This document shows positions 1 to 64,000 of a stretch of DNA of 64,000 bases, piece by piece. A program made the translations under genes and the position numbers. The stretch is from assembly GCA_963714015.1 (NCBI GenBank), contig OY970223.1, forward strand, positions 2,304,001-2,368,000, given 5' to 3'. The DNA is from Vulcanimicrobiota bacterium. GTDB taxonomy: Bacteria > Vulcanimicrobiota > Vulcanimicrobiia > Vulcanimicrobiales > Vulcanimicrobiaceae. The notes under the pieces were generated by a model. It had not been told where the DNA came from. It was given only the letters and a program-made list of their open reading frames with translations, and made no database searches. Each line of letters starts with the position of its first letter. The first letter of the stretch is position 1.

Positions 1-516
1 GCGCAGGACGCGAAAGAGATTGCACGGCATTTGCCTCCGTTCATCACTCCGGTCGGCGTCTTCGTCAACCCAAGCTATGACGAGCTCGCCGGTGCTCGAG
101 CGATCTTTCCCGACTTGGTGTATCAGCTGCATGGATGCGAGCCGGCGCCGTTCGTGTCTTCCGTCGACGGCAAGATCATCAAGACGGTGCATGTGCGGCC
201 GGACGGCGACGACGCGCAGGAATTGGAGAGGCGCGCATTCGAGCACCCGCGCGCGATCGTTCTTTTTGACACGCGCGTCGAAGGTGCTGCCGGCGGCACG
301 GGCATCGCTTTCTCCTGGCGCGACGTCTCGCAGATTGCTCGAAAGCGGCCGGTGATGATTGGCGGAGGCTTGACCCCGGAAAACGTGTCCAACTGCGTAC
401 GCACGGTTCGGCCGTACGGCGTCGACGTTCGAAGTGGAATCGAGACCGGCGCAAAGAAGGATCCGCTCAAGATGCGGATGTTCGTGCAGGCGGTAAAGGA
501 AACCGATGCGTCCTGA
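1..516 (+). CDS. trpF: Phosphoribosylanthranilate isomerase, 5' end outside the window
   Basis: Frame open from base 1; [13 protein letters not shown] and [11 protein letters not shown] motifs; overlaps trpB. Confidence 0.93.
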
Positions 517-1684
517 CGATCGCGGGTATTTCGGCGAATTCGGGGGCAGGTTCGTTCCCGAGGTGTTGATCGCCGCGCTCTCGGAGCTCGAACGTGAAGT
601 AGAAGTCGCGTTCGATTCGCCGCAGTTTTGGGCCGAATACGAATCCATTCTCCGCGAGTTCGTCGGACGGCCCAGCCCCATCTACAGTGCGGAGCGATAC
701 GCCGCGGACCTCTCCGGCGTTCGATTTGTAATAAAACGCGAAGACCTGAATCACACGGGCGCGCATAAAATCAACAACACGGTCGGTCAAGCATTGCTTG
801 CGCGGCGAATGGGCAAGACGCACCTAATCGCGGAAACCGGCGCCGGACAGCATGGAGTCGCAACGGCAACGGTCGGCGCAAAGTTCGGAATTCCGGTCGA
901 CGTCTACATGGGGACGCTCGACGTGGAGCGTCAGGCGCTGAACGTCTACATCATGAAGTTGCTCGGCGCGGCCGTTCATCCGGTGGCCGGAGGAACGCAG
1001 ACGCTAAAGGATGCGACGAATGAAGCGTTCCGGCAATGGGCGGCTCGCGTGGACGACACGTTTTACGTCATCGGGAGCGTGGTCGGTGCGCATCCGTACC
1101 CGTACATGGTGCGCGAGTTCCAGAAAGTCATCGGCGTGGAATCCCGGCGGCAGTGTCTGGAGCGCTTCGGCTGCCTCCCGACCGATGTCGTCGCTTGCGT
1201 CGGCGGCGGAAGCAACGCAATGGGAATTTTCGCCGGCTTCATCGACGACCCGGACGTGCGTCTGTGGGGCGTCGAAGCCGCCGGGGAAGGAATTCAAAGC
1301 GGGCGCACCGCGGCAGCGATTACCGCCGGAAGCATCGGCGTGCTTCACGGTTCTCGTTCCTACGTTCTGCAGACTCCGCAAGGGCAAGTCGTAGAGACTC
1401 ATTCGATCAGCGCCGGACTCGATTATCCCGGTGTGGGCCCCGAGCACGCACACCTCAAACACACCGGACGTGCAACGTACGTTCCGGTGACGGACGCGGA
1501 AGCATTGGAGGCGTTCTTCGCTTTTGCCCGCGCCGAAGGAATTATTCCGGCGCTTGAAAGCGCGCACGCGATCGCGTTCGCGCGCCAACTTGCGGCGGAG
1601 CGTACGGCCGACGACCTCATCCTAGTGAACTTGAGCGGGCGCGGCGACAAAGACATCGCCCAAGTCCGCGCATTTGCGGGCTGA
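506..1684 (+). CDS. trpB: Tryptophan synthase beta chain
   Basis: [15 protein letters not shown] (PLP lysine), [30 protein letters not shown]. Confidence 0.98.
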
Positions 1685-1686
1685 GA

Positions 1687-2487
1687 TTGCCGAAGCCGCA
1701 AATGGTTGAGGAGATCTTCAAGCCCGGAAAACTTGCCTTCATCCCCTATCTGATGGCCGGCGATCCCGATTTGGAGACGACCGCTCGAGTGATGCGCGCG
1801 TTGGCACGGGCCGGCGCAAATGCGATCGAGCTGGGGATTCCCTACGGAGATCCGCTCGCCGACGGTCCGACAATCGCGGCGGCGGCCGGTCGAGCATTGC
1901 GCCGCGGCGTGGGGATAGCCGAGGTGCTTGATTTGGTTCGCGAGCAGGCTCGAACGTTGCCGCCCATTCTGCTCTTCACCTATTTCAATCCCGTTTACCA
2001 ATACGGAGCCCAAAGATTCGCGCGCGAGGCCGCCGCCGCCGGTGCCGCCGGTGCCATCGTTCCCGACGTCGCGCTGGAGGAGGGCACCGCGCTTCGTGAA
2101 GCACTCGCGGCAGCGAATTTGGCCATGCCGCTGCTGGTAACTCCATCGACGCCTCCCGAACGCGCTGCGCGCATCGCGGCCGAATCGACCGGTTTCGTCT
2201 ACGTTGTTTCGCGTTTAGGCGTTACCGGCGCGGGTTCTGCGCCGGACTTCACGCTGATGCGCGGACAGATTGCCGCGCTGCGTGAGGTTACGAAGAAGCC
2301 TTTAGCCGTCGGGTTCGGCATGAGCTGCGCCGCGCACGTCGACCAAGTGCGGGGTTTGGTCGACGGCATCATCGTCGGAAGCGCCATCATTGACGCCTAC
2401 GCGGGGCGCCGGGGCGAGAATGCTGCAAAGAGCGTCGCGGACTTCGCGGCGTCCCTTCGGATCGATGCAACGAGCGGCGTGTCATGA
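1687..2487 (+). CDS. trpA: Tryptophan synthase alpha chain (start may be ATG 1702)
   Basis: IELGIPYGDPLADGPTI, SRLGVTG, VGFG, DGIIVGSA. Confidence 0.97.
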   Translation: MPKPQMVEEIFKPGKLAFIPYLMAGDPDLETTARVMRALARAGANAIELGIPYGDPLADGPTIAAAAGRALRRGVGIAEVLDLVREQARTLPPILLFTYFNPVYQYGAQRFAREAAAAGAAGAIVPDVALEEGTALREALAAANLAMPLLVTPSTPPERAARIAAESTGFVYVVSRLGVTGAGSAPDFTLMRGQIAALREVTKKPLAVGFGMSCAAHVDQVRGLVDGIIVGSAIIDAYAGRRGENAAKSVADFAASLRIDATSGVS

Positions 2488-2660
2488 CAAGACCTTCGTC
2501 ATCAGTATCGTGTCCCAGACTCTCACCGTTTTGACGCACGGCGTCGCGTGCATAATACTCGCGACGCTCGAAACCTGCTTTTCGGTAAAGCGCGAGGGCG
2601 GCCGTATTTCCAACTGCGGGGCTCCTCAAGCATGGATGCTGTCTGACGCCCGCTTTCTTT
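2480..2660 (-). pseudogene. Remnant of the C-terminus of a GNAT acetyltransferase
   Basis: GNTAALALYRKAGFE matches the GNAT N-x2-A-x2-LY-x-K-x-GF motif; in-frame stop just upstream and no N-terminal half. Confidence 0.5.
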
Positions 2661-2784
2661 TAGGGCCGGCGCGACGCTTGCCGTAACCCCCCGCCGGAAC
2701 CATGAGTTAAAATAGAGCGGCGCCCGGCCGGCGCCCACCGTATACCCTCGCTGCAGCGCCGCCTTTTGAACAGGAGAGAATTGA

Positions 2785-4356
2785 TTGAGCACCACGCTTG
2801 AGCGCATTGCGCCCTTCACCAACGAGCCCATCAAGACGTTCGCCGATCCGGCGGACGCTGCGGCGATGCAGGCCGCGCTTGCCTCAGTCAAATCCGGATT
2901 CGGCAAGAAGTATCCGCTGCTCATCGACGGCGAGCGAATAGAGAGCAAGAATCACATCCCCTCAATCAATCCCTCACAGCCCGAGGAAATAGTCGGCGAC
3001 GTGGCTGCGGCCTCCTTGGAGCAGGCAAATCGCGCAATCGAGATCGCTCACGAGCGCTTCGACAGTTGGAAACGCACGACCGCGCAAGAGCGCGCGGATT
3101 TGATCCTGCGGGCCGCAGCGATGATACGCGAGCGCCGGTTCCACTTCAACGCATTGCTCGTGTATGAAGTCGGAAAGAGCTGGGTCGAAGCCGATGCGGA
3201 CACCGCCGAAGCGATCGACTTTCTCGAGTTTTACGCTCGCGAGTCGCTGCGCTACGCCGGCAAACAGCCCGTGACGCCGATACCCGGCGAAGAAAACGAA
3301 CTGCGATACATTCCGCTGGGCGTGGGCGTTGTGATTCCGCCGTGGAACTTTGCGTTCGCAATCATGGCCGGCATGACGTCGGCCGCGGTCGTGACCGGTA
3401 ACACCGTCGTGCTGAAACCCTCCAGTGATTCGGCGGTCATTGCGGCGTGGTTCGTGGATCTGCTGCATGAGGCCGGGTTGCCGCCTGGCGTCGTGAATTT
3501 CGTTCCGGGAAACGGCAGCGTTATCGGCGATGCGATCGTCGAGCACCCGCTCACGCGCTTTATCTCATTCACCGGCAGCAAAGAAGTCGGTCTGCGCGTC
3601 AACGAGCGCGCCGCTAAAACGGCCAAGGGCCAGAAATGGATCAAACGCGTCGTCGCCGAGATGGGCGGCAAGGACTCGATCATCGTCGCAGCCGACGCGG
3701 ACATCGACAAGGCAGTCGACGGCGTTGCAGTCTCGGCGTTCGGATTCCAAGGCCAGAAATGTTCTGCATGTTCTCGCGCAATCGTCGACGAGAGTATCTA
3801 CGACGACTTCCTCGATAAACTCAAAGCGCGCGTGGCGAAGATCACCGTCGGCGATCCTTCGGACAAGTCTAATTACATGGGGCCGGTGATCAACGAGCGC
3901 GCCATGAAAACGATTCAGCAGTACATCGAGACCGGCAAAAAAGAAGGGCGGCTCATCGCCGGAGGAAACCGGACGAACGCGGGCGGCTACTTTCTCGAGC
4001 CGACGGTTATCGCCGACGTCGCGCCGGACGCCGCGATCGCTCAGGAAGAGATTTTCGGGCCGGTGCTGGCCGTCATCAAGGCTCGCGGTTACGATCATGC
4101 CCTTGCAATCGCGAACAACACCGAGTTCGGTTTGACGGGCGCCCTATATTCGGCGGACGAGCAGAAACTCGAACGCGCGAAGGAAGAATTCTTCGTCGGC
4201 AATCTCTATCTGAACCGCAAATGCACAGGCGCCCTGGTGGGCGCAAATCCCTTCGGCGGATTCAACATGTCCGGCACGGACAGCAAAGCGGGCGGCCAGG
4301 ACTATCTGCTGCTCTTCCTTCAGGCGAAATCGATCTCTCGCAAAGTAAAAGCATAA
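2785..4356 (+). CDS. pruA: 1-pyrroline-5-carboxylate dehydrogenase (RocA/PruA type)
   Basis: PFTNEP N-terminus, PWNF, FTGSKEVG, EMGGKD, FQGQKCSACSR, PFGGFNMSGTDSKAGG; AGGAG before the TTG start. Confidence 0.95.
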   Translation: MSTTLERIAPFTNEPIKTFADPADAAAMQAALASVKSGFGKKYPLLIDGERIESKNHIPSINPSQPEEIVGDVAAASLEQANRAIEIAHERFDSWKRTTAQERADLILRAAAMIRERRFHFNALLVYEVGKSWVEADADTAEAIDFLEFYARESLRYAGKQPVTPIPGEENELRYIPLGVGVVIPPWNFAFAIMAGMTSAAVVTGNTVVLKPSSDSAVIAAWFVDLLHEAGLPPGVVNFVPGNGSVIGDAIVEHPLTRFISFTGSKEVGLRVNERAAKTAKGQKWIKRVVAEMGGKDSIIVAADADIDKAVDGVAVSAFGFQGQKCSACSRAIVDESIYDDFLDKLKARVAKITVGDPSDKSNYMGPVINERAMKTIQQYIETGKKEGRLIAGGNRTNAGGYFLEPTVIADVAPDAAIAQEEIFGPVLAVIKARGYDHALAIANNTEFGLTGALYSADEQKLERAKEEFFVGNLYLNRKCTGALVGANPFGGFNMSGTDSKAGGQDYLLLFLQAKSISRKVKA

Positions 4357-4363
4357 GCTGCTC

Positions 4364-5533
4364 GTGCAAGAACTGCGCCTGCTGCCCAAGGCGGATCGCC
4401 GCGTCCGCCTCGGGCACGCGTGGATCTTCAGCAACGAAGTCGACATCGCCAAGACGCCGCTCACCGCATTCGAACCAGGTACGCTGACGGTCGTTCGTGA
4501 TGCTTTGGGCAAGCCGGTCGGCACGGCATACGTCAATCCGGGCGCGCTTATTTGTGCGCGCATTCTCACCAGCGATGCCAAAGCGGTCATCGATGCAGCA
4601 TGGTGGACTGCAAGAATTCGTCGCGCGGTCGAGCTACGCGAGCGGCTGTATCCGACGCCGCATTATCGTGCGGTTTACGGCGAGTCCGACGGCTGTCCGG
4701 GGCTGGTCGTGGATCGCTACGGCAGCGTGCTCGTTGCCCAGCTCAACACCGCCGGCATCGTACGGATGCGCGACGACGTCCTGGGAGCACTTCAGGCGGT
4801 GCTTGAACCCTCCGGGATACTCCTCCGCAGTACCGCTTCCGTACGGCAATTTGAAGGTATCGCCGAGTTCGACGAAGCGATCGGCAACGTCCCCGAACTT
4901 GCCGGCGTCGTAGAAGAGAACGCGGAGTTTTCGGCACCGCTGCGCGCGGGACAGAAGACGGGCTATTTTTTCGATCAGCGCGACAACCGCTCGCGCTTAG
5001 CGCGGTATGCACGCGGTGCGAGCGTATTAGACCTCTATTCGTACATCGGCGCCTGGGGCATTCGCGCAGCAAAGTTCGGTGCCGCTTGCGTTACGTGCGT
5101 CGACAGCTCGGCGCCTGCCTTGGAGTACGCTCGCGAAAACGCGCAGCGCAACGGCGTTGCGATCGAAACGCAACAGGCGGACGCGCTGGAGTGCCTCTCG
5201 GCGTTCGCAAATGCGGGGCGGCGTTTCGACGTCGTCGTCGTGGATCCGCCGGCCTTGATCAAGCGGCGCAAGGACATTGCGGCCGGGCAAGGGTTGTACG
5301 AACGGCTCAACCGTCTGGCATTCGCAGTCGTCGAACCCGGCGGACTCCTGATCTCTTGTTCGTGCTCGCACCACCTTACTGCGGAGATGCTGCAGCGCGT
5401 GCTTCTGGGAGCCGCTAAGGACGCGGGCCGCCGTATCCAGATTCTGGAGCGGCATGCTCACGCGCCGGATCATCCCATTCATCCGGCGATGCCGGAAACC
5501 GAGTACCTAAAGGCGTTCTTCGTTCGCGCCTAG
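4364..5533 (+). CDS. RlmI-like SAM-dependent rRNA methyltransferase
   Basis: GHAWIFSNE, ESDGCPGLVVDRY, GQKTGYFFDQRDNR, DPP, DHP...ETEYLK. Confidence 0.9.
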   Translation: MQELRLLPKADRRVRLGHAWIFSNEVDIAKTPLTAFEPGTLTVVRDALGKPVGTAYVNPGALICARILTSDAKAVIDAAWWTARIRRAVELRERLYPTPHYRAVYGESDGCPGLVVDRYGSVLVAQLNTAGIVRMRDDVLGALQAVLEPSGILLRSTASVRQFEGIAEFDEAIGNVPELAGVVEENAEFSAPLRAGQKTGYFFDQRDNRSRLARYARGASVLDLYSYIGAWGIRAAKFGAACVTCVDSSAPALEYARENAQRNGVAIETQQADALECLSAFANAGRRFDVVVVDPPALIKRRKDIAAGQGLYERLNRLAFAVVEPGGLLISCSCSHHLTAEMLQRVLLGAAKDAGRRIQILERHAHAPDHPIHPAMPETEYLKAFFVRA

Positions 5534-5910
5534 TCTTCGCGATAACAGATCTCGAGCTTGTTGCCGTCGGCGTCTTCGAAGAACGTCGCGTAATACCATG
5601 GATACTCGGCGCTATAATTTTCGGGCGGTTCGAACGCCGGCGCGCCTGCTTTGTGCGCTATTGCAGCTAAACGATCGACCTCGTCGCGGCTGCTCGCGCG
5701 GAATGCGATCCGGGAGCGGTCCGGCCGGTGATCGCGATCCAGCATCAAACCGAAGAACGGCCGGGATCGCTGCTTGCCCGGTTCGTGGTAATTGATCTCT
5801 TCGGCGCCGTCTTCGATCAACGTAAAACCTAGGGCCGGCAGCAGCGCATCGTAGAGCGCGCGAACTTTGCGCAAATCGGTTACGCGGAGATCGACGTGAT
5901 CGTACAGCAT
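5530..5910 (-). CDS. VOC/glyoxalase family protein
   Basis: DHVDLRVTDL...YDALL and YYATFFEDADGNKLEIC. Confidence 0.9.
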   Translation of the reverse strand: MLYDHVDLRVTDLRKVRALYDALLPALGFTLIEDGAEEINYHEPGKQRSRPFFGLMLDRDHRPDRSRIAFRASSRDEVDRLAAIAHKAGAPAFEPPENYSAEYPWYYATFFEDADGNKLEICYRED

Positions 5911-5916
5911 GTTCAT

Positions 5917-6072
5917 TCACCTCGTAGTGCTCGACGTATTCGGGAAATTCCAAGAAAAAGCGCGCGTCCTCCGGATAGTGCATTGCCTTCGCAACCCCCG
6001 CTTCGGCGTCGCCTTCCGGCGCGCCGCGGCGGCGCCGGCCGAATACGGCCTCGCCAAAATTCGCGCAGTCAT
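5917..6072 (-). pseudogene. Internally deleted ABM-like (antibiotic biosynthesis monooxygenase fold) gene
   Basis: N-terminal MTARI-(+1 nt)-WRGRIRP and C-terminal AKAMHYPEDARFFLEFPEYVEHYEV resemble the two ends of the MIARIWxG...YYPEDxxFLLE..V.HYEV family; the middle is missing. Confidence 0.5.
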
Positions 6073-6076
6073 CACC

Positions 6077-6211
6077 TCAGAGCAGCCGGCTGAACGGCAG
6101 CGCCAAACCGGCGTCTCGGACGTGCGAGTCGTCCGCGCACCTAACCGGCATCCGCAGGCGCAGCTCGATGTAGTCGAAGACCAGCGGCAGGCAGCGATTG
6201 CTTTGAACCAT
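6077..6211 (-). CDS. 44-aa small protein of unknown function
   Basis: AGGAGG Shine-Dalgarno before ATG 6211; divergent from the CGNR regulator. Confidence 0.4.
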   Translation of the reverse strand: MVQSNRCLPLVFDYIELRLRMPVRCADDSHVRDAGLALPFSRLL

Positions 6212-6297
6212 TTGTAACCTCCTAAAGTAACCTGCAAACATCATATATTGGTTAGGGTAACTTGTCAACAGAGTTTGGTGGTGCTAGACTTGAGGGC

Positions 6298-6858
6298 GTG
6301 AGCGAAAAAGCTCCGGCGGGGCTGGACATGGTTCGGCGGTTTTTGAACACCGTAAGCTTCAGCGGCGGCGGCGATGGCCTGCACGGTCCGGACCGCTTGG
6401 CGGAGTGGTGCGCCGCCGAGGGCCTTCCTTGCGAGGACTCGCAGGAGGCGTTCGATCGCCTGCGGTCTTTTCGGGAGGCGCTGCGGCAAACCGCGTTTGC
6501 GAACGCCGGGCATGGCGACCGCCTGGAAAGCTGGCGACAGATCGAACCTTACGCACGGAGCAGCCGCTTCCGAGTCGCGATCGATCAGGCGGGCAACCCC
6601 AAGCTGGCCGCGGCAGGCGAAGGGATCGATCGGACGGTCGCAAGCGTATTGGCAAGCGTGTACGACGCAGTGCGCAGCGGCGACTGGCAGCGCTTCAAGG
6701 CTTGCCGAGCGGACGATTGCCGTTGGGCATTCTACGATCGATCGAAAAATGGTTCGGGAACGTGGTGCAGTATGGCCGAATGCGGCAACCGTATGAAGGC
6801 CCGCCGTCGCCGGCGGCGCACGTCGAATACGGGTAAAGTCGCATCCGAGCAAGCGTAA
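6298..6858 (+). CDS. ABATE/CGNR zinc-finger regulator
   Basis: C-terminal CRADDCRWAFYDRSKNGSGTWCSMAECGNRMK; GTG 6298 preferred as start over 6262. Confidence 0.92.
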   Translation: MSEKAPAGLDMVRRFLNTVSFSGGGDGLHGPDRLAEWCAAEGLPCEDSQEAFDRLRSFREALRQTAFANAGHGDRLESWRQIEPYARSSRFRVAIDQAGNPKLAAAGEGIDRTVASVLASVYDAVRSGDWQRFKACRADDCRWAFYDRSKNGSGTWCSMAECGNRMKARRRRRRTSNTGKVASEQA

Positions 6859-6878
6859 AAATACTTTCGGATTCGCGC

Positions 6879-6907
6879 TTGACTTCAGTAGATGCCCGCG
6901 GTATGAT
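6879..6907 (+). promoter_or_regulatory. Sigma70-type rRNA operon promoter
   Basis: TTGACT (6879-6884), 17-nt spacer, TATGAT (6902-6907). Confidence 0.8.
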
Positions 6908-7323
6908 GCTCGTCGTGACTCTGACGCCTATGCGCAGCGGTGCCGTCCAGAAATGGTATGTCATCCTGAGCGTGTCGAAGGGCGGCCCGATCGGGCCCGG
7001 CGTCGGCGTTCGTTCCTTGAAAACTGAACAGTGCAGTAGCGCATAAGTCTGTGGGTCTCTAAATCAGTAGATAGAGGCGCCGAAAGGCGTTTTTTGTTTG
7101 CCGGTTTCTGAGAATTTTGGTTGGATACGCGACGTTCCCGTTCCACCGGGGACTTCGAACGGTCCGACCGTACAAACTTTATGGCTAATTCTTCGTGAAC
7201 CTCAGGATGATCAGGGCGCAAGCCTTGCTCGCCGGCGGTCGCGAGGGGTGGATAGATTCGCAATCTATCCTTATATAGTCAGCGAATATTTGAGAGCCAA
7301 CTAAAGACGGCTCCATAAAATTT

Positions 7324-8832
<1,509 letters not shown>

Positions 8833-10051
8833 AGTACATGCAGTTGGTTCACGCCTAGCGTGAATGCAACTGCGGAGTACATTCTAAGTCGACCACAGAC
8901 GATGCCATCGAAAACGCGACCATGACTTGCCGGCAACGGTAAGGGAAGTCGCGGACCAGGGGTCTACCGAGCATCTCGCTCGTATGGCTGAGGTTCATGG
9001 CCGTTATTGTCATCCGTTGTCGCCCTATGGGTTGTCAAGGGATTACAGTTGACGATGCGCGGCTCTCTTAAAAAGAGGGTTTATCATTTCCGTCCGGCCG
9101 CTCTTGTCTGGTTAGGCCGCTTGAAGCCGTCCTGATGTTCGCATCACAAGGTTCCAAGCAACGACACCAGTCAAGGCGGAGGATCAAGATACTGCACTGT
9201 TCAGCTTTGAGGGAACGAACCTCGCTGCAGTTGACCATTTCGGTGTGTCACTGATTTGCGAAAGTTCCACTCAAGGCCCGATCGAGGCTATCGCTCTCGG
9301 CACGCGTTTTCAAGGAAATCGTGTCCCGAGCGCAAGGCAGTTTTCGGCCGCCGTTTACTTTGGTAAACAAGGTCGAAAACAACGCAGCGATCGGACACGA
9401 GATCCTTGAAAACTGCATAGAGAAGAACTTTCATGTGTCAAACATGAAGCGGCCCGCAGCGGCTTATTTCCGTAATCGCTGTGGGTGCAATTTCAATTTA
9501 TATTGAGAATCAGTCAAAAATTAATAAGAGCACGAGGTGGATACCTTGGCTCCACAGGCGATGAAGGACGTACCAAGCTGCGATAAGCCAGGAGAAGCTG
9601 CTAAGAAGCGAAGATCCCTGGATTTCCGAATGGGGCAACCCCCGAGCCGTCATGGGCTCGGACTCCACGATGAATTCAATAGTCGTGAGAGAGCGCACCC
9701 GGTGAACTGAAACATCTAAGTAGCCGGAGGAATAGACATCAACCGAGATTCCCCTAGTAGTGGCGAGCGAACAGGGAACAGCCTAAACCGCGTATGTGCA
9801 AGCGATCAGGCGTTGCATGCGCGGGGTTGTACGGCAACCATCTCAGCACTGATCTGCTGAGCGCAAGTTACAAAATCGATCGATAGCGGAAGCCGGCTGG
9901 AAAGCCGCACCACAGAAGGTGATAGTCCTGTATGCGAAATCAATCGATCTTGCGGAGTTGTTCGTGAGTAAGGCGGGGCACGGGAAACCCTGTCTGAAGC
10001 TGGGAGGACCATCTTCCAAGGCTAAATATTCTGTGGAGACCGATAGCGCAT

Positions 10052-10084
<33 letters not shown>

Positions 10085-10564
10085 GAGGGGAGTGAAATAG
10101 AACATGAAACCGCGTGCTTACAAACCGTGAAAGCACTATTTTTATATGTGTGATTGCGTGCCTATTGAAGAATGAACCTGCGAGTTACTTGGTACGGGCT
10201 AGGTTAAGGTGTTGAGCCGGAGCCGTAGCGAAAGCGAGTCTGAATAGGGCGCTTTGTCCGTATCAGTAGACCCGAAACCAAGCGATCTATCCATGAGCAG
10301 GGTGAAGCATGATTAACCTCATGTGGAGGCCCGAACCTGTTGTTGTTGAAAAAACATTGGATGACTTGTGGATAGGGGTGAAAAGCCAATCGAGCTTGGA
10401 GATAGCTGGTTCTCCCCGAAATAGTTTGAGGACTAGCGTTACGATTTAACCCTTGGGGGTAGAGCACTGACAGGGCTAGGGGGCTTACCGGCTTACCGAA
10501 CCCCATCAAACTCCGAATACCGAGGCGAACATCGTAGCAGTCAGACGGTGGGGGATAAGCTCCA

Positions 10565-10605
<41 letters not shown>

Positions 10606-11015
10606 TAATATATGCTCAGTGGTAAAGGAAGTCTCGTCGCACAGACAACTAGGAGGTTGGCTTAGAAGCAGCCACCCTTGAAAGAGTGCGTAATCAGCTC
10701 ACTAGTCGAGTGATGGGGCGCCGAAAATGTAACGGGGCTCAAGCATATAACCGAAGCTTTGGGATTATGTCAAACATGATCGGTAGGGGAGCGTTGTAGC
10801 GTAGGCAGAAGGTCGACCGCGAGGACGGCTGGACGAACTACAAGTGCGAATGCAGGTATAAGTAGCGAGAAAAGAGAGTGAGAACCTCTCTCGCCGGAAG
10901 TCTAAGGTTTCCTGAGCAACGTCAATCGTCTCAGGGTGAGTCGGGAGCTAAGCCGAGGCAGAGATGCGTAGGCGATGCACAAGCAGTTCATATTCTGCTA
11001 CCACCGATGACCGTT

Positions 11016-11198
11016 TGATTACTTCCGAACAATGTTAAGTCGTATCGCCTCTTCGTCTTTTGTTAGACGAAGCGGCTCTTGATTTTCTCTCGAGCGCTAT
11101 GCCGGCGCCGGCGCCGCAATCTACTGGATTGCAAGCCGATCGACGGCGACGCGATCGAAGAAAACCAAAGACGGCTTACCATCGTTCGTAGGTAATCA
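11016..11198 (+). other. Intervening sequence (IVS) in 23S domain III, near E. coli position 1415
   Basis: 183 nt of extra sequence closed by a 28-bp imperfect stem (11016-11043 with 11171-11198). Confidence 0.8.
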
Positions 11199-11711
11199 TG
11201 AATCGAAGGGATGACGGAGGAAGATATGCCAGCGCACCGATGGATGCGTGCGTTTAAGCTGGTAGGGGGTCACGTAGGCAAATCCGCGTGGCTAACCCCG
11301 AGAAGCGAATACGAGGATCTTCGGATCTGAAGTGGCAGACTCTACGCTTCCAAGAAAAGTCTCTAGATAGGATCATAGGTGCCCGTACCGTACACCGACA
11401 CAGGTAGACTGGCAGAGCATGCTAAGGCGACGGGAGAACCCCTGTTAAGGAACTCGGCAAATTGACCCCGTAACTTAGGGAGAAGGGGTGCCTTCTTCGG
11501 TCTAGTTTTTACAACGAAAGCTGAGGGAGGTCGCAGAAAATAGGTCCAAGCGACTGTTTAACAAAAACACAGGTCTCTGCGAACGCGAAAGCGGACGTAT
11601 AGGGGCTGACTCCTGCCCGGTGCTGGAAGGTTAAAGGGAGAGGTTAGCGCAAGCGAAGCTTTGATCTGAAGCCCCAGTAAACGGCGGCGGTAACTATAAC
11701 CGTCCTAAGGT

Positions 11712-12019
11712 AACAACTTTATCGTTGCCTCATCGCGCGGTAACGCGCGAACGAAAACATCACTATATGCGGGAACATCCTTAGAGCCCGGCCTACTCAT
11801 CGGCGACTCTAGCACCATCGTGGTGCGTCGCCGGAAGTAAAAATGGTCCGGGATTGGACAATCCGCAGGAAACCTTACGGTCGTAAGGGATCCTCAGAGA
11901 CTACACGTGATGCTCCGGCTTTTCAAAAAACTGCAGACGCGTATGCGCTGCGGGATTTTGTCTAGGTTGCCGGATGAAGATATAGTCCACTCTTGCGTGA
12001 AAGCGCCGGAAAAAAAGTG
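11712..12019 (+). ncRNA. Group I intron at L1931 (IB-like), no homing endonuclease ORF
   Basis: Splits CCTAAGGT|AGCGAAATTCC; ends in G; P/Q/R/S elements ATGCGGGAA, AATCCGCAG, TCAGAGACTACA, AAGATATAGTCC; P3 CATCAC/GTGATG. Confidence 0.95.
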
Positions 12020-12061
<42 letters not shown>

Positions 12062-12317
12062 AGTAACGACTTGGACACTGTCTCAATGGGGGGCCCGGCG
12101 AAATTGCAGTACCAGTGAAGATGCTGGTTACCCGCGGCAGGACGGAAAGACCCCATGAAGCTTTACTGTACCCTGATGTTGGGGTCTGAGATTTTCTGTA
12201 CAGGATAGGTGGGAGGCGATGATCTGTGGGCGCTAACTCACAGGGAGCCAACCTTGGGATACCACCCTGAAAATCTTGGGCTTCTAACTAGCTGCCGTAA
12301 TCCGGTAGTAGGACAGC

Positions 12318-12387
<70 letters not shown>

Positions 12388-12590
12388 AACGGTCAGAAAC
12401 CGTTCGTTTAGAGTGCATAGGCAAAAGGGAGCTTGACTGCGAGACGGACAGGTCGAGCAGGTGCGAAAGCAGGGCTAAGTGATCCGGCGGTACCGAATGG
12501 AAGGGCCGTCGCTTATCGGATAAAAGCTACTCTGGGGATAACAGGCTTATCTCCCCCAAGAGTCCACATCGACGGGGAGGTTTGGCACCT

Positions 12591-12880
12591 CAACATCAGG
12601 GGTGTTGCGCTGGAAACAGCGGCAAAAGTTCCGGCTTATAACGGTGAACTCCAATCGGTCTAGGACTGGACCGAGGACAATACCGTGGGAAGTCCACGCG
12701 AGAGCGATCTGCGTGTGACCCCGTAACGACTGATTCGTTCGCAAGAACGATGAGATAGTGACTGCTGCGCGATGCGTCGCGCAAATTTATCAGCGCTATC
12801 AGACGCCGGCCCTTAACTCGAGAATCGCTCGAGAAAGGTGAAGATATAGTCTGCGCCATCGGGAACGATGGAATTACGCG
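12591..12880 (+). ncRNA. Group I intron at L2500 (IA-like), no homing endonuclease ORF
   Basis: Splits GGCACCT|CGATGTCGG; ends in G; P/Q/R/S elements AACGGTGAA, AATACCGTG, CGTAACGACTGA, AAGATATAGTCT; extra helices between R and P3'. Confidence 0.93.
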
Positions 12881-12913
12881 CGATGTCGGATCGTCGCATC
12901 CTGGGGCTGTAGT

Positions 12914-12950
<37 letters not shown>

Positions 12951-12958
12951 TACGCGAT

Positions 12959-13007
<49 letters not shown>

Positions 13008-13373
13008 TTAGAGATTTGAGGAGTGTCGACCCTAGTACGAGAGGACCGGGTTGAACGAACCGCTGGTGAACCGGTTGTCCCGCCAGGGGCATAGCCGGGT
13101 AGCTATGTTCGGACCAGATAAACGCTGAAAGCATATAAGCGTGAAACTGACTTCAAGATGAGATCTCGATCACGTAAGTGTGAAGGGTCGTGGTAGACTA
13201 CCACGTTGATAGGCCGGAGGTGGAAGCACTGCAAGGTGTGGAGCTGACCGGTACTAATCGCCCGGAAATTTTTGACTCGTCTTCCTCTGTCTGGCACTGA
13301 AAGTTCTTCTGTATGCAGCTTTCTCATCGTCACAGCCTGGAGCTCCGGCTCGGCGTGACGGTGAGGATCAAGT

Positions 13374-13490
13374 TTCTGGCGCTCATAGCGGCGGGGTCCC
13401 ACCCGTTCCCATCCCGAACACGGCAGTTAAGCCCGCCAGCGCCGATGATAGTCGGACCGCAGGGTCCCTCGAAAGTAGGTCGGCGCCAGA
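13374..13490 (+). rRNA. rrf: 5S rRNA
   Basis: CCCGTTCCCATCCCGAACACGGCAGTTAAG...GCCGATGATAG; TCTGGCG/CGCCAGA terminal stem. Confidence 0.97.
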
Positions 13491-13503
13491 TTAATTCCAA
13501 ACG

Positions 13504-13535
13504 AAAAAGCCCGCGGTTTAGCCGCGGGCTTTTTT
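13504..13535 (+). terminator. Intrinsic terminator of the rRNA operon
   Basis: AAAAAGCCCGCGG-TTTAG-CCGCGGGCTTTTTT. Confidence 0.92.
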
Positions 13536-13558
13536 GCATTGCGGCGAACGACCCTCGC

Positions 13559-14239
13559 ATGACGTTCGTGGCGGCGATCGTGGCATCAATGCTCTTTGCG
13601 GCCGCGCCGAAGCCGGCGCCGACCGAGAACCCGGACTGCTTGCAGTACTTCCACAGCGCCTGCAGCGAAGCCATCGGCGCATGGCTGCCGGACTACAGTG
13701 CTTTCGGCAGCGATTTCGAGCGCCGCGCGACGCACGTTTCGCTGCGCGACGGCTTCGTTTACGAGCATGAAAAGGTGCAGCCCGGTCAAGGTCTGGGATT
13801 TGTCGGTCCGGACGACGGCACGTTCTTCGTCTACGGTAATGCCGGACCGCCGAAAGGTCACGTCGTCTACGATTACGCGCACCGAATTGCATTTTTCGAC
13901 CAAGGGTGCTGCGCATGGCATGACGTCGTGGAAGCCTATGCGCCGCCGCCGCCCAAGCGCGTGGTCGACCGCGACCTGACCGCACTGAGGACGGTGCGCG
14001 GCGCATATTTGGGGATCACCGAATCGATGGTGCGCAGCATCTATGGCAACGCGCGATCGCAAGCCGTGCCGAGCCACTCCGGCCTAACCGTGTTGTCGTA
14101 CAGCACCTGGACGCTCGACAAAAACGGCAGCTTCGTACCGAATAGGCATGGGCAGTTCCAAGATTATTGCGGGCAATCTCAAGATTTTTACTTCCGAGGC
14201 GGCCGGCTGGCGATCATTCAGATCGGGAACGCCTGCTAA
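13559..14239 (+). CDS. Secreted Cys-rich hypothetical protein (paralogue 1)
   Basis: Signal peptide MTFVAAIVASMLFAAA after the terminator; clear similarity to the next gene. Confidence 0.75.
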   Translation: MTFVAAIVASMLFAAAPKPAPTENPDCLQYFHSACSEAIGAWLPDYSAFGSDFERRATHVSLRDGFVYEHEKVQPGQGLGFVGPDDGTFFVYGNAGPPKGHVVYDYAHRIAFFDQGCCAWHDVVEAYAPPPPKRVVDRDLTALRTVRGAYLGITESMVRSIYGNARSQAVPSHSGLTVLSYSTWTLDKNGSFVPNRHGQFQDYCGQSQDFYFRGGRLAIIQIGNAC

Positions 14240-14314
14240 CCGCGACGGCTGCGGCATGCCGGCTTCGTTCGGGCCGGAGAGCGGCGTGCACGAGAAGAAG
14301 ACGCCCGCGTGCGA

Positions 14315-15008
14315 ATGATCCAAGCGCTTCGCTTTCTCGTCCCGCTCCTGGCGCTTGCGAGCAGCGCGGTTTGGGCAACTGCGGGCTCGGTCACGTTCAT
14401 CAAATACAGGCTGCCGGACATGGATTTTCAGCGCCCTGAAGGCTGTCCGAAGGACAACGTTGCTTGCTCGAATGCGGCACTAGGTCGCTGGCTGCCGGTG
14501 CTGATCGACAATTCGGATAAGCAAGGGCTGGGCCAAGTCCGGATCGTGGATTTCACGGACAGCTTTGCGTACGAAGGGCCGGCAAAACCGGTGCGTTACT
14601 GGGGCGACATCGGCGGATATCCGCAAGACGGAACGGGCATCATCTACTCGCGCGCCGTCGTGAAAGCCGACGCTGTCTACGATTACGCGCACCATATTGC
14701 GTATTACGACCAAGGCTGCTGTGATTGGCGCGACGTTGTTCTGGCCGGCGACGTTGCGCCTCCACCGCTTCGCGTCGTCAACCGCAACCTGCAATCCTTA
14801 AGCACCGGGCGCGGCGTGCATTTGGGCGACGAGCTCTCGCAGGTCCGTGCAGCATACGGCGCGGCAGCGCTGCATGCGGTTCCTCACTACCCGGACCTGC
14901 GCATGCTTTCGTACTATCCATCCGTTCAACCCAGACTGCGGCCAAGCGATGACCTTTGCGTTTCGCGCGGGACGGCTGATCTACGTCGATCTGGAAACGG
15001 CGTGCTGA
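14315..15008 (+). CDS. Secreted Cys-rich hypothetical protein (paralogue 2), frameshift near 14918
   Basis: Signal peptide; after removing 1 nt the tail reads PFNPDCGQAMTFAFRAGRLIYVDLETAC*, matching paralogue 1 DYCGQSQDFYFRGGRLAIIQIGNAC*. Confidence 0.75.
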
Positions 15009-15016
15009 GCGGGATG

Positions 15017-17423
15017 CTATTTCCCATAGACGGCGGCGAAGTCTAGGAACTCCTCGGCCGGCAGCGGCCGGCAGTAGTAGTAGCCTTGGAAAACGTGGCA
15101 TCCCAGTTCGCGTAAAATGCTCACCTGTGCGGCGGACTCGACACCTTCGGCAACGACCGTAAGGTTCGTCGCGGCGGCAAGGTGCACGACGGCGGTGACA
15201 ATCTCGCGATCCTGACGATCCGTGGCGACGTCTTGCAGCAGTTTTCGATCGATCTTCAGCGAGTCGATTGGGAACGATTTCAAGTGTCCGAGCGAGCTGT
15301 AACCGGTGCCGAAGTCGTCTAAAGCGATTCCCACGCCGAGTGCGCGTAGCGACTGCATGACGCGAATGGACCGCGTGACGTCGCGCATGATGCCGGTCTC
15401 GGTAATCTCGGCAGTCAGTGCGCGCGGATCGGTGTCGCTGCGGGCGAGCGCGCGGTCGATCGAGTTCAGCACGTGACCGTACTCGAACTCTTTGCTCGAC
15501 ACGTTAACGGCAATCGGAAGCGCAAAACCCCGTTTTCCGAAGGCCTGGGACAAGCGGCAAGCCTCGCCCATGACCCATTCGCCGATTTGCACGATCAATC
15601 CCGATTGCTCTGCGATCTCGATGAACTCCGCCGGCAGACGAAGGCCCCACGACGGATCTTTCCAGCGGATGAGCGCCTCGGCACCGGCGATTCCGCCGTC
15701 CACGGAGATAAGCGGCTGAAGATACAATGCGAATTGCTTGAGGCGAAGCGCCTGATGCAATCCATTCTGAATCTCCAGCCGGTGCCTTGCAGCATCGTAC
15801 ATTCGTGGATGGAAGACGGCGCTGCTGTTGCGCTGGCGTTTGGCGGCGTACATCGCGGTGTCGGCGTTGCGAATCAGTTCGTCCGCGGAATTTCCGTGCC
15901 GCGGAAAACAGGCAACGCCGATGCTCGCCGTAATGAACAGACTCTCTGCCGCCGAATTCGTAGGCCGGCTCGAGCACCTTTTGAAACTCTTCCAGCGCCA
16001 CGGCGTGGGCAGAGTCGGTTTCCTCTTCGACCGGAACGATAACGACGAACTCGTCGCCTCCCCAGCGGCAGACCTGTCCGTTTTTGCCTATTGCTTTTGT
16101 CAAGCGCTGCGCGATCGCGCGCAGAACCGAATCGCCGAACACGTGGCCGAAGGTGTCGTTGACCTCGCTAAATCCGTCAAAATCGATGTAAAATAGCGCA
16201 AACGCTCCCTCCTGCATCGCGCGCTGCAACAGCGAGGCAACGGAAGAACGGTTCGGCAGTTCGGTCAGCGGATCGTGAAAAGCCAGGAACCGGAGTTCAC
16301 GTTCGGCCGCTTTGCGATCCGTTACGTCGAGCATGGTGCCGGTTACGGTGAGCGGCCGTCGCGAATTCTTGAAATATGTCCCTTTTGCGCGAACGCTGAT
16401 CCAACGCGTCGAACCTTCCGGCCGCAGGACGCGAGCTTCCACGGTATAATCCCCGCCCGGCCATGCCGAGCGAATCACCGAATTGATAGCGGGGCGATCG
16501 TCCGGATGGAAAAAGTTGAGCAAATTGGCCTCGAATGCCGGCGCGGTTTCGGGCCTCAGTCCCAAAATTCGCATGGCTTCCGCCGATAAGTACAGCCGCT
16601 GCGTGCGGAAATTGTGTTCGAAACTGCCCAGGTGCGCGATTTCCTGCGCTTCTTCAAGCCGGCGGCGCGAGAGTTCCGCATCCTTTTCGAGCATGACTTT
16701 CTCGGTCACGTTCTTTGCGACCACGAGGCGGGCGCGCTCGCTGCCGCCGAACGGGATGCTGTCGGATTCGATCTCCACCATAAGGGTCGAACCGTCTTTG
16801 CGCACGTGCTCGTAAATGCCAAACAGATACCGCGCCGTATCGACCTCGAGCCGACTGAACGATTCGGCGGCGGAAGGCGTAGCGAGCCGCGCTATCGGCA
16901 TCTCCAAGAATTCTTCGCGCGAGTATCCGTAGGTTGCAACGGCGGCGCGGTTCACATCCAAGAAGCGCAACTGGATCGGATCGTAGACCCACATCGGCAA
17001 CGGAAAATTATCGAAGATGCTCCGATTGCGCTCTTGCGCATGGATGCGCTCGGTGACGTCGGTGAGGATGCTGATGCCGACGAGCGTGCCCTCGCGGATC
17101 GCCGGAATCGCGACGTTCTCGACGAGCACGATTTTGCCGTCTTTGGTGAGATGACGGGCGGGACTGAAGTACTGAGATTTATCCGAAGCAAAGGACTGAG
17201 CTCGTCGCCGGATCTCTTCGTGATCCTCGGGCGGCGTCATGTCGTAGACCGTCATGCGCAAAAACTCGTCGCGCGTAAATCCGAATCTATCGACGGCGCT
17301 CTGATTGACGTCTAGAATTCGCAGTGTCGCAGGGTCGAGAACGGCAACGGGATTGGGGAGCTCGCGCAGCAACGCGACAGCCGTATCGTACCACTGACCG
17401 GTGGCGTCCGGTATCGCGCTCAC
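15017..17423 (-). CDS. PAS-PAS-PAS-GGDEF-EAL c-di-GMP enzyme, frameshift near 15941
   Basis: Three PAS/PAC repeats, HDPLTELPNR, GGDEF; second frame continues LFITASIGVACFP, EAL, DDFGTGYSS. Confidence 0.92.
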
Positions 17424-17562
17424 ATGTGCTACCTGATAAGGATAGCAGGTGAACCGCGAGGCATCACCGCGGAAGCTGCCATGGCTGAATATTCAGCGAA
17501 ACGCGGGGGCGACCTACCCGCCGCCATGGGATCGACCGGACGGCTGAACGGCGGCCGCCGAT

Positions 17563-17922
17563 GTGCCGTGGAAGCCTTTGCCGCGGCTGGGTATATCAAT
17601 CGGAGTGGACCAACGGCAAGCACGCAGCATCTACCAAGAAATCGTAACCCGCGGAAAACAGACCGGCGCCGTGGCGGACGAGCAAGAAGGCAGCCTCCCC
17701 GTCGCAACGTTCGCGAACGGACACGAACTGGGAGAAGTCAAGATCATCCGCACCGAGCCGGCCGACTATCACGTGATTTGGTATCCTCCGGAGGTTCACG
17801 TGGGTCAAGATCTCATCGAACAGCAGGCGACTGACGAAGAAGACGTCGTCGACGTCGGCGCACTGCCGCCCCGGCAAACGGTCGCGAGAATACTGGCGTT
17901 CGGCGAAAAAATGAGCCGTTAG
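17563..17922 (+). CDS. Hypothetical protein; may start at GTG 17449 with an in-frame TGA at 17545
   Basis: Fills the intergenic gap with protein-like composition. Confidence 0.55.
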   Translation: MPWKPLPRLGISIGVDQRQARSIYQEIVTRGKQTGAVADEQEGSLPVATFANGHELGEVKIIRTEPADYHVIWYPPEVHVGQDLIEQQATDEEDVVDVGALPPRQTVARILAFGEKMSR

Positions 17923-17988
17923 CCCCAATGACGCGGAACGGATTCCCTGCCGATAAACGTAATAAAGAGTGGGGAATATCGTAAAGAG

Positions 17989-18633
17989 ATGCACGCACTG
18001 CAACGGCCCCTTCCGCAGCCTGCACCCATAACGATGGCCGTTTTGGGCGACAGCTTAGCGTTCGGCTTGGGAGCCAGCTGCGCGGAGAAAGGCTTGGCTT
18101 ACCTCATCTTCCGCCGGGTACGCGAGGGCCGGTCCGCGAGCACGTATTCGAATTTTGCCGTCCCCCATTCAACGATGGGGGACGTTTTACGTCACCAGCT
18201 TCCTGCGCTCCATGGTTCGAGGGTAAACTTCGTCCTGTTGATTGCGGGCGCAAACGATCTGCGGTTCACGCGAGACCCGGCCCTCGTCAAGCGCCGGTTT
18301 CGAAAGTTGTTGGAGGGCGTCCACGAACTCGCCCCTCAAGCCGCCGTCGTCGCCGGTGGAATGCCCGACGTAACGCAAACGATCGGCGTCCCCGCTTTTC
18401 TCAAACCTGCTGCCGCGCGCTTATGCCGGCGCATCAACGAAGGCATGCGCGAATCGACCGCTCAGTTTGGTGACGAGTTCATCGACATGTTCGAGTTCAC
18501 GGCGGCGCCGCTCGTCGAGGGAATGCAATACCTATGCGACGACGGCTACCATCCGTCGGACTTCGGACATGCGGAGATTGCCGAACGTTGTTATCCCGCA
18601 ATTGAACGGGCGCTGCTGCGTCTGGACTCTTAA
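17989..18633 (+). CDS. SGNH/GDSL hydrolase
   Basis: LGDSL, GAND and DGYHP blocks. Confidence 0.92.
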   Translation: MHALQRPLPQPAPITMAVLGDSLAFGLGASCAEKGLAYLIFRRVREGRSASTYSNFAVPHSTMGDVLRHQLPALHGSRVNFVLLIAGANDLRFTRDPALVKRRFRKLLEGVHELAPQAAVVAGGMPDVTQTIGVPAFLKPAAARLCRRINEGMRESTAQFGDEFIDMFEFTAAPLVEGMQYLCDDGYHPSDFGHAEIAERCYPAIERALLRLDS

Positions 18634-18639
18634 CCGCGG

Positions 18640-18825
18640 TTAGCTCTGCACTTGCGAGGCGGGAAGCTCCTCGGTTGCTTGATAGAGCGTCCAGGGTTTC
18701 TGCGCGTGGTGGTCGGGCGGAAACGTTCCGCCTTTTTCGAACTTTTCACGGTGACCGCATTCCGAGCACTCATAAAAGCCGCCAACCGTAACCTGCTCGC
18801 CGCCGTTTCCGTATATCTCTGCCAT
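18640..18825 (-). CDS. 61-aa zinc-ribbon protein (YjzC-like)
   Basis: GEQV...GFYECSECG...GGTFPPDHH...WTL; GAGGG before the ATG. Confidence 0.75.
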   Translation of the reverse strand: MAEIYGNGGEQVTVGGFYECSECGHREKFEKGGTFPPDHHAQKPWTLYQATEELPASQVQS

Positions 18826-18854
18826 AACACCCTCGTACCCGTGCAGCGTCGAAC

Positions 18855-20120
18855 CTACGGGCGGATGCGATAGATAGAGCCGGTAAGGTCGTCCGCCACG
18901 AAGAGGTCGCCTTGCGGCCCGATTGCAATGCCGGTCGGCCTCCCAATGCGCGTGTCGCAGCTCGGCTGGAATCCGGTGATGAAATCGTTCCACTGCTTCG
19001 TGGGATCGCTCCAATCGACCGCCGTAAGCGGCGTGTCGCCGTTCATCGGGACAAAGGCAACGCGCGGCGAAACGTAGCAGCCGCCGGGCTGATGCCAGGA
19101 ACCGTGCATGGCAACGAACGCGCCGCCGCGATACTGCGCGGGAAAGGCGTACGGGCCGGACGCGGATTTCGGGTACATTACCGCGCCGATGATGGTGCTA
19201 TAGGCTAAGAACTCGACCCGCGGAGCGATCGTGGCCGTGCAGTTGGCGCCCGAACCGAACGGGTTGTGATTCTCTTCACATTCCGGCCAGCCGTAGTCTG
19301 CAATGCCCGGATGCAGTGTAACGGGATCGAAGAATTCGTAGGGATGCAGCGACGGCAGATAGTCTTGTCCGGCCCCTCCGGCCCAAAGTACGTTCGTTTG
19401 CGGATCGACGGCAAGCGCCATAGCGTTACGAATACGAATTGCCCGCGTGGCCATGCCGGAACCGTCGAGGTTCATCTGTTGGATCGTCGCGCGTGTGGGG
19501 TCGATCTCCGTGCAAGCGTTGCAAGAAGAACCCACTGACGCGTAAAGCGTCGTTCCCACGACTGCGACGGACGTCGTGCGGTGAACGTCGCCGTCGCTTC
19601 CGGGCGGCGGCGAACCGCTGCGAATGGAAGCGATTTTGGCAGGCGCGCTTTTCGCGGCGGTATCGCCGATCGTGTACGCAATGCGGTACACACCGTGCTG
19701 CGCACCCACGTAGAGCGCGCAACTCTGCAGCGAAATCGCAACTCCGGCGGCCGGAGGATCGTCGATGCTCGCAAAGACTTCGGGCGTTGCCGCCTGATTC
19801 TCCGCATTACGCACGATGTAAATGCTGCTCGAACCGGTTCCGACGAAAAGGTCACCGTTGGGCGCGAATGTCAGTTCCCGCGCCTGTGATACTTTTGCGA
19901 CGACCTCTATCGTAAACGGACTTGGAACGGAGAGACCCGTTGCGGGTGCCGGAGTGGGCCCAGACGGCGTGGGCGTCGGTGCCGGCGTTGAATTCGGCAT
20001 GCAGCCGGCGCTTTGCGCTGCTTGCGTCGGCGTCGAGGAAGGGGTAGCAGTTGCTGAGGTGCCGCCGCCGCAGCCGGCGAGCAGCAGCGAACCGAAGATT
20101 GCCGCGGGCCACCTAGACAT
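18855..20120 (-). CDS. Sorbosone/PQQ sugar dehydrogenase-like beta-propeller lipoprotein
   Basis: Lipobox LAGC, SVGSSCNAC, IRNAMAL, DYGWP, MHGSW, GRPTGIAIGPQGDLFVADD. Confidence 0.87.
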   Translation of the reverse strand: MSRWPAAIFGSLLLAGCGGGTSATATPSSTPTQAAQSAGCMPNSTPAPTPTPSGPTPAPATGLSVPSPFTIEVVAKVSQARELTFAPNGDLFVGTGSSSIYIVRNAENQAATPEVFASIDDPPAAGVAISLQSCALYVGAQHGVYRIAYTIGDTAAKSAPAKIASIRSGSPPPGSDGDVHRTTSVAVVGTTLYASVGSSCNACTEIDPTRATIQQMNLDGSGMATRAIRIRNAMALAVDPQTNVLWAGGAGQDYLPSLHPYEFFDPVTLHPGIADYGWPECEENHNPFGSGANCTATIAPRVEFLAYSTIIGAVMYPKSASGPYAFPAQYRGGAFVAMHGSWHQPGGCYVSPRVAFVPMNGDTPLTAVDWSDPTKQWNDFITGFQPSCDTRIGRPTGIAIGPQGDLFVADDLTGSIYRIRP

Positions 20121-21366
20121 GTCCGTTAAGCGCTACCCCTTCGAAACGGTCGCGAAACTCCTTGGCGCCGAGATTGCTCTGTGCGGCAAGCCGCGAAAGG
20201 CGGGGTTCCTCAAAGTCGGAATTCTCCAGACGCGTCATGTAATTGCGCCCGACGCGATACGATTCGGTGGTGATATCCACCATTCGAACCCTCACGCGGC
20301 CCGTCTGCGCGTCGGCGAGTTCCGAAAGTTGAACGGGAACGACTTGTCCGCCCGACAACGCAATCAGGGCGCCGCTGCCGCCCTCGAGCAGATATCGCAC
20401 CGCACCATAACCAAGCGTTCGCGTGTACTCGACGTCGAACGGAACAGGCTTCGCGCAGCGCAACTCGTAACCGATGTCTTTGTTTACGACGGTCGCGCGC
20501 ACGCCCAGTTCGTTCAAACGGTCGCGAACCGCATCGCGCAGCACGGCGCCGATCGGAATGTCCGCCAAGCGAATGTGTCCGTATGCGTCGCGCGGCGCGT
20601 GCTCGTACGCCGCGAGCTGCTCCTGCGAGAGCCGTTCAGCGATGCCTTCCGCCACGATCGCCACACCGTTGTCATGGCCGGCGGCTTTGCGCTTGACGAT
20701 AGAGCCGACGATCGTGTCGACGACCGCATTGAGGTCGAGAAGTTCACCCGGGAATTCCTCGGGGATTACCGCCAGATCGGCTCCTGCGGCTTTGCACATT
20801 CCGAGCGCCAGCGCGCCGGATTTGCGACCCATACTCACCACCAAATACCAGCGCGCCGTGGTGCGCGCGTCTACCATTAGGCTCTCGATGATGGCGGTTC
20901 CTACGGAGCGCGCCGTCTCGAAACCGAACGTCGGCGCATTGTCCGGCAGCGGTAGATCGTTGTCTATGGTCTTCGGGACGGTGACAACGCCGATCCGGCC
21001 TTGCGCGAGTGCAGCGATGCGAGTCGCGCCGTAGGTCGTGTCGTCCCCGCCTATTGCAATGAGATACCGAACGCCGAGATGCGTGAGGGCGCGCACGCAA
21101 TTTTCCAGTATCTTTTCGTCTTTGGCCGGATTCGTCCGCGAAGTGCGAAGTATCGACCCGCCGGTCGTATGAATCAGCGAGACGTCGTCGAGGCGCAGCT
21201 CGGCGACGTGCGATGTATCTCCTTGGGCAATGTGATAGTAGCCGTCGTACAATCCGATCACGCGAAGGCCGTTATTGATTGCTTCGATCGTTGCCGAGGC
21301 GATGACGCCGTTGATTCCGGGCGCCGGGCCGCCGCCCACCAAAATTGCCGCAGTTTCGCCGCTCAT
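20113..21366 (-). CDS. pfp: 6-phosphofructokinase, PPi-dependent type
   Basis: GGGPAPGIN, GGSILRTSR, GGDD and PKTIDND (PPi-type residues), MGR, GYELR. Confidence 0.9.
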   Translation of the reverse strand: MSGETAAILVGGGPAPGINGVIASATIEAINNGLRVIGLYDGYYHIAQGDTSHVAELRLDDVSLIHTTGGSILRTSRTNPAKDEKILENCVRALTHLGVRYLIAIGGDDTTYGATRIAALAQGRIGVVTVPKTIDNDLPLPDNAPTFGFETARSVGTAIIESLMVDARTTARWYLVVSMGRKSGALALGMCKAAGADLAVIPEEFPGELLDLNAVVDTIVGSIVKRKAAGHDNGVAIVAEGIAERLSQEQLAAYEHAPRDAYGHIRLADIPIGAVLRDAVRDRLNELGVRATVVNKDIGYELRCAKPVPFDVEYTRTLGYGAVRYLLEGGSGALIALSGGQVVPVQLSELADAQTGRVRVRMVDITTESYRVGRNYMTRLENSDFEEPRLSRLAAQSNLGAKEFRDRFEGVALNGHV

Positions 21367-21423
21367 TCGGGAGCGATACGCGAAGCTTGAAGACAACTCT
21401 TGCGCGCGGGAGAAAAGGAGGTC

Positions 21424-21852
21424 ATGGAAACGTACCAGGCCGTCCTCTTCGATCTGTTCGGAACGCTCGTGAACGAGCGAGGCGATGCGGTGGATGGCGC
21501 GCGCGAAATCCTCACACGTCTTCCACTTTCGCACTGGGGCATCGTCACGTCATGCCCGGCGCGCTTGGCCCGGCAGCTCGTCGCACGAGCCGAGCTTCCG
21601 CAACCGGAAGTCCTCGTGACTTCGGACGACGTCATTCACGGAAAACCGGCGCCCGACTGCTATTTGCTGGCCGCAGGACGCTTGCACGTAGAACCGGAGG
21701 CGTGCCTGGTGGTAGAGGACAGTTTGGGCGGCCTTGCCGCCGGTAGAGCGGCGGGGATGCGCGTCTGGAACGTGCGCGAGGTCGCATTGCGCGACCTCGC
21801 CTTGGAGTTCGATTCGGCCCAAGACGTCATCTTGGGCGGTAAGTCCGGTTAG
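21424..21852 (+). CDS. HAD-IA hydrolase
   Basis: [26 protein letters not shown] before the ATG. Confidence 0.85.
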
Positions 21853-22210
21853 TAACCGCCGTTACGCCGTTGCTGACGCTCGCTTTGAAGTTGGCTCGCT
21901 GCTGCGGCGTGAGGACGTTCATAATCTGCTGGCGGAGCTGCGCGCGTTGGGCCGGCGTAGCGCCCTGGCCGCAGGGATGCGCCGCCCGGAACTGCTGGTG
22001 AATTTGCTTGAGCTGCGCCTTTTGGGCGGGGCTCAGATTGAGGGCGGCCATCATGTTGGGACCGTGGTGCTCGCCGCGCACCATGTTCGCGCACGGGGCC
22101 GCCGCGTTGGTCATCGGTGCCGTGGCGGCAGTCTGTGCAAAGGCACCCGCCGGAAGAACGGTTGCCGCCGCAAAAGCCGCCGGCACGAGAAGAGTACGTA
22201 AAATGTTCAC
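21827..22210 (-). CDS. Spy/CpxP-like periplasmic protein (true end may be 21849)
   Basis: Signal peptide; LNLSPAQK and VLTPQQR (LTxxQ) motifs; AAGGAG SD. Confidence 0.8.
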
Positions 22211-22288
22211 AAATTGGCTCCTTGGAGTCGGGATACGTCTACCTTAGCGCATCTCATGCTGCCGTCTTGCTAAGAAAAGATTAGAGAA

Positions 22289-22714
22289 ATGCTCGCTTTC
22301 ACCGAACACCAGACCATCCGGACAGCCAAGCGTTACGAGATTTTGGATATCACCGGGATGGTGGAGGATTTTCTCGGGCGTTCCGGCCTCCGGGACGGTT
22401 TCATTCTGGTCTCGACGATGCACATAACCGCATCGATATTCGTCAACGATCGCGAATCCGGACTATGGCACGATATCATGACGTGGCTGGAAGGCCTCGC
22501 GCCACGCGGTGAGGATTACAAGCACCATCTTACCGGTGAAGACAACGCCGACGCTCACCTCAAACGCATGCTGCTCGGGCACCAAGTTCTGGTTCCGGTC
22601 ACGGATGGAGCCTTAGATCTCGGGACCTGGGAACGCGTTCACTACGGCGAGTTCGACGGTCAGCGGTCGAAGCGCATTTTATTCAAAGCGGTCGGTATCG
22701 GACGAGAAACATGA
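22289..22714 (+). CDS. YjbQ/UPF0047 family protein
   Basis: HITAS, HHLTGEDNADAHLK, LGTWERVHYGEFDG. Confidence 0.92.
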   Translation: MLAFTEHQTIRTAKRYEILDITGMVEDFLGRSGLRDGFILVSTMHITASIFVNDRESGLWHDIMTWLEGLAPRGEDYKHHLTGEDNADAHLKRMLLGHQVLVPVTDGALDLGTWERVHYGEFDGQRSKRILFKAVGIGRET

Positions 22715-22724
22715 CGCCATGACG

Positions 22725-24311
22725 TCAGGGTTTGATCGCTGCCGCTTTTACGCCCTCTGAGGCGTGAGCTTCGAATTTGCGGAAATTCTCGGCGAAAAGC
22801 GCGGCAAGCTTCTTGGCTTGTGCGTCATATGCTTTTCCGTCGAGCCACACGTTGCGCGGGTCGAGCACTTCGCCCGGCACGCCCGGAACTTGCAGCGGAA
22901 TGGAAAGTCCGAAGAACGGCTCCGTTTGAAATTCGACGCCCGCGAGCGCTCCTTCGATTGCGGCGTTCACCATTGCGCGCGTATATCCGATGGCCATGCG
23001 TTTACCGACGCCGTAGGGGCCGCCGCTCCAGCCGGTGTTGACCAGCCAGCACGCGACGTTGTGCTCGTCGATGCGCTTGCCTAGAAGCTTCGAGTAGACC
23101 GTGGGGTGGTGAACCATGAACGGCGCGCCAAAACACGTCGAAAACGTTGCTTGAGGCTCCGTAACGCCCCGTTCCGTCCCGGCCACTTTCGCCGTGTAGC
23201 CGGAGAGAAAGTGATACATCGCCTGCTCTTTGGTCAGCTTCGCAATCGGCGGCAGAACGCCGAAGGCGTCGGCGGTGAGCATGATAATCGTCTTCGCGTG
23301 ACCGCCTCGGCTGCCCGGGACGACGTTGGGAATGTACTCGATCGGATAGGCGGAGCGCGTATTCTCCGTGATCGAATCGGAATCCAAATTCAGCGCGCGC
23401 GTGCGCGGATCGTAGACGACGTTTTCCAGAACGCATCCGAAGCGATGCGATGCTGCCCAAATTTCCGGCTCCGCGTCCTTTGAGAGCCGGATGACCTTCG
23501 CGTAGCATCCGCCTTCGAAATTAAAGACGCCGTCGGCCGACCACCCATGTTCGTCGTCGCCGATCAGCGGCCGGTGAGAATCCGCGGAGAGCGTTGTTTT
23601 GCCGGTTCCGGAAAGACCGAAGAAGATCGCCACGTCTTGCTGCGCGCCGACGTTCGCGGAGCAGTGCATCGGCAGCGTGCTGCGCAGCGGCAGCAGATAA
23701 TTCATGATCGTGAAGACCGACTTCTTTATCTCACCGGCGTACCGCGTGCCCCCGATCAGAACGATTCGTTTTTCAAAGTTGACGAGCACGAACGTCGAGG
23801 AGTTCGTCCCGTCGCGCTCGGGGTCGGCTTGGAAGAGCGCCGCATCGACGACCGTAAATTCCGGTGCGAAGTCCGCCGGAGCATCCTCGGGAAGTATGAA
23901 CAAATCGCGCGCAAAAAGACTATGCCAGGCAAATTCCGTGACGACGCGGACCGCAAGCCGGTAGCGTTCGTCCGCGCCGACGTAGCAATCCAGCGAATAA
24001 AGTTCCCGTTCGGAAAGGTATGCGGTAACGCGGTCCCAGAGCGCGTCGAAGATCGCCGGTTCGATTGCGCGGTTCGTTTCGCCCCAATCGATGTGGCCTT
24101 CGCTCGAGGCTTCCTTGACGAAGAACTTGTCTTTAGGCGACCGGCCGGTGTGCGGACGTGTGTCCACGATCAGCTGACCGTCGTTGCCTAGGACGCCTTC
24201 CCCCCGGCGCAAGGCATGTTCGACGAGTTCGGGTGCCGAGAGGTTCTCGTACAGACACGCCGCTTTGATCTTTTGCGGTACCGTTAGAATCGTAAAATCT
24301 CCACAGGACAA
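22725..24311 (-). CDS. pckA: Phosphoenolpyruvate carboxykinase (ATP)
   Basis: [45 protein letters not shown]. Confidence 0.97.
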
Positions 24312-24386
24312 TTATAAAGTTGACTTAGGTGCGGCGGCAGAGCGAGCCTGCAGGGCCTCCGTAGCCGATAGTCCTAATCTGGCCCG

Positions 24387-25544
24387 ATGGGACGCGCCGT
24401 ACTTGCGATGCTCTGTCTATTGCTTGCGGCCGCAGCAGGTGCCTCGGCCGCGATCCCCTTCCGGTTCGGCTTTTACCCTGCCGGACCACTCGACGGAATC
24501 ACCGATGTTCCCGGTGTCCGCGTCGCCAATTTGACAAAGGTCGAAGGCGCTTCGATCCGAACCGGCGCGACCGCGATTCTTCCGAATGCCGATCCTTGGA
24601 ACCACAAGGTCGCTGCTGCGGCGGTGCCGTTCAACGGCAACGGCGAAATGACGGGATCGCATTGGGTCAACGAGGCGGGGTATCTGGAAACGCCGATCGT
24701 GCTTACCGACACGTTGGATATCGGAAGGGCGGACGACGGCGTCGTGAGTTGGATGATCCGGCAGCATCCGCAGATCGGCCGGACCGACGACGTCCCGCTT
24801 CCGGTAGTCGCCGAGTGCGACGATCAACTCTTGAACGACATACAAGCGCGAGCCGTTTCCGCCGCCGATATCGTAACGCTTTTGGACCAATCTCGTCCGG
24901 CGCAGTTTGCGCGCGGCAGCGTAGGCGCCGGCACGGGCATGAAAGCCTTCGGGTTCAAAGCCGGAATCGGTTCTGCATCGCGCGTGCTTCCCAAGAATTT
25001 GGGCGGCTACACGATCGGCGTATTGGTAAACGACAATACCGGTTCGACGCGCGAGCAGCTCACGATCGACGGCGTGCACGTCGGCGAACGTCTCAAGGAT
25101 CAGTACCGCATGCAATTCCCGAAACGCGTTTCGATGCACGGCCGCATGGCTTCCGGAAGCATTATCATCGTCATCGCGACGGACGCGCCGCTCGACTCCC
25201 GGCAATTGCGCGCTGTGGCGTATAGAGCCGGGCTGGGCATGGCTCGAACCGGACTGACCAGCGACATCGGAAGCGGCGATCTCTTTCTGGCATTCAGCAC
25301 CGGGTACGTTTTCAACCGCGCCGGCAACTTCGACATACGCGCACCGGCAAAGGCGATTACCGAGGATGAGGATACGCTCAACGCGATCTACCGCGCGACT
25401 GCAGAGGCGACGGAGGCCGCTATCTACGACGCCCTGTTCAACGCCAAGACGATGACCGGACAGGGAGGCGCGACGGTCTACGGGCTGCCGGTCGATCGCG
25501 TTTTGCCGATGCTGCGCACCGCCGGAATAAGCGGAGCGCAATGA
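24387..25544 (+). CDS. Secreted DmpA/P1-family (S58) aminopeptidase
   Basis: ITDVPGVRV, NGNGEMTG, PVVAECDD, GAGTGM, GSIIIVIATDAPL, SGD. Confidence 0.92.
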   Translation: MGRAVLAMLCLLLAAAAGASAAIPFRFGFYPAGPLDGITDVPGVRVANLTKVEGASIRTGATAILPNADPWNHKVAAAAVPFNGNGEMTGSHWVNEAGYLETPIVLTDTLDIGRADDGVVSWMIRQHPQIGRTDDVPLPVVAECDDQLLNDIQARAVSAADIVTLLDQSRPAQFARGSVGAGTGMKAFGFKAGIGSASRVLPKNLGGYTIGVLVNDNTGSTREQLTIDGVHVGERLKDQYRMQFPKRVSMHGRMASGSIIIVIATDAPLDSRQLRAVAYRAGLGMARTGLTSDIGSGDLFLAFSTGYVFNRAGNFDIRAPAKAITEDEDTLNAIYRATAEATEAAIYDALFNAKTMTGQGGATVYGLPVDRVLPMLRTAGISGAQ

Positions 25545-25558
25545 AGATATAGGTTCGA

Positions 25559-27203
25559 TTAACCGCGCAGCGCGAGAGCCGCGACGCGCAGCGCGTCGGC
25601 CGGCGCACGCGTAAATTCGAAGTCGCAGAGTGCGCGTCCAATCTCCGCCTGTACGCGGTTCGTAACGAACCACGGCGGCTTGGGAAGCAGCGAAAACTCT
25701 CCGGTGCGCAGACTTCGCGGGAACGGCGCGAACGGAGCGCGCACGACGGTTTTTTCAGTTTTTTCAAGCAAGTACGCGTTGTGCACGACGCCGATGCCGC
25801 TTTGTATGTCGCCGAGTGTGTGTCCGGGATAAGCGCCCCACGGCGCCTCGGTAATGAAGTAGCCGACACCGGTCCAAGCGTTGACGCCGATGCACCCATA
25901 CCGTAACGCCGCGACAGCGGCATCGATCTCCCTCGGGTAGCCGCGAAGCGTCGCCGGATCCGCGATAATGTTTGCGCCGAGCGTGCCGCGAAGAACGTCG
26001 TTTGAAAAGCCCACCGCTCGTGACAGAAACTCCGAAAGATCGCCGTCGAGCTCGAACGCAGGCGAGCACGCCGCAGAATGCCTCCGTCGAAAACGCCGGA
26101 TTGGTGACGTCCGACGCATCGACCTGGACAATCGGGCGCAGGGGCGAGGCCGCCCCCGCAATCGCAATACGGCGTTCGGCGGAGCCGGGATAATACTCCG
26201 GCCGCGGTTCCATGCGCGCGAACACCTGCGCGATCGCATCCAGCAGCGGTTCGCTCTGCTTCCAGCGCTTGGGCAAGATGAGCGTTTGCGCGGCAATGCA
26301 GTTGAACCCGGCGTTGTGCGCTTTCTGCGTTGCGACGTTTTCGGCTTGAAAGCGAATGTCGGCGTCACTCCAATCGCCCGGCACGACAATCGTTGGGCTG
26401 ACATTCCCCAGTTCGCTGGTGATTGGTTTTGCCGAGCCTACGCTCGCGGCGATGCGATCGTGCGTAGTCTCGCTGCCGGTGATGTGAATCTCGTCAACCG
26501 CCGCATGGCTGCACAAATACGCTCCTGCCGCGGCGTCTCCGTACGCGAAGCGCAAAAAGCCGTCATCGGCGAACGTCCGGAATGCGCGCTCCAAGATCGG
26601 TCCCAGGTACGCATTGACCGGGTTCATTTTGAGCATGCAAACGGCGCCGCCGGCGATGAGCTTGTAGAGTACGTCCAGCGGTGCAATGCTCGCGATGTTC
26701 CCCGCTCCCAATACCAGGGCGACGCGTCCCTCGGGCTGCGCCCGGCGGTAAAACGCCCCTGCTTGCGCCTGCGCGAGCTCCGCTGTAACGCCGGGCTGCA
26801 TCCAAACATCGGCCGTTATCCCACTGAGCAATAACCGATCGTACGCGTCGTGCGGAAAGACGCGCACGATGGTTCGGCCGCCGGCGCCGGCGCGCACCGC
26901 CGGCAACTGTGGTTCGCCCGCGACGTCAATCCAGCGGAGCGTGCGACGGTAGCGGTTCAACGCGTACAGCACGGCCCACGGCCCCGATATCCACTCCTCG
27001 CCCGCCGCCGCCGAATTGGGCAGCAGCCCCTTTGCATTGCAAGCCGAGTTCACCCAATCAGCTGCAAGTGCGTGGACGTTGCGCCGCACGTCGTCCAGCA
27101 TCGCGATCTTGCGGCCAATCGCGAGCCGCGCCCATGCGGTCTTTGCCGCCGTCAGCGTTTCGAGATCGCGATCCAACGATTCATACGCGCGCGCGGACTG
27201 CAT
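25559..27203 (-). CDS. Aldehyde dehydrogenase family protein, frameshift near 26055
   Basis: LGAGN, HITGS, SELGNVSP, NAGFNC, EAFCG; second frame ELDGD...LRYG...PWGAYPG...IQSGIG. Confidence 0.88.
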
Positions 27204-27267
27204 GAAAGGCGCTTCTAATGCAACCGGCGCTCCCCTGGCAGGGTACTATCACGGTAGGAGGTCCGGC

Positions 27268-27492
27268 ATGAAACGAAAACGGCGCAAGCCCAAACTCGTG
27301 CCGCGCCTGGGGCCGGCGCAAAATTTACGGCCCGCGGGTGCCCACGAGTCAAGGAAACTCTACAACCGCAAACGACGGCATAAAGCCGCCCTCGAAGACT
27401 ACGTCGAGGACGGCTTTATCGTTTGTTGCGCGGGTCTTCTGCGGGCTAGCAGCGTCAGCAGCGCGAGCACTACGGCGGCCGCGATCATATAG
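27268..27492 (+). CDS. Small basic protein, candidate ArfA/BrfA-like ribosome rescue factor
   Basis: TACTAT (-10) at 27244, AGGAGG SD, Lys/Arg-rich N-terminal half, internal hairpin. Confidence 0.65.
   Translation: MKRKRRKPKLVPRLGPAQNLRPAGAHESRKLYNRKRRHKAALEDYVEDGFIVCCAGLLRASSVSSASTTAAAII
27380..27427 (+). terminator. Terminator-like hairpin inside the small basic ORF
   Basis: ATAAAGCCG-c-CCTCGA, 8-nt loop, TCGAGG-a-CGGCTTTAT, followed by CGTTTGTT. Confidence 0.65.
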
Positions 27493-27917
27493 ACTCGAAT
27501 CGATCCGAACGTGAAGATGCCTGGGCCTATCACCCGGTCCAGCGTGAAGCGCCCCATGCCGCCGAAATCGAGGGCCAGCGCGCCTCCGATCACCATTGCG
27601 GGGAGTTCCCAGCCGCCGTTGCTGCTGAAGAAGCCCTTGTTCAAGTGAACGGTAATGATCGCGACGAGCATCACCAGGATCACCAGGGCCGGTCCCAGCC
27701 CTCCCAGCAGCCCGAGCGCCAGCAAGAGACCGCCGATGAACTCGCCCAAACCTGCGGCGACCGCAAATACGACCCCCGGGTAGAATCCCAGGCTTTCCAT
27801 GAATTTGCCGGTGCCGGAGGGGCCGTAACCTCCGAACCACCCAAAGAGTTTCTGCGCGCCGTGTGCAGCGACGCCCAGGCCGATTATCAGACGTGCAATG
27901 AGGACTGCAGCACTCAT
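27399..27917 (-). CDS. DoxX family membrane protein
   Basis: RLIIG...HGAQKLFGWFGG, GEFIGGLLLALG, GWE. Confidence 0.93.
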   Translation of the reverse strand: MSAAVLIARLIIGLGVAAHGAQKLFGWFGGYGPSGTGKFMESLGFYPGVVFAVAAGLGEFIGGLLLALGLLGGLGPALVILVMLVAIITVHLNKGFFSSNGGWELPAMVIGGALALDFGGMGRFTLDRVIGPGIFTFGSIRVYMIAAAVVLALLTLLARRRPAQQTIKPSST

Positions 27918-28040
27918 TTGACTCGCTCCCTCTGTTGCCTACGAAAAGTAGCCTGTGTTACTATACGACTTAAGCGAGCTCGCGGTGTGGGCCAAAGGTT
28001 GGGCGGGTATAAGCCAATCCGTCCCGCTAAGGAGCTGCAA

Positions 28041-28262
28041 GTGAGCCGATTCCCCGCCGAGCTCGTCGTAACTTTGACCGACGGCCGTTGCATGACCGAG
28101 TACTTCAACCAAGCCGAGATGGCGCAATTCACGCGAAAGAACATGTTGGATCGGCTGCGGCGCGGTGAACCGCTCGTGGTTTTCGACGGAGAGGCCGTAG
28201 AGCTTCCGGCATCGCGCGTGGCGTCCGTCCAGGTGATCGTCCAAGACCTGCTTACCGTATAA
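28041..28262 (+). CDS. 73-aa hypothetical protein
   Basis: AAGGAG SD before GTG; protein-like composition; fills the gap. Confidence 0.6.
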   Translation: MSRFPAELVVTLTDGRCMTEYFNQAEMAQFTRKNMLDRLRRGEPLVVFDGEAVELPASRVASVQVIVQDLLTV

Positions 28263-28307
28263 CGCGAGCGCCGGGAGCTGCCGGACGCGCCCGGAAACCT
28301 TCGTGGT

Positions 28308-29853
28308 ATGCGGTGCGCTCTCGCTGTGCTTTGCGCGCTTTTGGCGGCGTGTTCCGGTAAACTTTATGGACCGTCGAGCGGATCGGCGCACGTGCTGCGC
28401 ATTGCGGATCTCTCCGATCCTTCGTCGCTGAATCCGCTGCTGGCGCACGATCAAGCGACGATCGGCTACGACCTGCTCTTCTGTCAGACGCTGGTCGGAT
28501 TGGACGCGCAAAACCAGCTGACGCCCGTCCTCATTACGGAGATTCCCACGCAGCGCAACGGCGGCATTTCGGCGGACGGTAAGCGGATTGTGTACCATCT
28601 GCGCCGCGGCGTGCGCTTTGCCGACGGCATCGAACTCACGTCGGCGGACGTCGCGTTCACCTATCGAGCTATCCTCGATTCACGCAATCCGGTTCTCTCC
28701 CAGGACGCGTACCGGCGAATCGCTTCACTGCAGACGCCGGATCGATATACGGTCGTCCTGCGGCTCAAACACCGCTGGAACGCGGCCGTGAGCGAGCTCT
28801 TCGCGCAGTCCGATTTCGCGTTCGGCATTTTGCCCGCGCATGCGTTCAAAGACACCGAATTGCTGCAGGCGAGCTGGGAGAATCACGCGTTCGGAAGCGG
28901 ACCGTTCCGCGTCGTGCAGTGGCGGCGTGGGGATCGCATCATCCTGGAACCCAATCGCTACTATTCGCCGGCGCCTAAACTGAAGCGGATAGTTCTGCAG
29001 ATGATTCCGGACGTGAATGCCGGACTCGTTGCCCTTCAGGCGCATGATGTGGACGTCGCGCCGGTTTACCCGGACCAGCTGAACGTTGCATCGCACGCGC
29101 CGGGCGTAAAGATCTTACGCACGCCTGAAAATGCCACTGTCTGGCTCACCATGCAGACTTTCAGCGCCGCCCGCGAATGACATCACGGTCCGACGCGCAA
29201 TTTCCGCCGCAATCGATCTGCGCACGATTCACGACCTGTTCCACGGAGTCTACCCGCCCGCCGGCTCTTTTCTGCCGCCCGTCATGCAGCCTTGGTACGA
29301 CTCGCGGATACGCCCGTACCGCTTCGATCCCGAGCAAGCGCGATCGTTGCTCCATGGGAGAACGGTGAACGCGCTACTGGTTATCGCAAACAACGGCGTC
29401 GACATCAGAACGGCGACCATCATTCAAGCCCAACTCGCCCGCGCCGGAATCCATGCTTCGGTCAAGCAGTTTCCGACGACCTTGTATAATGCGCCGGACG
29501 GTCCCGTTCGCAACGCGCGCTTTACGCTAACTATCGACGGCTGGCTGGGCGGCGCCGATCCCGAGCAATCGATTATCTTTCTTTGCTCGCAGGCGAATGT
29601 GGACGGCGACAATACCGGACGATATTGCGATCCGCGCTTTGAGGCGCTCTTTGCGGATCAGCAGTCGACGGCGTCGAGCTCGCGGCGGCTTGCAGATTTT
29701 CGGCAGATGCAGCAGCGGATCCACGAGCGGCTGCCGGTTCTTCCGCTGTACTACGAAATTTATTTCGACGGCATGCGTGAAGACGTTCGGGGATTCGCAC
29801 GCAACATGCTGCGTTATCCCGTGGCGCCCGAAACGTGGGACGCCGGGCCCTAA
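28308..29853 (+). CDS. Peptide ABC transporter substrate-binding lipoprotein (family 5), frameshift near 29160
   Basis: Lipobox LAAC, SLNPL, LRRGVRFADG, GSGPF; second frame VRRAISAAID...LPLYY. Confidence 0.9.
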
Positions 29854-29867
29854 CCAGACTGGAAAAA

Positions 29868-30818
29868 TTAAGCGATAAGGTCGCGTTCCACCATTACGGT
29901 GCGGGGGTCGATGAGGTGCTTGTTCAGCCCGAGTTTCTCCGCCGGCACGCCCAATGCCAAAGCGACGAGTTGCGGCAGATGGAACGTCGGCAGATCCGTG
30001 CGTCCCCAGCGTGCGGCGGCGTCCTGCTGGTAGCCGTCCAATGCAAGGTGACACAGGGGACACGGCGTGATCACCGCTTCGGCGCCCTTGTCCTTGGCCA
30101 TGCGCATGTTCTGGCCGACCATTGAGGTCGCGACGCCCTCTTTCTCGAGTTGAATGTGGAAGCCGCAGCAGCGTGTCTTCCCGGCGTAATCGACCGGCTC
30201 ACCGCCCAGTGCGGAAATGAGGTCCTCGAGCGAGTGGGGGTTGCGCGCGGATTCCCAGCCGTTGACCTTTTCGGGCCGGATGATGTGGCAGCCGTAAAAC
30301 GGCGCGACGCGCAAGCCGTTCAGCGGGCGCACGACCATCGAGCGCAGGTTGTCCAAGCCGATGTCGTCGATGAGCATCCACAGCAAATGACGCACGATGA
30401 CGCTGCCGCCGTACTTTGCGCCGAACTTGCCGAGGATCGCGTTGGCCTGCGTCATGCGCTCTTCGCTTTCCAGCAGCTCTTTGTTCGCCAGGCGCATGTG
30501 GCCGGTACAGGTCGAGCAAATGGTGATGACGTCGTCCAAACCGAGGGCCTCGGCTTGCGCGTAGGTTCGCGCATTGAGCACTCGTCCGATATCGCGGTTG
30601 GTATCGTTGACAACCGACGCGCCGCAGCACGAGGCCGCGGTAAGTTCGATCAGCTCGATTCCCAGTTTGTCGGCCAGCAGCATCGTCGAATTGAAGAGCT
30701 CTTTGCAGCTCTCCTTCGCGACGCAGCCGGGGAAGAAGCCGTAGCGTTTCGTTTCAGCGCTGTGCGAGCGTTTGTGCGCATCGAGCGGCTGCTCTTCAGG
30801 AAGTAACGTTGCAGTCAT
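29868..30818 (-). CDS. HdrB-like CCG-domain subunit of the succinate dehydrogenase/fumarate reductase
   Basis: FFPGC...SCCG...CSTC and FYGC...RCCG...CPLC. Confidence 0.92.
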   Translation of the reverse strand: MTATLLPEEQPLDAHKRSHSAETKRYGFFPGCVAKESCKELFNSTMLLADKLGIELIELTAASCCGASVVNDTNRDIGRVLNARTYAQAEALGLDDVITICSTCTGHMRLANKELLESEERMTQANAILGKFGAKYGGSVIVRHLLWMLIDDIGLDNLRSMVVRPLNGLRVAPFYGCHIIRPEKVNGWESARNPHSLEDLISALGGEPVDYAGKTRCCGFHIQLEKEGVATSMVGQNMRMAKDKGAEAVITPCPLCHLALDGYQQDAAARWGRTDLPTFHLPQLVALALGVPAEKLGLNKHLIDPRTVMVERDLIA

Positions 30819-30819
30819 G

Positions 30820-31779
30820 TCAGTCTACCGGAACCTCCAACGCGTCGAATATGGTGCGCACTTCGTCGATCTTGGGAATGGGTTTGAGGAACGGGGGCGG
30901 CAGTTTGCCCTTGACCGCCATGCGCAGGCCGAGCGGTGCGACGCTCAGCAGACCGCGAAAGTTGAAACGGCCGACCGTTCCTTGTATGACTTCCGTCTCC
31001 GCCAGCATGCCGGTCTTCTTGATCGTCTTGTTCACGATCATGGCGTGCCGCGGTCCGCGCTCGTCCATCATGACGCGAGCTTGGACCGTCGCCCGCTTCA
31101 CGTCGATGATCCGGTCGTTCGGATCGACGTGCTTGGGGCAGTACGAACACGCGTAGCAGTGCGCGCACAGCCAGAGATAATCTTCGTTGATTTGTGCCAG
31201 GCGCTCTTCGCGTTTGGCGTCGCGCACGTCTTCGATGAACCGGTACGCGTAAGCGATCGCCGCAGGACCCGCAAATGACGGATCGACGCTGACTACAGGG
31301 CAGAGCGCATAGCACGTCGCGCACATGACGCAATTTGCCACGTCGACGAGCTTCTTCATGTCTTCCGGGCTCACGCGGCGTTCGCGCGGATGGTCCTCGT
31401 CGCGATCTTTCGGCTGCAGATAGGGCTTGAGGCGCGTGTACTTGTCCCAGAACGGATCCATGTGCACGACGAGGTCGCGCATCGGCTGAAAATTGGGCAT
31501 CGGATCGATTTTGATCGCACCGTCGGCGTTCATCACCGTGTTGCAAGGGGTTTTGCACGCCAGGCCCGTGACGCCGTTGATGTTCATCGAACAAGATCCG
31601 CAGATCGCCGACCGGCAGGAGCGCCGGAAGCTGATCGATCCGTCCACCTCCGCTTTGGCCGCTTCGAGCGCGTCCAGCACGGTAGTGGTCTCGGGCACAT
31701 CGACGGTGACGAGGTCGCGGTGCGGAACCGCGTCGACCGCCTCGTCGAACCGGAAGATGTCTAATTTGATTTCAGCCAT
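30820..31779 (-). CDS. sdhB: Succinate dehydrogenase/fumarate reductase Fe-S subunit
   Basis: SCRSAICGSCSM, CVMCATCYALCP, CAHCYACSYCP. Confidence 0.93.
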   Translation of the reverse strand: MAEIKLDIFRFDEAVDAVPHRDLVTVDVPETTTVLDALEAAKAEVDGSISFRRSCRSAICGSCSMNINGVTGLACKTPCNTVMNADGAIKIDPMPNFQPMRDLVVHMDPFWDKYTRLKPYLQPKDRDEDHPRERRVSPEDMKKLVDVANCVMCATCYALCPVVSVDPSFAGPAAIAYAYRFIEDVRDAKREERLAQINEDYLWLCAHCYACSYCPKHVDPNDRIIDVKRATVQARVMMDERGPRHAMIVNKTIKKTGMLAETEVIQGTVGRFNFRGLLSVAPLGLRMAVKGKLPPPFLKPIPKIDEVRTIFDALEVPVD

Positions 31780-31782
31780 TAT

Positions 31783-33468
31783 CTAGTAAGTCCGGACCTC
31801 CGGTTGCCACTTGGTGATGGTGACTTTGCGTGAATAATCCAGACGGGGATTGTTCCCGTCCTGACGCCAAGCCAACGTGTGTAGGAGCCAATTGCGGTCG
31901 TCGCGCTCCGGGTAATCCGTGCGAGCCTGCGCTCCGCGGGACTCTTTACGGGCCAGCGCACCGCTCGCCACGCACATCGCGGCGTCGATCAGATAGTCCG
32001 TCTCCATCGTGTTGACGAGATCCGTGTTGAACGTCTTGGATTTATCCATGACGTAGACTTCCTCGTCGAAGCGCTTGCGGATCTCAAGCAATTGATCGAC
32101 AGCCTTCTGCAATTGCTCTTCGTTGCGGAAGATGAAGACGTTCTCGCTCATCACTCGGTTCATCGCCGCGCGGAGCTGCGGAGCACGCGTTCCACCGGTC
32201 TTGGAAAGCCATCCGCCCAGACGGTCTTGCTCGTGTTTGAGTGCGCGATCCGAGGAGCGAACCTCACCGATCGACTTGACGTACTCGCAGGCGTGTTTGG
32301 CCGACCGCGCTCCGAAGACGATCGTTTCGAGCAGCGAGTTTCCGCCCAAGCGGTTTGCGCCGTGCACGCTGGGAGTGGCACACTCGCCGGCGGCGTAGAC
32401 ACCCGGCACGCGCGTGCATCCGTCGATGTTGGTTTCGATTCCGCCCATCGTGTAGTGCATTCCCGGCAGAATCGGAATTGGGTCGTTGATTGCGTCTTTG
32501 CCCGTCGCGTCGAGCGCGAGCTCGCGAATTTGCGGCAAGCGCTCGAGAATTTTTTCGCGGCCCAGGTGCCGCAGATCGAGGAAGACGCAGCCTTCGACGC
32601 CGCGTCCTTCGAGAATCTCGGTCCACTCGGCGCGCGAAACGACGTCGCGCGAGGCCAGTTCGCCCTTGTTGGGAGCGTACTTGAACATGAAACGCTCGCC
32701 GGTCGAATTGAGCAGATACGCGCCCTCGCCGCGCGCAGCTTCGGAGAGCAGGACGCCGTTTTCTTTGAGCGAGGTCGGATGGAATTGGACGAACTCCATG
32801 TCCATGATCGGAATGCCGGCCCGGAACGCAATTCCTAAACCGTCGGCGGTCGATGCGTAGCCGTTCGTCGTCTTTGCATACATGCGGCCCGCGCCGCCGG
32901 TCGCAAAGATCGTAGCCTTGGCGTGAATCTGCTCGAGATCGCCGTTGCGCATGTTATATGCGATCACGCCGGTTCCGACACCGTCGTCGACGCAAAGCGC
33001 CGTACAGAAGTACTCTTCGTAAACCCGGACGTTGAAACGCTCCAGTTGCTCCCAGAGCGTGTGCAGAATCACTAGGCCCGTGACGTCGGCGGAATAGCAG
33101 GTTCGCGGCGAACCGGCGCCGCCGAACGGGCGCTGGGCAATACGGCCGTCGGGCAGGCGCGAGAAGATGCAGCCGCGGTGTTCGAGCCAGATGATTTGCC
33201 CCGGAGCGTCCGAGCACATCGCCTCGATGCAGTCCTGGTCGCCCAGATAATCCGAGCCCTTGGCCGTGTCGAAGGCGTGGTTTTCCGGCGAGTCGTCCTC
33301 GCGGTTACCCAGGGCAGCGTTGATGCCGCCTTGCGCCGCGCCGGAGTGGCTGCGAACGGGGTGCATCTTGCTGACGATGGCCACGTCGGCCCCGCGCTCG
33401 GCCGCTTCGACAGCGGCGCGCATGCCGGCTAGGCCGCCACCAATGACGACGACGTCGTGCTTGATCAC
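31783..33468 (-). CDS. sdhA: Succinate dehydrogenase/fumarate reductase flavoprotein
   Basis: [38 protein letters not shown]. Confidence 0.95.
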
Positions 33469-33565
33469 GTGGACCTTTCCCGGGATTGGAGAAGCTTTGC
33501 TTCTTTATACTACTCCGGGGAGAGCGTTCCCACGACTATAGTAAGAGACGAGTCCGAGGCTGCCG

Positions 33566-34708
33566 CTAGACGGCGTCCTGGGCCGGCTCAGCGATCCGGC
33601 CGAAGAATTCGAAGGTGTTTTTTCCGCTCTGCTTAGCCCGGTAGAGCGCCTCGTCGGCGCAGAAAAATAGGGTCTGTCCGTCGGTCCCGTCGCTCGGGAA
33701 CATCGCGACGCCGATGGAGCTTTGCAGGCCGTTCCTGCGCAATGCCGAGATGATCCGCTCTACGCCTCGCTCGGCCGCTTCACGATCGGTTTTCGTCATG
33801 ACGACCACGAATTCGTCGCCCGCATAGCGCGCTACGATGTCGCCCTTGCGCGCGGTCTTCTTGAGCACGTTGGCAAAGCGTTTGAGCGCCAGGTCTCCCA
33901 GACTGTGACCTCCGGAGTCGTTGATCTTTTTGAGATCGTCGAGATCGAGGATCACGAAGGCAAACGGCGAGTCGTACCGTTCGGAGCTGTGCAGCTCCCG
34001 ATCCAGCATTTCGGCCAGAGCGCGCCGGTTCGGAATGCCCGTCAAACTATCGGTGAGCGCTAGACGCTGCGTCTCTTCGAGCAGGCGGCGGGTTTCCTCG
34101 TACAGGCGGGCGTTTTCAACGGCGATGGCCGCCTGCGCCGCAAAATCGAGCAGAACGCGCAGCTGGTTCTCGGTGATTTGGGCCGAGGGCGGATCGTCTA
34201 CGTAAAGCATGCCGCGAACCACATCGCGAGCGACCAGCGGCGCAATGCAGTAAGCCCCTCGCGTATCTTCCAAAGGGCGATCGGAATCGGTCTCGTGCCC
34301 GAATGCGACCTGCAGCACGCCGGAAGCGACGTCTTGCAGCGTTGAATCGGAAAGGTAGTCGAACGCTTCGTCCGCATGCGTCACGACGCCGGTCGCGTCG
34401 CCTTCGAGCCGTCGCACGACGGTGCCGCCATCGTCGACGTCAAAGAGAATCACCCGGTTGAATTTGAGCGCCTCGCAGACGCCGCGGAGCACCATCGACA
34501 GAATGTCGTTGATGTCGAGCGTGGAATTGATCGTGGAGAATACCTGCTGCAGAACGAAGAGTTCCGCGTTCTGCTGCGCGTACTCGTCGCGTTCGGCTTC
34601 GAGTTCAGCAACGCGCGATTGCAGGCGTTCGACCTCCGCATGGAGGACGGCCCGCTCGTCGCCTTCGCTCTCGGGCTGGGCGCCCGCGGACAGGTTCAAT
34701 CCCACCAA
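33566..34708 (-). CDS. GAF-GGDEF diguanylate cyclase
   Basis: Coiled coil plus GAF; DSLTGIPNRR, RKGD I-site, AGDEF active site. Confidence 0.9.
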   Translation of the reverse strand: MVGLNLSAGAQPESEGDERAVLHAEVERLQSRVAELEAERDEYAQQNAELFVLQQVFSTINSTLDINDILSMVLRGVCEALKFNRVILFDVDDGGTVVRRLEGDATGVVTHADEAFDYLSDSTLQDVASGVLQVAFGHETDSDRPLEDTRGAYCIAPLVARDVVRGMLYVDDPPSAQITENQLRVLLDFAAQAAIAVENARLYEETRRLLEETQRLALTDSLTGIPNRRALAEMLDRELHSSERYDSPFAFVILDLDDLKKINDSGGHSLGDLALKRFANVLKKTARKGDIVARYAGDEFVVVMTKTDREAAERGVERIISALRRNGLQSSIGVAMFPSDGTDGQTLFFCADEALYRAKQSGKNTFEFFGRIAEPAQDAV

Positions 34709-34779
34709 TATGGTAACGTCTTAATCCGTCTCTTTCTTTAGGTTAACAACCGTTTCTTTAAGGGGTCAGTCGCCTTCCG

Positions 34780-37700
34780 GTGAGCCAGTTCGTCCACCTC
34801 CACGTTCACAGTGAGTACTCTCTCCTGGACGGGGCCTGTCGCGTCGACCGGCTTTGCGAGCGCAGCGCCTCTCATGGAAGCCCGGCGGTAGCACTGACCG
34901 ACCACGGCGTCATGTACGGCGCGATGGAGTTTTACTACACGGCCCGCGACTTCAAGCTTACGCCGATCATCGGATGCGAAGCCTATATCGCCCCGCGCGG
35001 ACGCCTCGACCGTACGGTGCGCGACGAAGCGCACGTGACGCTGCTGGCCGCGGACGTCACCGGTTACAGAAACTTAACAGCTTTGATCTCCAAGGGTTTT
35101 CTGGAGGGCTATTACTACAAGCCGCGGATCGATCTCGATCTGCTTGCCGAGCACAACGAAGGCCTCATCGTGCTTTCGGGCTGTATGTCCGGCATGGTCG
35201 CCTCGCCGCTGCTCAAGAACGACTACGAACGTTCCCTGCAGGCGGCCAAGACGTTCGAGCAGATCTTCGGCGACCGGTTTTACATCGAAGTGATGCGCCA
35301 CGGGATGCCGGAAGAAGAAGTCGTCAATCGGGGTCTCGTCAAAGTGGCGCGCGAGCTCAATCTGCCCCTCGTGGCGACCAACGATTCGCACTACCTGGAT
35401 CAGCGCGACGCCCCGGCGCACGACGTACTGCTCTGCATCGGAACCGGAAAAACCGTTTCGGATACGAGCCGCATGAAGTTCTATTCGGATCAGTTTTACG
35501 TAAAGAGCGATGCGGAGATGCGCGAACTTTGGGCCGATTTACCGGAAGCGTGCGACAATACGGTCGAGATCGCCAAGCGCATCGACATTCGGATTCCGGA
35601 GAAGATCTTCCATCTGCCCGCGTACCCGGTCCCGCAATCGGAGCGCGCGGCCGAAAAGACCGCGGAGGAGTTTCTGCTCGAAATCTGCGAGCAAGGGCTG
35701 GTCGAACGTTACGGTGCGGACCGGGCCGCAAACGACGCAGCGCTGCGCGAGCGCTTTGAATACGAGCTCGGCATCATCAACAAGATGGGGTTTGCCTCGT
35801 ATTTCCTCATCGTTTGGGACTTCATCAAATACGCTCGCGACAACGAGATACCCGTCGGCCCGGGCCGCGGTTCGGCGGTCGGCTCGGTCGTCTCGTATTG
35901 TTTGAAGATCACGGATCTGGACCCGCTCAAGTACAAGTTGATCTTCGAGCGTTTTCTCAATCCCGAGCGCATTTCGATGCCGGACATCGATACCGACTTC
36001 TGCGTCGAACGGCGGGACGAAGTCATTCGCTACGTTACCGAAAAATACGGATCCGATCGGGTCGCGCAGATCGTGACGTTCGGAACGATGGCTGCCCGTG
36101 CCGCAATTCGCGACGCCGGACGCGCACTGGGCGTGCCGCTGCCCGACGTGGATAGGGTCGCGAAGATGATTCCGTCAGGCCCGGGCGGCCTGTCCATCGC
36201 GCAGGCGCTCGAGCAGCTTCCCGATTTGAAGATGCTTTACGCCGGCTCGCCGGAGATCCGCAGACTGCTCGACACGGCCAAAGCGATCGAAGGGCTCGCG
36301 CGCAACGCCGGAACGCACGCCGCCGGAGTCGTCATTTCCGCGGGACCGCTGATGGAATACGCGCCCCTCGCCAAGAGCGAGGCGGGCGTCAACACTCAAT
36401 ACGACATGGTCTGGGTGGAGAAGATCGGTCTGTTGAAGATGGATTTTCTCGGTTTGCGCAACCTGACCGTCATGAAGGACGCGGTCGAAGAAATACGCCG
36501 CACTACGAGCCCTCATTTCGACATCGCGAAGATTCCCGACGACGACCGTCGCACGTACGAAATGCTCAGCCGCGGCGAGACGATGGGCGTCTTTCAGCTC
36601 GAATCCGAAGGAATGGTGCGCGTCTGCTCGGAGCTCAAACCGTCGGATTTCAACGACATCATCGCGCTCGTCGCGCTGTACCGTCCGGGTCCGATGGAGT
36701 GGATTCCGCAGTATATCAGCAACAAGCACGGCCGCACGAAACCGACGTATCTGCACCCCAAGCTCGAACCGATTCTCGGTGAGACCTACGGCATTGCCTG
36801 CTATCAGGAGTCCGTGATGCAGATGGCGCGCGACATCGCCGGGTTTACGATGGGCGAAGCGGACGAACTGCGCAAAGTCATGGGCAAGAAGCTCAAGGAC
36901 AAGATTCCGTTCTACCGGGACAAGTTCATCACCGGCTGCAAGGAACACTCGGACATCGAGGAACCGCTGGCCGCGAAGATCTTCGAGTTCATCGAACCGT
37001 TCGCGGGATACGGGTTCAACAAGTCGCACGCCGCCGCATATGCATGGGTCGCCTATCAGACCGCATATCTGAAGGCGAACCATCCGCTGCAGTACTTCTG
37101 CGCGCTCATGACCTCGGTCAAAGACAAAACCGACAAGCTCGTCGAGTACATCGAAGAAGCCAAGAAGCTCGGCATTGCGGTGCTTCCGCCGGACGTCAAC
37201 CAGTCGCTCATCGACTTCGCGGTCGTCGGCAGCGAAATACGATTCGGGCTCTCGGCGATCAAGGGCGTCGGCGAAGGCGCCGTGCGCATCGTGCTGAACG
37301 CGCGGGAGTCGGACGGTCCGTTTCAGGATATCTTCGAACTCGCCAAGCGCGTGGACACCAAACAAGTCAACCGGCGTGTCTTCGAAGCGCTGATCAGGTG
37401 CGGCGCCCTGGACTGCCTGCCCGGGAATCGCGCGCAAAAACTCGCCGCCCTCGACCTCGCGCTCGAGATCGCCGCGGCCGAATCGCGCGATGCTCAACTC
37501 GGTCAAGTTTCGTTGTTCGGCGATGCACCGGCGGCATTGGCGGGCTTGACGCCGACGCTGCCTGCGGTGGCGCCTCCGAATACGATGCAGACGCTGCAGT
37601 GGGAGAAGGAGACGCTCGGAATCTTCGTCTCCGGGCACCCGCTTGCAGACGTTGCCGAAGCGCTGGCGCGCACCGGCGCAATTCCGGTAAAAGATCTGCG

Positions 37701-38223
37701 GGCGCGAGAAGACGACAGCTTCGTAACCGTTGCCGGAATGGTAACCAACGTCCGGCGCACGCTGACCAAAGCCGGCCAGCAAATTCTCATCGCGCAGATC
37801 GAGGACACGACAGGCACGGTGGACGTCATCGTCTTCGCAAAACTCTATCCGCAAGTGCAGGGCCTGTTCGAACAGGATCGCATCCTTATCGTCAAAGGCC
37901 GCCTGCGCATGCGCGAGCGTCCCGGAGCAGCAGGTGAGGAAGGGCCGCTCGAGCTTTCCGTCGGCGCGAACGATGTTCAGGCGTTCGAACGCCCATTGCG
38001 CCCCGCGCAGCCGGCGGGCTGGCACGTAATCGTTGCCACGCGCGATCAGGTCGACCGCCTGGCCGCAATTCTGGACGAATGGCCCGGCACGGTCCCCGTC
38101 ATGGCCCGCATCGCAAATCGCACGCAGCGTCTGCCGCGAGGAATTGCCGCCGACTACCGCGTCCAAACGGAGCTGGAGCGCGTATTCGGAGCGAGCAATG
38201 TGCGCGAAGGCTTACCGCAATGA
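34780..38223 (+). CDS. dnaE: DNA polymerase III alpha subunit
   Basis: HLHVHSEYSLLDG, GPGRGS, MPDIDTDF, YGFNKSH; no intein seen. Confidence 0.99.
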   Translation: MSQFVHLHVHSEYSLLDGACRVDRLCERSASHGSPAVALTDHGVMYGAMEFYYTARDFKLTPIIGCEAYIAPRGRLDRTVRDEAHVTLLAADVTGYRNLTALISKGFLEGYYYKPRIDLDLLAEHNEGLIVLSGCMSGMVASPLLKNDYERSLQAAKTFEQIFGDRFYIEVMRHGMPEEEVVNRGLVKVARELNLPLVATNDSHYLDQRDAPAHDVLLCIGTGKTVSDTSRMKFYSDQFYVKSDAEMRELWADLPEACDNTVEIAKRIDIRIPEKIFHLPAYPVPQSERAAEKTAEEFLLEICEQGLVERYGADRAANDAALRERFEYELGIINKMGFASYFLIVWDFIKYARDNEIPVGPGRGSAVGSVVSYCLKITDLDPLKYKLIFERFLNPERISMPDIDTDFCVERRDEVIRYVTEKYGSDRVAQIVTFGTMAARAAIRDAGRALGVPLPDVDRVAKMIPSGPGGLSIAQALEQLPDLKMLYAGSPEIRRLLDTAKAIEGLARNAGTHAAGVVISAGPLMEYAPLAKSEAGVNTQYDMVWVEKIGLLKMDFLGLRNLTVMKDAVEEIRRTTSPHFDIAKIPDDDRRTYEMLSRGETMGVFQLESEGMVRVCSELKPSDFNDIIALVALYRPGPMEWIPQYISNKHGRTKPTYLHPKLEPILGETYGIACYQESVMQMARDIAGFTMGEADELRKVMGKKLKDKIPFYRDKFITGCKEHSDIEEPLAAKIFEFIEPFAGYGFNKSHAAAYAWVAYQTAYLKANHPLQYFCALMTSVKDKTDKLVEYIEEAKKLGIAVLPPDVNQSLIDFAVVGSEIRFGLSAIKGVGEGAVRIVLNARESDGPFQDIFELAKRVDTKQVNRRVFEALIRCGALDCLPGNRAQKLAALDLALEIAAAESRDAQLGQVSLFGDAPAALAGLTPTLPAVAPPNTMQTLQWEKETLGIFVSGHPLADVAEALARTGAIPVKDLRAREDDSFVTVAGMVTNVRRTLTKAGQQILIAQIEDTTGTVDVIVFAKLYPQVQGLFEQDRILIVKGRLRMRERPGAAGEEGPLELSVGANDVQAFERPLRPAQPAGWHVIVATRDQVDRLAAILDEWPGTVPVMARIANRTQRLPRGIAADYRVQTELERVFGASNVREGLPQ

Positions 38224-38419
38224 TCGTACGGCCCTCTGGTGCCGGCCGGCGGGGCATCGGGTCACAGGGATATCTGACATTTTTCGCCCGGCCATGGATG
38301 GCCGCTTCAAAACTTCGTTGCGCGAAAAATGCAGCTGAGCAGCAATTCGACACGATGTCGAATTGCGAGCGGCCCTGTGATCCGATGCCCCGCCGGCCGG
38401 CACCAGAGGGCGATACGAT
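38223..38419. repeat. 197-bp palindromic (MITE/REP-like) element
   Basis: 47-bp inverted arms (38223-38269 and 38373-38419, 44/47 match) enclosing further hairpins. Confidence 0.85.
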
Positions 38420-38446
38420 TGCCGGCGCAAGCGGAGCCGGTCCGCT

Positions 38447-39259
38447 ATGAGAACGGCGATCGAACCAAGGTTGGTCGCGTTCGATCTCGACGGGACGCTG
38501 CTCGGGCGAGATTTGCTCGTGCGGCCGCGGGTCTTTTCTGCGATAGAACGGATGCTCGAGCGAGGAGTGCAAGGATGCGTGGTAACCGGGCGGATGTACC
38601 GCGCGACCGTGCCGTTCGTTCGTGAAGTGCGTTTTAGCGCGCCCGTCGTGTGCTATCAGGGCGCCGCGGTGATCGATCCGAACACAGACGAAGTGCTGCT
38701 CGACACGCCCCTGCCGAACGCGGAAGCGATGGCGCTCGTACAGTACGCGCAGGCGAACGATTTGCATCTCCAGCTGTACGCCAACGATCGATATTACTGC
38801 GAGCATCGCAACCGCCATTCGGATCTCTACGCCCGGATTTCGGGCGTAGAACCCATCGTGGTCCCGTCTCTGCGCGCGCAGTTCGAATTTTGGGACGCTA
38901 CGAAGGCCGTGATTATCGCCGATCCCGCCGTCGTGCTGCAGCATCTGCCGCTCGTGAAGGCACTGCTCGGGGGACGCGCGTATGTCACTCGCAGCATGCC
39001 CCAATTCCTCGAGGTCATGGACGCAAGCGTCGACAAGGGAAAAGCGCTGGCCGTGGTGGCGGACCGGCTGCAGATTCCGCTCGCCGAGGTGATGGCTATC
39101 GGTGATTCGTGGAACGACGCGCCGCTGCTCGAGTCGGCGGGTTTCGGCGTTGCAATGGGATCGGCGCCCGCGGAACTGCGCGAGATCGCAGACGCGGTGG
39201 TCGCCGACGTTCTCAACGACGGTGTTGCCGAAGCGATCGAGCGTTTCGTCCTGGCATGA
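38447..39259 (+). CDS. Cof-type HAD-IIB hydrolase
   Basis: FDLDGTLL, TGR, KGKAL, GDSWND. Confidence 0.93.
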   Translation: MRTAIEPRLVAFDLDGTLLGRDLLVRPRVFSAIERMLERGVQGCVVTGRMYRATVPFVREVRFSAPVVCYQGAAVIDPNTDEVLLDTPLPNAEAMALVQYAQANDLHLQLYANDRYYCEHRNRHSDLYARISGVEPIVVPSLRAQFEFWDATKAVIIADPAVVLQHLPLVKALLGGRAYVTRSMPQFLEVMDASVDKGKALAVVADRLQIPLAEVMAIGDSWNDAPLLESAGFGVAMGSAPAELREIADAVVADVLNDGVAEAIERFVLA

Positions 39260-40002
39260 CGGCGCGAAAGAACACTCGTCGCAAAACGGCCGCAATTTCG
39301 CGAATGCGGCCGTTCTGGCTGCTGATTGCCGTGCTCGGCGTTGCCGCTGCGGCAGCTGGCTACTGGGCCGCGACGTGGCCGGGCTTCTATCCCGGCACGG
39401 TGGGCGTCAGCGGCAATCACGTCGTTCCGGCCGAGCTTATTCTGGAGCGTGCTGCGATCGCTCCGCGGCAAAATGTTTGGCTGCAGAACATGCACGCAGC
39501 CGCGCAACGCGTCGCGCAGATTCCGTACGTCGGCGAAGCGCGCATTCATCGGCTCCTACCGGATCGCGTGCGGATCGACGTGACGGAAAGGTCCCCGTAC
39601 GCGCTCGTGCAGTTCACCGAGGGCACTGTGGTCGTCGACCACGATCTTCGCGTCCTGCAAACGGGCGAGATCGATCGCTCCCTGCCGCTGCTCGATGTCG
39701 GCGACGACGCATTGCCGGTTCCCGGAGTCTTCATCAAGGATCCCAAAGCCGCCGAGCTGCGCGATGACGAAGACGTACTGCGCGCACAGCATGTCGCCAC
39801 GGAGCAGTTCCGCTACGATCGCTTCGGCGATCTCGTGGTAACCATGCGCGGCGGCGTTCGATTGCTGCTGGGCGACGATGCGGATCTGGCGCAGAAGGCC
39901 TCGCTCGTCGGTCCGATCCTCTCCCAAGTGGCCGCCCAGGGAAGAAAGATCTCCGCGGTCGATCTTCGCGCGCCGGGAACGCCCGTCGTCGTCTACAAGT
40001 GA
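39256..40002 (+). CDS. ftsQ: FtsQ/DivIB-type POTRA cell division protein
   Basis: Basic N-terminus, one TM helix, VSGN...IPYV...RLLPDRVRIDVTER, C-terminal VDLR. Confidence 0.85.
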   Translation: MTARKNTRRKTAAISRMRPFWLLIAVLGVAAAAAGYWAATWPGFYPGTVGVSGNHVVPAELILERAAIAPRQNVWLQNMHAAAQRVAQIPYVGEARIHRLLPDRVRIDVTERSPYALVQFTEGTVVVDHDLRVLQTGEIDRSLPLLDVGDDALPVPGVFIKDPKAAELRDDEDVLRAQHVATEQFRYDRFGDLVVTMRGGVRLLLGDDADLAQKASLVGPILSQVAAQGRKISAVDLRAPGTPVVVYK

Positions 40003-41269
40003 GCCGGCCGCCGCACATACCCCCGAACGTCGTCATTTTGGCGTTCGAGGGCCCGGACCGCTATTCCATGATCGGCGGACTGGGTGTGCGCGCCACGGAG
40101 CTGGCGCTCGCGCTGGGAGAGAACGGATTCAAGACGACGTTGATCTTCGTGGGCGATCCCGAAAAGGCTCCGGTTGAAGGCTTCGCGCCAAACGTCGAGC
40201 TGCGCCGCTGGTGCCAGTGGATTTCGAAATATCATCCGGGCGGCGTCTATGACGGCGAGCACGGAAAGATCGACGACTACGCGCAAAGCGCGCCGGCGTT
40301 CATCGTTTCGGAGATCGTGAAACCCGCGCACCGGCGAGGTGAACGGGTGCTCGTTCTCGCCGAAGATTGGCAGGTCGTCCCGGCGGTGCTGCGCTTGGAT
40401 CGGGCACTTGCCGAGGCCGGTCTGCGCGGTGCAGCCAGCGTGGCTTGGAACGCCAACAACACCTACGGATTCGAAACCATTGATTGGGCCGCGCTCGCGC
40501 GGGCGGCGCACATCACGTGCGTGAGCAAGTACATGAAATTCGAGCTCGGCCTGCTCGGTGTCGAAGGCGTGGTGATTCCAAACGGCATTCCTCCGGCGCT
40601 TTCGAAGACCTCGAGCGAACGCGACGTGCTGGTCCTTCAGCGCGCGATGCGCGGACGCAGGACGCTGCTCAAAGTCGGGCGCTTCGATCCGGACAAACGC
40701 TGGATGCAGGCCGTCGACGCGCTCGCGCAGCTTCGGGCCGCCGACGTGAAGGTTCAGCTCCTCGTGCGCGGCGGGAAAGAACCTTACGGACGGACGATCT
40801 TCGAACGGGCGCGGACGCGCGGGCTCTCCATTTCGGAGGTTACGCTCGCCGAATCGACGGCCGATCAATTGGCGCATGCAATAGCTCAGCAAACCGCCGA
40901 CATCGTCAACCTGCGCAGCTTCTTCCAAACGAAACACTCTACGCGTTGTACGGCGCGGTCGACGGCGTGCTGGCGAACAGCGGTAAGGAGCCGTTCGGCC
41001 TAGTGGGTCTGGAAGTGATGGCTTGCCGCGGCATTCCCGTCTGCGGCTCAACGGGCGAAGATTATGCGCGCCCCTTCGAAAACGCCATCGTCTGCGACAC
41101 GGGCGATCCGGGCGAACTGGCGGCGAATCTGCAGCTGCTCTTTCACGACAAATCGCTCGCGCGCCGCATTCGCAAGCGGGCGCTCAAAACCGCACGGCAA
41201 TATGCGTGGCCGAAAGTGTTCGATTTGATGGACGTTAAATTAGCGTTTCTCGAGGGCGTCAGACCTTGA
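39999..41269 (+). CDS. GT4 glycosyltransferase, frameshift near 40924
   Basis: [16 protein letters not shown]; second frame [12 protein letters not shown]. Confidence 0.88.
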
Positions 41270-43760
41270 CCAGTTCCTCGATTCGCATCGCCATCGCATC
41301 CGCATAACGGGTGGCCGTCTCCGTGGTGCTGCCCTCGGAGATGACGTTGAACGTCGGCTCGGACGCGTCGGGAAGCACCAACACCCATCCGTTGTCGCGC
41401 GTCACGCGTAAGCCGTCGTAGAGTTCGATTTGATTGTTCCGCTGCTCGTTGATCAACGTGCGCATGATGCGGCCTTTGTGTTCCCAAGGGCAGGCGACGC
41501 TGCGCGCAGCCATTTGCCAGTCCGGGAGCATGTCGACGAATTCGCTCAAAGGGCGTTTTTCTTCCGCGAGCAGCTCCAGCGTCTTTGCTACCGCATAGAG
41601 TGCGTCCAGCGCCGGGTGCAGTTCCGGAAAAACGAACTCGAAGTTGGCGCTGCCTGCAAATGCGAGCGACTTCCCCTCGCGTTCGGCTAATGCCATTAGG
41701 GTGCGGCGGTCGCTTCGGGTCTGCGTTACGCGCGCGCCCTGAGCACGCGCGGCCTCTTCAATCGCCTTGGGCGCCGTCACGGGAAGCGCGATGTTGGCGT
41801 TCGGGTAGTTTCGCACGACCAGGAGGGTCAGCAGCGCCAAAAGGCGGTTGCCGGTGATGATCCGTCCGGTGTCGTCGACCAACGCGAAGGTCTCGCCGTC
41901 GTGGTCGACGAGAATGCCCAGATCGCGCTTTAGCGTCAAAACGATGTCGCGCAATTCTTCCAAATGCCGGTCCCGCGCGCGTTCGTCGATGCGGACGCGG
42001 CTGTCGTCGAAGTACGCGTTGAGCGCTATCATATCGACACCCAGCCGGCTCAGCAGGCGCGGCAGCACGAGCGCGGCGTTGCCGTTGGCGTAGTCAATCG
42101 CGATCCGGAAATGCGATTGCGGAAGCGCCTTGGCATGAAGCGCCTCGATGTACGCGCTCCCGTAGTTCTCCAGAACGCGCGAGGGAAAATCGAGCAGTCC
42201 CACCTCGTCCATCGGCGTACGCCGGAAATCTTCGCGGAAAAAGAGGTTTTCGATCTTTCGTTCGGTCGCTTTATCGACGTTGATCCCGTTTCCGTCGAAG
42301 AACTCGAAAAGCAGCGAGTTGGGGTCGTTCGGCGAGAGGCGTACGTGGACGCAGCCATCGCCTTCGGCGCGGGTAGCGAAGCGTGAAATGGGCAGCGGGA
42401 AAGACCGCAAATCCTCAACGTGTATGCCGGTGCTGAGCAGTCCCGAAATGATGCAGCGGTTCATGACGCGGCTGACCGGGTGCGTGTCGCGGCTCGTCAT
42501 GACCACCTGCCCGTGCTTGAGATACGTTCCGAACGCTTGCCCGAGTTTCGTAGCGTACTCCGGCGTGATTTCGAGGTTCGCCAGACCGCTTACGCCCGCA
42601 CCGCCGAAGAGCGAACCGGGCCACTTGATCCCGTAAATCAGGGACATCGAAACGATGGAACCGGAGCTGATCGTCTTGTCGGGCCAGATCTTCAAGTTGG
42701 CGCGAATGGTCGAACCGCTGCCGATGTTGCAGCGCTCGCCGATGACGGTTCCTTCGCCTACGGCGGCGCGATCCTTGACGATGGTTCGGCCGGCAATCGT
42801 GCAATCCACGAGACTCGCGTCGGGACCGATGTAGACGTCGTTCCAGACGATGGCGCGCTCGATCTGCGCGCCGGCGGAAACCGTGCAATTATCGCCGATG
42901 CACGATGGACCGTCGATCGTCGCGCCTGGTCCGACCTGCACGTTCTTGCCCAAGCGCACCGGCCCCACGATTCGCGCTGTGGGATCGATCCGCGTTCCGT
43001 CGCCTGCAAAGACCTTCGGCGTCACTTCGCTGCCGGCGCCTTCGAGCCGAATCAGTCCGTTCAGTGCGTCGTAATTGGCTTGCTGGTACTGCTGCAGATT
43101 TCCGACGTCGGTCCAATAGTCGCCGGTAACGTAACCGCCGATGCGCTTTCCTTCACGCAGCAGCCGCGGAAAGATGTCTTTGGAGAAATCGTAGATGCCG
43201 CCGCGTTCCATGTAGTCGAATATTTCCGGGCGCAGCACGTAGATGCCGGTGTTGATCGTATCGGAGAAGACCTCACCCCAGGACGGTTTCTCCAGAAAGC
43301 GGGTAATCCGGCTTTGCTCGTCGGTGATGACCACGCCGAACTCGAGCGGATTAGAGACGCTTTGGAGTGCGATGGTCGCCGCATTGCCCTCGCTCCGGTG
43401 CCGCGCAATCATTTCGCCGACGTTCAGATTGGTCAGCGCATCGCCCGAGATGATGAGGAAGGAATCGTCGCGCAGGCGGTCTTCAGCCATCTTTACCGCA
43501 CCGGCCGTCCCGAGCGGCGTGTCTTCGACGACGTACGACATGTGGACGCCCATGCGCGTGCCGTCGCCGAAATAGCTCTCGATCTCATCGGCCAAATAAT
43601 GCAGCGTTGCGACGATCTCCGTGATCCCGTGCTGCCGAAGCAGATCCACGATGTGGTGCATGACCGGACGGTTCGCGATCGGCGCCAGAGGTTTGGGCAA
43701 ACGTGAGGTGAGCGGGCGCAGACGCGAACCTTCGCCTCCCGCCATGACCACGGCTTTCAT
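41259..43760 (-). CDS. Mannose-1-phosphate guanylyltransferase fused to a phosphomannomutase-like domain
   Basis: [13 protein letters not shown]...PKP, EKP, hexapeptide repeats, C-terminal PMM-like region. Confidence 0.92.
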
Positions 43761-45637
43761 CTCACCTCTGCGCTGCGCGCCCTTCGCAGCGCGTCCACAA
43801 TCGTGGAAAAACGGACGTCATCTTTCATTGATTCGACCGGCAATTGCAGCTTCCGGCGCCAGTTCGGCATCCCGCTCGTAGTTCCGGGGACGTTCACGGG
43901 CACGGCTTGCAGAAGCGCGTCCTCCATTTGCAGCAGCACGACGCCTGCTCGCGTTCGCGCAAGCGTTCGATAAACTGACGAGACGAAATCCAAGTCGGTC
44001 CCCTCCGCTCCGGAATCTTCCAGCAGACTCCGGAGTCGATCGCGGCTGTGCGCGTCCTGCGCATGCCAATACCCAAGAAGCGGCGGAAGATCGTGCGTTC
44101 CGGTGCTGACGACGGCGTCGTGCGGGTACTCCCGAGGATCGCGGAACGCGCCGCCGTCCTCACGTTCGAAGTACAGCAGCCGGCACGAGAAAATTCTGCG
44201 CCGCGCCATGTGCTCGCGAAATCCGGGCGGTACGGTACCCAGATCTTCGCCCACGATCATGCACCGGTTGAGCCGGCTCTCCAGCGTCAGAATGCCGGCT
44301 AAGTCGTCGAGCGGAAAGTCGACATAGGCGCCCTCGGTCGCCGGCGCTCCGGCCGGTATGCAGAACAGGCGGCGCAGGCCCATGACGTGATCGATCCGCA
44401 GCGCACCGGCATGGCGCATGTTGGCGCGGACGACGTCGATGAACGGCCGGTACGCGCGATCGCGAAGCGCATGCGGATTGAATGGCGGCAATCCCCAGCT
44501 TTGCCCTTCCGTATTGAGCTCGTCCGGCGGCGCTCCGGCGGAGATACCCAAACAGAAAGCGCCCTTGTCCGCCCATACGTCGACGCTGTTTGCATCGACG
44601 CCGACGGCCAAATCACGGTAAAGGCCGATTTGCATCCCTTTGGCACAGTCGGCCGCTTTTGCCAATTGGACGTCCGCGAGCCACTGCAGAAAACAGTAAA
44701 AGTCGAGTTCGGCGGCATGGTCGCGGCCGAACTGCAGCGTTTGCGGCGAGTCGGGATTTTGATAAGGCGCCGGCCACTGCAGCCATCCATAAGAGTTGGG
44801 GTCTGCTTCGCGAAAATGCGCGTTCAGCGCTTCGTAAAGCGCCATGCGGCGCAGTGATTCACCTTGCCGGGTTTTGAACGAGGAGAATTGCCGTGCTTGC
44901 CGCGTTCCCGGCTTCCGCTGCAAAAACTCCGCGTGCATACGCGTCAGCGCCCCAATCTTTAACGCCGCGACCGCAGGATAGTCTACGAGCGGTTCTGCGC
45001 GAACGCGCTGCAGATCGGTTTGGGTAACCGCCGGGGGCGTGCACTTAAGCATCGCGGCGGCAGCGCCCACGTCGACGTAGAGCGCGTTGAGATGCAGGCG
45101 GCTGAGCGGAGAATAAGGACTGCAGGCCGCGGGATTAGCCAGGTGCAGTTGGTGCAGCGGATTCAGCCCTACCGCTGCGGCGCCGCTCCGGCGGGCGAGG
45201 GCGGCAAAGCGCGCCAGGCTTCCGAAATCGCCCATTCCCCAATCGCTCGCGGAACGCAGCGAGTAGAGCTGCAGCGTGAAGCCCCATGCGCGCGAGTGCT
45301 CTGCAGCGGCGCAAACGTACGCATTAGGAGGAACGGCGACGATGGTCGCGCTGTTGCCGCCGAACTCGCGCACGTGATAGCCTAGCGCAAAGGTCGCGTT
45401 CTTTCCGGCGAGCATCACACCTGCGCCGGCCGCGACGACGTATACGGGGCCCAACGCACGATCGCGACGGGCGGTAAACTCGTGCAGGGCGAGCGCAGCG
45501 TCGCGATCCGTTTCGGCCTCGAAACCCATTGCCCGCAGGATAGCTATCTTGGTCTCGCGCGAGACCGTTTTGACGCGGCCGAAATAGTCGGTATACGAGG
45601 GGGATATCCCGGCGGCACGCGCGAGCTCCTCAATCAT
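43757..45637 (-). CDS. malQ: 4-alpha-glucanotransferase
   Basis: [38 protein letters not shown]. Confidence 0.95.
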
Positions 45638-47778
45638 GCCGAACTCGTGCGCGCCGCCAGCAGCACCAGCGTTCGCCCCGCCATTGCGTACGGCGTTCCG
45701 ATCTCGAATTGCGTACCGGGAGCGAGCCCTACGGGGCGCCGCGTTTCGAAAACGAGCTCCCAGCGGTCGAACGCGCCCGCCTTCGGAAGCGTAAAGTCGA
45801 CGGCGCCCTCGAATGCGTTCATCAGGATCAGAAACGTATCGTCGTATTCGGGATAGCCGCTCAAACTGACGAACCGATCGCCGGTTTCTCCCCCGAGCAG
45901 CGCGCCGAAACAACGGCGGCCGGATTCGCCCCATGCGCTCGGGGTGAGCTCGCCGCCGGCCGGATCGATCCAGCTGATGTCGCGCAGTCCTTCGTGGCGC
46001 GTCACTTGGCCGTGGAAGAAGTTCGTGCGCCGGAAGACGGGATGGGCACGCCGCATCGCGATCAGCTTGCGGGTAAAATCCAGCAGGTCCACGTCGTGTT
46101 CGTGAATCGACGTCCAAGAAATCCAGCCGGTGTCGTTGTCTTGACAATACGCGTTGTTGTTTCCCGACTGGGTATGCGCCAGCTCGTCGCCGCTCAGGAG
46201 CATCGGCGTGCCCTGAGAGAGCAGCAGCGTGGCCAGCAAATTGCGCTTCTGTTGCGATCGCAAATGCAGAACCGCGGGATCGCCGGCCGGTCCTTCCACA
46301 CCGCAGTTCCAGCTGTAGTTCTGATCCGTGCCGTCGCGATTGCCTTCTTGGTTCGGTTCGTTGTGCTTGCGCTCGTAGCTGACGAGATCTTCCAGCGTAA
46401 AGCCGTCGTGCGCGGTGACGAAGTTGATGCTCGCGCGCGGCCGCCGGCCGTTCTTTTCGAAAATGTCGCTCGAGCCCGTCAGCCGGGATGCCATCTCCGG
46501 AATCACTCCGTCGTTGCCTTGCCAAAACCGGCGTACCGTATCGCGGTACTTGTCGTTCCATTCCGACCAGCCCGGCGGAAAATTTCCGAGCTGGTAGCCG
46601 CTGGGGGTCAAATCCCACGGCTCCGCGATCAGCTTCACGCGTGAGAGGACGGGATCTTGCTGCAGCGATGTGACGAAGATGCTCGACCACCAGTCGAATT
46701 CGAAGTCGCGCCGGGCAACGGCCGGCGCAAGATCGAATCGGAAGCCGTCCACGTGCATCTCCGTCACCCAATACCGCAGCGAGTCCGTTACCATCTGCAT
46801 GATGCGAGGATGCTTCAAGTTGAGCGTGTTTCCGCAGCCCGTATAGTCGACGTAGTAGCGCGGATCGTCCGAGAGCCGGTAGTATGACTTGTTGTCGATA
46901 CCCCGAAAACTCAGCGTCGGCCCCAGATGATTCCCCTCGGCGGTGTGATTGTAGACGACGTCGAGAAAGACTTCGATTCCGGCTTCGTGCAGCCGGCGCA
47001 CCATCGTTTTGAACTCGCCCAGCGAGGTGCCGCGCATGTACCGGGCGTCCGGAGCAAAGAAGCCGATGCTGTTGTATCCCCAGTAGTTGCGCAGCTTGCG
47101 CTCGACCAAATAGCGATCGTCGACGAAGGCGTGCACCGGCAGCAGCTCGACCGCGCTGATCCCGAGCTGCACCAAGTGCTCGATGACGGCAGGAGCGCTG
47201 ACGCCCTCGAACGTTCCGCGTGCTTCCGGCGGCACGAGCGGATGCTTCATCGTAAATCCTCGAACGTGCAGCTCGTAGATGATGGTGTTCGGCCAGCGCG
47301 TATGCAGCAGCCGGTCGTTACCCCATGTGAACGCGGTATCGACGACGACGCACTTGGGCATCGCGGCAGCGTTGTCGCGCCGGTCGAAGGAGAGATCCGC
47401 GCGCGGCGATCCGACGCGGTAACCGAAATTCGCATCGCTCCATCGCACGGCGCCCTGGAGACGCTTCGCGTACGGATCGAGCAGCAGTTTGTGATGGTTG
47501 AAACGGTGACCGTGCTCCGGATCGTATGGCCCGTAGACGCGATATCCGTAAAGCATCCCCGGTTCTGCTTCGGGAAGATAGCAGTGCCAGACTTGATCGG
47601 TGTATTCGGGCAGCGTCACGCGCCGCAGCTCGCGGTTTCCGCGTGGATCGAAGATGCACAGATCGACCTTCTCCGCGTGCTCGGAAAACAGCGCGAAATT
47701 GACGCCGCGGCCGTCCCAGGTGGCGCCCAGCGGATACGGCCGTCCAGGAAGAACGGCCGCGCGAACCAGGGGTCTCAT
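45634..47778 (-). CDS. glgX: Glycogen debranching enzyme
   Basis: YPLGATWDG, NYWGY, DVVYNH, DGFRFDL, AEPWD, NNNAYCQDN. Confidence 0.97.
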   Translation of the reverse strand: MRPLVRAAVLPGRPYPLGATWDGRGVNFALFSEHAEKVDLCIFDPRGNRELRRVTLPEYTDQVWHCYLPEAEPGMLYGYRVYGPYDPEHGHRFNHHKLLLDPYAKRLQGAVRWSDANFGYRVGSPRADLSFDRRDNAAAMPKCVVVDTAFTWGNDRLLHTRWPNTIIYELHVRGFTMKHPLVPPEARGTFEGVSAPAVIEHLVQLGISAVELLPVHAFVDDRYLVERKLRNYWGYNSIGFFAPDARYMRGTSLGEFKTMVRRLHEAGIEVFLDVVYNHTAEGNHLGPTLSFRGIDNKSYYRLSDDPRYYVDYTGCGNTLNLKHPRIMQMVTDSLRYWVTEMHVDGFRFDLAPAVARRDFEFDWWSSIFVTSLQQDPVLSRVKLIAEPWDLTPSGYQLGNFPPGWSEWNDKYRDTVRRFWQGNDGVIPEMASRLTGSSDIFEKNGRRPRASINFVTAHDGFTLEDLVSYERKHNEPNQEGNRDGTDQNYSWNCGVEGPAGDPAVLHLRSQQKRNLLATLLLSQGTPMLLSGDELAHTQSGNNNAYCQDNDTGWISWTSIHEHDVDLLDFTRKLIAMRRAHPVFRRTNFFHGQVTRHEGLRDISWIDPAGGELTPSAWGESGRRCFGALLGGETGDRFVSLSGYPEYDDTFLILMNAFEGAVDFTLPKAGAFDRWELVFETRRPVGLAPGTQFEIGTPYAMAGRTLVLLAARTSSA

Positions 47779-47785
47779 TTGCGAG

Positions 47786-49669
47786 CTATTCGGGAACCAG
47801 AAGCAGCGCGCCGAGCGGCGGCAACGTGAGAACCACCGATTGGTCCCGGCCGTCCCACGGCACGCGCTCGACGGCAATCGCACCCGGGTTGGTCACTCCC
47901 GATCCGCCGTAAGCGGCGGCGTCGGAGTTCAACACTTCGCGATACGCGCGCGCATGCGGCACGCCGATCCGGAATCCACCGCGGACGACCGGCGTGAAGT
48001 TGCAGATCGCTACCGCCGACCGGCCTTGCGAACTCCAGCGCGCGAAAGCGATGACGCCCGCGCCGGCATCCTGCGCGAGCCATTCGAAGCCCTCGGACAC
48101 CGCGTCGCGTTGATACAACGCCGGCGTACTGCGATAGAGCGCGTTCAGGTCCGCGATCAGCCGCTGCACCCCTGCGTGCAGCGGATCGTCGAGCAAATGC
48201 CAGTCCAGACTCCGTTCGTGACTCCACTCGCCCTCTTGAGCGAACTCGTTGCCCATAAAGAGCAGTTTCTTGCCCGGATGGGCGTACATATAGGCGTAGA
48301 GCAGGCGAACGTTCGCGAAACGCTGCCAGCGATCGCCGGGCATCCGCGCCAGGATCGATCCCTTGCCGTGAACGACCTCATCGTGGGAAAGCGGCAGCAC
48401 GTAGTTTTCGCTGAACGCGTACAGCAGCGAGAACGTCAGCCGGTCGTGGTGGTACTTCCGATGCACCGGATCGCGGCTCATGTATTCGAGCGTATCGTGC
48501 ATCCAGCCCATGTTCCATTTGTAGCCGAAGCCAAGACCGCCCCCGTACGTCGGAGCGGAGACTTTCGGCCACGCGGTCGACTCCTCGGCTACGGTGAACG
48601 CGTCCGGATGCGCTCCATAGACCGACTCGTTCATGCTGCGCAGAAACGCAATCGCTTCCAGATTCTCCCGGCCGCCGTAACGGTTGGGAACCCACTCGCC
48701 CGAGTGCCGGCTATAATCCAAGTACAGCATCGAGGCCACCGCATCGACGCGAAGTCCGTCCACGCCGTACTCGCCTATCCAAAAGAGCGCGTTGGAGATG
48801 AGATAATTCGCGACCTCGCGACGGCCTAAATTGTAGACGCAAGTGTTCCAGTCCGGGTGCCAGCCTTGGCGCGGATCGGCATGTTCGTAGAGATGCGTTC
48901 CGTCGAAAAGCGTAAGGCCGTGCTCGTCGTTCGGAAAATGTCCCGCGACCCAATCGAGAAGCACGCCGATACCGTGCTCGTGCGCCGCGCGAACGAATCG
49001 ATAGAAATCGTCGGGCGTTCCGTACCGGCTCGTGGGTGCGAAGAGTCCGATGGGCTGATAGCCCCAGGAACCGTCGAACGGATACTCCGAGACCGGAAGC
49101 AGCTCGACGTGCGTGAACCCCATTTGCTTGACGTAAGGTATCAGTTCGTCCGCAAGTTCGCGGTACGTCAAAAACCTGTTGCCTTCTTCGGGCCGGCGCT
49201 TCCACGATCCCAAATGCACCTCGTAGATCGTCATGGGCGACTCGCGATCGTTCGGAACGCCGGCGCGGGCCGGCGTGCCGTATCGTCGCGACGGCAGTGT
49301 GGCGACAATCGAAGCCGTTGCGGGACGCAGCTCCGCGGCAAACCCGTACGGATCCGCTTTGAAAGGCAGCGGCGTTCCGGCCGCGTCCCGCACCGCAAAT
49401 TTGTAACGCTGCCCTTCCTGCGCGCGCGGAACGAAGCGCTCCCAGACTCCGCAATCCCAGCGCTTGTCCATCGGATCGGCGCTATCGTTCCAACCGTTGA
49501 AGTCGCCGACGACGCTTACTGCCGCCGCGTCCGGCGCCCATACCGCAAAGCCCGTGCCGGCGACGCCGTCCCGCTCCATCGGATGTGCGCCGAGTTTGAA
49601 ATAAGCTTGCCGGTGCGTGCCTTCGGCAAGTAAATGGGCATCCAACTCTCCCAGAATCCGGGCCGGCAT
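47786..49669 (-). CDS. glgB: 1,4-alpha-glucan branching enzyme (short N-terminus)
   Basis: [39 protein letters not shown]. Confidence 0.97.
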
Positions 49670-49676
49670 GCAGCGG

Positions 49677-51394
49677 CTATTCCCCGAAGGACCAGCGGAC
49701 ACTCCAAGCCGGAGCGGTCTGCGCATCGAAGCCCGGCGTTGCGAAGATTCGATCGCCTTCCGGTTGCGAAAAACCGTCCTGCGGACGCTCGCCCAGATTC
49801 GTCTCGAGTCGCAGACGGATGCCGCCGGGCAAATTCCACCACGCCGCTAGTCCGGCAGCGCCGACGAGTTCGAAGCTTCCCACATCGTTTGCAAGGGGAA
49901 GGAGCGGCTCGATGCGATTGCGGCGTATCCGCAGCAGCTCGCGATAGAACTGCAGTGAGGAAGCATGCGGTTCCAGCGCGCGTTCTTCCCAGCGCAGCTT
50001 GCTTCTTTCGAATGTCCGAGCAGCACCCGCAGCGGGAATCGGAGGAGCTTTAGCGTTTTGAAACTGCGCCAAGCCCGCGAACTCACTGCGTCGCCCTTGG
50101 GTGACGCGTTTGGCGAGATTGGGTTCGAAATCGCAAAAGAACAGAAACGGCGTCGATGCGTCCCATTCCTCCCCCATGAAAAGCAGCGGTACGGGCGGTG
50201 CTAACATCAGCGCGGCAATCCCGGCACGCACAGCCGGCTGCGGCGCGAGACGACCAATGCGTTCTCCGAACGGCCGGTTGCCGATTTGATCGTGGTTCTG
50301 CAGATACTCGACGCGCAGCGTCCCATTGGAGGTAAGGGCTTTGCCGAGGCGTTCGATCGGCGAATCGAGGAACGCTCCGAAGTAGTCGCCGCGCTCGCCC
50401 GTAATCGACACGTGAAGCGAGTGGTGCGCATCGTCGCTCCAGCGTCCGTCGAACGGCTGCAAGCGTTCCCCAGAGAGTTCATTCTTCACGTCCTCGGCGA
50501 CGAGGTGAACACGCCGCCCGGCCGATTCCCGGGCCCGCCGGCAGATTTCGTCCACCACATGCCGCTCGCGTGAGTCCGAGATCATCGGCACGGCATCGAG
50601 CCGGAGTCCGTCGAAGCCGTATTCGACCAGCCAATAACAGGCGTTGTCGATCGCGTATGCGCGAACGGGATCGTTGCCGGCCGAGCTGTAGTCGATGCCG
50701 GCGCCCCATGGCGTGCGCAATGCGCTCGCTGAAGAACTGGGGCGCGTAGCGCGTCAAATAATTGCCTTCGGGGCCGAAATGGTTGTACACGACGTCCAGC
50801 AGCACCGTCAGACCGTGAGCGTGCGCCTGGACGACGAAACGTTTGAGATCTTCCGGACGGCCGTAGCGATGATTGGGTGCGTAATGCAGAACGCCGTCGT
50901 ATCCCCAATTACGATCTCCGGGCGCTTGCGAGAGCGGCATCAACTCGATCGTCGTCACACCCAGCTCGGCAATTTCTGCTAAGTGAAGGGCAGGCTGCTG
51001 CGTACGTTCCTTGCGGCGTGAATGCACCGACGTGCAACTCGTAGACGACCGAACGCGGAAACTCCGCCGCAACGAACTCATCTTCAGGCCATTCGAAAGC
51101 GTACGGGTCCACCACTTCGCCGGCGCGCTCCGGGCCTTCGGGTTGAAAGCGCGAGGCGGGATCCGCCACGCGAAGTTCACCGTCTATTTCGTACAGATAG
51201 CGGCTGCCGGCACGGGCCGACTTCTCCAGTACTTCGTGCCAGCCGGCGTCCGCCGCCGGGGTCATCGGGACGACGCGTTCGCCGGCATCGAAGAGAACGA
51301 CGGCGACACTGCGCGCCGCCGGAGCCCAAAGGCGAAATCGAACGCCGTCTTCACATACGTGGGCGCCCCACGCCGCCTGATATCCGCGTCGCAT
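49677..51394 (-). CDS. treZ: Malto-oligosyltrehalose trehalohydrolase, frameshifts near 50993 and 50721
   Basis: [56 protein letters not shown] spread over three frames. Confidence 0.9.
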
Positions 51395-51497
51395 CCGCTG
51401 GCAGATACGAACCCCTCCGCGTGCGGCCCTTCGGCAATCGCCGCAAATGAAAAGAGAGCCGGCGGCGGCTCTCTTTCTTAGTTCGGATGCGGGCTCG

Positions 51498-51782
51498 CTA
51501 CTGAACCTTGAAGACGGCGACCAAACCCTTGATGAGCGAAAGTTTGATGTTGTCGTTCGGTTTGGCTTTGCTGAAGTCGACGTTCGCGCGATCCGTCGTA
51601 AGCGTCGTCTCCATCCCGTTGTCCATTTTGACGAGCATGTGCTTACCGTCGACGATCTTCTCGACCACGGCGGTGTAGGTTCCGTCCGGAATCAGGGACG
51701 CATCTACAGTATTGCCGGCATGCGCCGCTACCGGAAAGGCGACGGAGGCAATCAGGGCCAGTAAGCTCAGCGGTTTTAGCAC
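51498..51782 (-). CDS. Small secreted beta-rich hypothetical protein
   Basis: GGAG SD; signal peptide ending AHA. Confidence 0.75.
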   Translation of the reverse strand: MLKPLSLLALIASVAFPVAAHAGNTVDASLIPDGTYTAVVEKIVDGKHMLVKMDNGMETTLTTDRANVDFSKAKPNDNIKLSLIKGLVAVFKVQ

Positions 51783-51851
51783 GGTAACTCCATATTTGCA
51801 ATAACGTTGAGAAAGGTAGGTCGTTTCGAAGGCACAGTGCCCGGTCCTAGC

Positions 51852-53918
51852 CTAGGATGATAGCGCAAGTGATCCCTGGTCCTCTAGAGCCGAATGGCCG
51901 TTTTTCGAATTGAGCGCGGTCCCCTGGACTTGGAACTGTCCGACGAGCCCATTCAGCTCGGATGCTTGCTCCAGCACTTCACCGGCTTGGCCGGCAACGT
52001 CGGTCACGGCATCCGAATTGGCGCGTCCCAAGTCCGAAGTGTGGCCGATGGTTTGTCCCAGGGACTCGACCGCTATCTGCTGCTCCTGGCTCGCCATGGC
52101 GACCTGGCCGGTTCGGCGCTCGATCTCCGAAACGCTTTCCAGTATCTGGTTGGAGGTAATGGCTTGCTCGCGCATGGTCGCCGCTGCCTCGTGCGTCATA
52201 GCGCCCATCTGCTCGCTGGCCTTAGCAAGCTCTTCGGAAGCGCGCGCCTGCTCGGTGGTCGCAATGCTGATCTCGCTGACGAGTTGCGCCATCTCGGTGA
52301 CGCGCCCGCTGATGGTCTCGATCATTTCGGTGACGGAGCGGGCAGACACCGCATTGTCCTGCACCAAATTATTCGCTCGCGCCGTGCGCTCGAGCACCGC
52401 GGTCGTGCGGCGCTGAATATCCGCAACCAGGGTTCCGATTTGCTTGGTCGAGCTGGCAGAGTTCTCGGCTAGTTTCCGAACCTCGTCCGCCACGACGGCA
52501 AAGCCGCGGCCGTGCTCGCCCGCGCGCGCCGCTTCGATTGCGGCGTTGAGCGCCAGAAGATTCGTCTGGTCGGCAATTTCTTCGATCAATCCCAAAATTT
52601 CGCCGATTTGACGCGATGCTTGGTCCAAGCTTTGCATCTCGGTTACGACGTCGGCGACCGTGTCGCTGATGCTGGACATACCTTTGGAGAGCTGCGCCAC
52701 TTCGTTGCGGCCCTCACGCACGCGCTGATCGGTATTCGTCGACTCTTGACGCACCCGTTCGGCGTTGCCGGCGACTTGCACGATCGACGCGGACATCTCT
52801 TGAGTGTTCGTAACGGCCTGCTCTACGACGGTAGCCAGATTGAGCAGGTTCTGATCCATTTCTTGAATCGACGCGGTCATCTCCGCAACTGCGCTGGAGA
52901 TGTCGGTGACGCGTCGTGCGACCTGTTCGGCGTTGTCGGCGACGGTGCCGGCCGTGGCGCGCACGGATGTCGAAAATTCCGCCGCTCTGCCTAGGGCCAT
53001 GAGTTCTTCGTTGACGCGCGCAGCGACTTGGCGAGCCGTGTCGTTCGTGTGCGAACTTGCGCTTTGCACGGTCGTGACGGCGTGCTGAATCGTTGCAATG
53101 ATCGTCGAGAGCCGGCCTCCGAGCTGATCCACCGCTTGACCCAAGCGTCCGAGCAGGTCTTTGCCTTGATATCCGACGCGGGCGGTGAGATCGCCGCGTC
53201 CCATTGCTTCGAAAACCTCGAGGCAACGCTCGAGCCCTTGCCGCATCGCCCGGCGGAACCATCCCATCGCGAAGAACGCGATGAGGCAGGCGACGAGCGC
53301 GCCGGTAATCAGCACGAGCAGGGCAAAATTGCGCGCGCCCATAAGTGCGTTGAACCGGGCGTCCGAACTGTTGCGCAGCGCGTTTAGAACGGCTTCGCCA
53401 TCGGCGCTTTGCTGCGCGTATGACGTAGAAGCGGAACCTTGTATCTGCTTGAGCGCATCTGCTTTTTTACCTTGCGAGAGCAATCCGACCGCAGCCAGCG
53501 CCTGAAAATCGTAGTCGTCGACGCTGCCTTGGGCGTTCGTTTTGTCGTCGTGCAGGCCGACGAATTTCTGAACCAGCGGGCGAACCGCGAGGTCGGATCC
53601 GGTCAGTTTGCCCATTGCGCGAGAATCGTCGGGGAATTGCGCAACGAGCGTCTTTGCTTTTGCAAGTGCGTCGGCCGCTTTTGCGGAGTCGGGGTTCGTC
53701 GCCGCGTCAATCGTCGCAGCCCGCAGCGAATCGGCGTCGGCAGCGACCTTCACGTAAGCCAGTTCGCCGCGAATGATCGTGTCGTGCAGAACTTGAGCTT
53801 GCTGCGTGATTCCGTTCATCGCAAAGAGCGCGAGCGGAATCATCGCTATCACCACGAGAATGACCAGCGCAAAAGCCGACGTGAGGCCTCGTTCAAGGCT
53901 CGTACGATGTGCGTCCAT
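51852..53918 (-). CDS. Methyl-accepting chemotaxis protein
   Basis: Two TM helices, [41 protein letters not shown]. Confidence 0.97.
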
Positions 53919-53928
53919 ATCGTGTTGG

Positions 53929-53956
53929 TTGTCGGCCGTCCGGCTCGAAAAGGTTA
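53929..53956 (-). promoter_or_regulatory. Putative sigma28 (FliA/SigD) promoter of the MCP gene
   Basis: TAAC-N16-GCCGACAA versus consensus TAAA-N15/16-GCCGATAA. Confidence 0.55.
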
Positions 53957-54024
53957 ATAGTCACAGGTTACTCGCAAGGAGACCGCAGGCCGCCGCGTCA
54001 ACCCTCTTCGGAACTCCGGCCGAC

Positions 54025-54072
54025 CCGCTATAAGTAGTAGGGTTTTCGATAGTGAGGCCCAATATATTGGGT
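54025..54072. promoter_or_regulatory. Tandem NrdR-box-like operators
   Basis: ccgCTATAAGTAGtag (54025) and gccCAATATATTGggt (54057), 32 bp apart. Confidence 0.55.
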
Positions 54073-54129
54073 TTGAACGGCTAGCGGGCGGACCGGCGGC
54101 GACTTCTCTTCGGGGGCTATTCAAGACGC

Positions 54130-55344
54130 ATGAAGCACGAGACCGTGGCGGGGCTCGACATCGGTACCACCAAGACGTGCGCGGTGGTGGCCGCTGACGG
54201 TCCGAGCGGTCTCGAAATCATCGGATACGGCGAAGCGCCGTCGCTCGGCATGCGCAAGGGGGTCGTCACGGATCTCGACGAGACGATCAGGTCCATCGAA
54301 GCGGCGACCGAGAAGGCGGAGCGCATGGCGGGTGTACACATACAGGACGTCTTTGTCGCGATCACCGGCGAGCACATCCGCAGCACCAACAATCGCGCCG
54401 TCGTTGCGGTGCAAAGCGAGGATCGCGAAGTCGGCATCGGCGACGTGCGCCGCGTCGTCGACGCGAGCAAGATCATCAATCTGCCTGCGGATCGACAAAT
54501 CATACACGCGCTGCCGCGTTACTTCACCGTCGACGGTCAGGACGGCGTCGAGGACCCGGTCGGCATGGCGGGCGGGCGCCTCGAAGTGGATACCCACATC
54601 ATCACGGGCGGATCGTCCTTCATCACCAACGTCCTCAAGTGCGTGCATCGCGCAGGACTCGAAAGCGCCGGTTTGGTTTTCGAACCGCTGGCAAGCTCCG
54701 CCGCGACGCTTCTGGCGGAAGAGAAGCAGGTCGGAGTCGTATTGCTCGACATCGGCGGCGGCACCACGGACATTGCCGTTTACTCCGGAGGGGGCGCGAT
54801 TTACACCTCGACGATCCCGGTCGGAGGCAACATTCTCACCAACGACATTTCCCTCGGGCTCAAGACGACGAGTGCCGAAGCGGAGCAAATAAAGCGCGCT
54901 TACGGAGCGGGCCGCGACGGTTCGCCGGAGCAGATCTTTCCGGTGAAGACGCTGGACGGCCGAGCTACGAAGGACGCTACGACGGCGCAGCTGCGCCAAA
55001 TCGTGCTGCCTCGCGTCGTAGAGACGTTCCGGATGGCCAAGGGCAAGATCATCGAAAACGTTCCGCGGGATCTGGTGCTCGGAGAAGTCGTCATCACCGG
55101 CGGCGGCGCGCATTTGATCGGCATCGAAGCGATCGCGGAAGAAGTCTTCGGTTTGCCGATTCGGGTCGGATCGCCGAGCGCCGTTGCCGGATTGACCGAC
55201 GCCCTCAAGCAGCCCGAGTACGCGACGGCAATCGGACTCATCTTATTCGGACCGAACGGCGGTCTGGACAACCATCAGTACATCAAAAGAAGCCCCTCGG
55301 TTTTTGCCAAGGTTCGCTCGTGGCTGGGCGATCTGTGGAACTGA
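54130..55344 (+). CDS. ftsA: Cell division protein FtsA
   Basis: [35 protein letters not shown]. Confidence 0.97.
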
Positions 55345-55373
55345 TACCACTCTTTACGGAGGAATCTCTGACA

Positions 55374-56447
55374 ATGGCTGACGCAAAGCGCTACGTCCCC
55401 GAGCACGCGGCAACGATCAAAGTCATCGGCGTAGGCGGCGGCGGCTGCAACGCCGTGAACCGCATGATCGAAGCCGGCCTATCCGGCGTCGACTTCTTCG
55501 CGGTAAATTCAGACGTGCAAGCGTTGCGCAGCACGTTGACGGAAAACACGGTCCAGATAGGCAGCAATCTCACCCGCGGATTGGGCGCGGGCGCAAATCC
55601 TACGCTGGCGCGCGAAGCGGCTGAGGATTCGCGCGAGGATCTCGCTATGATCATCGAGGGCGCGGACCTGGTGTTCATTACTGCCGGCATGGGCGGCGGC
55701 ACGGGCACGGGGGCGGCTCCCGTCATCGCGGAGATTGCGCGCGAGAGCGGCGCCTTGACGGTCGCGGTAGTTACCAAGCCGTTCGCGTTCGAAGGCCGCA
55801 AACGCATGCAAGTCGCCGAGAACGGCATCACTGAATTGGAAGCCAAGGTGGACACGCTGATCACGATCCCGAACGAGCGGATTCTGCAGGTCATAGAAAA
55901 GCGCACGCCGCTCAATGAAGCATTCTCTTACGCAGACGACGTCCTGCGCCAGGGCATTCAGGGAATATCGGATCTCATCACGCAGCCCGGTTTGATCAAC
56001 CTCGACTTCGCGGACGTCAAGACGATCATGTCGGACGCGGGGAGCGCGATGATGGGCATCGGCGAAGGCACCGGCGAGCACCGTGCGGCGGACGCGGCGC
56101 AGAAAGCCATCGCATCGCCCCTACTGGAGACGACGATCGAAGGCGCGCGCGGCGTGATATTCAACATCACCGGCGGGCCCGACATGGCGATGTACGAAGT
56201 CAACGAAGCCGCCGAGATGATCAGCCGAGCCGTCGACAGCGACGCTCAGATCATTTTCGGTGCCGGCATCGATCCCAACATGACGGGTAAAGTGCGCGTT
56301 ACCGTGCTCGCGGCGGGTTTCGGGGGCGGTCATCAGTACCAGCGCGCGCGCAGCACGTTCAACTTGTCGGAATCGAAGATCGACGCGGTTGCGCCCCTGA
56401 ATATGGACGACATCGAAGTGCCGGCGTTCTTGCGGTATCGCGGTTGA
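55374..56447 (+). CDS. ftsZ: Cell division protein FtsZ
   Basis: [28 protein letters not shown]-terminal [15 protein letters not shown]. Confidence 0.99.
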
Positions 56448-56490
56448 TCCGGCCCTAGGAGAGTATCCTAGGCTCGCGTACCGCGGAAAG

Positions 56491-56530
56491 ATGGGAACGC
56501 TCCGGAGAGGCTTCCGGGGCGTTTCCATTT
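56491..56530. terminator. Hairpin between the convergent ftsZ and ettA genes
   Basis: ATGGGAACGCTCCGGA-GAGGCT-TCCGGGGCGTTTCCAT. Confidence 0.7.
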
Positions 56531-56566
56531 GCGCTCGTACTTCGTGTGAAGAGTCGGGCTAGGCCC

Positions 56567-58235
56567 TTATTTCATGCTGAGCGGCCGGTAACGGATCCGG
56601 TGCGGACGGGCGGCTTCCTCGCCCAGCCGCGATACTTTATTTTCCTCGTACTCGCGATAATTGCCCTCGAAGAAGAAGACCTGCGAGTCCCCTTCGAACG
56701 CCATGATGTGCGTGGCGATGCGATCGAGGAACCAGCGGTCGTGACTGACCACCATTACGGTTCCGGCGAACTCGCCGAGCGCGTCTTCGAGCGCCCGCAG
56801 CGTCTCCACGTCCAGATCGTTCGAGGGTTCGTCGAGCAAAAGCACGTTCGCACCGCTGACCAGAGTCTTTGCCAAATGCAGCCGCGCCCGCTCGCCGCCG
56901 GAGAGCGTACCGACGAGCTTCTGCTGATCCGCCCCCTTGAAATTAAAACGTCCAAGATATGCGCGGGTAGGCATCTCGAATTTACCGGCAGCGATGACGT
57001 CTAGACCCCCGTTGACGTCTTCGAAGACGGTTTTCTCGTCGTGCAGCGCCTCACGGGACTGATCGACGATACCCAGCTTGACACTGGAACCGATGACGAT
57101 CGTGCCCGAGTCGGGTTGTTCTTTTCCCGCAATCATCCGGAACAGCGTCGTCTTTCCGGCGCCGTTGGGCCCGATGATTCCGACGATTGCGCCGGCCGGA
57201 ACGACGAAGCCGACGTCGTCCATCAATAGCCGGTCGCCGTAGCCTTTACTCACGTGCTCGAACGTAATGACCTGATTGCCCAAGCGTTCCGGCAGGGGAA
57301 TAAAGAGCTCGCGCGTCTCGTTACGGCGCTGATATTCGTACGTTGAGAGCTCGTCGAAACGTGAGATGCGGCTCTTGTTCTTGGTACCGCGGCCTTTGAC
57401 GCCCGAGCGGATCCATTCCAGTTCGCGCTGGAGCGTCTTGCGGCGAGCGTTTTCTGCGGCCTCCTCGCGTGCTAGGCGTTGTTCCTTTTGATCGAGCCAG
57501 GAACTGTAATTGCCCTTCCACGGAATACCGCGACCGCGATCCAATTCGAGTATCCATTCGGCGGCGTCCTCGAGAAAGTAACGATCGTGCGTTACGGCGA
57601 CGACGGTTCCGGGAAAGCGCTGCAGAAACTGTTCGAGCCACTCGACGCTCTCCGCGTCCAAATGATTTGTCGGTTCGTCCAGCAGCAGCATGTCCGGTTT
57701 CGAGAGCAGCAGCCGGCAAAGCGCGACGCGGCGCTTCTCGCCGCCCGAAAGCGGCCCGACTCGCGCATCCCACGGCGGCAAGCGAAGCGCATCGGCTGCC
57801 ATCTCGAGTCTGCTGATCCAAACTCTCGGCGTCAGCGGCGAAGAGCTGCGCTTCGAGAGCCGCCTGCTCTTCGGCGAGTTTGTCGAAATCGGCATCGGGA
57901 TCGCCGTAGGCGGCGTAGACAATTTCTAAACGATCACGCGCGGAAAGGACGTTACCGAAAGCTTCCTCGACCGTTTCGCGAACGCTCTTGCCGGGATCCA
58001 GCGGCGGCTCTTGCGGCAGGTATCCGATCTTCAGGTTTGGCGCAGGGATCGCTTCGCCTTCGATTTCAGTATCCGCGCCCGCCATGATTTTGAGCAGCGA
58101 TGACTTGCCTGCGCCGTTCAACCCCAAAATGCCGATCTTTGCGCCCGGAAAAAAACTGAGCGAGATGTCTTTGAGTATTTGCCGCTTCGGCGGAACGATT
58201 TTGCCGACGCGGATCATCGTGTAGACGTATTCCAC
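56567..58235 (-). CDS. ettA: ABC-F translational throttle EttA, frameshift near 57809
   Basis: [44 protein letters not shown], second ABC domain. Confidence 0.93.
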
Positions 58236-58320
58236 GAGCGCGGCTTTCGGCCAGCCGGGTGTGAGCGCCTGGCTGCACGCAAAAGGTTATCGTGCAGCGG
58301 TTCGCGCAACGCCCCGACTA

Positions 58321-59670
58321 ATGAAAGTCAACGCGATCCGGGCGCTCGTTGGGCTGCCGCTCGCGCTGCTTGTTGCGGCGCAGGCAGACGCTAAGCCGAT
58401 TAATCTTCATCAGCGGGCCGAAGTGGAATACGTCGAAGGATTGCGGTCGCACATCAAGCACGTCGTCGTGATCATCCAAGAAAACCGCAGCGTCGACAAC
58501 TTCTTTCACGGATTTCCAGGTGCCGATACGGTCGATGAAGGCATGAGCCATAACGGTCCGGTTCCGTTGCACCCCGTTAATCTCGACACTCCGGTCGACG
58601 TCGATCATCAGCACAAAGCGTGGGTCCAGGAGTACGACGACGGCCGCATGGACGGTTGGGACACGGTCGACACGCTGCCGCGCCAAGATCCGGATTTTCC
58701 GTACGCCTACGTTCCGCGCGATCAGCTCGAGCCTTATTGGGACATGGCGCTGCAGTATACGTTCGCCGATCGAATGTTTCAGTCGAATACCGGTCCTACG
58801 TTTCCGGCCCATCTGTATCTCATTTCCGGACAGTCGGACTGGACGTCGAACAATCCGAATCACATGGAGACCACGCAGTACGCGTGGGGTTGCGACTCGC
58901 CGCTCGACGCTCGCGTGAGCTGGATCGACGCCGACGGTCATGAGGTCTCGCCCGGCATCTACCCTTGTTTGAATTTTCCCACGCTTGCCGACATGGCGAT
59001 GTCGCAGGGCGTCACGTGGAGTTATTATGCCCCCGGATTGGACGATCTCGGAAACATCTGGTCGGCGTTCGACGCGATCCGCCACATCAGGTATTCGAAG
59101 TACTGGGGCAATGTAATCTCGCCCGAAACCACGGTCCTCAAAGACGCGGCGCGCGCGAATCTGTCCAATCTGGTTTGGGTCGTGCCCAACGCGCAGAATT
59201 CGGACCATCCGTTTCCGACGCAGCTCACCGGGCGCGATCTCACCGTTACGGGGGCCTATGGACCGGAATGGGTCGCGTCGGTGGTCAACGCTATCGGCAA
59301 GAGCCCGCTTTGGCGCTCGACCGCGATCATCGTGCTGTGGGACGATTGGGGCGGCTGGTACGATCACGTCGTGCCGCCGCAGCTCGACCGCATGGGATTG
59401 GGCTTTCGCGTACCCATGATCGTAATCTCGCCGTGGGCGAAGCGGCATTACGTATCACACGTCCGGCACGAATTCGGAAGCATCCTGCGCTTCGAGGAGC
59501 TGACGTTCGATCTGCCCTCGCTGCATACGACGGACGACCGTTCCGATGCCCTGCGCGACTGCTTCGACTTCGATCAAGCGCCGGAGCCTTTTCGTCAAAT
59601 TCCAACGATGCGGCAGGCGGCCTTCTTCGAAAACCAGCTGGTCTACGGACCTCCGGACACTGATTACTAG
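58321..59670 (+). CDS. Secreted phosphoesterase / phospholipase C family protein
   Basis: [40 protein letters not shown]. Confidence 0.92.
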
Positions 59671-59676
59671 CGTTCC

Positions 59677-60921
59677 TCAATCGCGTGAGTCGCGGATGAC
59701 CTCGAGCGGCACTGCAATAACGGTGCCGCCGCGACTGCCGATGATCAACGTCTGTCCGTCGACCACCGGCGAACCGACGTTGAACGGCGTGCCTTCGTCG
59801 ACGTCGCCGATTACCGCGCCGGTGCGCGCATTCAGCGCCCACAAATATCCGCCTAAATCGCCGAAGTAGATCGTTCCGTCGACGTCGACGATGCCTCCGA
59901 GGATCTCGCCGTGCGTTTGCGTCTTCCAGAGCAGCGATCCAGTGCCGGCGTCCAGCGCGTGCATGTACGGCGCGACTGAACTGCCGCAGTACATAATGCC
60001 GTACTCGAGCAGCGGAATCGCGGCTTCGTTGCGGCGAGGCAGCGAGCCCCGCTCCAAGTAGGTGTCCCACAATCGTTTTCCATTGAGCGGATCGATGCCG
60101 AACGCGCGCTCTACCGAAAAGCGATCGCTTTGGCTGGGGACGGATGCGTACGGCGGCGCGGCGTAGTCGCAGAAAACGGCGCGGTCGTCACCCACCGCCG
60201 GACAATCGCCGAAGCCTGAAGCGATCGGCGAGAACAACACTTTGTGCACGACCGATCCGTCTTTCGCATTGATGACCCAAAGCGCGTTCGTGTCCACGCC
60301 GAGGGTGACGAAGCGTCCCTCGCCGATCGGCAGCGCGGCCGTCATCGAGGCGATAGAATGCAGGTCGCGCGAATACAGCACGCGCCCGCTCTGCGGATCG
60401 ACGCCGTAGATGCTGCCCGCGCCGTTGTGATGTACCAGCACGCCGTCGATAATCGCGCCGGTCGGCATGCCGCTTCCCGGCAGGGGAACGCGCCAGCGCA
60501 GCGCGCCGGTGTGCCGATCGAAACCCAGCAGCGCGTTGTCCGTGCTCCCGACATGGATGGGATGCGACGGAGTCGACGCCGACGGGCTGGTTTCGTCACC
60601 CTCGCCTTCGATGACCAAGTCGCCGTCGACGAGCGGCGCCGACATGAGCGGCTTGGAAACGTGCGCGGTCCAATGAATCCGCCCGTTCTTTGGATCCATT
60701 GCGAATAGATTGCCGGCGTTGTCGCCGGCGTACAGCACGCCGTCGACGATCGTCGGGCTCGAGGAGAGGGCTGCGCCGGTATGCGTGCGCCACGAAACGT
60801 CCAAGGTTCCCCTCAGCACTGCATTGTTGCTATTGTGAAGACGGAACTGCAGCCAGGAACCGGCCGGCGTCGCGGGCGCCGCCGCAACGAGCGTCAGCGC
60901 GGCAAGAAGAACAGCGCGCAC
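59677..60921 (-). CDS. Secreted PQQ-like beta-propeller repeat protein
   Basis: Signal peptide; repeated A-x-D-x2-TG-x3-W motifs. Confidence 0.88.
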   Translation of the reverse strand: MRAVLLAALTLVAAAPATPAGSWLQFRLHNSNNAVLRGTLDVSWRTHTGAALSSSPTIVDGVLYAGDNAGNLFAMDPKNGRIHWTAHVSKPLMSAPLVDGDLVIEGEGDETSPSASTPSHPIHVGSTDNALLGFDRHTGALRWRVPLPGSGMPTGAIIDGVLVHHNGAGSIYGVDPQSGRVLYSRDLHSIASMTAALPIGEGRFVTLGVDTNALWVINAKDGSVVHKVLFSPIASGFGDCPAVGDDRAVFCDYAAPPYASVPSQSDRFSVERAFGIDPLNGKRLWDTYLERGSLPRRNEAAIPLLEYGIMYCGSSVAPYMHALDAGTGSLLWKTQTHGEILGGIVDVDGTIYFGDLGGYLWALNARTGAVIGDVDEGTPFNVGSPVVDGQTLIIGSRGGTVIAVPLEVIRDSRD

Positions 60922-60952
60922 GAAGTTCTGCTACCCGCTTGGCCGCGGCATT

Positions 60953-61582
60953 TCACCAGACGTGACGGGAAATCAGGAAAGGCAAATAGCGAACGACGAG
61001 CGCGCAGACCAAACAAAGCCAGGCCCCGCCGAGCAGTGTTCCGCCGGCGACGTCGGTCAGATAATGCGCCCCGAGCGCAAGTCTCGACCACATAATCCCG
61101 AGCGCCCAACATACGAACCATGCAATCAGAACAGCCTTAACCGGGACTGAAAGTCCGGCGTATGCCGCGACCAAGGCCCAGCCGATGAAGAATACTACGG
61201 CGGTTGACGAGTGCCCGCTGGGATAGGAATGTCCCGCGTCCAGCCCCACAATCCAATAATCCGGCCGCACTCGCGCGAAGACCGCTTTGAAAAGTTCGGC
61301 CGCACCTTGGCAACCGAGCTGCGAGAGCGCCATAGCGGCCGGAATCCACAACGGCTTGTGCAGCAAGAAGAAGACCGCGAAGGCGATAATCACGGCCACC
61401 GTGAGGGCGCGGGAGCGGCCGCTGATCGTAAACACGCGTGCGATCCCGGTCGCATGCGCGCGCAGCCGTCTCGACAACACGTCCAAACGTCCCGGAGAAC
61501 GGTGCGCAACCCGCGCGCCCAGTGCTAAGAACATTGCGAAAAGTACCGCGGCCGCCACGAACAGTTGCGTGGGTGTGGTCAT
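60953..61582 (-). CDS. PAP2 family phosphatase
   Basis: KAVFARVRP, YPSGH, SRLALGAHYLTDV. Confidence 0.93.
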   Translation of the reverse strand: MTTPTQLFVAAAVLFAMFLALGARVAHRSPGRLDVLSRRLRAHATGIARVFTISGRSRALTVAVIIAFAVFFLLHKPLWIPAAMALSQLGCQGAAELFKAVFARVRPDYWIVGLDAGHSYPSGHSSTAVVFFIGWALVAAYAGLSVPVKAVLIAWFVCWALGIMWSRLALGAHYLTDVAGGTLLGGAWLCLVCALVVRYLPFLISRHVW

Positions 61583-62469
61583 GTGAGCGGGTGAAAGTCT
61601 TGCGGAACGAGCACGCGCAGGGCCCGAGGGAGTACTTTGAATTTCGCCGGCGTCTTGCCCAAAGCGTGACCGTCGATGTTGAGCGGCTGCCGAGGCTTGG
61701 TTTTGATAGTAATTTTCGGGGCTGAGAAGTAGTGCGCCGTTTCGAGTTTCGTATGCTCCCCTCGCAGCAGCGCGGCATTCGTCTCGAGGGCGTCAAACAG
61801 CGTTTTACCGGCCGCCGCGAAAAACGCGAGATCGCCCGTGCGCAGCGTCGCCTGCGGTGTGAGCGGCTGCCAGCCGAAGTATCTTCCGCTGGCTACGATT
61901 GCCTGATGCGTCGTAATCGTCAAGCGGTTGTGCTTCCACTTTACGTGCATTTCGAACGGCCGGTCGCGCAAGAACGAGTCGATTGCGGCAACGCCGTAGG
62001 CAATGGGACCGATGAGTTTTTTCAAACCCTTCGGCGTCTTGTTTGCAGCATCGGCGATGATGCCGACGGTTGCGAAATTCGCAAAGCGCGTGCCGTTGAC
62101 GACGCCGACGTCGACGCGGATCTCTTTGCCGTGCACGATTGTTTCGATCGCCGCTTCGACGTCATCCTTGATCCCCAAACTGAACGCGAAGCTGTTCCCC
62201 GTACCCGCCGGCACGACCGCAAGCGCGCTCTTCGATTTTGCCAGCACGTCGACCGCTGCCGTTTGCGTGCCGTCTCCGCCGATCACGACGATGCACTCCG
62301 TGCCGGAGGCCACGGCTTGGCGCAAACGCGCGCAAAGCTCCTTCCTGCGGCGAACGATGTGAACTTCCTCAATTTTTACATTGCGTCGGGGAAGTTCGTC
62401 GGCCAGACGTTTGTAATATGCAAGTCCGTTTCGCGAACCCAGGCGGCAAACAATCGTTACTCTTCGCAC
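61579..62469 (-). CDS. YegS/BmrU diacylglycerol kinase family protein
   Basis: GGDGT, PAGTGNSFA, DVGVVNG, NIDG; GTG 62469 taken as start. Confidence 0.9.
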   Translation of the reverse strand: MRRVTIVCRLGSRNGLAYYKRLADELPRRNVKIEEVHIVRRRKELCARLRQAVASGTECIVVIGGDGTQTAAVDVLAKSKSALAVVPAGTGNSFAFSLGIKDDVEAAIETIVHGKEIRVDVGVVNGTRFANFATVGIIADAANKTPKGLKKLIGPIAYGVAAIDSFLRDRPFEMHVKWKHNRLTITTHQAIVASGRYFGWQPLTPQATLRTGDLAFFAAAGKTLFDALETNAALLRGEHTKLETAHYFSAPKITIKTKPRQPLNIDGHALGKTPAKFKVLPRALRVLVPQDFHPLT

Positions 62470-62649
62470 GTAAGGGTCATTCCACGAACCGGCCCAAATT
62501 ACACGAAAAATAGACATTAAGAGAACGTTTCCGGTTTGTGTTCGACATATTGACACGTGTGGTAAAACGGTGATTGTCGGCTTGGAATGGGCGCGCATGC
62601 TTTATCAGGCCGCCGCATTATTATTCTTCGATCTCACAAAGGACTGGGT

Positions 62650-64000
62650 GTGTTCGCAACGGACGGCAACGCAATTTCCAACACGGACTTATCGGGCATC
62701 GTGTTAGAGCCCGATGCTCTTCGGCGTATCCCGCGTTCCCTCGCGCTGGGGCACGACATTCTCTCCTTGGCCAGCGACGGGAACCAAATTACCATCGCGC
62801 TTCCCGACGGCGCGGCCGGCGATGCCATCGATCGCGTCCGCTTGGCGACGGGAATGCACGTCAAGGCACTCACTGCTTCCCGCGAAGTTATCCGCGCTAA
62901 ACTGCAGGCTGCGTATTCGCCGGATGCTTCACAGCCGGCATTCCGGGAAACGGCGAGCTCGGTCGAAGCGCCCGCGGTTCGAGAGCTGGACGCCGTGCTG
63001 CAATCGGCGCTGGCGGCCGGGGCATCCGACGTGCACATCGAACCGGTCCGCGGCGGCGGCCGGATTCGGCGCCGCGTGGACGGCATGCTTCACGAATGCA
63101 AGACGCTCCCACCGGAACTCTATAATCAGCTCGTATCGCGCATCAAACTGCTGGCCGGCATGGACATCGCGGATCGGCGTCAACCCCAAGACGGACGCTA
63201 TGCCGTCGAAGTACCCGGCGGCACGGTCGACGCGCGCATCAGCTCGATGCCGACTACGCTGGGCGAGAAGATCGTCGTGCGGCTGCTCGATCATTCGAAG
63301 ACGATTCCCACCATCGAGCAGCTCGGCGTGCCCGAGCGTTACTTGCAGCGGTTCCGCCGCCTCGTTCAGGCGCCGCACGGATTCATCGTCGTAACCGGTC
63401 CCACGGGCAGCGGAAAGACGACGACGCTTTATTCCGCGATGTCGGAGCGCGACATCACGACGGAGAACCTCTGCAGCGTCGAAGATCCCGTCGAAGTGTC
63501 GATACCCGGCGTTGCTCAGGTTCAGATCAATGCCCGAGCCGGCGTGACCTTCGCATCGGCGGTACGCGCGTTTCTACGTCAGGACCCAAACGTCATCATG
63601 GTAGGCGAGATGCGGGACGTCGAAACGGCAGCGGTCGCCTCCGCAGCAGCTCTGAGCGGGCAGCTCGTAATGACGACGCTGCACAGCAACGATGCGCCTA
63701 CGGCGATCGATCGCCTAGCGGAGCTCGGCGTGGCGCGGCATACTTTGGCATCCGGCCTCACACTGGTCTTGGCGCAGCGATTGCTGCGGGTGCTCTGCGT
63801 CCATTGCCGCGTACCTTTTACCGTGGGAGACCGGCTCGCCAAAGCTTTTTCAACAGAGGCCGGGCTCAGGGCTTATCGCAGTGAGGGATGCAGCCGATGC
63901 TCGGGCACCGGCTATTCGGGCCGGACCGCGATATTCGAGTGCATCTTCGTCGACGCCGAAATTCGAGAAATGATTGCGCGCGGCGACTCCAGCGTGGCCA
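62650..64000 (+). CDS. GspE/PulE/PilB secretion ATPase, runs off the window
   Basis: Frame 1: ASDVHIEP, PQDGR, GPTGSGKTTT, VEDPVE, LRQDPNVIMVGEMRD, CxxC...CxxC. Confidence 0.95.
   Translation, partial: MFATDGNAISNTDLSGIVLEPDALRRIPRSLALGHDILSLASDGNQITIALPDGAAGDAIDRVRLATGMHVKALTASREVIRAKLQAAYSPDASQPAFRETASSVEAPAVRELDAVLQSALAAGASDVHIEPVRGGGRIRRRVDGMLHECKTLPPELYNQLVSRIKLLAGMDIADRRQPQDGRYAVEVPGGTVDARISSMPTTLGEKIVVRLLDHSKTIPTIEQLGVPERYLQRFRRLVQAPHGFIVVTGPTGSGKTTTLYSAMSERDITTENLCSVEDPVEVSIPGVAQVQINARAGVTFASAVRAFLRQDPNVIMVGEMRDVETAAVASAAALSGQLVMTTLHSNDAPTAIDRLAELGVARHTLASGLTLVLAQRLLRVLCVHCRVPFTVGDRLAKAFSTEAGLRAYRSEGCSRCSGTGYSGRTAIFECIFVDAEIREMIARGDSSVA

Follow-up and report, generated by a model that had tools for sequence, protein, structure and literature searches.

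What is a 290-nt insertion doing in the peptidyl-transferase centre of the only 23S rRNA gene of a bacterial genome, and how could working ribosomes be made from such a gene? The question arises in the window, which is the whole 64,000-nt stretch of Vulcanimicrobiota DNA analysed here. The insertion is very probably an intact, endonuclease-less, IA3-like group I intron, and self-excision from the precursor is its predicted fate.

The site of the insertion was defined by comparison with E. coli (Ec). A blastn alignment of E. coli rrlH (L001) with the window splits at Ec2501, as seen from both sides, and leaves a gap of 290 nt. A motif search identified U12590, the last base of the 5' exon, as Ec U2500. 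Both results bear out an earlier sequence-only reading of the window, which had placed a 290-nt insert after U2500 (L2500). The boundary is ambiguous by one base, as either C12591 or C12881 could equal Ec C2501. It was set at U12590/G12880 because group I rules want a 5' exon ending in U and an intron ending in G, and the same boundary is found in all 20 complete relatives examined in the phylum sample. The host gene belongs to a complete rRNA operon (Table 1) and shows two gaps against rrlH, one after Ec U1931 and the other after Ec U2500. The genome is a single contig of 3.56 Mb with 0.06% contamination. A 551-nt query covering exon and intron matched one place in this genome, and the intron alone likewise matched only one; therefore, the interrupted 23S gene is the sole one.

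Can the insertion be folded as a group I intron? The region between the two junctions is confirmed as one by its sequence, with a complete predicted set of helices P1 to P10, P9.0, and a P3/P7 pseudoknot (Table 1). P1, including its U.G splice pair, the P10 pairing, P3, and the terminal G had all been proposed in the sequence-only reading, and each was found where it was expected, as was the proposed P7 pairing of GACU with AGUC (12728-12731/12848-12851). The "about 70 nt" of extra helices that the same reading had noted after R turned out to be P7.1 and P7.2, which together span 65 nt. P7 was assigned by position and by analogy with the group I core, and its G12728-C12851 pair is presumably the one that binds guanosine.

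Table 1. Features of the rRNA operon and of the predicted L2500 intron, in window coordinates.
Feature	Position	Strand	Basis or remark
16S rRNA gene	7324-8826		Rfam; operon complete in window
23S rRNA gene (host gene)	9514-13277	+	RF02541, 2661 bits; genome's only one; 2 interruptions
Second group I intron, after Ec U1931	11712-12019	+	308 nt, ORF-less, ends in G; RF00028 79.1 bits, above cut-off
L2500 group I intron	12591-12880	+	290 nt, ORF-less; rrlH alignment gap; RF00028 21.3 bits; R1 170.8 bits; homologues in relatives
Intronless 23S target sequence at site			GGCACCTCGATGTCGG
P1, exon GCACCU / guide GGGUGU	12585-12590 / 12600-12605	+	splice-site wobble U12590.G12600; C12591-G12599 extends helix into intron
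P10 guide ACAUC	12594-12598	+	complementary to 3' exon GAUGU 12882-12886; sequence reading
P2, short hairpin, GAAA loop	12605-12624	+	both-side changes in 8/8 pairs (8 sequences)
P3, CCGGC / GCCGG	12631-12635 / 12805-12809	+	100% of cells paired; 2/5 pairs compensatory
P4-P5-P5a-P5b domain	12641-12686	+	ACGGUG/UACCGU, UCC/GGA, UCGG/CCGA, CUA/UGG
P6/P6a, plain hairpin	12687-12722	+	36 nt; 12 pairs, 6 compensatory, 100% paired
P7, A[C]GACU (C12727 bulged) / AGUCU	12726-12731 / 12848-12852	+	5 pairs, invariant 8/8
P7.1 (GCAA loop) and P7.2 with inner hairpin	12735-12750 and 12755-12799	+	IA-type extension between P7 and P3', 65 nt
P8 hairpin	12811-12838	+	11 pairs, 8 compensatory
J8/7 and P7 3' strand, UGAAGAUAUAGUCU	12839-12852	+	invariant in family (three alignments: A1, A3, A5)
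P9.0, GCG 12853-12855 / CGC 12877-12879, enclosing P9 hairpin 12856-12871	12853-12879	+	
Terminal G (omega-G), 3' splice site	12880	+	G in 20/20 complete L2500 introns of phylum sample
5S rRNA gene	13375-13491		Rfam

Evidence for this fold comes from related introns. Among 41 related genomes searched, seven have the insertion, the window genome included, and since one genome carried two copies, eight sequences could be aligned. The RNAalifold consensus of these eight contains P1, P2, P3, P4-P5, P6, P7.1, P7.2, P8, P9.0, and P9; of its 99 pairs, 45 show compensatory changes. A hand-written structure that includes the P3/P7 pseudoknot was then counted on alignment A3 of the same eight sequences. 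Standard pairs filled 95.6% of 705 cells compared with 31-43% in controls in which the 3' partner was slid by 1-3 columns, and 45 of 91 pairs had changed on both sides compared with 5-13 in these controls, a contrast that is inflated because the eight sequences are related and the structure was partly derived from them. None of 500 shuffles matched the observed value on any of five covariation measures (eight homologues).

Support is spread over the core. P3, P4, P5, P6, and P8 occur in canonical order, are 92-100% paired, and each display compensatory changes; the two counted helices of the P4-P5 domain are paired in 100% and 96.1% of cells and have three compensatory pairs. Outside of these helices, 11 of the 19 pairs of P7.1/P7.2 and five of the six pairs of P9 are compensatory, and two of the three P9.0 pairs change from G-C to A-U in three of the eight sequences (GCG/CGC to ACA/UGU). 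The six counted pairs of P1 are invariant in all eight sequences, and P7 is both invariant and 100% paired, so that covariation is neutral for these two helices. The U.G wobble and P1 are kept in all eight aligned copies and in all 20 complete copies of the phylum sample, where the guide reads GGGGUG. The P10 guide, ACAU(C/U), is kept in most relatives and varies in length among copies, while the 3' exon is invariant. J8/7, UGAAGAUAU, is invariant as well.

The window sequence on its own leads to a similar structure. Its single-sequence fold has an energy of -120.4 kcal/mol (z = -4.27; none of 100 shuffles was as good), and the centroid recovers P1, P2, P3, P4-P6, P7.1, P7.2, P8, and P9. The general Rfam model for group I introns, RF00028 (Intron_gpI), gives a mixed result. 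The covariance-model hit that had been looked for exists in that the alignment runs end to end over model positions 1-253, with the P3, P4, P6, P8, J8/7, and P9 blocks in register and the region of J8/7 and the P7 3' strand set against the consensus GAAGAUAUAGUC. It falls short in that the score, 21.3 bits (E 0.0025 in a 391-nt search), does not reach the gathering score of 50, and the L2500 intron was absent from a gathering-score scan of the whole window.

To which type of group I intron does it belong? A short P2, a short P5, the 65-nt P7.1/P7.2 insert, and P9.0 make the architecture IA3-like, the subgroup being placed by architecture. This supports the earlier description of an IA-like, ORF-less intron at L2500, as the extra helices were found at 12735-12799 with 11 of 19 pairs compensatory. 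Relationships among introns were gauged with R1, a covariance model of the 3' half (P7 to omega-G) that was built from the eight sequences and that scores the window intron at 170.8 bits, a value that is high by construction. R1 scores descend from 140-172 bits for L2500 copies of the own phylum to 110-121 bits for L2500 copies of two other phyla, 106-109 bits for L2593 introns of relatives, and 57-78 bits for introns after U2473 in relatives, and end at 14.3 bits for the L1931 intron of the same gene. It follows from this series that the L2473, L2500, and L2593 introns form one family and that the L1931 intron lies outside of it; the latter is unrelated to the L2500 family. The group I introns of Coxiella and Thermotoga 23S genes, at other sites and of another type, are presumably nearer to this L1931 intron than to the L2500 intron.

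The U2473 introns are about 240-300 nt long and lie directly before CCACAUCGACGG, at a site that the publications consulted do not list. They were seen at six loci (L016-L021, from G030, G032, G037, G007, G017, and G040) and in the Chloroflexota sample too (L210, L211, and L214). In some genomes of the class, a single 23S gene houses two or three members of the family, at U2473 and 2593 (L016, L017, and L018, from G030, G032, and G037). In one of them, G037, six R1 matches on two contigs suggest two rRNA operons with the same introns. Further R1 matches are introns located in the stretch Ec 1923-1951 of 23S genes from Actinomycetota and Chloroflexota (L174, L180, L181, L212, and L213; at most 104 bits). 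The L2500 intron family seems to extend to domain IV sites.

How would such an intron leave the precursor? The chemistry, as we infer by analogy, would follow the standard group I pathway. The guide GGGUG(U) would pair with exon GCACCU, so that P1 presents U12590.G12600, and a free guanosine held at the G12728-C12851 pair of P7 would attack after U12590. P10 (ACAUC/GAUGU) would hold the 3' exon and, together with P9.0, would let G12880 enter the same pocket. The freed exon end would then attack after G12880, yielding the ligated sequence ...GGCACCU-CGAUGUCGG... in the peptidyl-transferase centre.

The sequence-only reading held that this copy must splice to give active ribosomes, which is soundly inferred from the single 23S gene: removal of the intron would be required for normal ribosomes because the genome contains no intronless 23S gene. 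Furthermore, the sustained compensatory evolution of the predicted ribozyme core fits a need for removal. The presence of an intron alone is no proof of its removal because a 23S group I intron of Simkania is reportedly unspliced. By this precedent, a title cited in PMC11270868, the window intron could have a group I fold without self-splicing, in which case the mature 23S rRNA would either retain the intron or, once host RNases had cut the intron out in the manner of an intervening sequence, be left in fragments. The sub-threshold RF00028 score of 21.3 bits also leaves room for this alternative. However, the core elements have all been preserved (the splice-site U.G pair, the G-C pair of P7 with its bulge, J8/7, P9.0, and omega-G), and the intron interrupts the sole 23S gene within the peptidyl-transferase centre. 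Moreover, 45 of 91 pairs hold through double changes among hosts whose exons are up to 16% apart, a constraint that an RNase-excised relic would escape. Retention or RNase excision is improbable on this evidence, and self-splicing stays the preferred reading.

Metatranscriptomes were also considered as a source of evidence for splicing. Contigs on 12300-13100 that carry the exon joint 12590->12881 were found in four of four soil metatranscriptomes, with a shorter side of only 19-21 letters. The joint was rejected as evidence because it is the universal intronless 23S sequence and occurs also in intronless relatives with 100% identical flanks. Summed depth over the four metatranscriptomes was about 940 to 7.5 million in exon bins versus 0-15 in intron bins, and the one 175-nt intron contig (X15) has eight differences and so comes from a relative. 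These data are dominated by rRNA of the whole community, with contigs that are not attributable to the host, and were counted neither for nor against splicing.

Group I introns may carry a gene for a homing endonuclease, and does the window intron carry one? No conserved ORF was found in the 290-nt intron. A 108-aa antisense frame at 12596-12922 was rejected as a gene, because its start falls within the conserved exon and the frame shifts in the 96%-identical copy of a same-genus genome; the earlier description of the intron as ORF-less is therefore upheld. Relatives are different in part. Five of the 20 complete L2500 copies of the phylum sample are 806-824 nt long, each with an open frame of 198-217 aa; two of these five were scanned, and both are hits to PF03161 LAGLIDADG_2 (E 1.6e-37 and 2.2e-33). 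The extra ~520 nt of the long copies sit in the P6 loop (alignment A6), and the stop codon TGA lies inside the P6 3' strand. In four loci (L146, L147, L157, and L158, from G107, G156, G115, and G142), the open endonuclease frame continues upstream across the ribozyme core (P2-P5) and the P2 stem contains an ATG, so coding and catalytic RNA may overlap by ~100 nt.

The endonuclease-free copies seen are 272-353 nt long (287-353 nt for the 15 of the phylum sample), and a 332-nt copy in one genome (G031) retains the first bases of the endonuclease insert. A search of the window genome for the LAGLIDADG_2 enzyme of the relatives returned nothing save 39 residues, which stem from the intron's own 5' core read as protein. 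Because the genome has no homologue of the enzyme and relatives have its gene, the window copy is a derivative of a homing intron without the endonuclease gene. One model is that the family spreads by homing, with the P6 loop supplying the gene for the LAGLIDADG_2 enzyme that drives it, and that the window copy, having wholly lost the endonuclease gene, would now be inherited vertically, or would be kept only because precise loss is rare.

How widespread is the L2500 intron? A survey of 23S genes in relatives had been proposed in the sequence-only reading, and it found the L2500 intron in 21 of 151 genomes of the phylum. Each phylum sample consisted of 151 genomes, and an R1 match was taken at E <= 0.001; the phyla sampled are named from record titles of the centre loci and from what we take to be the phylum membership of those names. 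In the own phylum, these 21 genomes hold 22 R1 matches of 133-172 bits, 21 of which were confirmed at L2500. Both L2500 junctions are present in 20 of the 21 loci fetched; the remaining one (L150) ends at a contig edge, and a second copy in one genome (G033) was confirmed separately. All confirmed L2500 introns of the phylum start with CAA, and all 20 complete ones end in G. R1 matches of any kind occur in 40 of the 151 genomes and, with G000 not counted, are distributed over 33 of 71 genomes of family f1, six of nine of family f3, and none of 70 in the other 19 families.

The type is also found outside of the phylum. R1 matches occur in 29 of 151 genomes of Actinomycetota (eight of 12 fetched loci at L2500), 17 of 151 of Omnitrophota (six of 12 at L2500 and five at L2593), 28 of 151 of Patescibacteria (five of 12 with both L2500 junctions), and four of 151 of Chloroflexota (one at L2500 and three after U2473). 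Two Actinomycetota genomes (G292 and G220) are flagged as unpublished, and the locus of the former (L172), one of the eight at L2500, is excluded from claims. The 151-genome sample of Planctomycetota gave no rRNA intron, its single weak R1 match lying outside of rRNA, and that of Pseudomonadota gave no R1 match. Actinomycetota and Omnitrophota were chosen for known matches and the other four outside phyla came from chance loci. Many of the genomes are fragmented and their rRNA is often unassembled, so the fractions are lower bounds, and since these are samples, absence is not implied. A scan with a 14-base junction pattern gave at least three true homologues (L039, L067, and L123), while 116 of the 119 loci listed were chance matches outside of rRNA. 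Thus, the L2500 intron type is not rare: besides the own phylum, no fewer than four further bacterial phyla have it. The suggestion that it may be little described in this lineage stands in so far as no report in print was found, and does not stand for the element itself, which is common. In the three Patescibacteria loci whose intron ends were read (L198, L203, and L208), the L2500 introns start with UAA and end in A rather than G, before CGAUGUC; the L2500 copies read from the other four phyla all end in G.

The history of the window copy can be approached through its relatives. A genome of the same genus (G002) carries the intron at this site too, 96% identical and flanked by exons that are 99.5-100% identical. 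By blastn, identity to the window copy is 70-80% for introns of same-family hosts, whose exons differ by 5-8%, and 74-76% for introns of another family of the class, whose exons differ by about 16%; the comparison is crude, as blastn was applied to short introns with partly unalignable loops and no tree was built. That intron identity is similar despite the divergence of the exons hints at some horizontal movement.

Could the window copy itself still move? It could do so if it were reverse-spliced into 23S rRNA that lacks the intron, or by homing if a co-resident relative provided an endonuclease in trans; it would then be a live parasite and not a stranded copy. The intron and exon identities just given are consistent with such mobility, as are the mixture of copies with and without the endonuclease gene within one genus (g34) and the occurrence of the L2500 family in five phyla. 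However, the genome has no endonuclease gene, the same-genus copy at the same site fits vertical descent, and the identities come from the crude comparison described above. Continued mobility is thus very unlikely, and a stranded copy without its endonuclease gene is the reading that is kept. Least probable of all, to the point that it can be set aside, is an assembly artefact in which a foreign intron-bearing rRNA fragment was merged into the operon: rRNA operons are often chimeric in metagenome assemblies, but this one lies in a single 3.56-Mb contig with 0.06% contamination, the intron recurs at this site in a genome of the same genus, between exons that are 99.5-100% identical, and 20 other genomes of the phylum carry an L2500 intron.

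The introns of the phylum include endonuclease-bearing and empty copies side by side. A tentative reading, to which we give somewhat less than an even chance, is that the 23S genes of this uncultured soil phylum may be a hotspot of one expanding IA3-like family at three sites near the peptidyl-transferase centre (U2473, U2500, and 2593), passing through a full homing cycle that includes jumps between sites in free-living, non-CPR hosts, and that the U2473 site may not yet be in print.

For the window itself, the result amounts to the correct annotation of an ordinary mobile-element remnant and little more. Its wider meaning is practical. Primers based on 23S and callers of rRNA genes fail on L2500-type inserts, and the general group I model of Rfam misses the L2500 family at its cut-off. 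The natural variants of 272-353 nt, free of an endonuclease gene, and their rich covariation make the family good material for structural and ribozyme work. In print, rRNA introns are treated as rare outside of CPR in the passages of PMC11270868 that deal with this question; the present samples show them to be frequent in several further uncultured phyla.

How does the L2500 intron compare with known systems? Among the papers returned, judged by title or the start of the abstract, nothing was found on rRNA introns of the host phylum, and no paper pairing "L2500" with "group I intron" was found. Table 1 of Haugen et al. (2007; PMC1995217) gives bacterial 23S introns at L1917, L1931, L1951, and L2593 only, in agreement with the classic bacterial sites named in the sequence-only reading. 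The same reading had described L2500 as known mostly from organellar LSU introns, and organellar introns at this site are documented: GISSD holds 22 organellar introns at site 2500, according to a statement in Pombert et al. (2013; PMC3873408). One of the organellar kind, Floydiella Ft.rrl.6, occupies the same position (Ec 2500/2501) in the description given in PMC2997540; it is classed as IB and not IA, and the likeness drawn here is one of site.

Closer parallels exist among prokaryotes. In the sections of Nawrocki, Jones and Eddy (2018; PMC6125680) on archaeal introns, IA3 introns are placed at LSU/2500 (IA3.2 and IA3.3) and LSU/2593. The LSU/2500 introns share with the window intron the E. 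coli-numbered site, a prokaryotic LSU host, and an origin in metagenomic assemblies. The same sections put L2500 and L2593 under one subgroup model, and here R1 matches the L2593 introns of relatives at 106-109 bits. The archaeal introns are given there as 770-820 nt, whereas the window intron is bacterial, 290 nt long, and ORF-less; the two are likened by architecture.

Another parallel is found in CPR/Patescibacteria, for which Tsurumaki et al. (2024; PMC11270868) describe 23S group I introns that are concentrated near the peptidyl-transferase centre. Copies with a LAGLIDADG gene and ORF-less ones share sites there, which the authors read as a homing cycle, and copies are likewise mixed here. 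In the portions of that paper on intron sites, 23IS9-11, 13, and 14 are said to be "not reported in any known bacteria", and non-CPR bacteria are deemed intron-poor. Site 23IS11 is printed beside the "2500" tick in Fig. S3, its exact coordinate not being given in the text portions concerned. The window host, by contrast, is not a member of CPR, and in the Patescibacteria sample analysed here L2500 accounts for five of 12 loci.

Bacterial 23S genes with one or two group I introns are also described for Coxiella burnetii and Thermotoga (L1917, L1931, and L1951) in the tabulated data of PMC1995217. The cyanobacterial L2593 introns treated in the same source (Synechococcus C9, S. lividus C1, and Thermosynechococcus) resemble the window intron in their short P2, their short P5, and a P7.1/P7.2 extension of ~65 nt, and their hosts resemble the window gene in having several introns in one bacterial 23S gene. 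They differ in that they sit at site 2593 and, in the entries given there, all carry a single-motif LAGLIDADG gene, whereas the window copy sits at 2500 and carries none, and the gene of its relatives belongs to PF03161. Several bacterial phyla share a family of introns at L2500, and the window intron is one of its ordinary members.

Follow-up and report, generated by a model that had tools for sequence, protein, structure and literature searches.

What does a bacterium do with a short, basic gene that appears to carry a transcription terminator inside its own coding region, ahead of the stop codon? The question is raised by a small reading frame in the window, the 64,000-nt stretch of DNA analysed here, whose host is one of the soil bacteria of the uncultured phylum Eremiobacterota (Vulcanimicrobiota). 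The first-pass annotation of this DNA proposed a candidate ribosome-rescue factor of the ArfA or BrfA kind, made from an mRNA that ends without a stop codon. To our knowledge, few back-up rescue factors are known, namely ArfA, ArfB, ArfT and BrfA. The relevant passages of the BrfA paper and of a 2021 review expect more small, lineage-specific factors that are out of reach of sequence searches (PMC6881298; PMC8012679). The present candidate was singled out by gene architecture alone, in a phylum whose searched genomes yielded no ArfA and no ArfB. Our literature search found no paper joining Eremiobacterota and ribosome rescue, and, for further factors whose genes have internal terminators, nothing relevant turned up beyond the 2021 review.

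The small gene, its relatives and its neighbours

The frame runs on the plus strand for 74 codons from ATG 27268, with the stop codon TAG at 27490-27492. The features of the locus are as follows.

27244-27249, plus strand: TACTAT, a -10-like promoter hexamer, read from the sequence and promoter-like by inference
27256-27261, plus strand: Shine-Dalgarno sequence AGGAGG, 6 nt ahead of the start, read from the sequence; GGAGG is at the same position in most relatives
27268-27270, plus strand: start codon ATG, read from the sequence
27268..27423, plus strand: conserved coding core, codons 1-52 (MKRKRRKPK...EDGFIV), from alignment and homologue searches; the expected non-stop product
27380..27419, plus strand: hairpin of 15 bp with one mismatch, from RNA folding and covariation
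27415..27427, plus strand: U-rich tract TTTATCGTTTGTT, from the sequence and from T enrichment in relatives
27424..27492, plus strand: non-conserved tail, codons 53-74 and TAG 27490-27492, antisense to doxX, from alignment
27399..27917, minus strand: convergent DoxX-family gene (PF07681, E 8.5e-18), from a Pfam match
25559..27203, minus strand: divergent aldehyde-dehydrogenase-family gene in two frames, from ORFs, Pfam and the neighbour count

The -10-like box, the Shine-Dalgarno sequence and the start codon can be read directly from the letters as the first-pass annotation described them, and the translation of the 27268 frame is identical to its peptide at every letter. It had also remarked that the ORF list holds this gene solely as the tail of the longer 27016 frame, which is indeed the case. 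A longer protein starting from the TTG at 27016 is ruled out; in relatives, stops occur a few codons ahead of the conserved Met, and for this reason ATG 27268 is assigned as the start. Codons 1-52 contain 16 K/R and 5 D/E residues. A promoter scan of the window made no call at TACTAT. Among the related loci that could be anchored on GGAG, a TAnnnT hexamer is found 7-24 nt upstream of GGAGG in 40 of 43, and in 18 of those 40 the hexamer has a TGn extension. Some members of the family are without a Shine-Dalgarno sequence, namely L058, L071, L075 and L078-L091, which belong to a stop-bearing subfamily considered below, and also L036 and L054. These same members have a TACGCT/TACGGT or TATACT box placed 8-9 nt ahead of the ATG, an arrangement that suggests leaderless mRNAs.

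Is this frame a gene at all? A search of clustered public proteins returned 44 homologues besides the query, 46-119 aa in length, and a profile search of 1.84 billion representatives returned 95 at E ≤ 1e-3, all of them between 34 and 131 aa. The family consensus reads M-(K/R-rich)-VPRLGPAxNLRPAGAHESKKLYNRKRxKAALRRxxEDGF. In the 44-sequence alignment P12, G15, R21, P22, A23, G24, A25 and R34 are invariant, and the conserved columns end at G49, with none after it. Collection of the locus from related genomes gave 86 loci and 81 distinct sequences, 48 of which have the K-[ATI]-x-L ... x-G-F ending and are referred to here as hairpin-type loci. Within a stretch of 16 codons about the motif, the mean pairwise divergence is 0.14, 0.07 and 0.56 at the first, second and third codon positions, whether it is computed over the 48 hairpin-type loci or over the full set of 81 distinct loci. 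Divergence so heavily weighted to the third position therefore indicates a translated gene under purifying selection. The first-pass annotation had allowed that the ORF might be neither conserved nor translated; given the 44 homologues and this codon pattern, the small basic frame at 27268 is a genuine conserved protein gene.

Among genomes of the phylum that are at least 90% complete, the gene is present in at least 90 of 265, comprising at least 88 of 191 in the family of the window genome and at least one of four in a second family, with none found in the 70 elsewhere; no more than 24 first-look candidates were scored in each genome, and some copies may be missed. Unpublished genomes are included in the tallies of the locus collection and of RF-1-domain genes, ArfA, PF23876 and RqcH, and are excluded from all sequences that are aligned or quoted. 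The window genome itself is a single contig with a marker completeness of only 89.6%.

The window protein matched nothing in Pfam or in NCBIfam at E ≤ 1, and a Pfam search with 58 family members at E ≤ 0.1 gave nothing relevant. An Rfam search of 26900-27800 returned no match at or above the gathering score and one sub-threshold sRNA match. The AlphaFold2 monomer prediction, made with 44 sequences, has a mean pLDDT of 64 and a pTM of 0.20 and contains one low-confidence helix at residues 29-72, a model too poor to serve for a fold search; a prediction of the complex between residues 1-52 and the genome's own RF2, for which a 27-sequence alignment was used, scored 0.00 in two runs without controls and speaks neither for nor against such a complex.

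Upstream, an aldehyde-dehydrogenase-family gene adjoins the small gene in 55 of 85 related loci. The two genes mostly point away from each other across a gap of about 35-100 nt and are convergent in L058, L078 and L079, such that the adjacency survives a change of orientation (loci L004-L099). This gene is a conserved neighbour, and it is not a translation gene. In the window it is split into two overlapping minus-strand frames, 25764..27203 and 25559..26404; the orthologue in a relative of the same genus is one continuous frame of 477+ aa (L032:3-1433), and the split is either a frameshift mutation or an assembly indel error. Downstream, positions 28041-28262 of the plus strand hold a 73-aa ORF (VSRFPAELVVTLTDG...) with AAGGAG upstream of it and no Pfam family. 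In L004 and L033-L035 a relative of this ORF immediately follows the small gene in the same orientation, and in L032 such a relative comes after doxX. DoxX therefore looks inserted between the small gene and the ORF in this genus.

A hairpin and U-rich tract ahead of the stop codon

The first-pass annotation described a 15-bp hairpin with a U-rich tail well before the stop codon. Folding confirms a hairpin at 27380-27419 followed by a tract that extends to 27427. Positions 27380-27388 pair with 27411-27419 and positions 27390-27395 with 27404-27409, which amounts to 15 pairs, one C.A mismatch and an 8-nt loop. The structure occupies codons 38-51, and the stop, codon 75, is found 70 nt past the stem. 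The minimum free energy of the 71-nt segment 27370-27440 is -27.2 kcal/mol (z = -2.84), and 2 of 200 shuffled sequences were as stable; a simple terminator scan of the window did not call this hairpin.

The 12-bp core of the stem is written by the K-A-A-L codons at 27382-27393 and the E-D-G-F codons at 27406-27417. When the 12 nt of K-A-A-L are set against the 12 nt of E-x-G-F, 11-12 of the 12 positions pair in every hairpin-type locus but one (47 of 48); the exception, L077, also pairs, with its register shifted. In the alignment of 47 loci, standard pairs make up 95.6% of cells, and changes on both sides are seen at 7 of the 12 pairs (32 cells). Five measures were compared with 500 shuffles, none of which came as high on any of the five, and a control with slid partners is only 34-57% paired. 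Several of the compensations alter the protein. In one, an Ala codon goes from GCC to GCT while Asp (GAC) becomes Ser (AGC); in others, Val replaces Ala opposite Asp, and Ile-Val replaces Ala-Ala opposite Asp-Asp. It is the RNA structure, rather than the residues, that is kept. By these comparative data the hairpin is a conserved RNA structure, well beyond chance. Moreover, the same hairpin could be read off the printed folds of 17 of 52 additional distinct metagenome sequences, and in a more distant clade (...KAALRKAAFD...) an equivalent stem is formed from the KAAL and AAF codons. The first-pass annotation had suggested that related genomes be searched for conserved codons and a conserved hairpin with a variable tail, and this is the pattern observed: codons 1-50 and the hairpin are kept, and the tail varies in both sequence and length.

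Is the hairpin kept for the benefit of the facing gene? The tail had been described as antisense doxX, and this agrees with the DoxX gene that runs from 27917 to 27399 on the minus strand. The doxX stop codon, TAG at 27399-27401, sits in the hairpin loop, and the hairpin can therefore end both transcripts. Of 85 related loci, just 2 are followed by a DoxX gene, which rules out the explanation that the hairpin is maintained as a doxX terminator.

The tract that follows the stem is also distinctive. Among 47 relatives, T accounts for 0.42 of the 9 nt that follow the Phe codon, for 0.20 and 0.19 of the next 9 and 18 nt, and for 0.11 of the coding core; genome-wide, T is 19.6% and GC is 60.8%. The T-rich tract persists even though the encoded residues vary (FF, FPF, FIV, FAV and others). 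A strict terminator scan of the whole genome, which required a perfect stem of at least 7, a loop of 3-9 and at least 6 T in 9, gave 209 sites, some of them overlapping calls of one hairpin, and in the first megabase it gave 38 sites versus 1 after shuffling. At 143 of the 209 sites, the stop of an ORF of at least 100 codons precedes the stem, which is the ordinary layout, and the host genome employs such terminators at ordinary gene ends. The genome-wide scan also identified perfect hairpins with T-runs on both strands at 13507-13531 and 51453-51474, which are likely bidirectional intrinsic terminators.

Homologues with a stop codon before the hairpin were a further eventuality raised by the first-pass annotation. 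No stop lies before or within the hairpin in any of the 48 hairpin-type loci; all 48 have their in-frame stop 3' of the stem, at 3-927 nt after the Gly codon, with a distance of at least 12 nt in 43 loci and of 6 nt or less in 3. The resulting tails are 0 to 308 codons long and run into antisense genes. Frame 0 meets a stop at a median of 9 codons, compared with 17 and 15 in the other two frames, and these early frame-0 stops could reflect selection limiting read-through products.

Intrinsic terminators of E. coli release RNA approximately 7-9 nt past the stem. If this distance applies here, the terminated RNA would be without a stop codon in at least 45 of the 48 loci, and textbook terminator behaviour places the expected RNA 3' end of the window gene at ~27421-27427. 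We consider it probable that the predominant transcript terminates within the U-tract, before any stop codon, and is hence subject to trans-translation.

Known rescue factors and the rescue systems of the lineage

How does the gene compare with rescue factors already described? BrfA (YqkK) of Bacillus subtilis is presented in the BrfA paper as an RF2-dependent alternative rescue factor, whose gene has 71 codons with a rho-independent terminator inside the ORF; its product of ~62 aa comes from a non-stop mRNA, is kept low by SsrA tagging and lacks 9 poorly conserved C-terminal residues (PMC6881298). The paper also describes a Lys-His motif common to BrfA and ArfA that contacts 16S rRNA, and a strand that extends a sheet of RF2 (PMC6881298). 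The BrfA host is described as having tmRNA and the RQC pathway without ArfB, and the factor as having a narrow family range. Compatibility between species is low for BrfA. For arfA, the review's account gives 72 codons and a stem-loop that leads to termination or RNase III cleavage, with the loss of 17-18 poorly conserved residues (PMC8012679). ArfA and BrfA are characterised by RF2 recruitment, stop-independent peptide release on non-stop ribosomes, accumulation only where trans-translation is missing, and synthetic lethality with ssrA/smpB.

The window gene resembles BrfA in encoding a short basic protein and in having a putative terminator of the rho-independent type, a GC-rich stem of 12-15 bp with a T-rich tract, within the coding region before the stop; it differs in having no detected similarity, in an expected product of ~52 aa rather than ~62 aa, and in its phylum. 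With ArfA (YhdL, PF03889), which is found in E. coli and other beta- and gamma-proteobacteria, it has in common a stem-loop inside the ORF before the stop, a short, basic protein with no fold of its own, and a poorly conserved stretch after the stem-loop, which is dispensable in ArfA and which, in the window family, is conserved only in the clades with acidic ends that are described below. The two differ in that ArfA also relies on RNase III cleavage, whereas the window structure has the look of an intrinsic terminator and nothing more. In the window family the basic residues lie at the N-terminus and in the centre; in both ArfA and BrfA they are C-terminal. ArfT of Francisella tularensis, characterised in the same two sources as a lineage-restricted factor of ~40 aa that acts with release factors, can be set beside the window gene by description only, as very small and lineage-restricted; it differs in that non-stop control is not described for ArfT in the passages that treat it (PMC6881298, PMC8012679).

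The likeness does not extend to the protein sequence. The first-pass annotation saw in KRRHK a reminder of BrfA, and this part of its argument fails: RRHK is not conserved in the family, the window's R37-H38-K39 giving way to Q, I, A or E in most relatives. The Lys-His motif of ArfA and BrfA is likewise not conserved, and the sole nearly invariant His is H26, which follows the invariant A25. The profile comparison that it proposed also returned no support, in that PF03889 had no match in the window protein (E ≤ 1) or in 58 family members (E ≤ 0.1), a profile of 44 members matched 0 PDB chains at E ≤ 10 in a library where ArfA chains were confirmed and the BrfA chain was assumed to be present, and hhalign against E. 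coli ArfA gave a probability of 0.07% with only LYNRK aligned to SYMRK. By protein-language-model features the nearest cluster is DUF7230 (PF23876), with a score of 0.90 and 187 of 256 features. The PF23876 model found no match at the small gene in 41 genomes even at E ≤ 10 and none in 58 members at E ≤ 0.1, and DUF7230 is treated as a look-alike and not as a shown relative. As judged from these comparisons, the window family falls outside the ArfA, BrfA and DUF7230 families, and if it acts like ArfA or BrfA, it would be an independent invention.

Which rescue systems does the lineage already have? A full-length tmRNA (130 bits, Infernal) is found at G000:C1:1637610-1637964 (L021:1501-1855), and SmpB is present in the same genome. 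ARAGORN reported no tmRNA in L021:1501-1855, and the tmRNA may be unusual or error-bearing. The genome has just two RF-1-domain genes, RF1 with a PAT motif and RF2 with an SPF motif, located at G000:C1:2758856-2759188 and 1428740-1429672, and it therefore has no ArfB; nearly all of 40 relatives across the class likewise have two RF-1-domain genes only. A search of 41 genomes gave no ArfA (PF03889) match above the cut-off. The window genome carries an RqcH-like NFACT_N gene, as do 190 of 192 genomes in the family. The lineage is thus like B. subtilis, which is described as having tmRNA, RQC and a small Arf (PMC11633108), with the window gene as the candidate for the last of these. As for the release factor itself, the RF2 frame (L031:985-1920) is open over 356 codons, and its first ATG gives 311 aa. 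A programmed +1 frameshift is usual at the start of prfB, and a frameshift of this type may be present here.

Candidate function, alternatives and the origin of the design

We hypothesize that the locus is a self-contained transcription unit of ~170 nt that comprises the -10-like box, the Shine-Dalgarno sequence, 50 conserved codons and an intrinsic terminator, with the stem of the terminator encoded by the final conserved codons (K-A-A-L / E-x-G-F) and the U-tract by the two or three codons that follow. Since the terminator lies within the last conserved codons, terminated transcripts would end without a stop at the positions given above. Ribosomes would then reach the 3' end, where tmRNA-SmpB would tag the ~52-residue product for degradation, such that the protein would build up only once trans-translation is saturated or has been lost. 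On the model of ArfA and BrfA, the free protein, which is basic and without a predicted fold, may bind ribosomes with an empty mRNA channel and, once bound, may help peptide release, probably through a release factor. We assign a probability of roughly 0.35-0.4 to this full reading, in which a non-stop gene encodes a candidate back-up ribosome-rescue factor; its last step, from a non-stop gene to a rescue factor, is taken because of the analogy together with the absence of ArfA and ArfB.

Relatives outside the hairpin-type loci bear on how this reading is to be weighed. Many family members are without the hairpin and have a normal stop and a conserved acidic C-terminus (...RYNRKRKKRELREELSHEVDLNVD*, ...ETDYNVE*, ...EIVAAEAEEQE*), the acidic ends of the stop-bearing clades including ...SHEVDLNVD*. 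Hairpin and conserved acidic end occur together in P0020, P0025, P0026, P0034 and P0043, as well as in L175, which has a poor U-tract. An acidic end that is kept after the hairpin indicates that the tail is translated and selected in those members. Because some clades have ordinary stops and a conserved C-terminus, the non-stop design is a trait of a subfamily and not of the whole family. On sequence grounds, the stop-less design belongs to a Baltobacteraceae subfamily that includes the window.

What else could such a gene be? All of the architecture evidence would also fit a non-stop, tmRNA-gated gene with another job, such as a stress signal, a ribosome silencing factor, an RNA chaperone or a regulator. 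We regard this as a serious if unlikely alternative. The programmed non-stop design is, in the parts of the BrfA paper and the review that deal with it, known from rescue factors only (PMC6881298, PMC8012679), a short basic peptide without a predicted fold resembles those factors, and no search suggests another function. Nor, on the other side, does the protein have similarity to any rescue factor; its adjacency to an aldehyde-dehydrogenase-family gene is kept when the orientation changes, and the nearly universal RqcH-like gene could already provide the back-up.

A further explanation, which we find distinctly improbable, holds that this is an ordinary small gene whose hairpin stabilises the mRNA, serves in pausing or processing, or terminates only weakly. 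Most messages would then be read through to the stop, and the variable tail would be no more than a tolerated disordered C-terminus. The T-rich tract that is kept after the stem whatever residues are encoded argues against it, as do tails of 0-308 codons that run into antisense genes, read-through at the window gene, which would be antisense to doxX over 500 nt, and the use of the same type of structure to mark ordinary gene ends genome-wide. In its favour are the clades that end at a normal stop after an acidic C-terminus kept by selection or descent, the members with both a hairpin and a conserved end, the poor U-tracts of some members (the GFDNS and KAAL..AAF types), the earlier stops of frame 0 relative to the other frames, and the 3 of 48 loci in which a stop within 6 nt of the stem could lie inside the terminated RNA. 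That the locus encodes no protein, and represents either a small RNA ending in a terminator or an ORF that arose by chance antisense to its neighbours, is scarcely credible. The shortness of the frame, the overlap of its tail with doxX and the lack of any matching family model speak for this view, but third-position divergence is about four to eight times that of the first and second positions, the amino-acid motif is invariant in 81 distinct loci, the Shine-Dalgarno sequence and start are conserved, and no Rfam model matches at its gathering score.

The stop-bearing relatives also suggest how the design may have arisen. The stop-less form is probably derived from a stop-terminated ancestor. 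A joint scenario, which we put forward tentatively and think doubtful as a whole, would make the window family an independently evolved rescue factor of Eremiobacterota, RF-dependent or otherwise acting and self-regulated through its non-stop mRNA, that passed from a stop-terminated gene, by way of a gene with both hairpin and acidic end, to a stop-less gene whose tail has decayed. A family with both stop-less and stop-bearing forms constitutes a natural experiment on the origin of trans-translation control. In the metagenome locus L145 the tail ending in LKEEG*, which is common to P0018, P0023 and P0038, folds after the first hairpin into a second stem (GCCCT.../AGGGC) just before the TAA, and its apparent protein conservation may again be that of an RNA structure.
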